Virus record (IMG/VR): IMGVR_UViG_3300009788_000017
Coordinates: 1-56,988 of that record
Length of the DNA stretch: 56,988 bases
Source of the DNA: a virus
Lineage: Duplodnaviria; Caudoviricetes
Direction: 5' to 3' (one strand)
Positions 1 through 56,988 of this stretch are shown here, piece by piece (position 1 is the stretch's first letter; every line of letters begins with the position of its first letter). Both the position numbers and the translations under genes were made by a program. The notes beneath the pieces are model-generated. The model saw nothing but the letters and a program-made list of their open reading frames with translations. It searched no databases and had not been told where the DNA came from.

Positions 1-123
1 AAAAATCGCGATTTTTCGAGCGCCTATTTAGCTGTTTTGTATACAATGTGCTGCGGGTTCGGTGTGCATATTCTTGTCTTTTGGTGTGCAGCGCCGACAC
101 AATCGGTATGGTGTGCATCTTAA
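1..123. repeat. Terminal direct repeat, left copy (identical to 56866-56988)
   Basis: aaaaatcgcgatttttcgag...gtgtgcatcttaa is identical at both ends; most likely the circular-assembly overlap of a complete genome. Confidence 0.95.
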
Positions 124-596
124 AGCCTCGGAACATGCACCGTATTCATGGTGACCGCTCGGCCTTCAGCTATCTAAGCCACGCCGATCCACCTGGCCCA
201 CCACCTCAACCGGTGCCAGCCTCCTACATTTGGGGGCACATATGGGGGCATCTCGCCGCCAGGTCCTACCACCTACCTTATACATCAATGACTTAGTTGC
301 ACTATTCGGTAGATGGTAGAGCACACGAACCGGGGTCGGCGGCTACTCGGCGGCTACTCGGTGCACCCCTAGGAAAAAGCGAAAGTACCGTTAAGGAAAA
401 AGTTTTCCGGGTTTCGGATTTCAGATTCTGATTCCAGGTTCGGGGGGTTTAGGCATTATATCTACATACCGGGACCGCTTGTGCAACGACCCAAAAATTT
501 GAAAAACGCAATCGCGTAATATATAGTACATTTTATCCCATACTCAAAGCTCCTAAGATCACTGAACGTAGAGGCCTCAACCAGAGAATCCAAGCC

Positions 597-1025
597 ATGC
601 AAACGTACATCAACTCCAGAACAGGCGACGAAGTTAAAGCAGGTCGGATCAGATCGACCGCAAACAGGCCTGAGACCTACGAGCTAAACGTCATCCTGGA
701 GAGTGGTGAGCCGCACATGCTACTTCTTCAAGGCCGGGAGTACTCAGTAGTTCGGGTAACTGACTTCGATAAGCACTTCACCCTAAAGTCGGCGAGGCTA
801 CCCTCCAATGATGGAGCACCCAAGATCGCAACCCTAAGCCAACCAGCGCCTGAAGTCAGCGAAGCGTTAATCGCCATGCTGTCCCAAGTCGCATACTGCG
901 CCGATGGTATGTTCACTGCGGAGGGAGACAATAACATGGGAGACGCGGCAGATTGGAAGCGTCAACTACAGCTGGCCACTGATAAATACTACGACCACAA
1001 ATTCAGCGAGGAATCCAAGCCATGA
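597..1025 (+). CDS. Hypothetical protein
   Basis: 142-aa ORF; stop overlaps next start (ATGA). Confidence 0.6.
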   Translation: MQTYINSRTGDEVKAGRIRSTANRPETYELNVILESGEPHMLLLQGREYSVVRVTDFDKHFTLKSARLPSNDGAPKIATLSQPAPEVSEALIAMLSQVAYCADGMFTAEGDNNMGDAADWKRQLQLATDKYYDHKFSEESKP

Positions 1026-1402
1026 CACAGCCTAAACCCTCAGCACTCACCATCGACAAGCCGTGGGAGTTCAATGTCACTCAGGTCATCACTATCCGAG
1101 ACAAGCGGTACACCACGCACGATGCGATCAGGCTGGCTGAGGATCTACCGGTTCGATCAGTCCCATTAATGGATTTCAACATCAGCGGCTCCGCCCCGTG
1201 CGACAACCAGATGAGAGACTTCGTGGCGCACATGCAAGCTACGCTGGATGCCGACCTCAGCTACCCGATCATTTTGAATCAAGATGGCGCAATCATTGAC
1301 GGGCGGCACCGCCTGGCCAAGGCACTGTTGGAGAAGCGGACACATATCGACGTCAAGCGGTTTGAGACAGATCCCGGGCAGATCTGGGAGTGGGACAACT
1401 AA
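1022..1402 (+). CDS. ParB/Sulfiredoxin-like domain protein
   Basis: YPIILNQDGAIIDGRHRLAKA matches the ParB-N/Srx DGxHR motif. Confidence 0.7.
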   Translation: MTQPKPSALTIDKPWEFNVTQVITIRDKRYTTHDAIRLAEDLPVRSVPLMDFNISGSAPCDNQMRDFVAHMQATLDADLSYPIILNQDGAIIDGRHRLAKALLEKRTHIDVKRFETDPGQIWEWDN

Positions 1403-2145
1403 TGGCAGCGTTCAAAACAACCAGGCCTATCATTGATTACATCGACATGGACGAGCTGGGTATTGACCGGTCGCACATGCCGACGATGCAAGACTTCAAT
1501 AGTCAGTGGGCCGGCCTGGATATCGCCGACAAGTCGACCGTCAAGGCCCTGCTGACCAGCACCACGTTCAAGGACTTCTTTAAGGCGACAGGCACGACCA
1601 GCCACAACGCGTCGCTGGCGATGATGACCAGGCCTGCAATGATCGCGTTTTATTTCGGGGTGGTGTGCCGGCAGGAGACTGACTCAGCCCGCGCCGTCCT
1701 CATACGCCAGATCATGGAGAAGACGTCGCTGGCGGCGATAACTCACAAGCACATCGAAGAGCTGGTGATGTCGGACAAGGGTCACCTGCAGCAGCTGGCC
1801 GACCGGCTCAGGGTCGATGGTGATGGCAAGCGTGGGATACTCAAGGAGCTCGTGGCCTACGGGATGCAGTCAAAGAAGATGGAGGCGGCCCAGCTCGACG
1901 AGCATGGTGAGGTCATCGCCCCCGCGGTCTACGGCCTGGCGGACCCCAAGGTTGCGTTCGGCGCCGTGCAGGAGTTGAATAAGATGGATCACGAGTACGG
2001 CGAGAACGACAAGGCCACCAGCTCTATCGAGTCACAGGCCGCCCGGGTCCGGCGCCTCGCCAGCCAGATGGACTCCGCAGCTAAGAAGCAAGCTGAAAAA
2101 CGTGGCGGCATCGCCAAAGCAATCACCCCAAGGGATATTATGTGA
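1402..2145 (+). CDS. Putative terminase small subunit
   Basis: Lies upstream of TerL; helical; DPKVAFGAVQELNKM resembles TerS C-terminal motifs; ATG at 1402 overlaps the previous TAA. Confidence 0.5.
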   Translation: MAAFKTTRPIIDYIDMDELGIDRSHMPTMQDFNSQWAGLDIADKSTVKALLTSTTFKDFFKATGTTSHNASLAMMTRPAMIAFYFGVVCRQETDSARAVLIRQIMEKTSLAAITHKHIEELVMSDKGHLQQLADRLRVDGDGKRGILKELVAYGMQSKKMEAAQLDEHGEVIAPAVYGLADPKVAFGAVQELNKMDHEYGENDKATSSIESQAARVRRLASQMDSAAKKQAEKRGGIAKAITPRDIM

Positions 2146-2261
2146 TGAGCGTATACAGGCTACTCGGGATCTACTACGCGACCAAGGCTGCACATAGCGT
2201 ATGGTGTCAGCAGTCACCGGCGGCAACTCATTTGATTTGGCGATTTTGGATAGCAAACTAG
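2145..2261 (+). CDS. Small hypothetical peptide (38 aa, MSVYRLLGIYY...)
   Basis: ATG overlaps the upstream TGA and the ORF fills the gap; below the ORF-track cutoff. Confidence 0.35.
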   Translation: MSVYRLLGIYYATKAAHSVWCQQSPAATHLIWRFWIAN

Positions 2262-2277
2262 GTAGGAGATCCAAGCA

Positions 2278-2535
2278 ATGCGAGTAGCTACTCATCCAGT
2301 TCAAACACCGTGGTATTACTCCAAGCCGTCCGCGGTCGCCCCTCAAGTGGTGACGATGAAGGCGTACGAGGTCTACTGCCATGTCTACGGCGAGCAGGAG
2401 TCGATGGTGACGGACGGGTGCCGCGGCGGCTTCAGTGCCGGTGAGCTGATAGCGTTTCTGTACGCGAGCAGTTTCCCTAAGAGTGAATGGCGCCAACGGG
2501 TCGACGAGGCGTTCAAAGGGATGGAGAGTCTATGA
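2278..2535 (+). CDS. Hypothetical protein
   Basis: AGGAG RBS upstream; ATGA overlap with next gene. Confidence 0.65.
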   Translation: MRVATHPVQTPWYYSKPSAVAPQVVTMKAYEVYCHVYGEQESMVTDGCRGGFSAGELIAFLYASSFPKSEWRQRVDEAFKGMESL

Positions 2536-2735
2536 TGGGAATGGCGATGCCAGAGACTGTTGAAACTCCGAGACCCAAGTACCAAGGCACTGTCGTATGC
2601 AGTAACTGTCACGCCGAGTACAAGCCTACACAATGGGTGCACGGCTACTCGGATAGTGGCACTGCAGACCACTTCACCGGCGTCATGGTTACGAGCTGCG
2701 ACACCTGCCCAGTGTGCAAAACTAAAGCGAATTGA
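2532..2735 (+). CDS. Small zinc-ribbon protein
   Basis: CSNC ... CDTCPVC; start moved to ATG 2532. Confidence 0.55.
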   Translation: MMGMAMPETVETPRPKYQGTVVCSNCHAEYKPTQWVHGYSDSGTADHFTGVMVTSCDTCPVCKTKAN

Positions 2736-2739
2736 GTCT

Positions 2740-4461
2740 ATGAGCCTGCCGATCCCACCCCCGCCACCCCCGCCACCCAAAGCAGTAACGCCTCCACCAC
2801 CCCCCGCCCCGCCGGCCGTGATCACCGCGCCTGAGGAGCTCGAGGGCCTGCTCGACATCCCGATGGAGGACGCACTCGTCCATGAGGGTGAGGACGACGC
2901 AGCTAAAGCACGCCGGCATCAGACGACAATCGATACGTTCGTGATCAAGTGCTTGAAAAGTTTTGAGTATTTCGCCAAGGCCTGCCTGAAGATCAAGACG
3001 AAAACTAACGGTGTGCAGCCGCTGGAGTTCAACGACGCGCAGCGGTACCTGGACTCGGTGGCATCACTGATGCTGGCTGAGCATGGGATGATCCGGATCA
3101 TTATCGTAAAGGGCCGGCAGCAAGGCCTGAGCACGTGGGTTGAAGGACGTGGATATTGGAAAACGTCGCAGACGCCCGGGACCAACGCCTACATCTTGGC
3201 GCACGAGGCCGACGCCACGAAGAACTTGTTCAACATGGCCAAGAGGTACCACGACCACTGCCCGGCTGAGCTGAAGCCGATCATTAAGAAGTCGAACTCG
3301 AAAGAGCTGATCTTCAGTGAGATGGAGTCGGAGTACGCAGTCGGCACGGCGAAGACCGGGGACACCGGCCGGGGCCAGACGATACACTTCTTCCACGGAT
3401 CGGAAGTTGGATACTGGGCGTCGGCCGAGGAGATCAGTGACGGCGTCATGGAGGGCGTGCCTGAAGGGGAGGGAACCGAGATCTATCTGGAGTCCACGGC
3501 CAAGGGCGTCGGCAACTATTTCCACTCGATGTGGGAGGGGGCATGCTACGCCGACGACACACCACCGGCTAACTGGAACGGGTACTGGCGTGTATTCGTG
3601 CCTTGGTTCTGGGAGCCCGGGTACCGACGCAAGCCTGCAGCTGACTTTGAGTTAAGTGATGCAGAGCAGGAGGTTGCTGACCTCTATAATCTGGACGACC
3701 AGCAGATGGCGTGGCGCCGGCATAAGATCGCAACCAAGCATGGCGGTGTGACCCAGTTCCAGCGTGAGTACCCGGCTAACCCCGCGGAGGCGTTTAACGC
3801 GGACCTTAACAACGCACTCGTGACGCCGGAGGTTGTTCTTCGGGCGATGCGGGCCGGTCGGGAGCAGGTGTTCATACCGGTCGGTCGGACGATACTCGGG
3901 GTGGACGTGGCGCGTGAAGGTGATGATGACACCACGCTAGTGCTGCGCCAGGGCCGAGTAATCTTGTGGTATCGCCGGCTGAGTAAGCTGAAGACACTCG
4001 AGGTGGCCAACGAGATAATCATGGCGCTGCGAGAGCACCACATCGACCACGTCTGCATCGATGCGACCGGGGGCTACGGCGCTGGGGTGTATGATGTGCT
4101 GGTGGGGTATGGGTTCGGGGAGCGGATAACGCCGGTAGGGTTCGCTGAGAAGGCGATCGAGCGGGACAGGTACAAGAACCGGCGCACTGAGATGTACTGG
4201 CTGCTCAAAGAGTGGCTGGAGGCCGGGGCTGCAATACCCGATCGGGATGAGTGGCTGACTGAGCTCTGCGCGATAACCTACATGCATGACCGGTCGACAG
4301 ATCAGCTGCAGCTGGAGTCAAAGGCTGAGATCAAGAAGCGGATCAAGAAGTCCACAGACATCACGGATGGGGCGGCGTTGACGTTCTGCATGCCATCAAC
4401 GACAATTGCAGGAGGCTCCGAGAGCAGCTTTGACCCATACAGTGAGTACGGGCACATCTAG
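2740..4461 (+). CDS. terL: Terminase large subunit
   Basis: Walker A KGRQQGLST, GRGQT, Walker B FFHGSE, coupling motif ESTAKG, RNase H-like nuclease LGVDVAREGDDDT; start reassigned to ATG 2740. Confidence 0.93.
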   Translation: MSLPIPPPPPPPPKAVTPPPPPAPPAVITAPEELEGLLDIPMEDALVHEGEDDAAKARRHQTTIDTFVIKCLKSFEYFAKACLKIKTKTNGVQPLEFNDAQRYLDSVASLMLAEHGMIRIIIVKGRQQGLSTWVEGRGYWKTSQTPGTNAYILAHEADATKNLFNMAKRYHDHCPAELKPIIKKSNSKELIFSEMESEYAVGTAKTGDTGRGQTIHFFHGSEVGYWASAEEISDGVMEGVPEGEGTEIYLESTAKGVGNYFHSMWEGACYADDTPPANWNGYWRVFVPWFWEPGYRRKPAADFELSDAEQEVADLYNLDDQQMAWRRHKIATKHGGVTQFQREYPANPAEAFNADLNNALVTPEVVLRAMRAGREQVFIPVGRTILGVDVAREGDDDTTLVLRQGRVILWYRRLSKLKTLEVANEIIMALREHHIDHVCIDATGGYGAGVYDVLVGYGFGERITPVGFAEKAIERDRYKNRRTEMYWLLKEWLEAGAAIPDRDEWLTELCAITYMHDRSTDQLQLESKAEIKKRIKKSTDITDGAALTFCMPSTTIAGGSESSFDPYSEYGHI

Positions 4462-4472
4462 GGGATCGACCT

Positions 4473-4655
4473 ATGGCTAATAGACCTTTGACTAAACGCG
4501 TGTCGTTCAAGAAGCTGAACGGCCGGGCGATCGTAAACCAACTCGATGGCCGGGAGCGTGACTATCCGGCGTACAGGTTCGGCGGTCGCAACTTCTTTGA
4601 GCGCCCTGAAGTTCCGGGCCAGACGTACCGACGATACCAGGACATTGTGGAGTAA
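4473..4655 (+). CDS. Small basic hypothetical protein
   Basis: 60-aa ORF between terL and portal with a GGGGA RBS. Confidence 0.55.
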   Translation: MANRPLTKRVSFKKLNGRAIVNQLDGRERDYPAYRFGGRNFFERPEVPGQTYRRYQDIVE

Positions 4656-4657
4656 TC

Positions 4658-5098
4658 ATGCTGCCTAGCTACGCACTATCACGTAAGCGACGCCTGAACC
4701 GCGAGAAGGCTGAAGCCAAAAAGGCTAGCAGTGAGAAGGCTGCGATCGAGCTCTCGATGGTGCAGACGCCGGAAGAGGCGATCGCCGCGGTCAAGGATAC
4801 CGAGATCGCAGGAATGATCGGCAACGAGATCGTCCGGCAGTACCCGGGCCACGGGTGGCAGGTTGTATCTGACATCCAGAATGGGATCGTCAAGATCTAC
4901 AACGCCCACATCTCAGGACAGATCGGTTGGATCTGGAAGATGGACGAGATGAACCCGGGCACGTTCGAGCGGGACGTTCGGCGGATTGGCGGTGAGATGC
5001 TGGAGCGCAGTGGCCTGAGCCGGACGGTGTTCAGTGAGGAAGCGATCATGGAGATTCAGCGAACTATTAACGGTGAAGCGAGGATAGACCTGTCGTGA
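4658..5098 (+). CDS. Hypothetical protein
   Basis: GGAG RBS; overlaps the portal start. Confidence 0.65.
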   Translation: MLPSYALSRKRRLNREKAEAKKASSEKAAIELSMVQTPEEAIAAVKDTEIAGMIGNEIVRQYPGHGWQVVSDIQNGIVKIYNAHISGQIGWIWKMDEMNPGTFERDVRRIGGEMLERSGLSRTVFSEEAIMEIQRTINGEARIDLS

Positions 5099-7227
5099 CT
5101 AAGATAAATCCCGAAGATACAGACTATGTCATCGAAGGTGCCGGGGCCGGTGATGAACTGGCATCAGTGCCGAAAACTGTCGGCGGCCACGATGACCAAT
5201 TCTGGATCGGGCTCGCCACGGTTAATCTCGCCACCGGTCAGAACTATCAGAACGCTGCGCTGACAAACCAGTGGGAGCGCAATGCTGATCACTTCAACAA
5301 TAAGCACTATCGCCGGTCTGCTTATACCTCAAAGTTGTATGCCGGGCGTAGTCGGCTGTTTCGGCCGCTGACTCGATCGGTTGAGCGCTCAGGTGCGGCT
5401 CAGTTCGCTGCTGCTATGTTCTCGAACCTGGAGATCATCGACATCACACCTGAGAACGGCGGTGACCCTGAGCAGCTCGCCAGCGCGCGGATGATAAAGC
5501 ACATCATGAAGTACCGCCTGGAGAAGACTATCCCGTGGTACCTAACCGCGCTCGGCGCCTGGCAGGATACCCGCGTCTATGGGCCATGCGCCACGTATAC
5601 CACATGGGAGTATCGAGAGCAGAAGGTCAAGGCTGAAGCCGGCGAGAAGACTGAGTTTGAGGAAGCAGAGGTGCTATCGGACAAGCCGGTGATCGAGATG
5701 ATCCCGCCCGAAGGCCTGCTGGTAGACCCAGCGTGCGACTGGCGCGACCCGATCAACTCGAGCCCCTATGTGCTGCGGCTGGTGCCGATGTATGTGGTGG
5801 ACGTCGAGGATCGGATGAAGGACTCGGATGAGTCGGATGCCGAGCCGTGGATAAACCTGACCCGTGAGCAGATTCTTTCGGCGGGCACCGACCGATACAA
5901 CCAGGTTCGCCAGGCGCGTGAGGGCGACAACCGCCCGGATAAGTTCGACTCACAGGACCGTCCTGAGTTTAAGATCGTCATGGCGATCGAGAACTTCGTC
6001 AGGCTTGATGGCAAAGAGTGGGTGTACTGGACGCTCGGGTCGTATCTGCTATCGAAGCCGATACCGCTGAAGCAAGCGTACGTAGTAGGCCGCCGTCCGA
6101 TCACATACGGGTTCAGTGTCGTCGAGGCGCACAAGTTCTCGCCTAGCTCTCCGACCGAGCTGATCTCGCAACTGCAGATGGCGATCAACGACACTGCCAA
6201 CCTGCGGATGGATAACGTCAGACTAGCACTCAACAAACGCTACATCCTGCGCCGGGGCTCGGCGATCGATCTGGATGCGCTGATGGCGAGCGTACCTGGC
6301 GGTGGTATCTACACAAACGACCCGGAGCGAGACGTCAAGGTCGTCACGACCAGCGACGTCACAGGCTCCAGCTACAAGGAGCAGGAGCGTCTCGAGACAG
6401 AGAGCAACGACATCACCGGGTCATTCACCGGCGCATCGATCCAGAATAACCGCGCGTTGAATGAGACGGTCGGCGGGATGGAGATGCTGGCCGAGGGCAG
6501 CAACGCGATCAGTGAGTTTGACATCCGGACGTTCGCCGAGACGTTCATGAAGCCTCAGCTCGAACTGCTGATGGCCTATATCCGGATGAATGAGACCGAC
6601 GACGTGCTGCTGAACATGGCGTTCCAGGAGGCTCGCAAAGTCGCAGGATTCGAAGCTCCTGGAGGTGAGGATGAGGAGGACACCAAGAAGCGGCTCATCG
6701 AGCGGATGCGTAAAGATGCGATGACGCTGCGAGTCAACGTCGGCCTCGGTGCGACCAGCCCTCAACGGAAGTCGGACACTCTATCCCGGACAGTAGGGAT
6801 CATCTCGCAGAACCCTGACCAGGCTAAACGGATCGACTGGGATGAGGTAACTCTCGAACAGTTCGCAGCTAACGGCTACGGCGACGGCAAGCGGTTCCTT
6901 CTTCAAGACGAGGAGGGTGAGTCAGGCCCAACTGAGGAGGACCTGCAGGCTGCCTACGAGCAGGGGCAGTCAGAAGGTGCTGATCAAGCCAAGATGGCGG
7001 ATGTCGAGGCACGTAGAGAGATTGCCATGGCCAAGCTCGACCTTGACCGAGAGCTCGGGTTCGCCAAGATCGCGCTCACTGAAGGCATCACGATGGCTCA
7101 GCTCCAGACCAAGTTGGATGTCGAAACGAAGAAGGACGCCACACGTCGAGATACCGCGGCGATGCAGGCACAGTCCACAACCAACGAGCTTGAGTTCAAG
7201 CGCACAACAGGGAAGCCAGGCGTATGA
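5095..7227 (+). CDS. Portal protein (P22/podovirus-like)
   Basis: 710 aa after terL; LQMAINDTANLRMDN helix, NETVGG motif, long C-terminal helical tail. Confidence 0.85.
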   Translation: MTKINPEDTDYVIEGAGAGDELASVPKTVGGHDDQFWIGLATVNLATGQNYQNAALTNQWERNADHFNNKHYRRSAYTSKLYAGRSRLFRPLTRSVERSGAAQFAAAMFSNLEIIDITPENGGDPEQLASARMIKHIMKYRLEKTIPWYLTALGAWQDTRVYGPCATYTTWEYREQKVKAEAGEKTEFEEAEVLSDKPVIEMIPPEGLLVDPACDWRDPINSSPYVLRLVPMYVVDVEDRMKDSDESDAEPWINLTREQILSAGTDRYNQVRQAREGDNRPDKFDSQDRPEFKIVMAIENFVRLDGKEWVYWTLGSYLLSKPIPLKQAYVVGRRPITYGFSVVEAHKFSPSSPTELISQLQMAINDTANLRMDNVRLALNKRYILRRGSAIDLDALMASVPGGGIYTNDPERDVKVVTTSDVTGSSYKEQERLETESNDITGSFTGASIQNNRALNETVGGMEMLAEGSNAISEFDIRTFAETFMKPQLELLMAYIRMNETDDVLLNMAFQEARKVAGFEAPGGEDEEDTKKRLIERMRKDAMTLRVNVGLGATSPQRKSDTLSRTVGIISQNPDQAKRIDWDEVTLEQFAANGYGDGKRFLLQDEEGESGPTEEDLQAAYEQGQSEGADQAKMADVEARREIAMAKLDLDRELGFAKIALTEGITMAQLQTKLDVETKKDATRRDTAAMQAQSTTNELEFKRTTGKPGV

Positions 7228-7589
7228 CCGATGTCGATGATGCAGCGTATACGGGCAATGATGAGCTAACTGAGGACGCGCGGATCGCCGTCGATGCACG
7301 CCAGTCCGCGATGACTGCCGACCTAGAGCGGATCGTCCAGGCGTCAGAGGGCGCCAAAGAATGGCTCCGGCAGCCCCTCGGCAAAGAGTTCAAGCAGGCG
7401 ATCGCAGCAAACAAACTCGATGCGATGACTCGAGCAGCTACAGCTCAAAATCCTGAAGCAGTTAAAGAGGCCCAGTTCGACTTTGCGGTATGGAGTCGGA
7501 TCGAGACAGTCATAGGGCAGGTCATCGTTGGTGGCCCTGAAGCACTCAAACATTTAGAAGCGATTCACGCGGAGCCTAACAATGCCTAA
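7224..7589 (+). CDS. Hypothetical head-associated protein
   Basis: Overlaps portal stop and scaffold start; typical small helical gene at this position. Confidence 0.65.
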   Translation: MTDVDDAAYTGNDELTEDARIAVDARQSAMTADLERIVQASEGAKEWLRQPLGKEFKQAIAANKLDAMTRAATAQNPEAVKEAQFDFAVWSRIETVIGQVIVGGPEALKHLEAIHAEPNNA

Positions 7590-8568
7590 GCCTAATCCTG
7601 ACGAAGCAACACCTGATCTGAATCCACGTAGTGCTGCTATGGATGCGATTGCTGCGTCCGCCCGCCAGCGTCGAGATGATGAGCTTGGCGATGATCTCAC
7701 GATCGAAGAGATCGCGGGTGTCGCACCTGCTCCTGGGCCAGATGACGAAGTTGTAGTCGTTGATGAACTTGACAACGACCCACCTGCACCCGATACTGGG
7801 CTTATTGAGCGCGAAGGTCAGCAGTATTTACAGCTCAAAGTCAACGGTGAAGATCGAGAACTTTCGGTCGCAGATGCGGTTGAAGCCCTGCAAAAAGGGC
7901 AGAATGCAGATGTGCAGACCAAGGCGGCAGTTGAAGCCCGCCAGCGGTACGAAGCACTTACAGAAGAACTGGCGATCCAGCCGCCTCCATCTACCCAGCC
8001 GGATGATGCAGAGGCACGGAGAGCTGAAACAAAGCAGGCTGTAACAGCCGCGCTTAATACGCTGTACGAAGATGGAGATGTTGATAAGTCGTCAGAGGCT
8101 CTGACTGATCTGATCGCTGGACTGACCGCACCTGCAGCTCCGCAGGCCCCGACCACAGTCGACGAAGCTGCAATTGAGCGAGTCGTAGCGAAACGAGAAG
8201 ACAAGCAAACTCTTAAAGCGGCATATGATAACTTTGCGGGAGAAGAGCGGTACAAGCGTATCGTAGATGACCCCGACCTGCTGACTCTGCTGGACATGCA
8301 GACCGACAGACTTCAGGATGACACCGCGTTCATGGCGACGAATCCGAGTTATCACGACACATTTGTAAAGGCTGGGGAAGCAGTTCTGACTAAGCTAGGT
8401 GTACCGCCTGAAAAGTCAGAGTCTGAAAAGATCGTTGACCTGAAACGTCGACAAACATCCACTCCCTCCCGCACTTCCAGACGTGCCGCCCCCGCTCCAG
8501 AGCAGCCTAAGACTACTTCCGACATCGTCGCCGATATCGCAAGACAACGTGGCCAGACGAGCCACTAA
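7582..8568 (+). CDS. Capsid scaffolding protein
   Basis: Acidic and helical; LKVNGEDRELSV motif; basic C-terminus (RQRGQ); immediately before the MCP. Confidence 0.75.
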   Translation: MPKPNPDEATPDLNPRSAAMDAIAASARQRRDDELGDDLTIEEIAGVAPAPGPDDEVVVVDELDNDPPAPDTGLIEREGQQYLQLKVNGEDRELSVADAVEALQKGQNADVQTKAAVEARQRYEALTEELAIQPPPSTQPDDAEARRAETKQAVTAALNTLYEDGDVDKSSEALTDLIAGLTAPAAPQAPTTVDEAAIERVVAKREDKQTLKAAYDNFAGEERYKRIVDDPDLLTLLDMQTDRLQDDTAFMATNPSYHDTFVKAGEAVLTKLGVPPEKSESEKIVDLKRRQTSTPSRTSRRAAPAPEQPKTTSDIVADIARQRGQTSH

Positions 8569-8583
8569 ACTGGAGTACGACTT

Positions 8584-9525
8584 ATGTCCGGACAATTATG
8601 GAGTGTTAATAACCTGGGTGGCTTCATGTATTCGGACGAGTTGTCCGATTACTTGCGCACCGAACTGCAGCCCATGAGCCGCTTCCGTCAATTCTGTGAC
8701 GTGAAGGAAGGCAAAGGGAAAGAGAAAGGCGAGCTGTTCAACTGGAACGTCTACTCCGATGTGCAGGACGACGGCGGTACGGTTCTTGAGACCGACGTCA
8801 CCCCTGAAACCAACTTCACCATCACCCAAGGACAGCTGACTGTAACGGAATTCACCAACTCGGTGCCGTACACCAAGAAGCTGGACGACCTGAGCCGGCA
8901 TCCGGTCAAGGAAGTCATTCAGAAGGTGCTGAAAAACGACGCCCGCAAAACCCTGGACCGAGCAGCTCATGAGCAGTTCGACGCCACTGTGGTCACGGTC
9001 ACCCCCACCGGCGGTAACTCCGCCACGGCAGTAACTGTCGAGGTCGGCGGCGCGACGATCACCAACAACATCGCGATGAACAAAGAGCACATCAAGGCGA
9101 TCGCCGACATCATGAAAGAGCGGGAAATCTCGCCTTACATGCAGGACGATTACTTCGCGATTGCTCGTCCGACCACCCTGCGTACGTTCAAAAACGAGCT
9201 GGAGTCTATTCACCAGAACGTCGAGTCCGGCATGCAGCTGATCTTCAACGGTGAGGTAGGCCGCTACGAAGGCATTCGGTTCGTAGAGCAGACCAACATC
9301 GCCTCTGAAGCCTGGACCAACGGTCTGTCTGACGCGGTGTTCTTCTTCGGCGCCGATACCGTCGCTGAAGCGATCGTTGAGCCTGAACAGATCAGGGGTA
9401 AGATCCCCACAGATTACGGCCGATCGCGCGGAATCGCCTGGTACTATTTGGGCGGATTCGGCATCGTCCACAACGCTGCAGATGGCTTGCAGAACCGAAT
9501 CATCAAGTGGGATACCGCAGCTTAA
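8584..9525 (+). CDS. Major capsid protein (HK97 fold, N4-gp56-like)
   Basis: FRQF near the N-terminus, GEVGRYEGIRFVEQ, DYGRSRGIAWY; strong codon bias; follows scaffold. Confidence 0.88.
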   Translation: MSGQLWSVNNLGGFMYSDELSDYLRTELQPMSRFRQFCDVKEGKGKEKGELFNWNVYSDVQDDGGTVLETDVTPETNFTITQGQLTVTEFTNSVPYTKKLDDLSRHPVKEVIQKVLKNDARKTLDRAAHEQFDATVVTVTPTGGNSATAVTVEVGGATITNNIAMNKEHIKAIADIMKEREISPYMQDDYFAIARPTTLRTFKNELESIHQNVESGMQLIFNGEVGRYEGIRFVEQTNIASEAWTNGLSDAVFFFGADTVAEAIVEPEQIRGKIPTDYGRSRGIAWYYLGGFGIVHNAADGLQNRIIKWDTAA

Positions 9526-9539
9526 TCGAGGGCTAGATC

Positions 9540-9806
9540 ATGGAAACTAAAATGTACGGCGGGAAAGGTGGGAGCTACAGTCACAACATGTCTGACTATA
9601 GCCCCAACGCTGGCGAGAATCAGGAGCACTACGACGCCAGCGCTTCGCGTTCGAGCACCACTGGCATCGCCGATATGGCCGGTGTCGAGTACGGCTTGAG
9701 CATGGTAGAGGGGACTGAGGTCAAGAACGCCGAGATGGTGACTGACAATCAACGCCCTGAAGGTCGTCGCGATAGCGCCGGCGATGGCTTTGTGATCGGA
9801 TGCTGA
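9540..9806 (+). CDS. Hypothetical virion protein
   Basis: ORF directly after the MCP with a GAGG RBS. Confidence 0.6.
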   Translation: METKMYGGKGGSYSHNMSDYSPNAGENQEHYDASASRSSTTGIADMAGVEYGLSMVEGTEVKNAEMVTDNQRPEGRRDSAGDGFVIGC

Positions 9807-9817
9807 GGAGCTGACTT

Positions 9818-10198
9818 ATGGCAATTATTAAACCAACAGCCACGTATGATGATCCACTAAAGATCTCGTACATCCTTCCAGCCTCGGCGATCGACACTGC
9901 TGGTGTCAAGCTAGGCATGGTCGGACCTGCAGGAATGCAAGGCCGGGTCGAGTCGATGGAGGCGCTGGTCACTGCTGATGTCACTGTAGCTGCGGCTATC
10001 GTCAGTATTGGCAGTGCTGCGGATGCAGACGCGTACGCATCGCTCACCGTTGCTGTAGGTGTTGCGGATACGTTCGCAAACGCCCCAGTCGACGGTGTGA
10101 CCGCGCTACTTCCAGCAGATACCCTGTTCGAGATCTCGTCTGACGGCGGGGCGACGGCAGGCGATGCTAACATCGTCGTGACCATCGCCTGGTTCTAA
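9818..10198 (+). CDS. Putative capsid decoration/minor head protein
   Basis: GAGGAG RBS; Ala/Gly/Val-rich beta protein; followed by a terminator. Confidence 0.55.
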   Translation: MAIIKPTATYDDPLKISYILPASAIDTAGVKLGMVGPAGMQGRVESMEALVTADVTVAAAIVSIGSAADADAYASLTVAVGVADTFANAPVDGVTALLPADTLFEISSDGGATAGDANIVVTIAWF

Positions 10199-10212
10199 GG
10201 CACTAGCTGGAC

Positions 10213-10258
10213 AAAAAGGCGCACCTCCGATACCCTTGGATGTGCGCCTTCTCTATTT
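10213..10258 (+). terminator. Rho-independent terminator-like hairpin after the capsid genes
   Basis: aaggcgcac(10216-24)...gtgcgcctt(10242-50), A-tract before and T-rich after. Confidence 0.65.
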
Positions 10259-10271
10259 AAGGTACTAAATT

Positions 10272-10508
10272 ATGCCGTATCTAAACGACTACCGGAACAA
10301 TACGGATCACGTCGCCAATCGTGACACGCGAGTCGCCCAAGGTGACTTCCCTGTCAAGGTCCGCACCAGACCCACTCGAGAAGATACACTCTATGGGGAA
10401 GAGTACCTGGAAGGGAGCATCACTGAAGGTGTATCGACTGCGCACAGCATCTACGTAGACGGCCATCAGCCCATGGAGGGCGACAACTATGTCATTCAAC
10501 TCGGATAA
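10272..10508 (+). CDS. Hypothetical protein
   Basis: AAGG RBS; 78 aa. Confidence 0.55.
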   Translation: MPYLNDYRNNTDHVANRDTRVAQGDFPVKVRTRPTREDTLYGEEYLEGSITEGVSTAHSIYVDGHQPMEGDNYVIQLG

Positions 10509-10911
10509 GCCGTACGGGACGATCCATGGACTACTAGCCGAGTGCCCTCAAGCGCGGTATGAGCAAGGCGGGAAGCTGTTCGACAACCGGTTTCGAGAGG
10601 TTAGCCCTGGGGATCTGGTACAGGCGGCACCTGCTCCGGCGCCAGTAGCCCCGGCACCCTCTCCGACTCCATCGCCAGTAGCCCCGGCTCCTACCCCGGC
10701 TCCTACCCCGGCTCCGGCAGCACCTGTCGCCCCCCAAGCCACACAGCATGTACCTGTCCCAGATCCTGAGGCCGATGCGCTTGCAGCTGAAGTCACTGAA
10801 CTCAAGGTCAAGCTGACAGAAGCTGAAGTCAAAGCTAAGGCCAGCCCAACGCCTACCAACCGCGCTGCGGTGACACGCCTGACCAACAAGTTGAAGAAGT
10901 TAGAAGACTAA
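10489..10911 (+). CDS. Hypothetical protein with Pro/Ala-rich linker and C-terminal coiled coil
   Basis: GGAGG RBS; APAPAP repeats. Confidence 0.6.
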   Translation: MSFNSDKPYGTIHGLLAECPQARYEQGGKLFDNRFREVSPGDLVQAAPAPAPVAPAPSPTPSPVAPAPTPAPTPAPAAPVAPQATQHVPVPDPEADALAAEVTELKVKLTEAEVKAKASPTPTNRAAVTRLTNKLKKLED

Positions 10912-10927
10912 TTTACTGAGGTGACCG

Positions 10928-11629
10928 ATGCAGGTACGAACCTTCCTGGATCTCTGCCAGCAGCTAATCTCAGATGCAGGGATTTCAGGCACAATCACGA
11001 ACACCGAAGGCCAGGTAGGCGAGTTGGGCCGTGTAGTTAATTGGGTGTCCCGAGCTACGACTGAAGTCGAAGGGCTGTGGTTTGACTGGGACTTCTTACA
11101 TGAGTTTCACACGTTCCCGACCATCCAGGGCGTACGCGACTACCCACCACCCCCAGACCTGAATCTGTGGGATGATAAGACCTTCTCGATTACAGACTTC
11201 GAGCAAGAGTTGGTACCCACTCCATGGGCAGAGCATAAACGCAGCCCGATAGCCCCTCAAAGCGGTGACCCATTCACCTTCGTCATCCTGCCCGACAACG
11301 GTGTCAGGTTCCTGGATACTCCGACTCGGGTGCTTACGATCGCAGCTCAGTATTTCAGAACGGCGACCGAGCTCATTGCAAACGCTGATACGCCTGCGAT
11401 CCCTGTCCAGTTCAGGGATATCATCGTCTACAAGGCGCTGCAGTACTACGCCAACTACGAAGGTGCAGACGAGTCCAAGCTGGCAGGCCTTGAGCAGTAC
11501 GCTCCACGCCTCAGGCAGTTGGAGTCCAGCGAACTTCCATCGAATCGTGCATCTGGATCGGTCTATACAGGCACTGAGATCCAAGTCATTACGCCTGGAA
11601 TCGACGACTACTCAGGCGAGAACTTCTAA
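10928..11629 (+). CDS. Head-tail adaptor (tail tubular A-like)
   Basis: Size and position; WDFL, G.RDY.PP.D, TPAIPVQFRDIIVYKAL are typical of podovirus adaptors. Confidence 0.7.
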   Translation: MQVRTFLDLCQQLISDAGISGTITNTEGQVGELGRVVNWVSRATTEVEGLWFDWDFLHEFHTFPTIQGVRDYPPPPDLNLWDDKTFSITDFEQELVPTPWAEHKRSPIAPQSGDPFTFVILPDNGVRFLDTPTRVLTIAAQYFRTATELIANADTPAIPVQFRDIIVYKALQYYANYEGADESKLAGLEQYAPRLRQLESSELPSNRASGSVYTGTEIQVITPGIDDYSGENF

Positions 11630-13686
11630 TGGCTAGGCAGACCCAGCCACAGCGAAAGCAGTATGTGATCTTCGGCGGTGGCCTGGACCTAGTCACACCG
11701 CCACTACAGGTAGATCCAGGACGTGTGATCAACGCCAAGAACTTCGAGGCTGACGTCAGCGGTGGATATCGCATGATGCGCGGGTTCGAGAGAGCTGATG
11801 GTCGAGAGTCCCCAACTCGGAGCTCTTGGCACGTGATTACCGTCGTCGACGGATCTACGTTCGTCATCGGAGAGCTAGTACTTGGTGAAGAGTCCGGCGC
11901 CTGCGGCATATTGATCGCGTCCACGACGAACGCACTTTATATGGTCTCTGTCATCGGAGACTTCGTCGCAGGTGAGTCGCTGAAGGCCACGAGCGCAGAG
12001 ACTACATCGACGTCCACAGCGTTCCAGAATGCCACAGTCGACGACGCTGTAACGAGCGCAGCTGTTCGGTTTGCTAAAGAAGAGTACTTCAAGGCATTTA
12101 TCGAGGCCGTACCTGGCACAGGCCCGGTACGTGGGGTGCATCGCCACTTTGACAAGCTCTACGCCATGCGCGATATCGACGGGACCGAGTGCGGCGTCTA
12201 TGAGGCTACAGCAGCCGGCTGGGTCCGTGTGCCGTTCGGAGACATCATGTTCTTCGACACCGGACTCGCAGCGATTACTGCTAATGATACACCTGGCACT
12301 GTGATCAACGATGGGGCCGCCAACACAGCCACTATTGAAGCGGTGGTATATGAGACGATCGCGTCCACAACAGGGTACATAGTCGTATCAGGTTACACGG
12401 CCGGCTTCTCAGCCACTGATCCAATCTTGCAGGGAGCGACACCGCTCGCCACTGTGAGCGAGTCAGCCATACCGTTTGTTCAGAAGCCTGCAGGTCGGTA
12501 CGAGTCGTTCTCGCATAACTTCTTCAGCAGTGCAGCTACATCGCAAGTCCACTCTGTGGACGGAGTGAATCCAGCATTTATAATTGACCCTGATCGGAGC
12601 CACGCCCACCCGGTTTACACAGATCAGACGAATCGATCCACAGATACACCCACGTTCTCAGCACCTTACAAGAGCCACTGGTTCGTCGGGTACGCTCGAG
12701 GCCTGCTCCGAAACAGTGAGCCGAACAACCCAGAGTTGTGGGATGCCGCAAGCGGTTCACTGGAGATCGCAGTAGGCGCGGCTGTGACAGGGTTCGACAC
12801 AACCCCTAGCTCTCTTACAGTCGCCACACGTCGGATAACGTACGTCCTGACCGGCACCACGATCGACGACTTTCTATTCGATGTCTCTAGCGCCAAGACC
12901 GGGGGAGCGCCGTACACGCTGCAGCACATCGGAACTACATACATGCTCGACGATCGAGGCGTGATCGAATTGAGTCGTGTACTGGCGTTCGGTAACTTCG
13001 AGAACGCCACAGTATCTCGCAAGATCACACCACTGCTGAATCGGCTGCGATCATCAATCGTAGCGTCGACAGTGTCCAGGGCGAACAATGTCTACCGTCT
13101 AATCACCAGCGACGGACGTGGGCTATCGATGACCCTCCAAGAGGAGGGCATCATTGGGTTCACTGAGTTCGACGTTCAGCGCGGAGTTAGCTGTGCATCG
13201 AACCAAGAGGATGAGGCAGGTGAAGAGCGGAGTTACTTCGGAAGTACAGACGGATTCGTCTATGAGTGGGACCTTGGCCAGTCGTATGATGGCGATGCTA
13301 TCGAGCGGTGGCTCCAGCCTGTAAACCACTTCCTTGAATCTCCAACCACCCTCAAAAGGTTCTACCGTGCATTCATTGACACAGTGCTGGATGGACGAGC
13401 AACAATTCAGATCTACGCCGAGCTGGCCTCAGGCGCGGCCTCAAAACAGCCGATCCTGACCCAGACCAAATCACTCGCAGGGTTGGAGTCAGGGTGGGAC
13501 GTAGGGCTGTGGGATGAGGCTATATTCGACGCCAACATCACCACTGGTGCAGAGATCGACCTGACCGGCAGTGGTGACTCGATAAGCCTGATCTTCTACA
13601 ATACCTCAGCGACCGACGATCCTGTAACCTTAAAGGACGTAGTCTACCACTACAAGCCACGACGGATGATCAGGGGATCACGATGA
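11629..13686 (+). CDS. Tail nozzle / DNA stabilisation protein (tail tubular B-like)
   Basis: N-terminal FGGGL, beta-rich 685 aa, WDVGLWD near the C-terminus; follows adaptor. Confidence 0.7.
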   Translation: MARQTQPQRKQYVIFGGGLDLVTPPLQVDPGRVINAKNFEADVSGGYRMMRGFERADGRESPTRSSWHVITVVDGSTFVIGELVLGEESGACGILIASTTNALYMVSVIGDFVAGESLKATSAETTSTSTAFQNATVDDAVTSAAVRFAKEEYFKAFIEAVPGTGPVRGVHRHFDKLYAMRDIDGTECGVYEATAAGWVRVPFGDIMFFDTGLAAITANDTPGTVINDGAANTATIEAVVYETIASTTGYIVVSGYTAGFSATDPILQGATPLATVSESAIPFVQKPAGRYESFSHNFFSSAATSQVHSVDGVNPAFIIDPDRSHAHPVYTDQTNRSTDTPTFSAPYKSHWFVGYARGLLRNSEPNNPELWDAASGSLEIAVGAAVTGFDTTPSSLTVATRRITYVLTGTTIDDFLFDVSSAKTGGAPYTLQHIGTTYMLDDRGVIELSRVLAFGNFENATVSRKITPLLNRLRSSIVASTVSRANNVYRLITSDGRGLSMTLQEEGIIGFTEFDVQRGVSCASNQEDEAGEERSYFGSTDGFVYEWDLGQSYDGDAIERWLQPVNHFLESPTTLKRFYRAFIDTVLDGRATIQIYAELASGAASKQPILTQTKSLAGLESGWDVGLWDEAIFDANITTGAEIDLTGSGDSISLIFYNTSATDDPVTLKDVVYHYKPRRMIRGSR

Positions 13687-15881
13687 GTAATGATTTTTAC
13701 AGCAAGCCTGCATCACCTGCACTGCCTCTGGCCACGGTTCGATCCGCGCAGTTCAACACTAATAACGAGGCCGTGGAGGCAGGGTTCGACAAGCTGCCGA
13801 CAGAAGATGACGTAAAGCGAATTCAATACGGCACAGATGGAAGCGCGACAGCGGCACTTTATGAAGTGACAGTCCCGTACCTAGTAGGTGGTACATACCG
13901 AGAAGGCCTGGAGGTGACATTCAAGGCCATCTTCGAGAATACAGGCCCAGCTAACATCTCAGTCAACGGCGGTACAAACGAGCCGATCATCGATGGCACT
14001 GGAGCAGCGCTCGTTGCAGGAAGTATTAAAGCAGGTCAGACGATCTCGCTGATCCGAGAGCCAGGAGCGGCAGGCACAGGGTTTCAACTATTATCGACAG
14101 TACTGCTGCAATCGGATGTCGCGGCAGCTGTTGCGGCGGCGGCAGCGTCAGAAGCATCCGCGACTGACTCCGCTAATTCAGCGACTGACTCCGCTAATTC
14201 CGCAGCCAGCATTAGCGATCCTCGGTTCGATAACAGGTACTCCCCTAAATTCGCCACAGTAGCAGCAATGGTATCAGCAACTCCTGTTGCACTTGATGGG
14301 GTTTCTGTCACTCCAGTTGTCGGCATGGTCGTCGCTATTGACGACTACGCCACAGGCAATAGATCGGGATTAATGTTTGGTCGAATAGTAGCGGCTGCGA
14401 CAGGAACAGTTGACGGCGGTTCATACATTGATTTGGCTAGTGGGCTGCAGTTTGAGCAGAACTTCCCTCGTCTGATAACTGCTAAGTTATTTGGTGCAAC
14501 AGGACTAGGTGTGGCTGATGAGACTACTAAGCTTCAAGCGTTTTCTGACTTCTTTTTAGACATATCAGGCAGAGATGTTAGATATCGCGCCTTGATCGAT
14601 CCCGGTACATACAAATTTACAAGCTTGACTATCGACGATGCAGGTACAGAGACCGGAGGTACAAACGGCAGGTCTGTTATCTCTGGGGCTGGCAGGATCA
14701 ATACTCAACTGGTATGCACTTCAGCTACAGCGGACGCTATTACGTTGACTGCGGGAAGAATCGATCTATCTGAGTTCACTTTAACATCTGACGGAGTTAA
14801 CCGGGCCAAGGCTATTGGTGCAGGTAACGGGCTTGTTATCGATAAGAATGCTGGCGCTCCAGATACTGTAACTATTGCCAAGTTCTCACTTACAAACATT
14901 CAGATTCTGGAGCAGCCTGGCCATGGTTTCCAAGGCATTAATCCAGAGCTTATGCACCTCAAAGGTGTAACTTCTGAAAGTAACGGCGGCGATGGGTTCT
15001 TCCTTGACGGTGCCAATGGAGGTTCGCCGTTAGGTATCGGCAATCTATTGGAGAATACACGCGCCAGGTTAAATACTGGGCGAGGGTATACTATTGATGG
15101 TGTCGATTACACAACCCTAATAAATCCTCAAGCCTTAAACAATGATGCCTCTTCAGAGATCTGGAGTAGTGGCAAAGGCACAATCATTATCAACCCCGAT
15201 GTGGAGTCTGATACTGCAGCGTCACATGCCGTTGGTATCACACTAAGTGGGCTTAGGAGCAAGGTCCTCGGCGGTCTAGTGTTTGGCACCACGATTGGTA
15301 TAGACCTGAATGGTGACGGGGAATCGGTAGACGGAACACACTTCACTAACTTTAGCCTCGCCTACGATATGACTCAGGCGGTTGATACAACTGGTGCGAC
15401 GAACTATAACGTTGACATAGCAGACGCTGACGCTGCGCTCAAAGTATTGAAAGGTGTACAGCCACTATCTCCACATGATGGCGGTGTCCAGATCATAGGG
15501 CCATACCATGAAACCGCAACCAGCGTTGGCCAGGTCAAAGAGTTCACAGTAACTTCAGACGCAGCTTTTCCACTGGGAGACGACGGAGAAGCAGGTGGGG
15601 GTCTTGTAAAGGTTTCTGCGTACTATATAACCCTCACGTCAGGGGCGACTATTCAGCCGCCACTGATCACTAGGGAAGGCCAGGAGTTTGATATTATCTT
15701 CAAACAGGATGCCACAGGAGGCCGGGCTGTATCCTTTTCAGGAGCTAATTGGAGAAGTAGTTTCTCGAATACCGGCAACACAGCTAATACTACGTCAACC
15801 GTTAGATTCCGTCGTCACTTTGACAGCTCAGATTCTTCAACCAGGTACATCCAAATTGGTGCACAAATGCCCTGGGTGTGA
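13683..15881 (+). CDS. Tail fibre/tailspike with pectate-lyase-like beta-helix
   Basis: N-terminal anchor, Ala/Ser linker, FGATGLGVADETTKLQA helix-cap motif, Gly/Asn-rich beta-helix repeats, C-terminal IIFKQDATGGRAV domain. Confidence 0.8.
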   Translation: MSNDFYSKPASPALPLATVRSAQFNTNNEAVEAGFDKLPTEDDVKRIQYGTDGSATAALYEVTVPYLVGGTYREGLEVTFKAIFENTGPANISVNGGTNEPIIDGTGAALVAGSIKAGQTISLIREPGAAGTGFQLLSTVLLQSDVAAAVAAAAASEASATDSANSATDSANSAASISDPRFDNRYSPKFATVAAMVSATPVALDGVSVTPVVGMVVAIDDYATGNRSGLMFGRIVAAATGTVDGGSYIDLASGLQFEQNFPRLITAKLFGATGLGVADETTKLQAFSDFFLDISGRDVRYRALIDPGTYKFTSLTIDDAGTETGGTNGRSVISGAGRINTQLVCTSATADAITLTAGRIDLSEFTLTSDGVNRAKAIGAGNGLVIDKNAGAPDTVTIAKFSLTNIQILEQPGHGFQGINPELMHLKGVTSESNGGDGFFLDGANGGSPLGIGNLLENTRARLNTGRGYTIDGVDYTTLINPQALNNDASSEIWSSGKGTIIINPDVESDTAASHAVGITLSGLRSKVLGGLVFGTTIGIDLNGDGESVDGTHFTNFSLAYDMTQAVDTTGATNYNVDIADADAALKVLKGVQPLSPHDGGVQIIGPYHETATSVGQVKEFTVTSDAAFPLGDDGEAGGGLVKVSAYYITLTSGATIQPPLITREGQEFDIIFKQDATGGRAVSFSGANWRSSFSNTGNTANTTSTVRFRRHFDSSDSSTRYIQIGAQMPWV

Positions 15882-15896
15882 CAATAGGTGATAGCT

Positions 15897-16079
15897 ATGA
15901 GTAAAGAAACAGCAGAAGCAACAGCAGAAGCAACAGCAGAAGCAACAGCAGAAGCAACAGCAGAAGCAACAGCAGAAGCAACAGCAGAAGCAACAGCAGA
16001 AGGTAACGTAAAATACTCTGACGCTACCCTTGAAGCACTAGAGCGATTGGGTCACCCTCACCCTGACTACCAAGGATAG
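15897..16079 (+). CDS. Small protein with (TAEA)n repeat
   Basis: AGGTG RBS upstream; lies between tailspike and lysis genes. Confidence 0.45.
   Translation: MSKETAEATAEATAEATAEATAEATAEATAEATAEGNVKYSDATLEALERLGHPHPDYQG
15909..16002. repeat. Perfect 12-bp tandem repeat (acagcagaagca) x ~7.8
   Basis: Read directly. Confidence 0.95.
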
Positions 16080-16088
16080 TGTGAAGTA

Positions 16089-16550
16089 ATGATTATCACA
16101 GTCAGACGGATGCTGTCGACCGCCGACGCAACGCTATCAGAAGTACTGGTCGACGGTGTGCGCCAATGCTTCGGACTCGAGGATGAGTACCGCGATCAGA
16201 AGATCGCCGGCGAAACTCGCATCCCTGCAGGGGCTTACAAAATCGGCATCAGAGCTGAGGGCGGCTTCCACAACCGCTACTGTGAGAGGTTCGCAGGCTT
16301 CCACCAAGGCATGCTGCAAGTACTAGATGTGCCGGGGTTCGAGTTCATCCTGATCCACGTAGGCAACACTGACGAGGACACTGCTGGGTGCCTGCTGGTA
16401 GGGCAGAGCTGCACTGCGGCCAATGGCACGGCCATAGTCGGGTCATCGGCGGCTGCGTACCGAGAGCTGTACCAGAAGGTCATAGCTGCTGCGATCGCAG
16501 AAGACCTGGTGATCCACTACATAGACGGAGACCGACATGCCGACGATTAA
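16089..16550 (+). CDS. DUF5675-family protein, putative endolysin (YkuD/L,D-peptidase-like)
   Basis: TRIPAGAY, ILIHVGNTDEDTAGCLLVG; next to holin-like genes. Confidence 0.75.
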   Translation: MIITVRRMLSTADATLSEVLVDGVRQCFGLEDEYRDQKIAGETRIPAGAYKIGIRAEGGFHNRYCERFAGFHQGMLQVLDVPGFEFILIHVGNTDEDTAGCLLVGQSCTAANGTAIVGSSAAAYRELYQKVIAAAIAEDLVIHYIDGDRHADD

Positions 16551-16826
16551 GTGGCTCCGAGACAACTGGTTCTTGCTGGCGTTCGTGTTCGCTTCTGGCA
16601 GCGCCTACGCCTGGCAAGAAGTACAGCGCCAAGAGTTGTCCAAGGTGGTCGTAGAGCAGCATCAGATACTTAAGGACCAACGCCGCGTCGGTGAAGCCGT
16701 GATCAGGCTACAGGCGCAGCAGGGCGCTATGGCAGTCACTCAGGGCGACATCAAAAAGAAGTTGGATCTGCTAATCGAGCTGCAGTTAAAGAGGACTAGG
16801 TGATCCACTACGTAGACGGAGACCGA
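16508..16826. repeat. 28-bp direct repeat pair (16508-16535, 16799-16826) flanking one gene
   Basis: ggtgatccactacRtagacggagaccga, one mismatch. Confidence 0.85.
16537..16803 (+). CDS. Membrane-anchored coiled-coil protein (lysis region)
   Basis: N-terminal hydrophobic helix plus heptad region. Confidence 0.6.
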   Translation: MPTIKWLRDNWFLLAFVFASGSAYAWQEVQRQELSKVVVEQHQILKDQRRVGEAVIRLQAQQGAMAVTQGDIKKKLDLLIELQLKRTR

Positions 16827-16830
16827 TGAC

Positions 16831-17199
16831 ATGTTTGGGATACTAGGTAAAGTTTTTAGTGGCTCCGGCGTCGTCGGGTCAATCGAGCGCATTGCGAGCG
16901 AGTTCATTGAAACAGATATGGAGTCGGCCGAGGCTAAGTCTCTAATGATCAAGACGCTCGACCCGAATGGTTTGATGCGTCGGAATCTATCCCAATTCGC
17001 CTGCTGGGCGTATGGGTTTTATCTCGTGGTGACTTCCGTCCTCGTCCTGGTTCACGCATTTGGCATCGGCGAGGCAGCTCAATCCAAAGAAGCCATCGAC
17101 GCGATGACTGAACTGTTCCTCCCCATCACCGCATCTTGGGGTGCAATCGTCTCGGCGTCCTTCGGTGTGAATGCAACGAACTCGATCAAAGGTAAGTAA
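16831..17199 (+). CDS. Holin-like protein (3TM/GTA-holin-like)
   Basis: MFGILGKVF amphipathic start, two hydrophobic segments, FG near the C-terminus. Confidence 0.6.
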   Translation: MFGILGKVFSGSGVVGSIERIASEFIETDMESAEAKSLMIKTLDPNGLMRRNLSQFACWAYGFYLVVTSVLVLVHAFGIGEAAQSKEAIDAMTELFLPITASWGAIVSASFGVNATNSIKGK

Positions 17200-17207
17200 G
17201 GACACCC

Positions 17208-17537
17208 ATGGCATTGCTAGATTACATCATCATCTGCATGCAGCTGGTGATCATCTACCGCCTTGGTACGTCCCCGATCTGGCGGACTGACCGACACGCT
17301 GTAGAGTGCCTAAAGGTAATCTATTTCAGCATTGGCGCAGTCGCTGTGATGACGATCTGCGCCGTCATCGCCGTAGGTGTGCTAGAACTTCTCAGAGGGA
17401 CTCCCAAGCACGTGTACTTAGGAGCTCTCGCCATATTAACGCTGCACTCTCTGATCGCGTACCATGTAGTCTATACCATTGATACAAGTCGTATAATAAG
17501 GAGATTACATGCCACTCGGCGACCCGGAGGTATATAG
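17208..17537 (+). CDS. Membrane protein (3 TM)
   Basis: Three hydrophobic segments and basic C-tail. Confidence 0.55.
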   Translation: MALLDYIIICMQLVIIYRLGTSPIWRTDRHAVECLKVIYFSIGAVAVMTICAVIAVGVLELLRGTPKHVYLGALAILTLHSLIAYHVVYTIDTSRIIRRLHATRRPGGI

Positions 17538-17805
17538 GCACTTCGCAGGGATGGCGATCTCCGGGCTCTTAGGGATTATCGGAGGGATCGCTACTTTCTT
17601 CTACGAGGTCGACAACGGCAAACGGCGATTCACATGGTTCGGGATGTTGTCGATGTCCATCGTGGCATGCGTGATGGGGATGATAGCCGGAGAGTTCGTA
17701 CCTGATGGTGAGAACTACTACGGAGTGACGCTGGCGGTAGGTCTGAACGCCTACCCATTTTTTGGGTTCGTACAGAGGAAGTTCAGAAAGCGCATCGACA
17801 AGTGA
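17509..17805 (+). CDS. Holin-like membrane protein
   Basis: Three Gly-rich TM segments and highly basic C-terminus; AGGAG RBS. Confidence 0.55.
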   Translation: MPLGDPEVYRHFAGMAISGLLGIIGGIATFFYEVDNGKRRFTWFGMLSMSIVACVMGMIAGEFVPDGENYYGVTLAVGLNAYPFFGFVQRKFRKRIDK

Positions 17806-17873
17806 CCCAACTGGCGCACCGATCAGCCTGCTGGTACACTTCGAGGATACATTAAAGCCAGAGGAGCGGATCA

Positions 17874-19037
17874 GTGGCACTCCCTACTGAGACTGACATC
17901 ACGACTACATCACCCACTCCGCTCCGTATGGAGGCGGTAGCCCCGGGGCCGCCCGTAGCTACGCAGCAGATCGAACCGCCGGTTGCAGCCGCACCGCAGC
18001 CAGGTGACCAGATCCCTCCTGCAGAGCAAGCACCTGCACCTCAGCCTGACGTCACTCCTCCCGCAGCGCCGGCAGAGCTAAGCCCCTACGAGCCTACGCC
18101 TGAGTCACTTCCTAGAATTCAGAAAGGCCTAGTGTCTATGCTGTCGGAGGAGAATGAGCTCCGTGAGCTTGCTGCAGCTAAAGGCATGCGCATCGGCAGC
18201 CGACGCGGCCTAGGAGCTTCGTCGTTCGCAGCGCGAGCAGGGGTCGGAGCAGAGCTGGATTATGTCACTCCGATCGTAACCCAGGCTGAGCAGTTCGACG
18301 TTCAGAAGGAGCTACAGGCACAGGCGCACCTTGCCAATAAGTACCAGCAGGATGCGGACATTGAGTTCCAACGCTGGGCTAAAGAGGCAGACCTGAGCCA
18401 CCTGCAACTGCTGGAGGGCAACCGAAGCGCAGCAACCGCCGGGCAGAATTACTCGAGTCAGTTGGCCAACATCTATGCCGACCCTGCTACGACGACCCTG
18501 CAGAAGCAGGAGGCAGCTCGGCTACTGTCTAACACATTCACACAGAACCTGGAGTTGATAGAAGCAACATCGAAGATCGATCTCTCCAAGTTCCTTCCAG
18601 ACTTCGTAGCGCAGCAGACAGAGCGACAGCAGAGGCAATCGGACCCGCTACAGGCGGAGTTAGACGATACAATCACGTCAGCAGGGTGGGCAGTGAGCGC
18701 TCCAGGCACCGGCGACTTTGACGTTGGCGGTTACGGCGTAACTGACACTACAGGCACTGGCCGCTCGCTCGCTGATCTTGGCGCTGCAGTAGGCCCAGCA
18801 CTGTCGAAATACGCAGGAACATTCACAGCGGGTTCAATGCTCGGAGGTCCAGCAGTCGGCGCAGTGGCCGTCGCTGCTCGCGCAGCGTACGACGCATACA
18901 CCGGAGGCTCCGGATCGACCGCCGGCGGACCAGACATCTCGAGAGGGTACGGCGAAGGACCCAGTGGCGGCGATGGCGGAGTGGGAGGCCCTGGGGAAGC
19001 TGGCGGCGTAGGTATGGGCGGAGGCATTGGCTTGTGA
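17874..19037 (+). CDS. Putative internal virion/ejection protein
   Basis: GAGGAG RBS; Pro-rich N-terminus, RRGLGASS motif, Gly-rich C-terminus. Confidence 0.55.
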   Translation: MALPTETDITTTSPTPLRMEAVAPGPPVATQQIEPPVAAAPQPGDQIPPAEQAPAPQPDVTPPAAPAELSPYEPTPESLPRIQKGLVSMLSEENELRELAAAKGMRIGSRRGLGASSFAARAGVGAELDYVTPIVTQAEQFDVQKELQAQAHLANKYQQDADIEFQRWAKEADLSHLQLLEGNRSAATAGQNYSSQLANIYADPATTTLQKQEAARLLSNTFTQNLELIEATSKIDLSKFLPDFVAQQTERQQRQSDPLQAELDDTITSAGWAVSAPGTGDFDVGGYGVTDTTGTGRSLADLGAAVGPALSKYAGTFTAGSMLGGPAVGAVAVAARAAYDAYTGGSGSTAGGPDISRGYGEGPSGGDGGVGGPGEAGGVGMGGGIGL

Positions 19038-19444
19038 CACCCACTGACAAAGTAGTCACATGGGTTGCAGATAACATGCCATGGCTCGTAGCATCCAAGG
19101 AGCGAGCAGCTCAGCTGGTTAGAGAGTGTCAGTCATCCGCAACCGGGTACATGGCTGAAACTGAGACCGGGATCATCATGGCGTTCGACCGACCCACGCT
19201 ATGGGCTGAGAAGCGCAATACTCAGATCGTAGCCCTCTCCGCCGCAACAATTGCAGACGCTGAGGACTTGATCGAAGGACTCATGGCGTGGCAGGAGAAG
19301 CGACGTGGCAGCTTGCTGGTGTGCTACACCGCACCGTTCTACTCCCTGGCTGAGGACGCGCTGCTTAACGCCGGATTCTCACAGCAAGGCACGATGCTCG
19401 TAAAGCGTCGCTACGATGAAGATGAATACAGAGAGGCAGGCTAA
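19034..19444 (+). CDS. GNAT-fold-like protein in the ejection-protein block
   Basis: Size, GIIMAF...LW, LLNAGF near the C-terminus; position like the T7 gp13-type genes. Confidence 0.45.
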   Translation: MTPTDKVVTWVADNMPWLVASKERAAQLVRECQSSATGYMAETETGIIMAFDRPTLWAEKRNTQIVALSAATIADAEDLIEGLMAWQEKRRGSLLVCYTAPFYSLAEDALLNAGFSQQGTMLVKRRYDEDEYREAG

Positions 19445-20151
19445 TGGGACTCCTAAGCAAGATCGTCAAAGGTGCAAAGAATCTCTTCAAAGGTGCAGCG
19501 AAGGTATTCAAGCGAGCAGTCAAAGAGGTCAAGCGGTTCGTGACCTCGGACTTAGGCAAGGCACTCGTAGCATCAGCTGCCATTTTTTATGGGGGTCAGG
19601 CGCTTGGGGCGTGGGGCACGGGCACGACGGTTGCGGCTCCAGGTGCAATCCCAGGAGTCGGGGCAGGTACGGCAGCCGCAGCCCCTGCGACTACTGCGGT
19701 ACCATTCGAGCTAGGTGGTGAAGGGCTTGCCGCAGCTACACCGGCAGCACCATTCGAGCTAGGTGGTGAAGGGCTTGCCGCAGCTGCACCGGCAGCAACT
19801 CAAGCGGTTGCGGCTCAGGCACCAGGAGCGTTGGAGTCCATCCAAGGTGCAGCGACCGGGGTTATAGATAAAGTCAGCGCCGGAGCCAAGGCCTATGAGG
19901 CTTGGGCTAAGGCCAACCCGCTAACATCCAAGGTCGTAGGGAAGGCACTGGCGTCCTTAACCGCCACCCCTAAGACGAACGAAGCGCTTGAACTTGCGAA
20001 GTGGCAACGGGCCAACAGGAATGTAGCAGGCGTAGACGTCGGAGGCGCAGGGGCTGGATCATTGAGCTTGCCACAGCTCCAGCGAACTACACGCTACGTC
20101 GATCCGCAGCAGAGAGGCGGGCTAGTGTCACGCCTTAACAGGAGCACCTAA
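19444..20151 (+). CDS. Putative ejected (DNA pilot-like) protein
   Basis: Amphipathic basic N-terminus (MGLLSKIVKGAKNLFKG), Ala/Gly-rich. Confidence 0.55.
   Translation: MGLLSKIVKGAKNLFKGAAKVFKRAVKEVKRFVTSDLGKALVASAAIFYGGQALGAWGTGTTVAAPGAIPGVGAGTAAAAPATTAVPFELGGEGLAAATPAAPFELGGEGLAAAAPAATQAVAAQAPGALESIQGAATGVIDKVSAGAKAYEAWAKANPLTSKVVGKALASLTATPKTNEALELAKWQRANRNVAGVDVGGAGAGSLSLPQLQRTTRYVDPQQRGGLVSRLNRST
19701..19796. repeat. 48-bp tandem duplication (PFELGGEGLAAA.PAA x2)
   Basis: accattcgagctaggtggtgaagggcttgccgcagctRcaccggcagc twice. Confidence 0.9.
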
Positions 20152-20153
20152 CG

Positions 20154-20636
20154 ATGGCCGGATTAGTAACCCAAGCAACTACGCCTGAGGCGGCACCAGC
20201 TACCGGTGAGGCGGCTTCGGCTGATGAGCAGGAAGCCTACGACTCAGCGCTGAAGATGGCCGGCGAGATGTTATATGGCGACGACACATCCAGCGATAAA
20301 TTCATGGGGATGCTGTCCGAAGGTGAACCTGTACAAGCTGTAGCAGGGATCGTGACGTTCATCATCGACGCGATCGAAGACGTATTCCAAGGGCAGCTAC
20401 CTGAGGCGGTAATCGTTCCAGCGTCCGATGAAATCACCGACATGGTGCTGGAGATGGCCGAACAGGCAGGCGTGATCCCGGAAGTCACCGAGGATATCGC
20501 GGTCCAGGTCAAAGGCGCGGTCATGCAGTCTCTGGTAGAGACCTACGGTGCTGATCCCGAGGCGTTCGCTGAAGCGGTCCAAGGCACCGACGATGCAACG
20601 ATGCAGCAAGCTCAACAAGTATTTGGAGGCGTGTGA
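20154..20636 (+). CDS. Acidic hypothetical virion protein
   Basis: AGGAG RBS; operonic. Confidence 0.6.
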   Translation: MAGLVTQATTPEAAPATGEAASADEQEAYDSALKMAGEMLYGDDTSSDKFMGMLSEGEPVQAVAGIVTFIIDAIEDVFQGQLPEAVIVPASDEITDMVLEMAEQAGVIPEVTEDIAVQVKGAVMQSLVETYGADPEAFAEAVQGTDDATMQQAQQVFGGV

Positions 20637-21421
20637 TGGCTGGACTACTCAAGCAATTGGCAGGGGCCGCCGGCAGCGTCATGGTAGAGCAGGCCGACGC
20701 TACGCTCGCCGAGCAACGCACGGCACGCCTGGCCAAGCTCAAGGAAGGTATGAGCATCGCCGCTGAGGGCCGAGCCGAGACACGAGCTATCGGAGCTGAG
20801 GGTCGTCGAGAGACTCGTGATGTTGAAGCGGCCAGAGTGAAGCAGGAAGGCGCTGTTGAAATCGCAAAGATCCGGGCCCAAGCCACGGTCGATAACCTCA
20901 AGACAGGTCCGAAAAGCAAGACCGAGGTCAAGGACGATAACGGCAACGTCATCCGTACTGTGCTGCACAACTATGACGGCACCTCCACAGTAGTGGACCA
21001 TATCGAAGGCACCAAACAAGACTTTGAGACATGGGGCGCCGCGCAGAAGCAGGAAAAGCGCAACGTCAAAGAGGATGAGACCGCATCCGAATGGGTCGAC
21101 CTACTCATGCCGAAAGGACTGATTGATGCCAAGACCGAAGACATGATCGAGGAGATGTTCGGAGGCGACGACGCAGCGGCGAAGAAAGCAGCGCAGGCAG
21201 CTATCCGCAAGCGCATCTCTGCAGGCCAGACGTTTGATGAGGTTCACAAGGCCGTACTGGATGGGACTCTCCGCAGTGAGGCGGCCCCAGCAACAGCCGC
21301 CCCTCAGGTAGATCCGACTAGTAAGCTCCCCGACCCTGCAACCAAGAAAGGCAAGATCCTCACAGACCCTACATCTAAGCGTCGCTACATCTCGGACGGA
21401 GTGACTTGGAAGGAAGTATAA
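20636..21421 (+). CDS. Putative internal virion protein
   Basis: GGAGG RBS; coiled coil; C-terminal YISDGVTWKEV. Confidence 0.6.
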   Translation: MAGLLKQLAGAAGSVMVEQADATLAEQRTARLAKLKEGMSIAAEGRAETRAIGAEGRRETRDVEAARVKQEGAVEIAKIRAQATVDNLKTGPKSKTEVKDDNGNVIRTVLHNYDGTSTVVDHIEGTKQDFETWGAAQKQEKRNVKEDETASEWVDLLMPKGLIDAKTEDMIEEMFGGDDAAAKKAAQAAIRKRISAGQTFDEVHKAVLDGTLRSEAAPATAAPQVDPTSKLPDPATKKGKILTDPTSKRRYISDGVTWKEV

Positions 21422-24400
21422 ATGGCACAGCAGGACGAGATCCAATGGGTTGAGGAGGAGGCCACTCCAGATGAGCTGGCTCAAATACAGTGGGTCGAGG
21501 AGGATGCACCCGCCCCAGCACAGGTAGCGACCCCCGCGTCTGAGGAGCCAGTCGGAGATCCCAGCATTGCTGCTGATATCGGCCGAGAGATTGGCGCCGG
21601 TGCCGTCGCTGCTACAGGCTACGCACTTGAAGGTTTCGGCGAGGCATCCCGACGCGCAGCTGCCCCGATCGCAGCAGGCCTGAACTGGGCGTTCGACACC
21701 AACTTCTTCCGATCAGAGAACGTACTCTCCGGCGCATCCAAGGCCACTGATAAGTACAGTAAGGACATCGAGGCCGAGCAGAGCGCTGAATGGCGCAAGG
21801 CTAAGGCCGGGGCTCAGATCACTGGTGATCTGACCGACCCATCAACATGGAGCTGGGGCAAAGATCCGTCGCTCAAGGGGTTCGCAGCGCAGACCCTCAA
21901 CGTACTGGGGCAGGCAGGCCCGATGGCTGCACTGGCGGTGGCAACACGTGGGCAAGGGCTGCTACCTCAGCTGACGGCCACAGGTATAGTAGGAGCAGCC
22001 ACGACTGTCGGCGCCGGTCGATCAGAGATCCGCACCGAAGTAGAGAGTATGAGCCCTCAGCAGCTCCAGTCGGAGTCTGCGCTGTATCGTGATCGAATCT
22101 CCCAAGGTGATACATCTGTCGAGGCCCGGCAGAAAGTCATAGACACTGTATCCGACGACTCGTTCTGGAAGCTGGCCGGCATCGGCGGGCTGGGTGGCTT
22201 CGCTACCGGCTATGTGCTGGGCGGAGCAGCCAAGAAGCTAGGCGCCAACGCGGTAGCCCGGGCAGGTATGGAAGGCCTCGGTGAGGGAACAGAGGAACTC
22301 CTGGAAGGCGTCGCCAAGAACGATGCGTTCGGAGCCGCAGGCATCAAGAAGGATCTGATGGAGGGCTCGTTCGGGAACCTGGTTATGGGCGCCGCGGGCG
22401 GAGCGACTACCGCGGGGGCGTTAGCTGTCGCCGGGCGTGAGGTTGAGAGAGTCCGAGATCTAACCAGTCGGACAGAAACTCGACGCCAAGAGGCCGCCGA
22501 GGCAGGTGAGGATGCGCTGTCCCAAGAATTGGCTGCCGGAACTGGCCAGGCTGAGGACATCAATGAGGATGCTGCACGCCCCGCTCCTGAGAGTCCTGAA
22601 GATCGAGAGGCTGCCGTCCGTCAGATCCAAGCACGTAACGACCTGATCGAGCGGGTGGCTGGAGGCGCTGAGCCTTCGATCGCGGAGGCTGCACCAGAGG
22701 CACCCCTGCCACCAGCTGCTGCGACTGAAGCTGCTGCTGCGCTTGAGATGGTCAAGCTGCCGGATCTGGACCCTACGAAAGAACCAGGCATGGTGCAGAT
22801 AGCTGCCGAGCTGGACCCTGACGCCCTTGATCTGGCAGAGATCCCCGGTGAGATAGCCACGGAGCAGATAACTGCAGAGGACGTCACCGATGCATTGGAG
22901 AGAGGCCGCCCCGAGAGAGCAGAGCAATTTGCTGAGCTATCCCAGCGCTATGCGGATCAGCTGCCTGAAGGCGAGGCGAGGCATAAAGCTCAAGCTGTAG
23001 CTGCCGTAGCCAAAGCTGCCGTAGAGCCGACCCCAGAAGTACCTACGAAACCGGAAAAAGTAGATACGTTGCCAGAACCTGTAAAGGAAACGGCAGAACC
23101 TATACAGGTCGAGCCTACAACAGCGGCCACGCCACTGCCGCATACTGAGCGAGACTCAGCTCCAGTAGACTCATGGGTAGAACTGGACGACACAGATATG
23201 CGCGGCAAGCCTGTCGCTCAGATCCGCGAGGTTCCTATCGACGAGCTCTACATGCCAGAGCTGGACGAGACGGGCAGACTACAACCTGAGAAGCGCAAGT
23301 TCGAGCAGCAGTACGCTGACAGGCTAGAAGCAGGTGAAGTCGCACCTCGTATCGATGTGATCGAGATGGAGGATGGTCGCCTACGCGTTGTCGACGGCCA
23401 TCGCCGAGCAGCAGCTGCGAAGCTAGCAGGCCAAGATACTATCGAAGCTGTGGTGTCGCCGCTGATCGACCTGCCAGGTGAGGGCAAGGTCACGCTGACT
23501 AAAGAGATCGCACCCAAGCAACCAGCCATGGAGGCCAAGAAGGCGGAGCGTGCGGAGGCTGCGATCGAGGTACCACTAGCCCCTAAAGCAGAGCCAACTC
23601 CCGTAAAGGTCCCGACAACTCCAGTCGCCAAGGCTCGGTTCGAGGAGCGGGCCAAGGCGGATAAGCGCGTAGCTGCCCTCAAAACAAAGCAGCAAGCCTC
23701 CAAAGAGAAGGCAGCCGAGCGAGCCCAAGCTAAGGTCGAGAAAGGTAAGGAAGCCAAGGTGGCAAAGAAGGAAGCAGCCATGGCGGCCAAGCGGGCCACG
23801 CTGCTCAAGAAGCAGGAGATCGATGCAGCCGCAGCTGAAGCGCAGACCAGCCCCGACAACGACCTACCTGCGCCGACCGAGGATCAGATCAAAGCAGGCA
23901 CGTACAAGAAGGGGCATGTCAGCCTGCATGGGTTGGACATTACGATTGAGAATCCCAAAGGGTCGCTACGTACAGGCAAGAGCGCTGACGGCCGCCGTTG
24001 GTCCACGCGGATCAAAGACCATTACGGCTACATCAAGCGCACTGAAGGCGCAGATGGAGACCATGTCGATGTATTCCTTGGGCCTAACATAGAGTCCGAT
24101 CGCGTCTACGTCGTTGACCAGGTGAATCCTAAGTCAGGTAAGTTCGACGAGCACAAAGTCATCATGGGGGCCAAGACCTCAAAGCAAGCGCTGGCCATCT
24201 ACAAGCGCAACTACGCTCGTGGGTGGAAGGGCAGTCGGCAGATAACCCCGATGACGTTGGATGAATTCAAGACATGGCTGAAGGAAGGCGACACCACCAA
24301 GGCTGTCAAGCCGCTGAAGGTGGATAAGGCACCGCCCAAGCCGCCGGTCGCCAAGGCCCCACCGGCACCTCCTGCACCTAAGGCCGAGCCTGCGTTCGAG

Positions 24401-27103
24401 GCTCCGACTGAGAAGTTTACCGACTACATCCGTCGTCGGCTCCAGGATAAGATGCACCCGCTCCGCCAGACCCAAGCTGAGATCGCCAAGGGGCGCGGTG
24501 TCGAGGCGCTGCCTGATGAGCTGGACGCGCTACAGGCCGAGGAGTCGTTCTACGGCAAGGCCGAGGAGCACCTGCGCAAACTCAAGGACAACCTGGTACG
24601 CCCTCTGACTGAGCAGATGGCCAGCCGCAACATCTCACAGGCGGAGTTGGATCTGTACCTGATGGCCCAGCACGCCGAAGAGCGCAACGAGGCGATCGCC
24701 GAGATCAACCCGGATATGCCGGACGGCGGCTCAGGTATGACCACGGCTCAGGCCGACGCCATCCTTGACCGGATCGAAATAGATAACCGCACTGCTGATT
24801 TCGAGGCCACGTCACAATACGTCTACGATATCCTGCAGGCCCAACGCGACACTCTTAAAGAGGCCGGCCTTGAAGTAGGGGACATGGTCGAAGTCTGGGA
24901 GGCTAAGTATGAAAACTATGTACCATTAAAAGGCCATGCTCAAGGTGAGCCAGACGCCAAGGGCTCCACTCGCCGTGCAGGTAGTGGCTTCGACATCCGA
25001 GGCAAGGAGACGCTCCGAGCACTGGGCCGCCGGTCGCTAGCCGAGTCACCGATGATCAACTCCATCATCGACAGCACCGCGGCGATCACCCGGGCCGAGA
25101 AGAACAAAGTCGGCAACGTCTTCCTGAGGATGGTAGAGCAGAACCCGAACCCCGAGTACTGGGAGGTCTTCACTGCATCAAAGCCAGACGTTAAACGTGG
25201 AGTCAAACTGGTCGACGGGGCTGAGACAGTTGCTCTGAATAAAGTCGTGAACATGGGCTCAGATAAGTACTTCTCCACCAAGCTGGAGGGTGTGGAGTAC
25301 AAGGTCAAGATCAACGACGAGCGGCTGCTGCGAGCTATGCAAAACCTTGGGCCTGAGCCACTGGGCCCGGTGCTTAAGCATCTCGGTTCGGTTACCCGGT
25401 TCCTGAGCTCCATGCACACCACATACAACCCTGAGTTCGTGATCTCGAACGTGGCGCGTGACGTCCAGACCGCGGTGCTCAACGTACTGGCAGAGCAGGA
25501 CATCCCTGGCGGTCGGATCAAACACGAGAAGATTGCAGGCAAGATGGTCAAGGGCATCCCGGTTGCGGTCCGCGCGATCAACGCATCTCTTCACGGTAAG
25601 CCACTGACTGGCAAGGCCGCTAAGTGGCAGAAAGTCTACGAGCAGTTCAGAGAGTCCGGCGCCCAGACAGGATGGTTCGACCAGAAGGACTTCGAGGGCC
25701 AGGCCAAGGAGCTGCAGTCAATGCTGACTGAGGCTCAAGGTGGCGTCAAAGGTAACGCCAAGAAGTTCGGACGTACTGTCGCAGACGTGGTCCACCACTT
25801 CAACACAGCGATCGAGAACGGCGTCAGGCTCTCAGCCTTCAAGGCTGCGATCGAAGCTGGAGTCAGTGAGCAGAAAGCGGCATCCATGGCCAAGAACCTG
25901 ACCGTCAACTTCAACCGCAAGGGTGAGTGGGGGAATATCCTCAACACGGCATTTATGTTTGCCAACGCTTCGATTCAAGGCACGGCCACGTTCCTTAGAG
26001 CCATGGCTACGATGAGCAAGGACATTGATACTGGAAAGCGCAAGATAAACCCCGCTCAGAAGGTTGCCGCTGGCATGGCTGCTGCATCATTCGGCCTAGC
26101 CACACTGAACCGGATGATGGCTGGAGAGGACGAGGACGACGTCAACTGGTACGACAAGGTCCCGCAGCACGTACGGGAGCGTAACATCGTCATGATGAAG
26201 TCCACCTTCGGCGGCGAGGAGGGGGAGTACTATACGTTCCCACTGCCATATGCGTACAACATATTCCATGTGTTAGGTGACCAGGCAGAGAGCGTAGTCA
26301 GCGGCGCCAAGGAGCCGACTGATGCAGCACTGAACATCACAGCGTCACTGCTTGGATCGTTCTCACCGATCGGGATCAACCTATCTGACGAGCCTGAGAA
26401 GGGCGTAGCTCGCACGATTACCCCTACAGTGCTATCACCGGTGATGCAGCTGGCGATCAACGAGAACTTCTTCGGGTCGGCCATTTATCGCGAGAACATG
26501 GCGTTCGGAGCTCAGTACCCAGACAGTGCCCTCGGCAAGCCCAAGACTGCCGAGCATTGGAAGGCCGTGTCTAAGTGGCTGAATCAAGCTTTCGGAGGCG
26601 GCGAAGAGTTCATTCCCGGAACATTCGACGTCAACCCAGACTCTCTGAAATTTCTGGCTGAGTTTGTCGGGGGTGGTGCCGGAGCGTTCGTTGTGCGGTC
26701 AGGTGACCTGGCCCAGAAGATGTTCACCGGCCAGGAGGTGGAGCCTCACGAGATCCCATTCAAGCGCAAACTCATGGGCAAGGTGCGGCCGTTCGAGGAT
26801 CTGAACAAGTTCTACGAGCGCCGGGTCGAGATCGGCCAGCACGAGCTCCAGGCTGACAGCTACCAGTCGAAGATGGAGCAGCGCAAGTACCGCCGTGAGA
26901 ACGAAGGCATCTTAGGTATGAAGGGCCTGGCCAAGCGAACCGGCAAGAAGCTGAGCCACCTGCGCAAACGCCGCCTTAAGATCAGAGGCAACGATCGGCT
27001 GACTGAGGTGGAGCGTGACAAGCAGATCAAGCAGCTGGATCGTGAGGCTAAGGGCGCCGTGGATAAGTTCAACAAGGCCTACGACGCAGCGACCAAGAAA
27101 TAA
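21422..27103 (+). CDS. Large polyvalent virion protein: ParB-like + inorganic-pyrophosphatase-like + LPD38-like domains
   Basis: LRVVDGHRR (ParB/Srx); ITIENPKGS...HYGYIKRTEGADGDHVDVF...FDEHKV (InPase); TVNFNRKG, FANASIQG, PLPYAY, NENFFGSAI (LPD38-like). Confidence 0.8.
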   Translation: MAQQDEIQWVEEEATPDELAQIQWVEEDAPAPAQVATPASEEPVGDPSIAADIGREIGAGAVAATGYALEGFGEASRRAAAPIAAGLNWAFDTNFFRSENVLSGASKATDKYSKDIEAEQSAEWRKAKAGAQITGDLTDPSTWSWGKDPSLKGFAAQTLNVLGQAGPMAALAVATRGQGLLPQLTATGIVGAATTVGAGRSEIRTEVESMSPQQLQSESALYRDRISQGDTSVEARQKVIDTVSDDSFWKLAGIGGLGGFATGYVLGGAAKKLGANAVARAGMEGLGEGTEELLEGVAKNDAFGAAGIKKDLMEGSFGNLVMGAAGGATTAGALAVAGREVERVRDLTSRTETRRQEAAEAGEDALSQELAAGTGQAEDINEDAARPAPESPEDREAAVRQIQARNDLIERVAGGAEPSIAEAAPEAPLPPAAATEAAAALEMVKLPDLDPTKEPGMVQIAAELDPDALDLAEIPGEIATEQITAEDVTDALERGRPERAEQFAELSQRYADQLPEGEARHKAQAVAAVAKAAVEPTPEVPTKPEKVDTLPEPVKETAEPIQVEPTTAATPLPHTERDSAPVDSWVELDDTDMRGKPVAQIREVPIDELYMPELDETGRLQPEKRKFEQQYADRLEAGEVAPRIDVIEMEDGRLRVVDGHRRAAAAKLAGQDTIEAVVSPLIDLPGEGKVTLTKEIAPKQPAMEAKKAERAEAAIEVPLAPKAEPTPVKVPTTPVAKARFEERAKADKRVAALKTKQQASKEKAAERAQAKVEKGKEAKVAKKEAAMAAKRATLLKKQEIDAAAAEAQTSPDNDLPAPTEDQIKAGTYKKGHVSLHGLDITIENPKGSLRTGKSADGRRWSTRIKDHYGYIKRTEGADGDHVDVFLGPNIESDRVYVVDQVNPKSGKFDEHKVIMGAKTSKQALAIYKRNYARGWKGSRQITPMTLDEFKTWLKEGDTTKAVKPLKVDKAPPKPPVAKAPPAPPAPKAEPAFEAPTEKFTDYIRRRLQDKMHPLRQTQAEIAKGRGVEALPDELDALQAEESFYGKAEEHLRKLKDNLVRPLTEQMASRNISQAELDLYLMAQHAEERNEAIAEINPDMPDGGSGMTTAQADAILDRIEIDNRTADFEATSQYVYDILQAQRDTLKEAGLEVGDMVEVWEAKYENYVPLKGHAQGEPDAKGSTRRAGSGFDIRGKETLRALGRRSLAESPMINSIIDSTAAITRAEKNKVGNVFLRMVEQNPNPEYWEVFTASKPDVKRGVKLVDGAETVALNKVVNMGSDKYFSTKLEGVEYKVKINDERLLRAMQNLGPEPLGPVLKHLGSVTRFLSSMHTTYNPEFVISNVARDVQTAVLNVLAEQDIPGGRIKHEKIAGKMVKGIPVAVRAINASLHGKPLTGKAAKWQKVYEQFRESGAQTGWFDQKDFEGQAKELQSMLTEAQGGVKGNAKKFGRTVADVVHHFNTAIENGVRLSAFKAAIEAGVSEQKAASMAKNLTVNFNRKGEWGNILNTAFMFANASIQGTATFLRAMATMSKDIDTGKRKINPAQKVAAGMAAASFGLATLNRMMAGEDEDDVNWYDKVPQHVRERNIVMMKSTFGGEEGEYYTFPLPYAYNIFHVLGDQAESVVSGAKEPTDAALNITASLLGSFSPIGINLSDEPEKGVARTITPTVLSPVMQLAINENFFGSAIYRENMAFGAQYPDSALGKPKTAEHWKAVSKWLNQAFGGGEEFIPGTFDVNPDSLKFLAEFVGGGAGAFVVRSGDLAQKMFTGQEVEPHEIPFKRKLMGKVRPFEDLNKFYERRVEIGQHELQADSYQSKMEQRKYRRENEGILGMKGLAKRTGKKLSHLRKRRLKIRGNDRLTEVERDKQIKQLDREAKGAVDKFNKAYDAATKK

Positions 27104-27127
27104 AAAGCCCGGTCGTAATGCCGGGCT
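27102..27127. terminator. Terminator hairpin between the convergent arms
   Basis: agcccgg-N8-ccgggct with an A-tract, i.e. a U-tract on the - strand. Confidence 0.7.
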
Positions 27128-27146
27128 GGTTGATGTAGCTGAATGG

Positions 27147-27560
27147 TTAAGTCTTTCTCAAACCTGCTGAGGCGAACTTGGCGTGTGCTGCTAGATCCTT
27201 CAATGGTATTGAAAGATCATCCTGTGTGATCCCCAGTTCTGCCCGAGTCTCGTCGAGCCTGGAGATGAGATCGTTGCGGTACCTCACCAGCTCCTCGATT
27301 ACCTCGTCATGCTGGTGGGTCACCACCGGCAGTAGCTTCGATGCTAGCCCGTAGTCCACAACAGCCAGCGCAACCTGGACGCTTCTATCTACGTCCGTTG
27401 AGAGCGCACTGCCGCCACCTGTCAAGTTGGAGCGAAGGACTGAGTAGGTGGACTCGGAGGTCCCCATAAATAGCTGGGACACCTCGCGAGCAGTTAGACC
27501 ACAAAGACGGCGCAGCAACTCCAGCAACTTAAAAGTCTTGTAGGAAGTTGACAGCACCAT
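27147..27560 (-). CDS. Hypothetical protein (possible N-terminal HTH)
   Basis: Last gene of the - arm; LRRLCGLTAREVSQL. Confidence 0.55.
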   Translation of the reverse strand: MVLSTSYKTFKLLELLRRLCGLTAREVSQLFMGTSESTYSVLRSNLTGGGSALSTDVDRSVQVALAVVDYGLASKLLPVVTHQHDEVIEELVRYRNDLISRLDETRAELGITQDDLSIPLKDLAAHAKFASAGLRKT

Positions 27561-27563
27561 GAC

Positions 27564-28493
27564 TTACGACCCCTTATTCCAAGACTTGATGATGTCGGCC
27601 AGCTCAGCGTCACCCTCTACAACTGCACCGTCCGTGGCTGCTTCGGTCGGAGCCGCCGGTGCGCCAAGAGGCGGCGCAGTAGGAGCAGCAATAGCGGCGT
27701 CCACTGCGGCACTTAAAGCACTCGGAGCAGGGGCAGTCGGTGCAGTTGGAGCTACGGGAGCTACCTTCGCACCGCCACGGCGCTTCTTGAACACGCCTTT
27801 GCCGGTCACCGGAGGCACGTCAGAGGATGCCGACTTGGCGTGCTTGTCCTCGCTCCAGACTTCACCGGCAGAGTCGACCCAATCACCCTCATGTTGCCGT
27901 GGCCACTCAGTTGCAGCCGGTGCTGCAGGGGTCGATGGGACTTCAGGAGTAGCTGGCGCGGCCTTGGCCGGCATCTCCATGTAGCCATGCTCGACAAGCT
28001 GATCGTCGGTCCAGCCAGTATCCAAGAACTGCTGCCGTGTAGCCCCGGCGGCCTTGGCAGTCATGACAGGCTCGGGCTCTGCTACAGCTTCAGGAGTGGC
28101 CGGCGCCACAGGTGTTACCGGCGCCACAGGTGCCACAGGAGCGGCCGGTGCTTCAGGCTCAGGAGTGGGCGCAACGACAACCGGTTCGACCAGCTTGGCG
28201 TGGCCCTCGCTAACCATCTGATCGTGGCTCCAGCCTGCGTCCAGAAGCTGCTGGATGGTATAGCTGCCAGTGGCCTCGTACTCAGGCTCAGACGCTACGA
28301 CCGGCGCCGCGGTAACTACTTCAGCTTCAGCCATCTCGGCAGCGGTAACCGCACCGCCGAAGAACGCCTGCTCAGAATCCACGAACAAATCGATGGATGG
28401 CTCAGGGCCGTCGACTGCGACGACGAACATGTCGATCGCGACCTCACGGATCAGGTCTTGGGTCTTTGAATTTTTCACGTTGATTTTAATCAT
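27564..28493 (-). CDS. Pro/Ala-rich protein with two GW modules and a DSAG.VW...H...KKRRG domain
   Basis: GGAG RBS; shares repeats with the upstream SSB-like gene. Confidence 0.7.
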   Translation of the reverse strand: MIKINVKNSKTQDLIREVAIDMFVVAVDGPEPSIDLFVDSEQAFFGGAVTAAEMAEAEVVTAAPVVASEPEYEATGSYTIQQLLDAGWSHDQMVSEGHAKLVEPVVVAPTPEPEAPAAPVAPVAPVTPVAPATPEAVAEPEPVMTAKAAGATRQQFLDTGWTDDQLVEHGYMEMPAKAAPATPEVPSTPAAPAATEWPRQHEGDWVDSAGEVWSEDKHAKSASSDVPPVTGKGVFKKRRGGAKVAPVAPTAPTAPAPSALSAAVDAAIAAPTAPPLGAPAAPTEAATDGAVVEGDAELADIIKSWNKGS

Positions 28494-28526
28494 CTTTCTA
28501 TTGCTCCGATATTATACGGTAGAGGC

Positions 28527-28590
28527 TATGCGCTTACGCAATGTAGGTTATGCGCTTACGCAATGTAGGTTACGCGCTTACGCAATGTAG
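28527..28590. repeat. 22-bp tandem repeat x ~2.9 overlapping the SSB-like gene stop
   Basis: taYgcgcttacgcaatgtaggt at 28527, 28549, 28571. Confidence 0.9.
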
Positions 28591-29669
28591 CCATGGATCT
28601 TTAGGGTCTCGTCGGTCCAGCCCTGCGCGATGAACTCATCGTACGCCACACCGTTGGCCTTGGCAGTCATCAGCGGCTTGGTGGGCTCGGGCGACGGGGC
28701 AGGTGGAGTGAGTGCTGCTTCAGGAGTTGGAGGCGGCGCGACTGCTGCGGTCTTAGGTGCAGGCACGGCTGGAGTCGGCTCGACCAGCTTGGCGTGCCCA
28801 GCTTCAACCATCTGCTCATGGCTCCAGCCCGCGTCCAGAAGCTCCTGGACCGAGTGAGTGCCTGTCGCCTCATATTTCGCAGGGGCAGCCAGTGCAGGGG
28901 CGCCGCCAGCAGGGAGCGCAGGAGTGGCAGAGGGGTCCGCTGCAACGCCACGGTTATTAGACGGCTTCATGGAGTTCAGCTCGTCGGATTTGCCCCGAGC
29001 GATCATACGGGCGGCAGCTTCAGCTTCCAGCCAGGACTCACCGCGGAACGCCAGCTGCGGGTGCTCGTCGCTGGTGAAGGTCATCTCGGTAATCAGTGCC
29101 TGCATCGGAGCGCCGTGCTTGATTAACTCCTGGCCGTAGGCACTCAACGCCTTGAGGCTGGTGGCTGGGACGCGCAGTACTGCGACATCACCATCCAACT
29201 GGTCGAACGGCACGACGAACAGGTTCTTATGGTCGCCACACAGTTTGCCCTTAGTGGGCTGACCCGCTGCGTCCTTGCCGGACCCAAACACGTTGTGAGG
29301 GCATTCAGTGCAGGACCGTGATACCGGCGCCGAGACGAAGCCATCCGGTGTGAGGCCATCGGACGAGAAGCAGTCAGGGGCGTCGACCGAACCAGGTGTG
29401 TACGCACCGACGTAGAACGACTTGGCGCAGCCCTTGGGCGGATCCATGCCGAGGATCACAGCCTTGAACGGCTGACCGGCGGGGAACGGCGTCTCTTCGC
29501 CATCCTTCACAAACCGGAACTGCTTGCCCTTGATGGAGATGGAGGGCAGCGACAGGAAGCTGGTCACCAGGCCTGCGGCTTCAGCGGCATCGACAGCGTA
29601 CTGCTGAAGGTGAGCTGGCAGTCCGGTCGAGCCCTGGCCCAGTACTGACGGTACGTTTGGAGTAGTCAT
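28578..29669 (-). CDS. Putative ssDNA-binding/recombination protein with Cys cluster
   Basis: SISIKGKQF, PDCFSSDG, CTECPHNVFGS, KLC, LRVPATSLK; located in the replication module. Confidence 0.6.
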   Translation of the reverse strand: MTTPNVPSVLGQGSTGLPAHLQQYAVDAAEAAGLVTSFLSLPSISIKGKQFRFVKDGEETPFPAGQPFKAVILGMDPPKGCAKSFYVGAYTPGSVDAPDCFSSDGLTPDGFVSAPVSRSCTECPHNVFGSGKDAAGQPTKGKLCGDHKNLFVVPFDQLDGDVAVLRVPATSLKALSAYGQELIKHGAPMQALITEMTFTSDEHPQLAFRGESWLEAEAAARMIARGKSDELNSMKPSNNRGVAADPSATPALPAGGAPALAAPAKYEATGTHSVQELLDAGWSHEQMVEAGHAKLVEPTPAVPAPKTAAVAPPPTPEAALTPPAPSPEPTKPLMTAKANGVAYDEFIAQGWTDETLKIHGYIA

Positions 29670-29673
29670 TGAC

Positions 29674-30138
29674 TTAGTTTCCTTTTCGGATTTGGACGAC
29701 GTCTTCTTTGAAGTAGCCGACCCCGTCGGGCATCAGCCCTTCGTGATCAGCCATGTATGATTTGCAGTTGGTCTTGTTGGCGCTCAGCGTCAACAGGTCG
29801 AACGACTCAGCGCTGCTGATAGCCTCGGCGAATCCAACAGCTGAGTCAGCCTCAACCAGGCCCAGCTCAACGAGCGTGGCAGCCATGCCGGTGGCGATGG
29901 TCAGCTTGAACTCAGGCTTGTCATCGATCTTGACGCTGTCCTTGGTGGTGCGGAACGCGGTGTGGCCAGCAGCCTTGACCGAGTCGGTGCCCATTTCGAG
30001 CATGGTCTTCTTGAGGTAGGCCTCCAGCTTGCCCATCTGCTCCTTCTTGCCTTTCTTAGACTCCTCGAACTCCCGGCTCTCCTTGGCAATGTCATCACGG
30101 ATGTTGATGTACGCGGTCAGGACTTCACTCAGCTGCAT
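29674..30138 (-). CDS. Conserved-type phage coiled-coil protein
   Basis: AGGAG RBS; YINIRD, GTDSVKAAGHTAF. Confidence 0.6.
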   Translation of the reverse strand: MQLSEVLTAYINIRDDIAKESREFEESKKGKKEQMGKLEAYLKKTMLEMGTDSVKAAGHTAFRTTKDSVKIDDKPEFKLTIATGMAATLVELGLVEADSAVGFAEAISSAESFDLLTLSANKTNCKSYMADHEGLMPDGVGYFKEDVVQIRKGN

Positions 30139-30172
30139 GATCTTTCTCCTTCAGTCAGATAACTTGATAGCA

Positions 30173-30200
30173 ATAGTAAGTTAATTTCTAAACATGTCAA
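30173..30200 (-). promoter_or_regulatory. sigma70-like promoter TTGACA-N16-TACTAT
   Basis: Read on the - strand; overlaps the end of the helicase gene. Confidence 0.5.
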
Positions 30201-31743
30201 GTAATAAGCCTTGAGTATTCTCTTTATTTTTAAGTCGTTTGTACACAGCCTTCTCGATGGGCGTGCAGATGAGGTGCTTGATATACTGGTGGCGCTCCTG
30301 GCCAGGTCGTGTGATCCGACCAATAGCCTGCTCGTAGATCTCATAGTTGTCGACCGGGCCCCAGAACAGGATGGTGTTCGAGGCGGTCAGCGTCAGGCCG
30401 TGAGCCATCGCCGCCGGGTGCGCCACGATCACGTTGAGCTCCCCGTCCTGGAATCCAGTGAAGATCTCGTCCCTCTTCTTGGCACCGACGCCTCCATTGA
30501 CCACGCCGTAGGTCAGACCTTCATGCTTCGTATCGAAGTGCTCGGTGACCCGGTTGATCGCGTTCTTGTACGGCATGAAGATGATCAGCTTGTCGCCGAC
30601 CTCCTCCAGTATGTTGTCCAGCTCCTGGAGCTTGGGCGTCACGTCGATAACATGGTTCTCACCGGCGCCGTCGTAAATGGCGCCGCACGCCACCTGCAGC
30701 AGCTTGCCCAGCTTGACGCCTTCGTTCACCGCGGTAATAGTGCCATCGTTGAACTCAGCCACGAAGTTGTCATTCATGTCCTTGTACGCCTTCTCCTGCT
30801 GCTTGGACATCTTGACCTCGTGGTCGACGAACATCGCAGGCGGCAGATCCAAGCACTCAGAACGCTGGAATCGGATGGCTGGCTTGAGGCTGGAGTACAC
30901 CGTATCCTCCCATCCTCTCTTGGGTACCCACTTGAACTGGGTGATCTTGAACATGGTCTGGTCCCGGAACCGTGAGAAGTACCCGGGTACCGTCTTAGGG
31001 TTGACGATCCGGGCCTGAGCCCACGCATCGGTCGGAGCCTTGGGCATCGGCGACCCAGTCATCCACCACACACCACGTTTCGACTCAGGGCCACACACAG
31101 CGTTGGCAGCCTTCCACAGCTGAGTGCTCTGGTTCCGCATGCGGGCACCTTCGTCCATGATGACGTGGGTGATGTCGTGGCGCTGGGCCAGTTCGTCCTT
31201 CAGCATCTTCAGGCCTTCGTGGTTGACGATGTAGAAATCAACGTCGTCTCGGAGCCGGGAGCGCCGGGTTGCCTGTGATCCATGCAGGATCGCATACTTG
31301 CGGTGCATCAGGTGTGTGAAAATCTCAGCCCCCCAGACTCGATGCAGCGTGGAGAGCGTGGAGCAGATCAGCACCCGTCCCATCTCCTTGCGGTTCATCA
31401 TGTAGTCGGCGGCCCACAGTGCGGTCAAAGACTTCGAGGTGCCGATGTCGTTGAAACAGAAGCTGCGAGGGTTGCGGACCATGAAGTCAGCAGTGGTGCG
31501 CTGATGATCGAACGGGGACGGGTACTTGCTGGGCCAGTGGTAGTCACGGAGGATGCCACTCTTGATGTTGATGCCGACGCCAGCTAGCCGCCGGCACGCC
31601 TCGTCTGAGTGCTCCACGATCACGTAGGGCTCCAGCCTATAGAAGATCTGCTGGAACCTCAGGCCTCCGAAGTTGAGGCCCGTCACCTTGCGGGTCGGGA
31701 CCAGGATCGCGTTGAAAGTCGGGAGTGAGATCACGTCAGACAA
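30181..31743 (-). CDS. SNF2-family (SF2) DNA helicase
   Basis: DIGTSKS (Walker A variant), MDEG, MTGSP, HGLTLT, QAIGRITRPGQ. Confidence 0.88.
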   Translation of the reverse strand: MSDVISLPTFNAILVPTRKVTGLNFGGLRFQQIFYRLEPYVIVEHSDEACRRLAGVGINIKSGILRDYHWPSKYPSPFDHQRTTADFMVRNPRSFCFNDIGTSKSLTALWAADYMMNRKEMGRVLICSTLSTLHRVWGAEIFTHLMHRKYAILHGSQATRRSRLRDDVDFYIVNHEGLKMLKDELAQRHDITHVIMDEGARMRNQSTQLWKAANAVCGPESKRGVWWMTGSPMPKAPTDAWAQARIVNPKTVPGYFSRFRDQTMFKITQFKWVPKRGWEDTVYSSLKPAIRFQRSECLDLPPAMFVDHEVKMSKQQEKAYKDMNDNFVAEFNDGTITAVNEGVKLGKLLQVACGAIYDGAGENHVIDVTPKLQELDNILEEVGDKLIIFMPYKNAINRVTEHFDTKHEGLTYGVVNGGVGAKKRDEIFTGFQDGELNVIVAHPAAMAHGLTLTASNTILFWGPVDNYEIYEQAIGRITRPGQERHQYIKHLICTPIEKAVYKRLKNKENTQGLLLDMFRN

Positions 31744-32084
31744 AATCGTTTCCTCAGTTTCTCGGAGAGCTCGGGCACACCTTCAGTACCAGAGCATATC
31801 GCTGCGAACCCGGACGCCTTGGTGATGGCCGCGAGCTGCTGATACTGGAGCGGGCGGGCCTTCTTGACGCCGGAGCGCTTAGCCTCGACGCCAACGAGCA
31901 TCCCATATGTCTGGCCCACCATCTCCTGAGTAATCACCACAGGGACACCGGCCAGATGGTCCGGGACACCGCCCTGGCCGAACCCATTGGGGACGACCAT
32001 CAGGTGCCAGGCGTCAGGCCAGATCGCTAGGATCTCGGCCTTGATCGCCTTCTTGGCGTCGGCTTCGATTTCAGGCTGGGCCAT
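31731..32084 (-). CDS. VRR-NUC domain nuclease
   Basis: GVPD...GVEAK...PLQ. Confidence 0.75.
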   Translation of the reverse strand: MAQPEIEADAKKAIKAEILAIWPDAWHLMVVPNGFGQGGVPDHLAGVPVVITQEMVGQTYGMLVGVEAKRSGVKKARPLQYQQLAAITKASGFAAICSGTEGVPELSEKLRKRFCLT

Positions 32085-32743
32085 CAGGCTTCCAGCTCAT
32101 CTATAAGTACGTCAAGAGCCTTCCCAAGGGCTTCAACTCCGCCGTGCTCTTCCGCGAAGGCTTCATACCTAAGCGCCATACGGTAGTCACTGGCGGCTTG
32201 CCACATACGCTCAGTCCGATCGACCCGACTACGACACTCCATCAGCTGGCGGTGCTGGTTCTGGCAGTCATCCAACGCGTTGTGGCTGATGTTGTCGTGC
32301 TTCGAGACGCTGCACTCCTTCATCATGGTGCGCAGGTCTCGTGGCATGAAGTACTTCCAAGGCACTGCAACACCGTACTGCTCGCAGGCGTGCTCCAGCA
32401 GGTTGAAGTCGAACGAGCCCTTGGCCCACACTGCGTCTAGCTTGTGCTCGTTGAGGTAACTCCAGAGGCGCTTCAACGCTACGCCTATCGGCACGGCGTC
32501 CTTCGAGGTCAGCGCTTTGTGCGCCACGCCTGAGATCTTCGGGTTGAGCCAGAACGCCAACGTGCTGGCGCTGACGGTGCGAGGCTCGTACACTCCCGCC
32601 TTTTCAAGTTGGGTACTCACCTGGATGTCAAGGCAGAACTCCTCAAGCACCTTGGGCCCATCGAAGATCACAACTCCGATCTGGAAGATTACAGCTGAGT
32701 TCGCAGTGTCCAGGGTTTCGATGTCGATCATTGCTTCAGTCAT
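32084..32743 (-). CDS. DEDDh 3'-5' exonuclease (Rv2179c/DUF5051-like)
   Basis: MIDIETL, WAKGSFD, RDLRT, HNALDD; start reassigned to ATG 32743. Confidence 0.85.
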   Translation of the reverse strand: MTEAMIDIETLDTANSAVIFQIGVVIFDGPKVLEEFCLDIQVSTQLEKAGVYEPRTVSASTLAFWLNPKISGVAHKALTSKDAVPIGVALKRLWSYLNEHKLDAVWAKGSFDFNLLEHACEQYGVAVPWKYFMPRDLRTMMKECSVSKHDNISHNALDDCQNQHRQLMECRSRVDRTERMWQAASDYRMALRYEAFAEEHGGVEALGKALDVLIDELEA

Positions 32744-32744
32744 T

Positions 32745-33047
32745 TTAATGCTCCAACTTATCAGTGATTTCAGTGTCCAGCGTGGAGATGATGTCAGCCA
32801 CCCACGCCTCAAGGTCGTCGATCTCGGCGCCATGGCTCAGCTCAGTCAGAACGCTGAACTGGTATGTGCTGCCATCGTGCTCCACGAACACGATGGTCTC
32901 GACGACGACAGACTCGTCAGTGGCTCGGCACGTCATCACGACGCCCTCACCGAAGTTGTTGCGAAGTTCTTTGAGTACGGTGCTTAGTTCTTTGAACATG
33001 GTTGGCTTCCTCAGCAAATCTGGATAGTCATCGATATCGTTGAACAT
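32745..33047 (-). CDS. Hypothetical protein
   Basis: AAGGAG RBS. Confidence 0.65.
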   Translation of the reverse strand: MFNDIDDYPDLLRKPTMFKELSTVLKELRNNFGEGVVMTCRATDESVVVETIVFVEHDGSTYQFSVLTELSHGAEIDDLEAWVADIISTLDTEITDKLEH

Positions 33048-33056
33048 GGTTTCTCC

Positions 33057-34205
33057 TTAAACTAACGGCTGGCCGGTGTCGTCACATTGACGAGGCCCCA
33101 GCCCAATTGCGAACGATGGCAGCCCAGTGACGGTAAGCGACTGGTACTTCACCTTCCACCACTCGCCTACCAGCTGCGACTTCTGGAGTAGCATCGCCTT
33201 GCGCTCGTCATGGGATTTCTTCGGCGTGCAGTTGAACAGCTTCTTTTCAGGGCCGAACTCACATTGCAGCATGGCGTTGCCGTTCTTATCTGGCCAGACG
33301 TTCACCACCTTGCACTCGCAGTCGATGAATGGTTTGCACTTAAACAGACCACTGGACCGCTGCCCGACTGCGTACTCCGAGCCTATATGGCGGAGCATCA
33401 CGCCCTCTAGCCTGTGCTGCATGAATCTGTCCCGAAGCTTAAGCATGTCAGCCTCAGAGCTACATGGATGGCAGAGCACTAGCTTCAATAGGTTGCCGTA
33501 CTTCGGGGCGATCATCTCCATGGCTGCCGTCAGTACGCGGTGTCGCTCCTCGAACGGCATATCAGGTACGACGATGTCGAATAGGTAGAACTCCAGTTCC
33601 GCCGTATCGTCTTGAAGTCGCTCGGCCGCTGACAGTATATGAGAGCAGAGCCAGCCATGGCGGTAGACCTCACCATCTATAATCCGACATGGGTCAGGTC
33701 CTTCCAGGTCTGCTCCAAGTAACTCATTGACCTTCCACAGCAGGTCATCAGCAGCGTCGTCCAGGTGTGGGAGATCGTAAGCTAGGCCGGTGCGGCTGAG
33801 GAACTCCTGCTTGGATGAGGTAGCTCGGAGCCGCCCGTAGCCTAGCCGCAGACCGTCGAGCTTGGCCTGGGCCACCGTCCGAGTCCAGTCCACCTGGTGT
33901 GGCACCTTGAGGTAGTCCTGAGCCAGCATCGGCCGGAACTGGAGACCAGCCTGCTCAATGTCCTCGTGGTAGTCTTCACGCTCAATCTGGATGCGGTGCT
34001 TGGCCTCAGCCTCAAGGACTGCCTGCTGCCTGGCCGTGGTCTCATTGGCCTTGCCGACGTTCTTAGGGTGGGCCTCGGTGATCTGGCTGACCAGCTTCCC
34101 ATCCGTTAGGCCGAAGGTCACATGGACGTGGGATGCGACTGTCGTGACAGACCACTGCCGGGCCCGGCCTTTGCTATCGCGTTTGTAGAGAGTCGGGAGG
34201 CTCAT
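33057..34205 (-). CDS. ATP-dependent DNA ligase with N-terminal WGR-like extension
   Basis: PMLA, KLDGLR (motif I), DGEVY, FD, EGVMLR, K.K. Confidence 0.9.
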   Translation of the reverse strand: MSLPTLYKRDSKGRARQWSVTTVASHVHVTFGLTDGKLVSQITEAHPKNVGKANETTARQQAVLEAEAKHRIQIEREDYHEDIEQAGLQFRPMLAQDYLKVPHQVDWTRTVAQAKLDGLRLGYGRLRATSSKQEFLSRTGLAYDLPHLDDAADDLLWKVNELLGADLEGPDPCRIIDGEVYRHGWLCSHILSAAERLQDDTAELEFYLFDIVVPDMPFEERHRVLTAAMEMIAPKYGNLLKLVLCHPCSSEADMLKLRDRFMQHRLEGVMLRHIGSEYAVGQRSSGLFKCKPFIDCECKVVNVWPDKNGNAMLQCEFGPEKKLFNCTPKKSHDERKAMLLQKSQLVGEWWKVKYQSLTVTGLPSFAIGLGPRQCDDTGQPLV

Positions 34206-34303
34206 GAGTCAGACACCATTACTGTTAGCAGGACGAGTCCACCCATGGCCAGCCATACCGCAGCCGTCCACATCCAGTCGTGCTTGCCTTTGGTGTAGCT
34301 CAT
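34202..34303 (-). CDS. Small membrane peptide (33 aa)
   Basis: MSYTKGKHDWMWTAAVWLAMGGLVLLTVMVSDS; stop overlaps ligase start. Confidence 0.45.
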   Translation of the reverse strand: MSYTKGKHDWMWTAAVWLAMGGLVLLTVMVSDS

Positions 34304-34304
34304 A

Positions 34305-34835
34305 TCAATACCCCTGTTGCAGTTCTTTATGGAGGCACTTAGCTAGCTCGCCTGCGATCCGCTCAACGCCGCCATGCCAAAGGGCTTCACGCGACCCACG
34401 CCACGCAGCACACTGGTTCGCCACGCCACGGTGCTGCAGCTGCACTTCAAAGTGAACCGCGTCGCGGAACTCGTTACTGTCTCGAAGCTCCGCCTCCAGC
34501 TCGTATAGCGGGATGCGTGTGAAGTCGATGGCTTTGGGAGGCTCGTTTGGAGCTGACACATCCAGCATGATCAGAGGCTCCGTACGCTTTGCGATCCAAT
34601 GGTCTTCATGGATCACAGTGGCTGCACTCAGAGCGATCGAATCAGGGTTGATAGAGCGCACCACCTCCACGACCCGCTTCGCTGATGTGATCGACTGTGC
34701 GAAGTCCTGCTCAAGCTGGTCTGCTCGGGCAGCCTCTCGCGCCAGGCTGGCGTAGCAGTTCCAGTAGTTGGCCTTCACTGCTGCAAGTTCAGCCTGCATC
34801 GCCCGCTTCTGATTCCTTCCGAATCGTTTGCTCAT
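34305..34835 (-). CDS. Hypothetical protein
   Basis: MSKRFGRNQKR start overlapping the upstream stop. Confidence 0.6.
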   Translation of the reverse strand: MSKRFGRNQKRAMQAELAAVKANYWNCYASLAREAARADQLEQDFAQSITSAKRVVEVVRSINPDSIALSAATVIHEDHWIAKRTEPLIMLDVSAPNEPPKAIDFTRIPLYELEAELRDSNEFRDAVHFEVQLQHRGVANQCAAWRGSREALWHGGVERIAGELAKCLHKELQQGY

Positions 34836-35140
34836 TTCCCTTCTCCCCAGATCCATGAATAGATGACAAACCATGCTGGGCGGCGCGTCATCCTTAATTT
34901 ATTGAGCTCAAACCGCAGGCTGTGGAGCTCATCCTCCTTAGGTCCGATCACTATGACCGGAGTCTGATCCGCCTTGGCAGCCTCGAGCTCCTGCAGCAGC
35001 TTGGCGTAGTTGACCTTATGGGACTCTAGCGTAGCCTGCAACTTCGTCCCTGCGCGCCCACTTTGCAAGAGTCGCAGCTCAGCAGCTTGGTTCTTCGCAC
35101 GCTCCAGTAGCTGAGCGTATGTCAGTGATTCGAGCTGCAT
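34832..35140 (-). CDS. Hypothetical coiled-coil protein
   Basis: Operonic overlaps on both sides. Confidence 0.6.
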   Translation of the reverse strand: MQLESLTYAQLLERAKNQAAELRLLQSGRAGTKLQATLESHKVNYAKLLQELEAAKADQTPVIVIGPKEDELHSLRFELNKLRMTRRPAWFVIYSWIWGEGK

Positions 35141-35349
35141 CAGAAAGGCTCCTCTTCATCTAGCGGCTCTAGCCGGTCAGGGTCGTCAGGGTTTACGACC
35201 TCGGCAACCTCATCCAGGCTAAGGATGCCCTTGCTGTGGAGCAGTTCGGTAAGACGTCCGGTGACTTCTCCAGTGGCTCGCTTGCCGACGTACTCAGAGA
35301 GTGTCGTCTCCTCGACATCGCAGCGGCCAGTCCATGCTCGAATATCCAT
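35140..35349 (-). CDS. Hypothetical protein
   Basis: Start reassigned to ATG 35349, with a GAGG RBS inside the displaced exonuclease end. Confidence 0.55.
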   Translation of the reverse strand: MDIRAWTGRCDVEETTLSEYVGKRATGEVTGRLTELLHSKGILSLDEVAEVVNPDDPDRLEPLDEEEPF

Positions 35350-35350
35350 A

Positions 35351-35461
35351 TCATCCTCGCTTCGCTTCAAAGACCCGGCGCTTTTCTTTCAGCTCGGGCG
35401 TCATTTGTGAGCACTGCCCCACTTCAGCCGGACAGAACATGCACTTGTAGGTTGGCTTCAT
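35351..35461 (-). pseudogene. Displaced 3' end of the Cas4-like exonuclease gene (36-codon mini-ORF)
   Basis: MKPTYKCMFCPAEVGQCSQMTPELKEKRRVFEAKRG; 32/35 aa identical to the end of 35979-36695. Confidence 0.85.
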
Positions 35462-35976
35462 ATCACTCTCTTTCCGTGGTTAGGATGGAACTCTAGGTCT
35501 ACTTCTGCGGACTTCCTAGAGTTTGCGGCAGCTTCAAACTCGTCGAAGTACCCAAGAAATTTAACCTTGCCGTATGTCTTTATCTCGGCCTTCCACTTGC
35601 TTCGCGACTTCACCCAGTACACACCTACACACCCTGACGTATTGGCAGAAGTGAGCATGTAGTTGCGATGGTTCTGAGAGCAGCTGACATCACGTAAGTT
35701 AGCTATGTGATTATCGTCGCGATCTCCGTTGATGTGATCTATCTGTGCTGCAGGCTCAGCGCCTGTATGGTATATCCATATAAGTCGGTGCGCTTTATAC
35801 TGTCGCCTGCCAATACTTATATGCCGGTAGCCGTCCTGCAGTACACTACCAGCTTCACAGCCTCTTAGCTGTGGACGGCGAAGCGGCGGTGACTTCCAAA
35901 TCAACTTACCATCTACATACTCAAACAGCTCATGTAGGTCGTCTTTCGAAAGTGTAATGTGTCTCGACGCAACCAT
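35458..35976 (-). CDS. HNH homing endonuclease with AP2-like C-terminal domain
   Basis: AHRLIW, IDHINGDRDDNHIANLR, NTSGCVGVYW, KFLGYF. Confidence 0.9.
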   Translation of the reverse strand: MVASRHITLSKDDLHELFEYVDGKLIWKSPPLRRPQLRGCEAGSVLQDGYRHISIGRRQYKAHRLIWIYHTGAEPAAQIDHINGDRDDNHIANLRDVSCSQNHRNYMLTSANTSGCVGVYWVKSRSKWKAEIKTYGKVKFLGYFDEFEAAANSRKSAEVDLEFHPNHGKRVI

Positions 35977-35978
35977 TG

Positions 35979-36695
35979 CTAGCCCCTCTTGTTCTCGAAC
36001 TTACGCCGTTTCTCTTTAAGTTCAGGCGTCATTTGCGAGCACTGGCCAATCTCAGCCGGGCAGAACATACACTTATAGGTTGGCTTCTCAGGCCAGTTGC
36101 CAGACTCGTTGGCTAGCTGGATCAGCTCAGATCGGTCACCGAATTCCTGCCAGATAGCTTCCAGCTGATCCCGTGTGTACTCTACATATACCATCGGAGC
36201 TGTAGGATGGTCAACAAATACGTACGCGGTCGTTACTTTCTGAGCCTTGGGGTGCATGTCGAACACACCGGCCGTGAACATCCGCAGCTGGTCCGTGGAG
36301 TCCGTACGCACCTTGCCGGTCTTCCAGTCAATCATGACGATGTGCTCTTCACCACTGGCGCAGATCAAATCGAAGATCATCCGGCACCATGCCTGCTTGT
36401 CGAACCATGAGCACATCTTGCGCCGGGCGTTGAAGCAGACCTGGAGCTCGGCCTTGATCATGCTGCTGGCGCGGATCTTCTCGATCACCGGCGCGATCCA
36501 CTGGCGGCTGGGATGAAGAGGTGTGCCCTTGCCGATCGCATCCTCCAGCTCCTTGTGGACGTCCTTACCGCGCTGCAGGTGAGGCGAGTTGAAGTTCTCC
36601 TTCGGGAAGTCCTTCAGGATGTACTTGCCCTGGAACATCCGAGGGCACTGCTCAAAATCATTAAGTCGTGAGAACGACCAGGCTATGCGTGACAT
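35979..36695 (-). CDS. PD-(D/E)XK Cas4/RecB-like exonuclease with Fe-S cysteines
   Basis: WSFSRL...CP, HKELE, D...IDWKTG, QL, C-terminal CxxC-x6-C. Confidence 0.85.
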   Translation of the reverse strand: MSRIAWSFSRLNDFEQCPRMFQGKYILKDFPKENFNSPHLQRGKDVHKELEDAIGKGTPLHPSRQWIAPVIEKIRASSMIKAELQVCFNARRKMCSWFDKQAWCRMIFDLICASGEEHIVMIDWKTGKVRTDSTDQLRMFTAGVFDMHPKAQKVTTAYVFVDHPTAPMVYVEYTRDQLEAIWQEFGDRSELIQLANESGNWPEKPTYKCMFCPAEIGQCSQMTPELKEKRRKFENKRG

Positions 36696-36721
36696 TGTGT
36701 ATCGTCTTTGAACTTACTAAG

Positions 36722-36750
36722 ACTATAAAATTACTTTCTACGTTCGTCAA
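36722..36750 (-). promoter_or_regulatory. sigma70-like promoter TTGACG-N17-TATAGT
   Basis: In the AT-rich gap between polymerase and exonuclease. Confidence 0.7.
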
Positions 36751-36753
36751 GTA

Positions 36754-38652
36754 TTAAAGTTCTTTTAGTTGAGGCCAGTTAGCTCCGACCGATGCATCCC
36801 ACTTCAACGGCACCTCAAGATCCACACCCCATGCAGCCTTGTAGTCCATGGCGTTGAGCATGGCTCGAGCCTCCAAGATCTTCGACTCAGGGTAGTCCTC
36901 GGGTACGAGGTAGTGCAGGCCATCGTGGAGCGAGAACCAGAACAGCTGCTCCGGGAAGTGCTCACTCATCTGCTGGAGTCCAAGATCTGACATGTCAGCA
37001 CCGGACCCCTGGATCGGGAACATCAGCGCCGATGACTCGGACGACCATCGCATATCTGGGGACCAGTCATCGATAGCGAACCGGCGGCCGCCCAACGTCT
37101 CAGCGTACCCGACTGCTTTGGCAGTGGCGATGGCGTTGGACCAGTAGATCTTGATCCCGGGGAACATACGCTTGAATGTATCCTGCCAGTCTTTGGTCTT
37201 CAGGAAGTCCACGTTAAGTCCGTACTGCACGCGGGCTTGTATCCTCATTTTCCGTACGCCTACTCTGAAATTTTGGCTCAGGTTGATAAATTTCGCTGCA
37301 TACCTATAGCCATGTTCGCCGACGATGGCTATGTTGCCTGCCTCCTTGCCTTTCATAAATGCTTCGTAGCTCATGCCACTGATGGCGGCGCCGGTGAACG
37401 AGTGGAAGTCCATGTTCTTGGTGAATACGTTGCGCATCGCGATGTCACCTGACTTCTCCGCCATTAGCCGAGACTCCTGGCCGGCTGCGTCATACTCGAC
37501 GTGCTTATATCCGGCCGGCGGCTTGAGTAGCGCACGGAGCTGCTTGTTCCGAGGCCATTGGTGCAGCGCCACGCCGGTCTGGTATTTCTTTTTGGTCTTG
37601 GAGCTGTACGTTTTTCGACCAGTGTAGGTGCCGAACATCTTAGGCGATGGGTGCATGGTGTCACTGCCAAGATAGGTGCGTGCTTTCTTAGGGGCTTCAA
37701 TGTACTTCGACAGCTGAGTGTTGAGCTCGCGCCACCGTAGGATCTCCAACGCCCGGTCGTCATCGTCAGCCAGGTATGTCAGCGCAGCCTTGTCGGTGCT
37801 CGGCTCGCCGGTCTTGTCCGAGAAGTTCTTGGCGATCAGCTTCCACTTACCATAGAGCAGGGCGCCTAGTTGCTTTGGAGACCGGAGGATCTTACTGGGT
37901 GTCCAGAACGCGGTGTCCTCCATGACGCGTTTGGCTGCGGGCCCGGCATAGTTGCTGACGCCGAGCGAGAACTCGATATCGCGCATCTCAGTTACGATCG
38001 CAGGGCGGATGGAGTCAAGCAGCGAGAAGTCGATCGGCACGCCCATGAGCCAGCTCCGGGCCACCTCTGGGATCGACGAGCACTCGATCATGGCGGAGCT
38101 GATCTGCCGGTCTGTGAGTAGTGGGATGACCTGCTCTACGATCTTAGCGGTGATGATCGCATCCAGCTTGGCACGGGTCTCCCAGTACAACGCGCTACCA
38201 CCAGGCGTGTGCTCCTCCTTTTTCATCTGGAGGAACGCCTCAAGCCAAGGCTCGTCAGCGCAGAACTTCTTGGCGCCGTCAGCCAGTGACCACTTCGGGA
38301 TGCGCTCCTTGCGCTGGGAGTTGGCGTACCACTTCCAGAGCAGCATGGCGTCGACCCACTTGATGGCCTTAACTTCCTGCCAGTGTCCGGAGGCGATCAG
38401 CCAGGCCACGTCGAAGATGCCGTTCCAGGTGGTGACATACTCACCCTCGAGTCCTTGGAGCAGGCCACGCCAGTCTGACTGCTCCAGCAAGGAGCGGCCG
38501 TCAGCCTTGGCGATAGAGATGCAGTCGATCTGAGCCTTGCCCTCGGTGCCCCGCCACGGCTGCAGGGCGTACTCGCTGGGCTGATCGACCGCGGGCCCGG
38601 TCTCGATGTCGAGCGCGGTGGCGCCGAGGAGTTGGGTTCGTAGGTCAGTCAT
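36754..38652 (-). CDS. Family A DNA polymerase (3'-5' exo + pol), phiVC8-DpoZ-like signature
   Basis: LDIET (ExoI), WNGIFD (ExoII), TGR, motif A YDAAGQESR, motif B RYAAKFINLSQNF, PIQGSGAD, motif C LHDG. Confidence 0.9.
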   Translation of the reverse strand: MTDLRTQLLGATALDIETGPAVDQPSEYALQPWRGTEGKAQIDCISIAKADGRSLLEQSDWRGLLQGLEGEYVTTWNGIFDVAWLIASGHWQEVKAIKWVDAMLLWKWYANSQRKERIPKWSLADGAKKFCADEPWLEAFLQMKKEEHTPGGSALYWETRAKLDAIITAKIVEQVIPLLTDRQISSAMIECSSIPEVARSWLMGVPIDFSLLDSIRPAIVTEMRDIEFSLGVSNYAGPAAKRVMEDTAFWTPSKILRSPKQLGALLYGKWKLIAKNFSDKTGEPSTDKAALTYLADDDDRALEILRWRELNTQLSKYIEAPKKARTYLGSDTMHPSPKMFGTYTGRKTYSSKTKKKYQTGVALHQWPRNKQLRALLKPPAGYKHVEYDAAGQESRLMAEKSGDIAMRNVFTKNMDFHSFTGAAISGMSYEAFMKGKEAGNIAIVGEHGYRYAAKFINLSQNFRVGVRKMRIQARVQYGLNVDFLKTKDWQDTFKRMFPGIKIYWSNAIATAKAVGYAETLGGRRFAIDDWSPDMRWSSESSALMFPIQGSGADMSDLGLQQMSEHFPEQLFWFSLHDGLHYLVPEDYPESKILEARAMLNAMDYKAAWGVDLEVPLKWDASVGANWPQLKEL

Positions 38653-38896
38653 CCTTGGACGCCTTTTGAAAGTCCTTCAGCCACTGGAGTCCCGACTCGA
38701 TGCTACCTGCCACGTCAGCCAGTTGGTGTTCAAGGCACTGCACATGCCCTACAGGGATCACGGCGTACTTATCAGGATCGACATGGCTGCGCTTTAGGCC
38801 AGGGAGGTGTAGGGATTCAAGCGACGCAATACGCCTAGACATCTCACGTCGTGTCATGCCGCTATTGAATAGCTCGTTAGCTCGATCATCGTTCAT
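38645..38896 (-). CDS. Hypothetical protein
   Basis: Overlaps primase stop and polymerase start. Confidence 0.6.
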   Translation of the reverse strand: MNDDRANELFNSGMTRREMSRRIASLESLHLPGLKRSHVDPDKYAVIPVGHVQCLEHQLADVAGSIESGLQWLKDFQKASKDD

Positions 38897-41226
38897 TTCA
38901 CTTTCTCCAGGCCTGGGGCCAGCACGTCGTTAGGGGTTAGCAGCATCTGAGCTGCGCGGGTGGCCTCGTGCCCGACCATCTTGACGGTGGAGCCGGTCCA
39001 GTACTCGTGGTTGCGGATGCATCGCACGCGGACTTGACGAGAGTCGCCGATCTTGAGGGTGACGCGCGACAATTTCTTGGGTAGCGTCTTGGACACCTTG
39101 GCCCAGATGGGTCGGAGCTGAGACTCACATCGAACTGCCGCGGCGTCGCCGAGGCGGCTAGCCACGAACGCCTGGACAGTGTCGAAGCTCACGATGTCAG
39201 CAGCGAACGGACCCTCGTGGCACTCAACCGCGTCTTCGATGAGGATCTCAACGCGGGTCTTGCTGGCGTCGATCATCTCTCGCTTAGCGTCAGTCATCGG
39301 TGGGTGGGCTGCGTACTTGAAGCCCTTGATGTCGTAGTCCACGAACCAGCGCAGTAGGTGCGGCAGGTTGCCGTCATCTCGGAACCACTCCCAGAGCTCA
39401 TCGAAGTGCTCTTGAGATTGGACCCCGGCGATCTTGTAAATCCAGAACCGGCGGTCTCCCTTCTCCACGAACGCAGCATTGTCATGGTTGGTAAAGATGA
39501 TGAAATTGGCGTAGACCTTGGCCTGCCTCTCGGCGATACCCTTGACGTTGATCTCCAGCGTCGGCTCGGAGATGAGGTTCTTCAGCTTGTCGCTGACACC
39601 GAACCGGGTGCTGAACTTCATCTCGTCCAGACAGACCAACGTGGAGTTGGCCATGAATCCATTGAACTGGTTCTCCAGTCGCTCGGGGTTAATCATGGCG
39701 CAGTTGTGCTCGCCCATCATCTTCGCCATGACCTGGAATATAAACCCCTTACCTGCTCCCGGCTCTGAGACTAGCAGCGGCGCCCACGGTATCCGGACTT
39801 CAGGCTTGGTCACAGTCATCACGACCCAGTCCATGAAGATCTTACGGTCAATGTCATTCGGGAATAGCGCCTTGATGTGGCGGATGAACGGCGCGACTGC
39901 TGAGAGCTGGCAGTTATCTGCAGGCTTCATGTCACCCGGGCAGTGCCGGTTCCACATCTTGACGCCCTGCATCTTGACTATCTTTTCCGGGATCGGCGCA
40001 TAGATGGTGGATCGAACATCCTGCCTGAGTGGGTTCGCCATCCATCGGTTGAAAAGTTTAGCTTGCGACCCGACGAAAACATTGGAGTACTTGCGTTGGA
40101 AATCCTGGTACTGGTAAATGGCGTGCTCTCCAGACCTCGTACGGTCTGCGATCTTGCTTCCTTCTTCGATGAACAGAAATCGATCTACCCAGGCGTCCAG
40201 GGTATGCACCTCCGTGTTGCTGTCTGGCTGCATCGCGGCGTCGTATGGCGCCGGTACATCAGAGGGTGGGGGCGGTGGCACTCTCGGCGCCGGTGGTGCC
40301 TCAGGGACGTGCCCGCGCATCTCAGCTGCCCGCGTCTCTGCGAACCGGCTGACAGCACCGAGCACCTCAGCCTGGAGCTGGTCCTCAGTGATTGGCTCAG
40401 CGCCTTGGGGGCAGAGGTCCACGTTCATCCGGCGGATCTCGTCGCACACGTACTCAGCACTGAACCCCTGACTGATCAAGTAGCCTGCGTGAGATACGAG
40501 CTTGTGCGTGCGGTCACCAGGTGCCAGAACAACAGGTGCCTCGTACGCTGGCATTAGGTTCAGCCCGAACGCGTCAGTGACTGGCTGGTCCTTGCCAGGT
40601 GCTGGCGCCTTACCTGGCAGTGCAGGGGCCGCCATGACTGGAGCGTTGCTGGCAGCCTTTACCAGCTTCAGCGTCTGGTGCTGGGCGCCTGACTTATCCA
40701 TCAGCGTGACCAGGACAGGGTCCGACTTGCGGTGGCTGAAGCCTGGTATCCGCATGACTCGGTCCAAGTTGGCAACGCTGGCATCTCCGCCGAACGTCAC
40801 GGCGAGGCTGCGCTGTAGGATCTTAAACTTGTCGACAGGGCAGTCATTGACGAGCCAGTACAGGTGGAGCTTGTAAGGGCTCGACTGCACCACGATCGAT
40901 GGTCGAGGTAGATGAGCAGAGAGGCTAGCAACTGAGTGCTCTAGTGTCTCAGGCTGATCCAGGTCGATGAACAGGGCGCGGATGCCAGTGATTGCCTTGG
41001 CGGCTCGCATATTGCCTGCGTTGACCTGCATGAAGATCCCAGCGCCTTGCTCGTTGAGCTTGGCCAGTGCGGCCTCGTGCTTCTCGAACGTGCCGATCAT
41101 GACCCGGGCCAGTGGATCGCGGGGTTGCTTCTTGCGAATTTCTTTATTGTCGGTGAACGTCTGAAAGACGAATGGACCTTCACCGAGCGCCGTCAGAAAC
41201 TGCCGGGCTTGCATCAAATCAATCAT
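38893..41226 (-). CDS. Primase-helicase (RepB-type AEP primase + PriCT + DUF5906/SF3-like helicase)
   Basis: FIDLD, HLYW, RVMRIPG; GAGKG Walker A, LDE, IFTNH, DRRF. Confidence 0.88.
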   Translation of the reverse strand: MIDLMQARQFLTALGEGPFVFQTFTDNKEIRKKQPRDPLARVMIGTFEKHEAALAKLNEQGAGIFMQVNAGNMRAAKAITGIRALFIDLDQPETLEHSVASLSAHLPRPSIVVQSSPYKLHLYWLVNDCPVDKFKILQRSLAVTFGGDASVANLDRVMRIPGFSHRKSDPVLVTLMDKSGAQHQTLKLVKAASNAPVMAAPALPGKAPAPGKDQPVTDAFGLNLMPAYEAPVVLAPGDRTHKLVSHAGYLISQGFSAEYVCDEIRRMNVDLCPQGAEPITEDQLQAEVLGAVSRFAETRAAEMRGHVPEAPPAPRVPPPPPSDVPAPYDAAMQPDSNTEVHTLDAWVDRFLFIEEGSKIADRTRSGEHAIYQYQDFQRKYSNVFVGSQAKLFNRWMANPLRQDVRSTIYAPIPEKIVKMQGVKMWNRHCPGDMKPADNCQLSAVAPFIRHIKALFPNDIDRKIFMDWVVMTVTKPEVRIPWAPLLVSEPGAGKGFIFQVMAKMMGEHNCAMINPERLENQFNGFMANSTLVCLDEMKFSTRFGVSDKLKNLISEPTLEINVKGIAERQAKVYANFIIFTNHDNAAFVEKGDRRFWIYKIAGVQSQEHFDELWEWFRDDGNLPHLLRWFVDYDIKGFKYAAHPPMTDAKREMIDASKTRVEILIEDAVECHEGPFAADIVSFDTVQAFVASRLGDAAAVRCESQLRPIWAKVSKTLPKKLSRVTLKIGDSRQVRVRCIRNHEYWTGSTVKMVGHEATRAAQMLLTPNDVLAPGLEKVK

Positions 41227-41249
41227 ATTCGATACTCACTACAGGGGCG

Positions 41250-41459
41250 CTATTTCGCGGGGATATTCAGCCTGTCCATAGACTCAGTGAGCAGCTGATC
41301 GATGATGTTGCTTCTGTTCTTCTTGGGGTTCTTGGCCTTGACCGCGTCCACCAGTCGGTCGAGTCGGTCAGATGTGCTGGTCTTGATGGTGATGCTCAGC
41401 GCAACACAGGCGTCGGCTTGAGTGCCGGCCAGGTCTTCGAGTGACGATGTTGTAGCCAT
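41250..41459 (-). CDS. Ribbon-helix-helix-like transcriptional regulator
   Basis: ALSITIK (beta strand), RLDRLV (helix), NRSNII..LL (helix); start reassigned to ATG 41459. Confidence 0.55.
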   Translation of the reverse strand: MATTSSLEDLAGTQADACVALSITIKTSTSDRLDRLVDAVKAKNPKKNRSNIIDQLLTESMDRLNIPAK

Positions 41460-41493
41460 CGGATCTATCCTAGTTGTGAATGGTATAGATCCT

Positions 41494-41522
41494 AATATAA
41501 TTCGTGAGATTAGTGCTGTCAA
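41494..41522 (-). promoter_or_regulatory. sigma70 promoter TTGACA-N17-TATATT for the replication operon
   Basis: Near-consensus; directly downstream of a terminator. Confidence 0.8.
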
Positions 41523-41533
41523 CACGCAGGCAT

Positions 41534-41560
41534 AAAAAAGCCCGCGAAGGAGGGCGGGCT
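41534..41560 (-). terminator. Rho-independent terminator
   Basis: agcccgc...gcgggct followed by a T6 tract on the - strand. Confidence 0.8.
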
Positions 41561-41596
41561 AAATACTTCAAGTCTTTAAACCGAAGGCTTGCAGGT

Positions 41597-41908
41597 TTAT
41601 GAGCTTCGCCAACCAACTTCGAGAGGGCCGTCACCCTGGTTAGCGATGGAGTCGTAGTTACCTGGCATGTCATCATTGCTGCGCATTGAGGGCGTGCTCG
41701 CCAAAATTACAGCTGCTTCCAGCTGCGGCACTGTTCGGGTGTCGATCACTGCGGGTACTTCCGCAATCATGGTTACCGGCTGGGCCTGATCCACTTCGAA
41801 CTGAAAGAACAGAGCCGGTTGCGCCATCAAAAGATTGGAGTCGGCCTGTGTGATCATCGGAGCAGTCAGAGCAGCGGCAATGGCAAGAGCGATAAAACCT
41901 TTGCGCAT
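41597..41908 (-). CDS. Small secreted/periplasmic protein
   Basis: Sec-type signal MRKGFIALAIAAALTAPMITQA; GAGGAG RBS. Confidence 0.65.
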   Translation of the reverse strand: MRKGFIALAIAAALTAPMITQADSNLLMAQPALFFQFEVDQAQPVTMIAEVPAVIDTRTVPQLEAAVILASTPSMRSNDDMPGNYDSIANQGDGPLEVGWRSS

Positions 41909-41980
41909 TGTGACTCCTCTCGTTGGTTGAACTCGTTCAAAAGAGCTTTAACCTTAGCCGACCCAGTCGGTCAGATCAAG

Positions 41981-42238
41981 CTAGACTCGACCACGATCCA
42001 CACGTATAAGGTGGAATTCATCGCCAGCTTCCAAGCTGACTTGGATACTCTCGCCTTGTCCGATGACCATCACCCCGTTTTCGGACGCCGTAATAGTACC
42101 GTCTGTGTCAGTGGAAAATGCCGACTCTTCAGGCATCTTGCTCTGGATCAGGATCGGGCCTGTGGATACGACGGCCTTGAACTTGTACGTGCCGGGCGGG
42201 TACTCCAGCGGGTCGAGATCGGCTAATTTAGTCGCCAT
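41981..42238 (-). CDS. Small beta-rich protein
   Basis: GAGG RBS; next to the fibre-like gene. Confidence 0.6.
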   Translation of the reverse strand: MATKLADLDPLEYPPGTYKFKAVVSTGPILIQSKMPEESAFSTDTDGTITASENGVMVIGQGESIQVSLEAGDEFHLIRVDRGRV

Positions 42239-42258
42239 CTATTTATCCTCTATGTTGA

Positions 42259-43524
42259 TCATGTCAGGTTCGCCATGAAGCTGTCACTCTTGGCTTCATT
42301 TACTATCTTCAGAGATTCTACCGCTTGGAATGATGGGTTTATTTCTATAGTGGTTAGCAGAGTTGACCAGTCAGTTGGCGCATCTCCAGTGGCAATAGTG
42401 ACTTTTGAGAGTGCGTCTACCCACATACTAATCCCATCAGTTCCAGCGCGCACCCTTACATTTAATTGCTGACCAAAAACATAATTCAGGGCTGCTGCGG
42501 ATGTAGACACAATCACTTCCGTCCCTGCTGCTATCCGTTTCTTTAGGTGTATCTGATCATTTGTCTGATCGTATGTGGCCCGCAAATAATTGTTTGATGT
42601 GCCGTCACTGAAGTCGAATATAAGCGCATCACTGCCTTTGTCGTCAGTGGCGTCAAACTGAACAGTAGGCTTTACTTGAGCACTGATGCCGTTAGCCGGG
42701 AAGGGCCGGGCTCGCGTTTGTGATGTAGCGGCTCTGATTACAGTGCTGCCTGCGGTTGAGATATAACTGGTTGCGAAATCATTATCCTCTGGCTGTAGCC
42801 CCCAGATAAACACAGTAGTGGTTGAAGCGTTGTTCCAGTCCGGTCTTAGGTCTACATTCCTGCTCCCACCACCAGCTGTTGGCGTTACTGTTAGCTCAAC
42901 CCTCCAAATACCTGTTGAACCAAGCTGCTCTATCTTTGTTGTCGCCGTGCCTAGCGTAGAGGTTTGCGCGGTGCCCTCGGTCGGCACATTTGCAATCCAG
43001 TCGAATTGCTGCGTGTAGTGCGTGACATTGGTTGTGTCGTTAACGCGAAACAGAAATTTGTCACTGGTGCCCTCGCTGACAAAGAGGCTCACCGTAAACG
43101 GGACGGCTGCAGAGAATGTGCCGCCTATTACTTTGGCTAGATTGGGGAACGCTGATATTCCATCGCCTTGCATACTATAGGCGGTCGTTGTTCCATCTGG
43201 AGCTGTGGCGGCTGCTGGAGTTACTGACATGCCAACAGCTGTATAACTGGCATCATCGAACAATTCAGAGAACGTGGCTAGGTTCTCAGCCGTATCCTCA
43301 AGCAATACGCCATCGCCTGATGCGAATGCTGGATTGTTGGCTGTAGAAGTAACCAAAACACCAGAGCTATTTATCCCAGTCTGATCTCCGGCGCGGGTGA
43401 ATGTGAAGTCTGCAACCGACGTTAGAAACACCCACTGATTCAAAAGCACTTGCTGAACGAACGATCCGATCTGAATAGACCGGCGGAAGGATGAGTGTAC
43501 TATGCTGCGGAAGATGCTTGTCAT
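42259..43524 (-). CDS. Fibre/spike-like protein with lectin (LamG/ConA-like) domains
   Basis: FTFTRAG, GVLLE..ENL..SE.F, GIWRV, IWGLQPE...ATSYI.T....RAA. Confidence 0.65.
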   Translation of the reverse strand: MTSIFRSIVHSSFRRSIQIGSFVQQVLLNQWVFLTSVADFTFTRAGDQTGINSSGVLVTSTANNPAFASGDGVLLEDTAENLATFSELFDDASYTAVGMSVTPAAATAPDGTTTAYSMQGDGISAFPNLAKVIGGTFSAAVPFTVSLFVSEGTSDKFLFRVNDTTNVTHYTQQFDWIANVPTEGTAQTSTLGTATTKIEQLGSTGIWRVELTVTPTAGGGSRNVDLRPDWNNASTTTVFIWGLQPEDNDFATSYISTAGSTVIRAATSQTRARPFPANGISAQVKPTVQFDATDDKGSDALIFDFSDGTSNNYLRATYDQTNDQIHLKKRIAAGTEVIVSTSAAALNYVFGQQLNVRVRAGTDGISMWVDALSKVTIATGDAPTDWSTLLTTIEINPSFQAVESLKIVNEAKSDSFMANLT

Positions 43525-43582
43525 GCGGCTCGGCCACTAAGTTACCTTAATGGCCGAGTATAGCTGACCTACTAAGGGAAGG

Positions 43583-44302
43583 CTATCGGTGTAAATCCTT
43601 GGCGATGGCTGCCAGAACTGGCTTGAGCCGGGCGTCCAGCATCCGCTCCAAGTCAGTCAGCAGGTCGAGCTTAAGTTCAAGGTCCTCAACCGGTGGGCGC
43701 CCGGCCAGCTGCTGCTCCAGGTCCTTCAGTGCGCCGTCGATGTCAGTCCGGCAGAACGTAGCCTCGACTGCTTTTAGCTCTTGGGCTGTAGGCCTGCTGA
43801 CGTACTCTTCAGCATTAGCCGGAGCATCGTAGTGATCGCAGCCAGGTCGTACGCAGTGCCCCTGCGGCTCCCCGTGCTCGCAGTACGCGACAGCAGGTGC
43901 CGGGTCAATCGCTTTAATCGCAGCATCGGAGTTGTCGGTGCGTGCTGGGATCTTAGTTGCCTTCTTGTCAGCCTTGTGCTGCGCTGGCAATCGCATCGGC
44001 GTAGCTTCCATCTTAGACACTCCTTTGATTGGGTCGGGAGCCTTGGCGCCACCGGCGTTGGCCTCGTCGATCAACTTCTGATTGTATTCTGGTGGGGCTG
44101 TGCGGAGTTGGTATCCGCCTGAACTCAGTGTGATCGCGCCTCGTTTCTTGAGGACGTGAAGCGCGTTGTCCAAATGTCCATCGGTCCAGTCGTCAGGAGC
44201 TATCCGCTTAATGGTTCCTCGGGATATCCTGTCCGGGTATGCCTCTCCTAGCAAGTTGACAATGTAGTTGCGGCGATCCACGCCTGTAAGGTCCTCTGAC
44301 AT
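43583..44302 (-). CDS. Hypothetical protein (wHTH-like N-terminus, Cys/His motif)
   Basis: LDNALHVLKKRGAI...GGY; CEHG...HC...CDH. Confidence 0.55.
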   Translation of the reverse strand: MSEDLTGVDRRNYIVNLLGEAYPDRISRGTIKRIAPDDWTDGHLDNALHVLKKRGAITLSSGGYQLRTAPPEYNQKLIDEANAGGAKAPDPIKGVSKMEATPMRLPAQHKADKKATKIPARTDNSDAAIKAIDPAPAVAYCEHGEPQGHCVRPGCDHYDAPANAEEYVSRPTAQELKAVEATFCRTDIDGALKDLEQQLAGRPPVEDLELKLDLLTDLERMLDARLKPVLAAIAKDLHR

Positions 44303-44312
44303 TACTCAATCC

Positions 44313-44660
44313 TCAAAATGGGCATGGCTCGTCGGCGTCCATGCGTGTGATGTTCGGGCTGTGCTTCGACGCCTTGATAGAGGACTGCAGTTTCCAGTCA
44401 TCATAGTGGCGGCAGCCGAAACTGTCGTACCTGTGCAGTTTTTCAGGCGGCCAGGGTATCCGCGCGTCATGCATGCAGGCGTCGTAGCAGAGCGGTGCCC
44501 TGTCCTTCTCGCCTTTACGCAGCCTGTACTCGTCGACATACATCTTGCCGTCGCACCCAGCCATGTTGCACGTGGGCCATCGGACGTAGTGCTCGGGGCG
44601 TTTGCTCAGGTTGCGACGGGTCTGGCAGTTGCGCTTGTTGCAACGGGCTGGGACCTTCAT
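44313..44660 (-). CDS. Cys-rich zinc-binding protein
   Basis: CNKRNC, CNMAGC, CYDAC, H...C. Confidence 0.55.
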   Translation of the reverse strand: MKVPARCNKRNCQTRRNLSKRPEHYVRWPTCNMAGCDGKMYVDEYRLRKGEKDRAPLCYDACMHDARIPWPPEKLHRYDSFGCRHYDDWKLQSSIKASKHSPNITRMDADEPCPF

Positions 44661-45043
44661 GCGAACAAGTCCCGCTGCTGGAACGGGTGGTTATCCCACC
44701 ACTTGTTGGACTTGGACAGGTTGACCTTAGCCGGGAGCACCTGCAAGTTCCAAGGTACATGGAGCCCACAGACCAGCTCGTTCTTCAGTGGGACCTGGTG
44801 GTCGACGTGATCGTCAGGCCCGACTGACTCGTAGATTGCAGCCATCTCGGCGAGCTGCCCCTCGTCAAGCCATGGAGGGGTGGCCCAGTAGAGCTTCGTC
44901 CAGTACGTGTAACTGATCCGCAGGTTATATTTGGCGTACTCGATGACGCGTCCGTGTCTCAGCCAGTGCGGCGGCGCAGGGCGTGTAAATTTATCAGGGC
45001 AGAGGTCGTGTCGGTATGCCAGTCTGAATCTGTCAGCCATCAC
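44657..45043 (-). CDS. HNH endonuclease
   Basis: TPPW, HVDHQVPL...CGLHVPWNLQVL...NLSKSN. Confidence 0.85.
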   Translation of the reverse strand: MMADRFRLAYRHDLCPDKFTRPAPPHWLRHGRVIEYAKYNLRISYTYWTKLYWATPPWLDEGQLAEMAAIYESVGPDDHVDHQVPLKNELVCGLHVPWNLQVLPAKVNLSKSNKWWDNHPFQQRDLFA

Positions 45044-45072
45044 TTAGTCCTATAAAGTATCTTATAGATCCT

Positions 45073-45100
45073 ACTATAGCGTGATGGTCTTAGATGTCAA
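45073..45100 (-). promoter_or_regulatory. sigma70-like promoter TTGACA-N16-TATAGT
   Basis: Intergenic, - strand. Confidence 0.65.
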
Positions 45101-45110
45101 CTCGAGATTA

Positions 45111-45437
45111 CTACTCCAGCACGTCAATGAACGCCCGGTTGGAGATGAACTCTTTAGGTGTGACGTCCTTGTATATGCCGAAGAACTGCCACTTACCCTT
45201 GATGTCGATCTCACCAGCAGCAGTGGTGTACTGGAAGTACTCGTTGGCCACGAGCGGTGGGGTGGTGGTTGCGTCGGACACGGCCGGAGCTGTGACGGCG
45301 GTTGATGTGAACGCAGTGGTCCCATCAGGGCGGATGCCTACGACGCTGAGCGGTGGGGCCCCATCAGCTCCGGACAGATCGAACCCCGTCACCAGATTGA
45401 TCTTCTTGCCGACCTCGCCTACGTGCAGTACTGACAT
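45111..45437 (-). CDS. Ig/BppU-like beta-sandwich structural-type protein
   Basis: IRPDGT, QYTTAAGEIDIKGKW. Confidence 0.5.
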   Translation of the reverse strand: MSVLHVGEVGKKINLVTGFDLSGADGAPPLSVVGIRPDGTTAFTSTAVTAPAVSDATTTPPLVANEYFQYTTAAGEIDIKGKWQFFGIYKDVTPKEFISNRAFIDVLE

Positions 45438-45709
45438 TATTGTATCCTCGCTTCTAATATGAACTCGCTATCGTCGATCGTCGACTTCAGCGTCATGACC
45501 TCACCGATGAGCGACGCTGCGGTTGTGTCGGATGGGTCGATCGTCGCCTGCGCCGTGAGCACCGGGGTGATCGTGCTCTGCAGCACTGCGTCTCCCGGGT
45601 CGATCAACGACAGCAGCGTACACTCGGCGTCTGCCGTGAGCAGGTTACCTACTGCAGGCCAATACCGCTTGGCCCAGTACCGCGGGGAGAAGTATCTGGA
45701 TGCAAACAT
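45437..45709 (-). CDS. Hypothetical structural-type protein
   Basis: MFASRYFSPRYWAKRYWP repeat; operonic overlaps. Confidence 0.55.
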   Translation of the reverse strand: MFASRYFSPRYWAKRYWPAVGNLLTADAECTLLSLIDPGDAVLQSTITPVLTAQATIDPSDTTAASLIGEVMTLKSTIDDSEFILEARIQ

Positions 45710-48066
45710 CAGCCAGCCGCGTCCTTGGTAACTATCGTCCGGTTACCGTCAGCGTCCACCGTCGCAGTCAGCCTGGTCCTGCTACCATCCGCAGCCTTGA
45801 TCGTGATCGAGTTGGTTGCGGCGCCGGCCAATATACCTACATCGGCAGCCAGCATGAGTTTGAGTGCCTCCTCCAGCGTGAACCCATCTACATCACCACC
45901 AGCAAACATCGCTGCCGCAGTCTCATCAATCGCGGAGAGTGACGTGGGTAGCATGACGTACGCCGATGTTGAGTCTGGGTTGGTGCCCCACGCCACGCTC
46001 AATGTCGCTATTTTGGTCGTGCCGTCGTAGTCGGTCACCAGCCGGGCCTGGTCGTCGCCGGTGCCTGACCTGATGAGTATAGTCTGCCCATTATAGGCGT
46101 CGTCTATTGCGGAGGCCAAGGTGTTCAGAGTGATCGTAGTTGCAGTGCTGGCCTGGACTAGCCCCTCGTTGACGTGCTCCCGGCCCGGGTCAGCGACGAT
46201 ATTGAACACGCTGGTCGCGTCAGGGTTGACCTTCCAGTTCCGATCTACTGTGGCAGTCTTGGTTGTGCCGTCATACTGCAGTACCAGCCTGGCCTGGCCG
46301 GCGCCGGTGCCTGACATAATAGCTATGACCGCTGGGTCATAGGCCCCATCAGTCGCTGAGGCTGCCGCGTCGAGCTGGATCTGATTGTTGCCGGTGCCTG
46401 AACCTTGGGCTGTGTTGTTGCGGATGACTCCAGCTGCACGAGAGATCTGATCCTGGTCATAGCGAGCCGTCTCCGTCAGCACTACCGCTCCGCCTGAGTT
46501 GTCGGTCTTGTCGAAGTGACCCGAGACACGCATGGTGCCACCCGTGCAGTTAGCGTTCAGGACGTACTGGCCATGACCTTCGAGGCTGACTGTATCTGTG
46601 CCTAGCTGACCCATGTTTTTGAATTCGATACCACCTGCGTAGCCTCGGAAGTTGACGTTCTGGTTGGCGTTAGCCGCTCCAAAATCAAAGCTCGGCGTAG
46701 CTGACCCGGCAACTAAAGAGTGGCACCGAATGAAGTGGTAGTCACCTACAGCGCTGGCGATGAAGTCACCGCTCAGGCAGCACGCCAATAGCTCAACGGG
46801 AGGGAGAGTGACGTCGCCCATCAGGCATGATTGGAACCGTGGCAAGGTGCCTCCGTTGGCGCCGACGCCAGTGACTGAGTTGGCTCCTTGGACGAAGATT
46901 CCATTGATGTCTTGGCCGCCCAACGCAAGGCTCCAGTTGTCTCCGACGAGTGCATAATTGTCAGACACTCCTGTCAGAGCGATCGCTGATCCGTTAACGA
47001 ACCTGAACCGAGTCAGACCGACCAAGCCTGAGAGTGTCAACGCGTCTGCCCAAGTCAGGACAGCGTTGTCAGCTACACCGTTGACGAACGGCACTGTGCC
47101 TGCGGTACCGTTGCCCGTATCGACCCAGATCGCACCGTCTGCATACCCGACCGACTGCGATACAACGGCATATGATGTGATGATCCGGTCGATCAAGAGG
47201 GTGGCAGTCGTCAGGCCGGTCTCCTCGAACCGAATCCGAACCTTGCCGAGGTTGGCCCCGGTCCCGGTGTGGCGGATCAGGAGGTCCGGAGATAGGACTG
47301 AGTCAATTGAGCCGTTGGTCCCTGCGAGGAAGTCGATCTGATCCCACGTGGCGCCGTCCCAGTCGAAGGCGTACACAGTGATGGAGTCATTGGCACCATT
47401 GATCCTCAGGTCGATCTGCGCGCTTGACGCGGTGCCGTTGCCGGTCACGTCGAATTGATAATAAAGATCGATCACACCCGCAGTATCTGTGTGTTCGTGA
47501 TGGACGTCATCTACTGTGGCAGTATCTGCGAACGTGCCGCTGGACTGGACGCCGGTAGTCAGGACGTAGGACTCGGCCTGGATGCTGATGGATGACGATC
47601 CTACCGAAATCCCTCCGACCTGCGCCTGCGTAGACGGGAATGTATCGCCGGTGATGCCTGTGGTGTCGTACTGCAGCTCCAGGTTGTCAGCTGCCGTGGT
47701 GTCACCGCTGATCGATACGACGTCGGCTGACGCGACAGCGGAGTCCAGATCGAACGCGTGCTGTGCTGAGGCGTTGCCGTAGGTCTCGATCGCAACTGAC
47801 AGGTCGATCCAGGCTTTTGGTCCGGTCTGGTCCACGAGGTAGAGCTTGACCCGGGCGGCCTGCATCTCTGTGGCGGTGAGGACGATTGAGTAGCCGGTGC
47901 CCTCGTCGGTGGGGAGGTTGGTGGTATTCACCTCCGCCCCTTCGTCCTTCATGATGACAACATCACCGGCTGCGAATGGTGCAGCCGGCTCAAAGTCATC
48001 TCCGCCGGGCTGGAATAAGGTGAACAAGATGGTTGCGGATTCACCGTATTTCCGTAGCTCGGACAT
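45709..48066 (-). CDS. Large beta-rich virion-type protein with an internal domain duplication
   Basis: Gly/Thr/Asp-rich; two copies of ASA.D.AY....I.SGTG..QARLV..YDGTTK.AT...W..NPD.TS; start reassigned to ATG 48066. Confidence 0.65.
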   Translation of the reverse strand: MSELRKYGESATILFTLFQPGGDDFEPAAPFAAGDVVIMKDEGAEVNTTNLPTDEGTGYSIVLTATEMQAARVKLYLVDQTGPKAWIDLSVAIETYGNASAQHAFDLDSAVASADVVSISGDTTAADNLELQYDTTGITGDTFPSTQAQVGGISVGSSSISIQAESYVLTTGVQSSGTFADTATVDDVHHEHTDTAGVIDLYYQFDVTGNGTASSAQIDLRINGANDSITVYAFDWDGATWDQIDFLAGTNGSIDSVLSPDLLIRHTGTGANLGKVRIRFEETGLTTATLLIDRIITSYAVVSQSVGYADGAIWVDTGNGTAGTVPFVNGVADNAVLTWADALTLSGLVGLTRFRFVNGSAIALTGVSDNYALVGDNWSLALGGQDINGIFVQGANSVTGVGANGGTLPRFQSCLMGDVTLPPVELLACCLSGDFIASAVGDYHFIRCHSLVAGSATPSFDFGAANANQNVNFRGYAGGIEFKNMGQLGTDTVSLEGHGQYVLNANCTGGTMRVSGHFDKTDNSGGAVVLTETARYDQDQISRAAGVIRNNTAQGSGTGNNQIQLDAAASATDGAYDPAVIAIMSGTGAGQARLVLQYDGTTKTATVDRNWKVNPDATSVFNIVADPGREHVNEGLVQASTATTITLNTLASAIDDAYNGQTILIRSGTGDDQARLVTDYDGTTKIATLSVAWGTNPDSTSAYVMLPTSLSAIDETAAAMFAGGDVDGFTLEEALKLMLAADVGILAGAATNSITIKAADGSRTRLTATVDADGNRTIVTKDAAG

Positions 48067-48143
48067 GCTCGACACCTGTAATTGAATATCAATTACTCTA
48101 TCTTAGCCGATGCCGATGTGATAAGGAATGGTTACGTAACCTC

Positions 48144-48362
48144 CTAGACTTCACCGCAGCCAATCCTGGCACATAGTGCCTTGTGTTTTGCCATGGCCAC
48201 GTCGGCAGGCACACGATAAGGCTCAAACATACCCTTGGTCACGATCGTCCGCAGGGCATAGGCTTTACGGATGAAGTCAGCTATGTGAGCTTCCGTCAGG
48301 GTCTTTGCAGCTTCCGTGGCAGCCCAGACTGGTACGTACGGTAAAATCTTGAGCTCACTCAT
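48144..48362 (-). CDS. Hypothetical protein
   Basis: GGAGG RBS; ATGA overlap. Confidence 0.55.
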   Translation of the reverse strand: MSELKILPYVPVWAATEAAKTLTEAHIADFIRKAYALRTIVTKGMFEPYRVPADVAMAKHKALCARIGCGEV

Positions 48363-48799
48363 ATCACCTCCTTGCAGTGTTTGATCATCTGCTGGCCGTA
48401 CCACATGGCCTTCCTGATCGACTCCAGGCCGCCCTTGAACCGCTCCCGCCATTCGTACTTGATCATGTTGCCTTTGCAGTAGCCTCGGAACTCCTCCTCG
48501 GTCAGCGCTGCACGTATGGCGTCAATGCACTCAATCTCACCGGCATTATAGTGCGGAGGCTCGTTGACCATGTCTGCCTTGGGGGTCAGGACGATGCGGT
48601 CAGACAGTGGCTTCTCACGAATCTGCTGCCTAACGTCCTGGATCGCCAGAATATGAGGCAGTTCTTCGATATTGAACAGGTCCTTCCGACATCCAGGTAG
48701 AGGCTCGTCTCGGAGGTAGAAAACTAAGGAGACGACGCCAGGCCCGGAGTGGTGCAGTGTGAAGTATTCGGCGGTTGGTGGTACCCATGGCTTACTCAT
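48359..48799 (-). CDS. DUF3310 (SaV / T7 gp1.7-like) domain protein
   Basis: DMVNEPPHY...IECIDAI...GYCKGNMIKY.WR...KGG.E...KA.WY. Confidence 0.8.
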   Translation of the reverse strand: MSKPWVPPTAEYFTLHHSGPGVVSLVFYLRDEPLPGCRKDLFNIEELPHILAIQDVRQQIREKPLSDRIVLTPKADMVNEPPHYNAGEIECIDAIRAALTEEEFRGYCKGNMIKYEWRERFKGGLESIRKAMWYGQQMIKHCKEVI

Positions 48800-48963
48800 A
48801 TCACCACCACCTCGAACTTCGCCTCGCCGTACCAACGACGATCACCCTGGTCGTTCTCCACTTGGTAGCTGGAGCCGCCGTTGCCGATCAATGCGACCGG
48901 ATAGGTCTGGCCTTCGGTCAGCTGGTCTTCGAACCCTGCTTCATCCACACATAATACATGCAT
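48796..48963 (-). CDS. Small SH3-like beta protein (55 aa)
   Basis: MHVLCVDEAGFEDQLTEGQTY...YQVENDQGDRRWY...F; AGGAG RBS; not in the ORF track. Confidence 0.55.
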   Translation of the reverse strand: MHVLCVDEAGFEDQLTEGQTYPVALIGNGGSSYQVENDQGDRRWYGEAKFEVVVI

Positions 48964-48965
48964 CT

Positions 48966-49262
48966 TTATAGCTCCTGTGCTGCTTTGATTGTATTAAATA
49001 ACGTATTCCCCATGCCTAGCAACTGCTGACTTTCGATCGGCGGGATGCGATCGTCTCTTGACAGTTGATTAGCCAAGGCTCTGCTTAGATCGCGCTTACT
49101 GACATAGATCGTCGGCGCGGCTGGCTCAACAACCCGGTGCTTGACCACCGTCGACACCGGGATCTTGAGCTGGTCGATCGCATCTCCTGCGTTCGCGTAG
49201 GCGTTGGTTGTGATCGTACCGCCGGAGTTTAGCGTCAGCTCGATCGTTGGATTATCAGTCAT
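48966..49262 (-). CDS. Hypothetical protein
   Basis: Start reassigned to the ATGA overlap at 49262. Confidence 0.55.
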   Translation of the reverse strand: MTDNPTIELTLNSGGTITTNAYANAGDAIDQLKIPVSTVVKHRVVEPAAPTIYVSKRDLSRALANQLSRDDRIPPIESQQLLGMGNTLFNTIKAAQEL

Positions 49263-49846
49263 GACTTGATCCCCAGCAATCGCTTCATCTCGGTCTGGAT
49301 CTCCTGGCGAGTGCTGTGGACCGCCCGGTCGTGGACCTCCTGCATCTGGCTGGATATCACACCCATCAGCCACTCGTGGGAGTCCTCTTCGACATTACGG
49401 ACCGTGAAGCTGTAGCGGTGATCCGCGATAGTAACCTCAAGCACTGGGTTGCTCTCGTCGTAGCGAGTGATCCGCGCCTCAGGCGTCTCGGCACAGATCG
49501 GCTCGAACTTGATGTGGTCTGGGAGCTCCCACGGCTCACTGCTGAGGTCGGCTGCGATCGCACGGTTGAGGTGTTCGAGCTGGTGCCGCACTCGGCCAAG
49601 GCTGTCAACCTCGTCGCGACAATACAGATGCCGAGTCATGGCCTCAGCGGCAGTCACCGACGCGCTCCGGAGCCGCTCGTAGCCCCCGGACAGCCGGGTC
49701 TGGCGTAGCTTGACCTCTCGCAGCACTTCAGTGAGTAGCTGTTCCCCAAGGAATGACTCCTGGACCTGCTTGACGGTGATCGGCGAGCTGATAACTCCAG
49801 TCTCCATGCCGAGCTCGTTGATGGCGCTGTACATTAATGGGCTCAT
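49259..49846 (-). CDS. Hypothetical protein
   Basis: AGGAG RBS. Confidence 0.6.
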   Translation of the reverse strand: MSPLMYSAINELGMETGVISSPITVKQVQESFLGEQLLTEVLREVKLRQTRLSGGYERLRSASVTAAEAMTRHLYCRDEVDSLGRVRHQLEHLNRAIAADLSSEPWELPDHIKFEPICAETPEARITRYDESNPVLEVTIADHRYSFTVRNVEEDSHEWLMGVISSQMQEVHDRAVHSTRQEIQTEMKRLLGIKS

Positions 49847-49874
49847 GATCTTCTCCTATGATTTGTACGATAGA

Positions 49875-50609
49875 TTATAGCATGGCTGAGCGGTTATCAA
49901 GCGCCAACTCACCCGCATCTCGAAAAAATCCCTTGAGCTCGTGGTACTTCCACAAATACACGCGGCTGCGGTCGATAAGCTCCTTCATGCCGGTCGGGTC
50001 GTAGGGCCTGGCGAAGAGCTCGAAGGCCAGCTTCTCCAGGCCGCACTGCAGACTGAACGGGTCCTGGAGCGCCACGCACACCGAGTACGCCGGTACCAGG
50101 GTCTTGGTGTAGTACCTCATATCTGTGGGTCCGAACATCATCTCAAACACGCCGGACCATGTGTGCTCGGCGTCTAAGGTGCGCGGCCAGAACTTCTCGA
50201 TCGTCTCGTTGGTGACCTCAACGCGTTGGCGGCTGATGGCCCGGTGGAGTATCGACTGGATCAGGAAGACCTTGACCACGCGGTACTCCTCACACGCCGG
50301 GCCCAGATGGATCTTGTAGCGAGCCTTGCGACCTTTGACGCCCTGCCTCTCCTTGACCGTCTTAAAGTCGTGGACCCTGGCCAGCAGTGCGTGGTCCGGG
50401 GTGGGGATCTGCACCGAGCGAGCGACGTCTCGCCACAGTAGCTGCGTCGGTCGGTCGTCTGGCAGCACGCAGAGCGTAGTATTAGTTATGATGGCAGCAT
50501 CCTCGATTTCGTTTGTTCCAGTCCGCTCGTCCACGACCTCGGCCCTTGCCGCCACGTTGGCTGTAGTCGGGCAGTTCGGCCTCAGGCTCTGGGATCTCCT
50601 CACGTGCAC
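49875..50609 (-). CDS. Hypothetical protein (true start probably near 50468)
   Basis: Long ORF; 5' part overlaps the upstream gene. Confidence 0.5.
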   Translation of the reverse strand: MHVRRSQSLRPNCPTTANVAARAEVVDERTGTNEIEDAAIITNTTLCVLPDDRPTQLLWRDVARSVQIPTPDHALLARVHDFKTVKERQGVKGRKARYKIHLGPACEEYRVVKVFLIQSILHRAISRQRVEVTNETIEKFWPRTLDAEHTWSGVFEMMFGPTDMRYYTKTLVPAYSVCVALQDPFSLQCGLEKLAFELFARPYDPTGMKELIDRSRVYLWKYHELKGFFRDAGELALDNRSAML

Positions 50610-50772
50610 GAATCTCCAGCGCCTCCCCGGTTCTGAGCTCTTGCAGCTCCGCTAGAGAGTCCACCACGATCACCTCAGCGTCGAGTTCTTGCATTATCGT
50701 AGCTGCCATGCTCCGTGCAGTGGCCGAGGTGAGCACGATCAGGCCTCTAGGCTCTTGAGGTTCAGAATCCAT
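50482..50772 (-). CDS. Hypothetical protein
   Basis: AGGAG RBS. Confidence 0.55.
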   Translation of the reverse strand: MDSEPQEPRGLIVLTSATARSMAATIMQELDAEVIVVDSLAELQELRTGEALEIRAREEIPEPEAELPDYSQRGGKGRGRGRADWNKRNRGCCHHN

Positions 50773-51049
50773 ACGTAGCTCCTAGGCCTTGAGGCGGTGC
50801 TGCAGCGCGTCGCTTCAGTTCGGCCATCAACGATGGGTGGACGAACAGGCCTCTCGGCGTCTGCAAGATGCATGGCTTCTTCTCAAAGCCCCAGCGCTTT
50901 ATCCACTTCTTCTGCACTCGGGCATAGTAGCGAGTGCCTGACATCCAGCGCTTGGGCTCTAGCGTGCGGGTCGGCCCTACGGTCTCCAACGCGTTCATAT
51001 CCTCAAAGACTCGGAGTCCGGCGAAAGGATTGAATTGGTTCGGATACAC
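50762..51049 (-). CDS. Hypothetical protein
   Basis: AGGAG RBS, GTG start; RVQKKWIKRWG. Confidence 0.6.
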   Translation of the reverse strand: MYPNQFNPFAGLRVFEDMNALETVGPTRTLEPKRWMSGTRYYARVQKKWIKRWGFEKKPCILQTPRGLFVHPSLMAELKRRAAAPPQGLGATYGF

Positions 51050-51058
51050 GGTGATCTC

Positions 51059-51409
51059 CTAGACCAGCAGGTCGCGTAGTGTGACGTTGAGGCTCTCACC
51101 TACTCGGGTCGCCACGGTCGCCCAGCCATCGGACTGCGCTGGTGGCTGCTCGTGCACGGCGTTGACGATCTGGGCGACCGTGGTATCCAAGCTGGTGACG
51201 CAGTAGCCGCCACTGGGGCCGCGCGTGCTGGTCACCAGGTTCTCTTTGCGGAGGTCTGCGAAGATCTGCTCCAGGTAGGAGACCGAGGCGTGCTGACGTG
51301 CTGAGAGCTCTGAAAGCGAGGTGGGGGTGGGGGTGCCGTGGATGGCACCGAGGTGCGCCAGGTTGATCATGGCGATCACTGCGTGCTTTGACTTGAGTCC
51401 TATTAACAT
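51059..51409 (-). CDS. Rrf2/IscR-like transcriptional regulator lacking the Fe-S cysteine segment
   Basis: SLSELSARQHASVSYLEQIFADLRKENLVTSTRGPSGGY closely follows the IscR wHTH; ends NVTLRDLL. Confidence 0.88.
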   Translation of the reverse strand: MLIGLKSKHAVIAMINLAHLGAIHGTPTPTSLSELSARQHASVSYLEQIFADLRKENLVTSTRGPSGGYCVTSLDTTVAQIVNAVHEQPPAQSDGWATVATRVGESLNVTLRDLLV

Positions 51410-51418
51410 TCTAATTCT

Positions 51419-51468
51419 CCTTAGGATTATAGGTGCTTAAAGTATAGCACTATAATCCTAAGGGTCAA
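51419..51468 (-). promoter_or_regulatory. Promoter TTGACC-N16-TATACT (TGn extended) overlapped by an 18-bp inverted repeat
   Basis: ccttaggattatag(g)tgct-N8-agcactataatcctaagg. Confidence 0.7.
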
Positions 51469-51474
51469 TGAGGT

Positions 51475-51993
51475 TTAAAGTAATCGGTCAGATCCGTGAT
51501 TTACATGGTAGCCGTGTTTAATTTCAGCTTCCTTTCTTGCTGTGATGGCGTCGTCAATACTGACGAAATAGCCGATGTGCTTCAACTTTCCGTCAATGCA
51601 TATTCGCGCGACCCATTTCTTGGTGAGCTTATTCAAGTGGACTCCGCAAGTACCTGAGGTGTTATCTGAGTGGAGCCTTTGGTTCCTCATATTCTCCGAG
51701 GCTGTTGCAGTCCTGATGTTGCTGAGCCTGTTGTCGACCCCATCGCCATTGATGTGATCGGTTTGGTCCTCAGGGAATTGGCCATACGTGTAGAGCCAAG
51801 CGAGTCTATGAGCCATGTAATTCCTGCCGGCTATCATGATTCGTCGGTAGGATTTTCCGGTGCGAGTCGTGTGAGTGATGCCGGCATTGTCGCCCGCTTT
51901 AGCCCCTCCTCGGGCCACTAGCCACGTAAAGACGCCAGTATCTGGATCGTAATGGAGTAGTTCTTGGAGTCTTGCTTGGGAGAGTGTGTTCAT
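51475..51993 (-). CDS. HNH homing endonuclease with AP2-like domain
   Basis: YDPDTGVF, AHRLAW, DHINGDGVDNRLSN, NTSGTCGV, KHIGYF. Confidence 0.9.
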   Translation of the reverse strand: MNTLSQARLQELLHYDPDTGVFTWLVARGGAKAGDNAGITHTTRTGKSYRRIMIAGRNYMAHRLAWLYTYGQFPEDQTDHINGDGVDNRLSNIRTATASENMRNQRLHSDNTSGTCGVHLNKLTKKWVARICIDGKLKHIGYFVSIDDAITARKEAEIKHGYHVNHGSDRLL

Positions 51994-52115
51994 GAGACCT
52001 CACCATTGGTCTGCACCGTTTGAAGATTTGCGCCACGCTGATCGGTGTATCAGCTATTCCCCCGCTAAAGGTAGGCGCCACTCGATAGTAGCGCTGCACC
52101 TTCATGCGGTCAACG

Positions 52116-52451
52116 TCATTTCTCCTTCGGCCGCTCCACCACAGTCGCCTTGACGAGCGTCCAGGTAGCTTTGCCCCGGTATGCCTTGCCGTAGATCGTC
52201 TGGGTGGATAGTTTGTTGGTGCCACGAGCGCCCAGCGCCGCTATGTGCAGCGACGCCTCGCTGGCCCTGACACCCTCCTTGACCTGGTAGATCACCCACG
52301 TCCCCACCGGTGCGTTAGCTAGCACGCGCATCGGGACGGCACCCATGATGAACTTGGTCTCGTAGTTCGCCAAGTGCGGCCACTGGGAACCTGAGCCCGG
52401 CACCGCCACATCATCCAGCAACGCGTCTATACGGTCTGCGTCTGTGGTCAT
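52116..52451 (-). CDS. Hypothetical protein
   Basis: GGAGG RBS. Confidence 0.55.
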   Translation of the reverse strand: MTTDADRIDALLDDVAVPGSGSQWPHLANYETKFIMGAVPMRVLANAPVGTWVIYQVKEGVRASEASLHIAALGARGTNKLSTQTIYGKAYRGKATWTLVKATVVERPKEK

Positions 52452-52456
52452 TTTAG

Positions 52457-52855
52457 TCAGGCCTCCAGTTCACTGCGTCCGGCATCGACCGTAGGTCCGT
52501 CTGCTGTCAGCAGTGGCAATAAGTCCACCAGCTGCCGACCAGGGTGGTTGGATCTCGCCGCTACGGCCATGGAGCTGACCGCCAGTAGCTGTCGGGCAGT
52601 TAGGAGGACCATAGGGGTAGGTTTGTCCACTTCAGCTCGTAGGAGGGCTGTCATGAGGTTCTGGCAATCGCGCATATTCGCGCGTCGGGCCCGGTAGTCG
52701 TCCGGGTCAGTGCGGTAGAACCCCTGCAGCTTGGAGCGCGACAGCGGTAAGCACGCGCGTTTGTGTAGCTCTAGGATGAGTTTGTCCCGGTCGGTGCCGG
52801 GCTGGTTGCTTCGGACCACCTTGGCGATGGCCTTATAAATTTCGTTTGTATCCAT
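52457..52855 (-). CDS. Hypothetical protein (weak DUF1456-like resemblance)
   Basis: GGAG RBS; LSRSKLQGFYR. Confidence 0.55.
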   Translation of the reverse strand: MDTNEIYKAIAKVVRSNQPGTDRDKLILELHKRACLPLSRSKLQGFYRTDPDDYRARRANMRDCQNLMTALLRAEVDKPTPMVLLTARQLLAVSSMAVAARSNHPGRQLVDLLPLLTADGPTVDAGRSELEA

Positions 52856-52881
52856 GATTTAATCTCCAGTAGTTGGCACCC

Positions 52882-52904
52882 AAAAGCCCGCAATTAAGCG
52901 GGCT
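52882..52904 (-). terminator. Rho-independent terminator
   Basis: agcccgc-aattaa-gcgggct with a T-tract on the - strand. Confidence 0.65.
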
Positions 52905-52999
52905 GGCGGGCATTACCCCTGCGGTTGCATAATTAATCCCTCGGTTGAGTTATAGCGTTTTATGTAATTTGGTGGGGCTTCCCGTTTACTTTGGCGGCC

Positions 53000-53185
53000 T
53001 CATAGGATGTCATCGTCATCCTGGCTGGCCATGCTGAGCGCTGCGAACCTGCCGAAAGCCAGGCTAGCAGCAATCGACACGCAGCATAGTGTTAGTATGC
53101 TCAGCGCGACTCGCCAGCCATAATCATGCGTCCCGAAAAACAGCTCAAGGGCAGCCAGTACCCCAATTAAAATTATCCACTTCAT
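53000..53185 (-). CDS. Small two-TM membrane protein
   Basis: Start reassigned to ATG 53185 behind the ACTAACGGAG leader. Confidence 0.6.
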   Translation of the reverse strand: MKWIILIGVLAALELFFGTHDYGWRVALSILTLCCVSIAASLAFGRFAALSMASQDDDDIL

Positions 53186-53322
53186 GGTTTTAACTCCGTT
53201 AGTTTTGGGTTGGATTCTTTGGAAGTCGCCCCGGCACTCGATACTAAACAACGTTGTCCAGACGTTGACAGTAAACCGAGGCGACTTACAAAGGCCACTC
53301 GTTAGAATGGCCAGGCGGGTAC

Positions 53323-53727
53323 CTATTCGCCTATATAGGCGTATATCTCGCCATTAGCCCCTTCGAACAACTGTCCGCCTGTCGTACCCTCCTCGCTTAA
53401 CTGTTCGTATTCCTTCCAGTCCCAACTATCACTTTCTGCTATGCCTTGATAGTCGCGCATATCACCCGCTATAAACTGAATCAATAGAGCATTCAATTCG
53501 GTATCAGACCAGCCCGCTATTTCATCATCAGACCACGCGCCAAACGTGGCGAAGTAATCGCGCGTGGTTTGCCTTTGCTCCTCGCTGGTCAGTAGCTGGT
53601 ATTCCTCGCTATCGTCAACGGCAGCGCGCCACGTATCAGGACCGGCATTACTCCCAATCTCCGCCACGCTTGCCGAGTAATCCATAGGAGCGGCATTGTT
53701 GAAAAACTCAGTGATTTTAATTTCCAT
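53323..53727 (-). CDS. Acidic hypothetical early protein
   Basis: AGGAG RBS; start reassigned to MEIKIT. Confidence 0.65.
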   Translation of the reverse strand: MEIKITEFFNNAAPMDYSASVAEIGSNAGPDTWRAAVDDSEEYQLLTSEEQRQTTRDYFATFGAWSDDEIAGWSDTELNALLIQFIAGDMRDYQGIAESDSWDWKEYEQLSEEGTTGGQLFEGANGEIYAYIGE

Positions 53728-53729
53728 GG

Positions 53730-53984
53730 TCAGCACTCCTGAATTGTTACAACGGTTTTGACGCCGGCGATATTGACCCAATGCGTGGCCGCGTTGCTCC
53801 AGCAGACGGCGTAAACACGACGCCAGCGGTTGAGATGCTTGATCATGTAGGGCGTCGGTAGCTTCGATCCGTAGCCCGTGCGGCTGTAGTTCAGCGGTGT
53901 GTCGGTTGTTTTGATTTCTGCCGACTCGGTTAGATACGGGCCGCCCCATTTGCCATGCTGGATGAAGGCTTGTAGGTTTCGCAT
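53730..53984 (-). CDS. Hypothetical early protein
   Basis: TGYGSKLPTPYMI...RWRRVY...WSN; start reassigned. Confidence 0.65.
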   Translation of the reverse strand: MRNLQAFIQHGKWGGPYLTESAEIKTTDTPLNYSRTGYGSKLPTPYMIKHLNRWRRVYAVCWSNAATHWVNIAGVKTVVTIQEC

Positions 53985-54009
53985 AGTTTTAACTCCGTTA
54001 GTTATTGAG

Positions 54010-54103
54010 CTTGTAGCGCTCCGGGGCTGCACCCTGGTACTCAAGGTGCAGCCGGTAGGCTACCGGGCCGTAGCGTTAGCGGACGGCTCTGGTGCGTTGC
54101 AAG
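54010..54103. other. Intergenic multi-stem (four-way junction) structure
   Basis: Three abutting hairpins enclosed by a closing stem. Confidence 0.55.
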
Positions 54104-54106
54104 GGG

Positions 54107-54301
54107 CTAGCGGTAGGCGTTCAGCGTGCGCATTCCAATCTGTTCGATTTTTTGCTGGCACGCTTCACAGGTAGGCGTCTCCGAGTGAGTTAGTCTATAC
54201 CCTGGCTCACCGTTGCCACAGATGGCGGCCTCGCTGAAGTCTCCGGTTGACTGCTTCAAACGGCGCTGTTGTTTTTGGTTGGCGATATAGTGCGTAATCA
54301 T
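54107..54301 (-). CDS. Small zinc-binding protein
   Basis: H...C...CEAC; GGAG RBS. Confidence 0.55.
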   Translation of the reverse strand: MITHYIANQKQQRRLKQSTGDFSEAAICGNGEPGYRLTHSETPTCEACQQKIEQIGMRTLNAYR

Positions 54302-54312
54302 GGACTCCACTC

Positions 54313-55122
54313 CTAGTAGGTTAGGCCGAGCGATTCAACCGCCGCCTTGAATTCGATCATCAACGCCGACAGCCGGGCCGTTAGTGCGGACTCTGTGAAG
54401 TCGGATAGCTCTGCGTCTGGCCACACTGCGCAACTCCGGGCCCCTTCAAGGTTTGACTCACCGCCAAGGCTCCATGCGGTGGCTACTTTCTCAATTTCAA
54501 ACGGTGTGGTCTGCAGCGCTTCCAATAGCTCGAATGCTTCGCGCTCGCTGTCAAACGGGCACTCATGCCAGAGCTCCGCAGGATAGCCAAATACTGTATA
54601 TTTTGGCTTGAACGTCTCCGGGTCGCTGGCATGCGCTATCGGATAGACTTCAAGGTTGAAAGTCTCCATTGTCTCAACCCATTCGCGCAGCTTCTTGGTT
54701 AGGGGGTACCGAATTGGGAACCCTTCAAACTTCAGAAAGTATTCAAACCGAGACGGCTCGCCAGCGCGTCGACCGTGGCAGTCTGTGTCCCGTGCATGGT
54801 ACAGAGAATTAGCCAGATAGTGCATAGGGCCGTCAGTGCTCGTTAGGTGCCATTTGATGAGCGGGGCCAACTCTGGGGCGTGCTCCGCTATGATGTCGTG
54901 AATGCATCCACCAGTTAGGTACGCCCAATCACTACGACGGCCCGCTTTGTACACGCTGCCGGTGATAGCGAACGAATTATGCCCGTTTCCACAGCAGTCA
55001 TCATGGCGCACTTCAATCACTAAATCACAGGGTTCTCCGTCAAATGTGATCTGTGTGGTGGTGGTCTGCTTCTGGTTTTTAACTAGCGTCGAAATTGGCA
55101 GCGCGTTATTTAAAGTTTTCAT
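54313..55122 (-). CDS. Hypothetical early protein
   Basis: GGCIHD.I...PELAPLIKWHL....GPMHYLAN; GGAG RBS. Confidence 0.7.
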   Translation of the reverse strand: MKTLNNALPISTLVKNQKQTTTTQITFDGEPCDLVIEVRHDDCCGNGHNSFAITGSVYKAGRRSDWAYLTGGCIHDIIAEHAPELAPLIKWHLTSTDGPMHYLANSLYHARDTDCHGRRAGEPSRFEYFLKFEGFPIRYPLTKKLREWVETMETFNLEVYPIAHASDPETFKPKYTVFGYPAELWHECPFDSEREAFELLEALQTTPFEIEKVATAWSLGGESNLEGARSCAVWPDAELSDFTESALTARLSALMIEFKAAVESLGLTY

Positions 55123-55218
55123 GATTTGAACTCCAGTAGTTATACTTTTGCGCCCGCGGCGCTGGTTTTGGATTGTATCCCGTGCCTAGCCACTCGTTAG
55201 AATGGCCAGGCGGCATAC

Positions 55219-55389
55219 TCAAAAGGTTAGCGGTTGGGCCGGCTGCGCTGCGGTGACGTGCGACGCTGTTGCCAGGCCCTGGTGATGCTTAGCGGATACT
55301 TCAGCGACTCCAGACACCAGCTCAACCGGATCGAAGCCGGTTAAAATCAGGGCTGTGAAAAGTGCGGCTGCTTTGAGGTAGTTGATCAT
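55219..55389 (-). CDS. Small signal-peptide-like protein (56 aa)
   Basis: MINYLKAAALFTALILTG...; shares its leader with 55423-55653; not in the ORF track. Confidence 0.5.
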   Translation of the reverse strand: MINYLKAAALFTALILTGFDPVELVSGVAEVSAKHHQGLATASHVTAAQPAQPLTF

Positions 55390-55422
55390 GGTGTCGACTC
55401 CGTTAGTCGTTTGTGTGTGTGT

Positions 55423-55653
55423 TTAGTAGACAAATCCAGCGACGCGCATGCTAGCCACGTTGCACATAATTGCGTGGTGTTTGGCGGTGTCAACCAGGTC
55501 AACTAGTTTAGCGTAGGCCTTGAACGCTGGCAGCTCCTCTGCAGCCCATGGGCCGAACGCCTTGGAGTCTGCGTCCAGTTGAACCATGCCGCCTTGATAG
55601 TTGAGTGTATCGGCTGCAATCTTGATGTGTTGGAGGGTAGTTGTATTTTTCAT
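55423..55653 (-). CDS. Hypothetical protein, first early gene
   Basis: GGAG RBS directly downstream of the early promoter. Confidence 0.6.
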   Translation of the reverse strand: MKNTTTLQHIKIAADTLNYQGGMVQLDADSKAFGPWAAEELPAFKAYAKLVDLVDTAKHHAIMCNVASMRVAGFVY

Positions 55654-55689
55654 GGTGTTGACTCCGTTAGTCGTTTGTTGATGTGATGA

Positions 55690-55718
55690 AGCTTAAACCC
55701 ACAGGACTACGATGGCAA
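55690..55718 (-). promoter_or_regulatory. Early promoter TTGCCA-N17-TAAGCT with AT-rich upstream element
   Basis: Read on the - strand. Confidence 0.6.
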
Positions 55719-55744
55719 ATAAAAGTTTCTTATGGTTAATTGGA

Positions 55745-56242
55745 TCACCATAAGGGTTCTGGAGGTGCGGGGATTTGGCGCTCCACCTCCGCTGCTTTTC
55801 GAGCCTTGACCGCGTCGCCATGGTCAACGAATACGCCTAGGTACTTGAGTTTGCCCTTTATTACGATCCCGGCCAGCCACTTGTTATCGCGCGGACTCCA
55901 GCGGACTCCCGGGCATTTAACGACATCAGGCGGCTGTCTAGTGACTCGCCTAGGTTGCAAGCGTAGGTTTTCAATGCGGTTATCTAGCAGGCTATCCGGG
56001 GCTATGTGAAACACAGCACCTTTTGGGAGCTCGCCATAGACGTAGAGCCATGCCAGCCGGTGCGCTTCGTACATCTGACCGTTCAACACTATCTGGAGCC
56101 GGCCGGTCGAGGCGCAGCCGGCCCGGTCGCCTGCTTTGACAGGCCCTCGATCCAAGCGCCAGAAGAACTCACCTGTATCGCGGCGGTACCACAGTACGTC
56201 CTGGAGTTGTTGTTGCGTAAGTTCCTGCTTTGACATGACCAT
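55745..56242 (-). CDS. Degenerate HNH-AP2 protein
   Basis: AHRLAW and KYLGVF kept; HNH core altered to VFHIAPDSLLDNRIENL. Confidence 0.75.
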   Translation of the reverse strand: MVMSKQELTQQQLQDVLWYRRDTGEFFWRLDRGPVKAGDRAGCASTGRLQIVLNGQMYEAHRLAWLYVYGELPKGAVFHIAPDSLLDNRIENLRLQPRRVTRQPPDVVKCPGVRWSPRDNKWLAGIVIKGKLKYLGVFVDHGDAVKARKAAEVERQIPAPPEPLW

Positions 56243-56440
56243 TGCTCCGAGGTCTGCGCTCTTGAGATGTTGCGCCGGCTGATGAGCTGTCAGCTTTTCG
56301 GGTTCGATGCCCTAGGCGCACGCTAATTATATGCTTGCAGTTGCAGGAAGTCATATTCAGTTTGGTGATGTTTAGGTTTTTGCTATTCATTTTCGTGATA
56401 GTCCTCGTAAGTGGTTGATTCATATGGAGATTCTTCGATT

Positions 56441-56717
56441 TTAGACAGTAATTTTAGACAGCGGTTTTTTGTCTAATTTTTGTGACTAGGCTGGAGGCCC
56501 CATGGTTGCTGCGTCTGCGCTCCATTTTAGTTACTAGTCTCTCTTTTATTATTATTGATAGATATATATATAAAGTAATAGAAAGAAAGGAGAGGACTAG
56601 TGTGGAGCGCAGGGAGTAACGGAACCGGCGCTTTTTGTGTCTTTGTGTCTAAACTCGTTGGAGGGCACGTGGGACTAAGGCCGTAGCCGATTCAGTCAGT
56701 GTCTAATTGGTGTCTAA
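56441..56717. other. Putative replication origin: TTAGACA iterons around an AT-rich core inside an inverted repeat
   Basis: ttagaca at 56441, 56454; tgtctaa at 56470, 56646, 56700, 56711; ctgcgctcca/tggagcgcag and actagtc/gactagt flank the AT core. Confidence 0.55.
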
Positions 56718-56761
56718 TTTTAGGGGTTTTCGATTCGGCGAAATGGGCGCTTTCAAAGGTC

Positions 56762-56850
56762 GGAAAGCTACTTGCTGAAGTTGGAAAGCTACTTGCTAAG
56801 ATTATGTTAGTAAGTTACTTGCTAAGGCTACTAAGGGGCTGCTTGCTAAG
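56762..56850. repeat. Degenerate direct repeats (ggaaagctacttgct x2; cttgctaag x3)
   Basis: Read directly. Confidence 0.75.
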
Positions 56851-56865
56851 GTTAGAAAGCACCTC

Positions 56866-56988
56866 AAAAATCGCGATTTTTCGAGCGCCTATTTAGCTGT
56901 TTTGTATACAATGTGCTGCGGGTTCGGTGTGCATATTCTTGTCTTTTGGTGTGCAGCGCCGACACAATCGGTATGGTGTGCATCTTAA
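56866..56988. repeat. Terminal direct repeat, right copy
   Basis: Identical to 1-123. Confidence 0.95.

Follow-up and report, generated by a model that had tools for sequence, protein, structure and literature searches.

Homing endonuclease genes are thought to survive in essential genes only by means of self-splicing introns or inteins, or else to sit between genes. How, then, can a phage exonuclease gene stay whole with a nuclease gene lodged against its 3′ end, and which of the two gene ends at such a locus is the native one? The locus in question lies in a 56,988-bp stretch of DNA (hereafter the window), which is a complete phage genome bounded by terminal repeats of 123 nt. The final 35 codons and stop of an exonuclease gene are present on the minus strand at 36086-35979 and again at 35458-35351, and the two tail copies bracket an intact HNH_3/AP2-type endonuclease gene. 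We posit that the locus is probably an end-replacing homing cassette in a phage. Its features, with the evidence for each, are the following:

36087..36245, minus strand: exonuclease codons 151-203, a low-GC3 stretch from the composition change point (GC3)
35979..36695, minus strand: Cas4-like PD-(D/E)XK exonuclease gene, 238 aa, read as a hybrid of body and upstream tail (PF12705, phrog_69, AF2, Foldseek)
35979..36086, minus strand: upstream tail copy, K204-G238 plus TAG, in frame with the exonuclease body, putative import (comparison with the P0163 tail)
35458..35976, minus strand: free-standing HNH endonuclease gene, 172 aa, HNH_3 and AP2 type (PF13392, phrog_99, alignment)
35351..35461, minus strand: downstream tail copy, an ATG-headed 36-aa ORF, putative displaced native tail (relatives' tails)
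35140..35349, minus strand: next gene, 69 aa, called as gene P0169 (no Pfam or PHROG match)

The exonuclease matches PF12705 (E = 1.2e-14) and phrog_69, annotated as 'exonuclease'. Its AF2 model (pLDDT 94) retrieves RecE, the Cas4-family ACE1, MGME1, the nuclease domains of AdnAB and the Cas4 protein SSO0001 in Foldseek with E-values of 1e-8 to 1e-5, and the PF12705 and Foldseek matches together place it in the PD-(D/E)XK fold; a profile search of PDB sequences gave no match. Across 37 homologues, C209, C212 and C219 are invariant and C17 is retained in at least 90%, which agrees with the initial annotation, where the tail had been credited with three of four predicted Fe-S cysteines. In the working gene these three residues (C209, C212 and C219) are supplied by the upstream tail copy. 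The same four cysteines hold a 4Fe-4S cluster in Cas4 and AddB, and by analogy we infer that the four conserved cysteines, three of them from the upstream tail, hold an Fe-S cluster in the phage enzyme.

The two tail copies, 108 nt each, are identical at 80/108 nt (74%) and at 32/35 residues, and tblastx of the two flanks of the HNH gene recovers the pair with E = 1.5e-21. Their 36 codons comprise 15 identical, 18 synonymous (17 sense codons and the TAG/TGA pair) and 3 non-synonymous positions (I/V, K/V and N/A), such that alignment upholds the original description of an exonuclease tail occurring twice around the HNH-AP2 gene with 17 silently altered codons. Since agreement drops to 17/60 positions in the 60 nt ahead of the copies and to 14/60 in the 60 nt behind them, the repeat extends exactly from K204 to the stop. 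The longest identical run between the copies, as read from the alignment, is 12 nt; with this and an identity of about 75%, loss of the nuclease gene by recombination between the repeats is expected to be infrequent. No flank duplication accompanies the other HNH-AP2 gene of the genome (best tblastx E = 0.028, in non-matching frames).

A repeat of this kind might be produced by the joining of two strain variants in metagenome assembly, and the genome does derive from a metagenome, with a single sequencing run carrying it and no RNA data set among the listed carriers. However, the copies are far from identical, and a Logan contig (14,377 nt) made from the same data by a different assembler spans 34300-37300 with the same arrangement, at an even depth of 15 and with no alternative joint. 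No HNH-less joint was found among the contigs of the probable source run, and we give an assembly artefact a next-to-negligible probability.

The wealth of silent differences between the tails had first been interpreted as adaptive recoding, a claim that we do not retain. Among the 30 degenerate codons that specify the same residue in both copies, 17 differ vs 14.5 expected from independent draws on the phage codon usage, and the silent changes are not over-dispersed (p = 0.23); the same silent-site comparison of the window with its relatives L084 and L085 gives 0.43-0.51. An NG86 pS of 0.91 for the tails was set aside, being inflated by two-fold codons. Silent differences between the tails are at saturation, as is ordinary for distant homologues, and adaptive recoding need not be invoked because saturation is expected of a tail that comes from a distant phage.

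The gene between the tails encodes a protein that matches HNH_3 (PF13392, E = 1.2e-14) and phrog_99 (E = 1.3e-61) and retains all 18 residues that are invariant in an alignment of 20 family sequences. Its AP2 match (PF00847, E = 0.0071, 17.1 bits) falls below the Pfam cut-off of 33.3, and the AP2-like region aligns with homologues that carry a precomputed PF00847. The nearest HNH homologue is merely 49% identical, so no donor can be named. Rfam yields no match in the whole window at the gathering threshold, and within 35000-36800 a search relaxed to E = 1 adds nothing but a chance lncRNA match. Because the exonuclease frame terminates itself at its TAG ahead of the HNH ORF, which has its own Shine-Dalgarno sequence (SD) and ATG, and Rfam reports no intron, the insert is not an intron or intein, consistent with its initial portrayal as splicing-free. 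Cleavage of the empty allele by the HNH enzyme and immunity of the allele with the upstream tail are predicted properties of this system.

Translation signals are embedded in both tails. The SD of the HNH gene sits in the upstream copy (anti-SD pairing of -7.4 kcal/mol before the HNH ATG), and that of the next gene, GAGGA placed 4 nt before its ATG (35349), lies within the downstream copy (-7.9 kcal/mol). As each tail closes with K-R-G codons making up an SD, the SD argument does not fix the polarity of the replacement. This symmetry leaves room for the opposite polarity, by which the upstream tail would be native and the cassette would consist of the HNH gene and the downstream tail, delivered by a donor with an HNH-split exonuclease. 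The alike GC3 of the tails, which fails to separate them (0.67 vs 0.64), is equally compatible with it.

The relatives argue for the other direction. L084 and L085, which are 71-72% identical at the amino acid level and for which DNA is available, display the exonuclease followed by a ligase, with one tail, no second copy and no HNH gene at this locus, marking the HNH gene as sporadic in its presence and settling, for these two, the earlier concern that HNH-free relatives might carry both copies. A same-strand second copy of the gene's own tail is found at 0/82 other exonuclease loci. In the own-tail scan of 83 exonuclease loci, weak opposite-strand matches (~1e-4) were also seen at L041 and L058, ~2.7 kb away.

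The body of P0163, the closest relative (protein only; 88% identical overall and 86% over residues 21-203), joins directly to a tail that agrees with the downstream copy at 34/35 residues and with the upstream copy at 31/35, and the P0161 tail shows the same two values. The empty allele forecast by the initial annotation, with ...WPE leading straight into a downstream-type tail, thereby exists at the protein level in P0163 and P0161. With the tails of P0164, P0160 and P0007 matching the downstream copy at 33/35, the displaced end is nearer than the end in use to the tails of all 5 nearest relatives, a comparison made at the protein level only. Because the P0163 tail scores 34/35 vs 31/35, the downstream copy looks native, as had been proposed at the outset, and the upstream copy looks imported, a polarity that turns on 3 informative residues. 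In the upstream tail, moreover, N32 is unique and K29 recurs only among the more remote relatives, and the split-gene donor is an extra assumption of the opposite polarity, which we consider highly improbable.

Among the relatives, body and tail of the exonuclease have followed different courses: P0163 and P0160 share 66% of the body and 34/35 tail residues, and P0163 and P0003 share 72% of the body and 22/35 tail residues. By these identities, the body and tail histories disagree. The 90% clusters of the polymerase, ligase, HNH and small ORFs hold this phage only. Megablast of 34800-36800 against 50,697 phage records returned no match, tblastn returned only relatives with at most 33% identity, and single-protein scans of viral contigs returned only a 29% relative of the exonuclease and only 40% relatives of the HNH protein. 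A degenerate DNA pattern for the CMFCPA..GQC tail occurs in 0 viral contigs; its lone match, on the L088 genome contig, falls inside an unrelated 860-aa ORF and was read as chance. No shorter proteins bearing the tail were found, probably because the short forms sit within clusters of long ones.

The downstream copy raises a further question, namely whether it is a leftover or a gene. As noted initially and borne out by the ORF coordinates, it is an ATG-headed 36-aa ORF (35351-35461) whose ATG overlaps the HNH TGA in an ATGA arrangement, and gene callers annotate it as a gene (P0162). Its intactness, together with the few non-synonymous changes between the copies, would be accounted for if the tail had been duplicated in situ and both copies were kept by selection, with a 36-aa CxxC-x6-C peptide translated and useful. 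Residue 18 of the tail is moreover Q in the two window copies, with CAA as the codon each time, but E, N or K in relatives; a shared origin by duplication would produce this, and the shared residue may reflect a small patch of gene conversion or a nearer relationship between the two copies. Against selection on the peptide, the SD of the 36-aa ORF is weak (-4.4 vs -7 to -8 kcal/mol for its neighbours), and its translation is doubtful. Two phage loci described below, L206 and L289, likewise combine many silent with few replacement changes, although the displaced end has no start codon at its head in the former and is frame-shifted in the latter; because of these cases, the silent-rich signature needs no selection on the leftover. 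The greater closeness of the downstream copy, rather than the working copy, to the relatives also fits import better, and we judge a selected duplication in situ to be quite improbable.

We also surveyed 190 usable distinct HNH-AP2 places in viral contigs, including the two of the window. Abutting flank duplications (E < 1e-3) are present at 6/190 places, that is, at 5/188 outside the window, and in the mismatched-flank controls 1/190 scored, an HNH-to-HNH artefact. The 3′ end of the neighbouring gene is duplicated at the window locus, L206, L157 and L289, and the 5′ end at L132 and L268. At the five further loci both junctions lie within 120 nt of the ends of the nuclease ORF, and the copies have diverged; L206 bears the same signature as the window locus, its duplication matching at 70/102 nt and its codons falling into 12 identical, 17 synonymous and 5 non-synonymous pairs. 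Three further HNH loci (L096, L128, L306), where the flank similarity stands apart from the nuclease gene, were left out of the tally.

These loci bear on a reading in which the HNH gene is a passenger and its activity is uninvolved, the locus being a mosaic recombinant of two distant relatives with an illegitimate crossover at the exonuclease tail and the HNH gene having simply neighboured the exonuclease of the donor. Gene-end duplications can indeed arise without a homing enzyme, since the same genome has a 48-nt duplication of a gene end and SD (16488-16535 and 16779-16826) that flanks an 88-aa ORF at 16.5 kb and has no nuclease nearby, and the gene content 3′ of the exonuclease varies between relatives. 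Composition points both ways. GC3 is 125/150 (0.83) in exonuclease codons 1-150 and drops to 29/53 in codons 151-203 (Fisher p = 6.6e-5), and the HNH gene has a GC3 of 0.51; the best low-GC3 segment, whose score is reached by 0/100 permutations, starts at 36245 (codon ~151) and continues to about 35083, beyond the HNH gene into the next genes. Codons 151-203 may represent the co-converted left part of the import, and the change point counts in favour of the cassette; since the tract runs past the HNH gene, composition does not delimit what was imported. A passenger nuclease is at odds with the recurrence of the abutting geometry at the other HNH-AP2 loci and with the fact that the duplicated downstream segment starts exactly at the HNH stop, the footprint to be predicted were the break tied to the nuclease gene. 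On balance, we regard it as unlikely.

The end-replacing cassette, to which we now return, can be envisaged to have formed as follows. At co-infection, the HNH enzyme of a donor phage would cut a sensitive exonuclease allele near codon 203/204, and repair of the left end, guided by the homologous exonuclease body, would bring in the tail and the HNH gene of the donor. On the right, the ends could have been joined illegitimately and one-sidedly at the break, a type of repair that is on record for T4 intron homing (Parker et al. 1999, as summarised in PMC2988022), or the recipient tail could have paired with an older displaced tail of the donor, as proposed for the yeast WHO elements (see below). 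In either case the native last 35 codons would have been pushed downstream, where they would still supply the ribosome-binding site of the next gene. The upstream tail, being saturated at silent sites against the native tail, would constitute the resistant allele, and the downstream tail a leftover that doubles as a portable right-hand homology arm. The exonuclease gene itself is unbroken, as it would be if a foreign homologue of its 35-codon end had arrived with the nuclease gene.

This strategy has precedents outside phages. Mobile ORFs (mORFs) of fungal mitochondria create 'gene hybrids' in atp6 of Allomyces macrogynus and in atp6, atp9, cox2 and nad3 of Glomus sp. (Beaudet et al. 2013, PMC3630166), and partial C-terminal duplications of atp6 and cob lie beside homing endonuclease genes (HEGs) in Endoconidiophora (PMC6279837). 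The fungal analogy drawn in the initial annotation is accurate (PMC3630166). The order is the same, with the body followed by a foreign in-frame C-terminus, an endonuclease ORF and the displaced native C-terminus; the ends differ in DNA more than in protein (63.5% nt and 91% aa in Glomus atp6 vs 74% nt and 91% aa in the phage), the native end has the greater likeness to the close relative, and there is no splicing. Those elements reside in organelle DNA, and their enzymes are of the LAGLIDADG or GIY-YIG type, in some cases as in-frame fusions with the host gene, whereas the phage locus is in a dsDNA phage and combines an HNH_3/AP2 nuclease that has its own start with a Cas4-like exonuclease as target.

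The WHO elements of Torulaspora and Lachancea yeasts (Coughlan et al. 2020, PMC7282813) offer a second parallel. In these elements the old 3′ end is pushed downstream as a fragment that acts as a recombination arm, and the target gene (FBA1) has a 5′ part and a 3′ part of discordant history, similar to the body/tail discordance in phages. WHO elements are nuclear and meiotic, with intein-related nucleases whose cleavage and allele specificity are shown experimentally, whereas the phage locus is known from sequence; in contrast to the WHO loci, the window has no cluster of successive fragments. As the phage enzyme is of the HNH_3 type, the kinship to mORF and WHO elements would be one of mechanism, not of descent.

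Among phages, SegF, SegG and MobA are free-standing homing endonucleases of T4-like phages, and a 2007 study by Friedrich reportedly concerns this group of enzymes. Intronless homing in T4-like phages includes the mobA/gene 60 cassette and mobE, which splits nrdA in phage Aeh1 (PMC2988022; bioRxiv 10.1101/2022.08.31.505936). Such nucleases resemble the window system in being phage-borne, in lying beside or inside conserved genes and in spreading by break repair with co-conversion of the flanks. They differ in that the target is left untouched, split into two working pieces or bridged by translational bypass, and no account of a duplicated replacement gene end was found for them. At the window locus, in comparison, the target gene is complete, and the nuclease ORF separates it from a displaced piece of its own end. 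A literature search, which was not exhaustive, likewise found no description of replacement-end duplications in phages.

We also put forward, tentatively and at somewhat less than even odds, a more general proposal: that the resistant replacement end, the HNH gene and the sensitive-type displaced end together make up a single self-contained homing unit of general occurrence in phages. The displaced end would then act as a portable homology arm for any phage bearing the target, whatever follows it in such mosaic genomes, and would keep the translation signals of the next gene, and repeated rounds would render the ends of essential genes (exonuclease, terminase and others) chimeric. Such repeated rounds of end replacement would explain the body/tail discordance among the exonuclease relatives.

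The locus and the five further phage loci point to a third route by which homing endonuclease genes may persist, namely the provision of a spare, differently spelled gene end. This route would explain some of the small orphan ORFs and "partial gene duplications" recorded in annotated phage genomes, and it carries a warning: the history of a phage marker gene, even that of terminase, can be different at its 3′ or 5′ end from that of the remaining sequence. The route likewise provides a simple natural design for probing the need for homology on each side of a phage homing event.

The window takes in the entire virus record, 56,988 bp with direct terminal repeats of 123 nt, and carries its replication module on the minus strand. 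Within this module, the last 35 codons and the stop of a Cas4-like PD-(D/E)XK exonuclease gene occur twice, at 36086-35979 and 35458-35351 (minus strand), on either side of a gene for an HNH nuclease:

Features of the replication module around the HNH gene
36754-38652, minus strand: family A DNA polymerase
35979-36695, minus strand: PD-(D/E)XK exonuclease, 238 aa, with a PF12705 match
35458-35976, minus strand: HNH gene, 172 aa
35351-35461, minus strand: ORF of 36 aa, the downstream tail copy
between the 36-aa ORF and the ligase, minus strand: three small ORFs of no family
33057-34205, minus strand: ATP-dependent ligase

The duplication of the exonuclease tail around the HNH gene, reported in the initial annotation, is real: the copies agree at 80 of 108 nt and 32 of 35 residues, with synonymous differences in 17 sense codons and the stop and residue changes at three codons. 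Their likeness ends at both borders of the 108 nt, and the flanks of the HNH gene match each other with E = 1.5e-21. An assembly chimera is unlikely, because the whole region is covered at even depth by a contig that a different assembler made of the probable source run. The downstream copy starts with an ATG overlapping the TGA of the HNH gene and bears a GAGGA at its end, 4 nt ahead of the ATG of the next gene. Upstream of the exonuclease, whose start is almost devoid of a Shine-Dalgarno sequence (-0.9 kcal/mol), a sigma-70-like site (36750-36722, minus strand; TTGACG and TATAGT with 17 nt between them, 10/12 matches) lies between the polymerase and exonuclease genes.

The polarity of the two copies emerges from the relatives of the exonuclease. 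Two relatives available as DNA, L084 and L085, encode exonucleases with 71-72% protein identity to that of the window, and each has a single tail, no HNH gene and the ligase directly after the exonuclease; HNH-free relatives bearing both copies, which would have spoken against an insertion, were not what these loci displayed. Of the 83 loci that have an exonuclease ORF, the window's is the sole one where the gene's own tail occurs a second time on the same strand. Closer relatives were recovered by cluster look-up, as proteins only. The empty allele with a downstream-type tail that had been predicted was found among them at the protein level as P0163 (88% identical to the window exonuclease overall, 86% over residues 21-203), in which the body runs through ...NWPE straight into a tail that shares 34/35 residues with the downstream copy and 31/35 with the upstream one. 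The window copies differ at three positions; the downstream state is present in P0163 at all of them and in a second such protein, P0164, at two, and all five nearest tails are closer in protein sequence to the downstream than to the upstream copy.

In an alignment of 37 homologues, C209, C212 and C219 of the exonuclease are invariant and C17 nearly so, and the first three all fall within the last 35 codons. The AlphaFold model built from these homologues (mean pLDDT 94) resembles RecE, the Cas4-family ACE1 proteins, MGME1, the nuclease domains of AdnAB and the Cas4 protein SSO0001. Codons that are degenerate and specify the same residue in both tails differ in 17 of 30 cases, against 14.5 expected from independent draws from the codon usage of this phage (p = 0.23), and the whole-gene value between the window and L084 or L085 is 0.43-0.51; the two tails are therefore as different as silent sites permit. 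Since the tail protein is more conserved than the body protein, such silent divergence is to be expected if the tail came from a distant relative. A special recoding process, as originally envisaged, is unnecessary to account for the silent differences, and the consequences of recoding may be the same without one.

The HNH protein has a clear HNH_3 domain, an AP2 match below threshold and an assignment to phrog_99, and has all the residues that are invariant in a family alignment of 20 members. Its closest homologues in a search of 5.8 billion proteins are just 49% identical, and therefore no donor can be named. A TAG closes the exonuclease frame, and a separate Shine-Dalgarno sequence and ATG serve the HNH gene; no Rfam family reached threshold in the whole window, and a permissive Rfam search of 35000-36800 returned a single chance lncRNA match. 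Splicing is neither required nor indicated at this insertion, and the core of the original reading, a splicing-free cassette with a replacement tail, the downstream copy being native, is supported by every comparison made. The window encodes a second HNH_3/AP2-type protein (51475-51993, minus strand; 172 aa, 41% identical to the first), upstream of the gene for an Rrf2-family regulator (51059-51409), and its flanks displayed no duplication in the flank comparison described below.

GC3 drops along the exonuclease gene, being 125/150 over codons 1-150 and 29/53 over codons 151-203 (p = 6.6e-5), and in a change-point search the low-GC3 tract begins at 36245, with a score reached by none of 100 permutations; this position may be the left crossover. 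As the tract does not end with the HNH gene but reaches about 35083, and as GC3 is the same in both tails, composition does not delimit the import. The histories of body and tail are discordant among the relatives: P0163 is 66% identical to the related exonuclease P0160 in the body with 34/35 tail residues shared, and 72% identical to another, P0003, in the body with 22/35 shared. Among P0163, P0164, P0160 and P0007, those with the most distant bodies (57-70% identical) have 33-34 of 35 tail residues in common with the window's lineage. This discordance suggests repeated movement of the exonuclease tail between lineages.

The layout recurs in other viral contigs. Three scans of viral contigs with HNH-AP2 alignments, from each of which the best 80 (of 572, 573 and 428 relatives) were taken, gave with two further loci and the window's two genes 195 distinct nuclease places (190 usable), at which the 700 nt before the gene were compared with the 700 nt after it. 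Same-strand matches at E < 1e-3 were obtained at 9/190 places from these best-80 sets, six of which, the window included, have both copies within 120 nt of the nuclease ORF. As a control, each upstream flank was set against the flank downstream of the nuclease gene at the next locus; three of 190 match, and the one that abuts is an HNH-to-HNH artefact. Duplicated ends accordingly accompany about 3% of the HNH-AP2 genes sampled in the best-80 sets (5/188 besides the window):

Duplicated gene ends around HNH-AP2 genes in other viral contigs
L206, 235-339 and 954-1058: 3' end; last 33 codons of a probable terminase gene
L157, 1933-2004 and 2473-2544: 3' end; last 23 codons of a terminase large subunit gene, 49/72 nt identical
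L289, 1906-1998 and 2474-2566: 3' end of a phrog_2378 gene
L132, 1938-2003 and 2431-2505: mirror case; first ~20 codons of the downstream DUF3310 gene
L268, 1941-1997 and 2450-2506: mirror case; first ~20 codons of a downstream gene of no family

The L206 copies (70/102 nt identical; 12 identical, 17 synonymous and 5 non-synonymous codons) include a displaced one that overlaps the start of the next gene, and that of L289 is frame-shifted and partly read as the C-terminus of the HNH protein; in both mirror cases an in-frame fusion joins the upstream remnant to the HNH start. Where 3' ends are duplicated, the displaced copy need not be translatable, which weakens the case that the 36-aa ORF is kept for its peptide. 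This ORF has a weak Shine-Dalgarno sequence (-4.4 kcal/mol, with -7 to -8 at the neighbouring genes), and it looks unlikely that translating the leftover matters.

Elsewhere in the window, a direct repeat of 48 nt (81% identical; 16488-16535 and 16779-16826, plus strand) comprises the last 16 codons and GGAG ribosome site of a DUF5675 gene (16089-16550). Its copies bracket an 88-aa ORF (16537-16803), the second, 291 nt downstream, having an in-frame TAG and acting as the Shine-Dalgarno region of the next gene (16831); this gene-end duplication surrounds an inserted gene with no nuclease. A repeat of 132 nt (73% identical; 28149-28280 and 28743-28874) in adjacent minus-strand genes (27564-28493 and 28578-29669) encodes a segment (…QQLLDAGWSH…) common to two proline/alanine-rich proteins with no Pfam match, and about nine tandem 12-nt units (15880-16023) encode the (AEAT)n run of a 63-aa ORF (15888-16079) just after a 732-aa ORF (13683-15881).

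Beyond the architecture, the protein-level polarity and the recurrence of the layout, which are directly observed, we posit that the HNH enzyme of a donor phage would make a break close to codon 203/204 in a sensitive allele of the exonuclease gene, and that repair from the homologous left arm would copy the donor tail and the nuclease gene. The right junction might form by a one-sided illegitimate join, as documented when exon homology is limited in T4 intron homing (Parker et al. 1999, summarised in PMC2988022), or by pairing of the recipient tail with a displaced tail already in the donor, akin to the pairing with a displaced end proposed for the yeast WHO elements in PMC7282813. By the second route, the displaced tail would be a portable homology arm, useful given that relatives differ in the genes that follow the exonuclease. 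Both tails would spell the same protein differently across the presumed cut region, a difference expected to keep recombination between the repeats rare.

The closest analogues are the mORF gene hybrids of fungal mitochondria: PMC3630166 gives the identity between the inserted and the native C-terminus of Glomus atp6 as 63.5% for DNA and 91% for protein, the native one being closer to the sister species, and for the WHO elements PMC7282813 describes replacement of the FBA1 3' end at each homing event. The window nuclease, unlike those of the fungal elements, belongs to the HNH family, and the likeness is therefore one of mechanism and not of descent. Free-standing nuclease genes of phages are known to occupy intergenic positions, split a gene into working pieces (Aeh1 nrdA) or accompany a bypass cassette (mobA / gene 60), and our literature searches turned up no account of a replacement gene end in a phage. 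Judged by its sequence, the window locus is a good candidate for a clear-cut end-replacing homing element in a phage, part of a recurring and apparently undescribed phage pattern.
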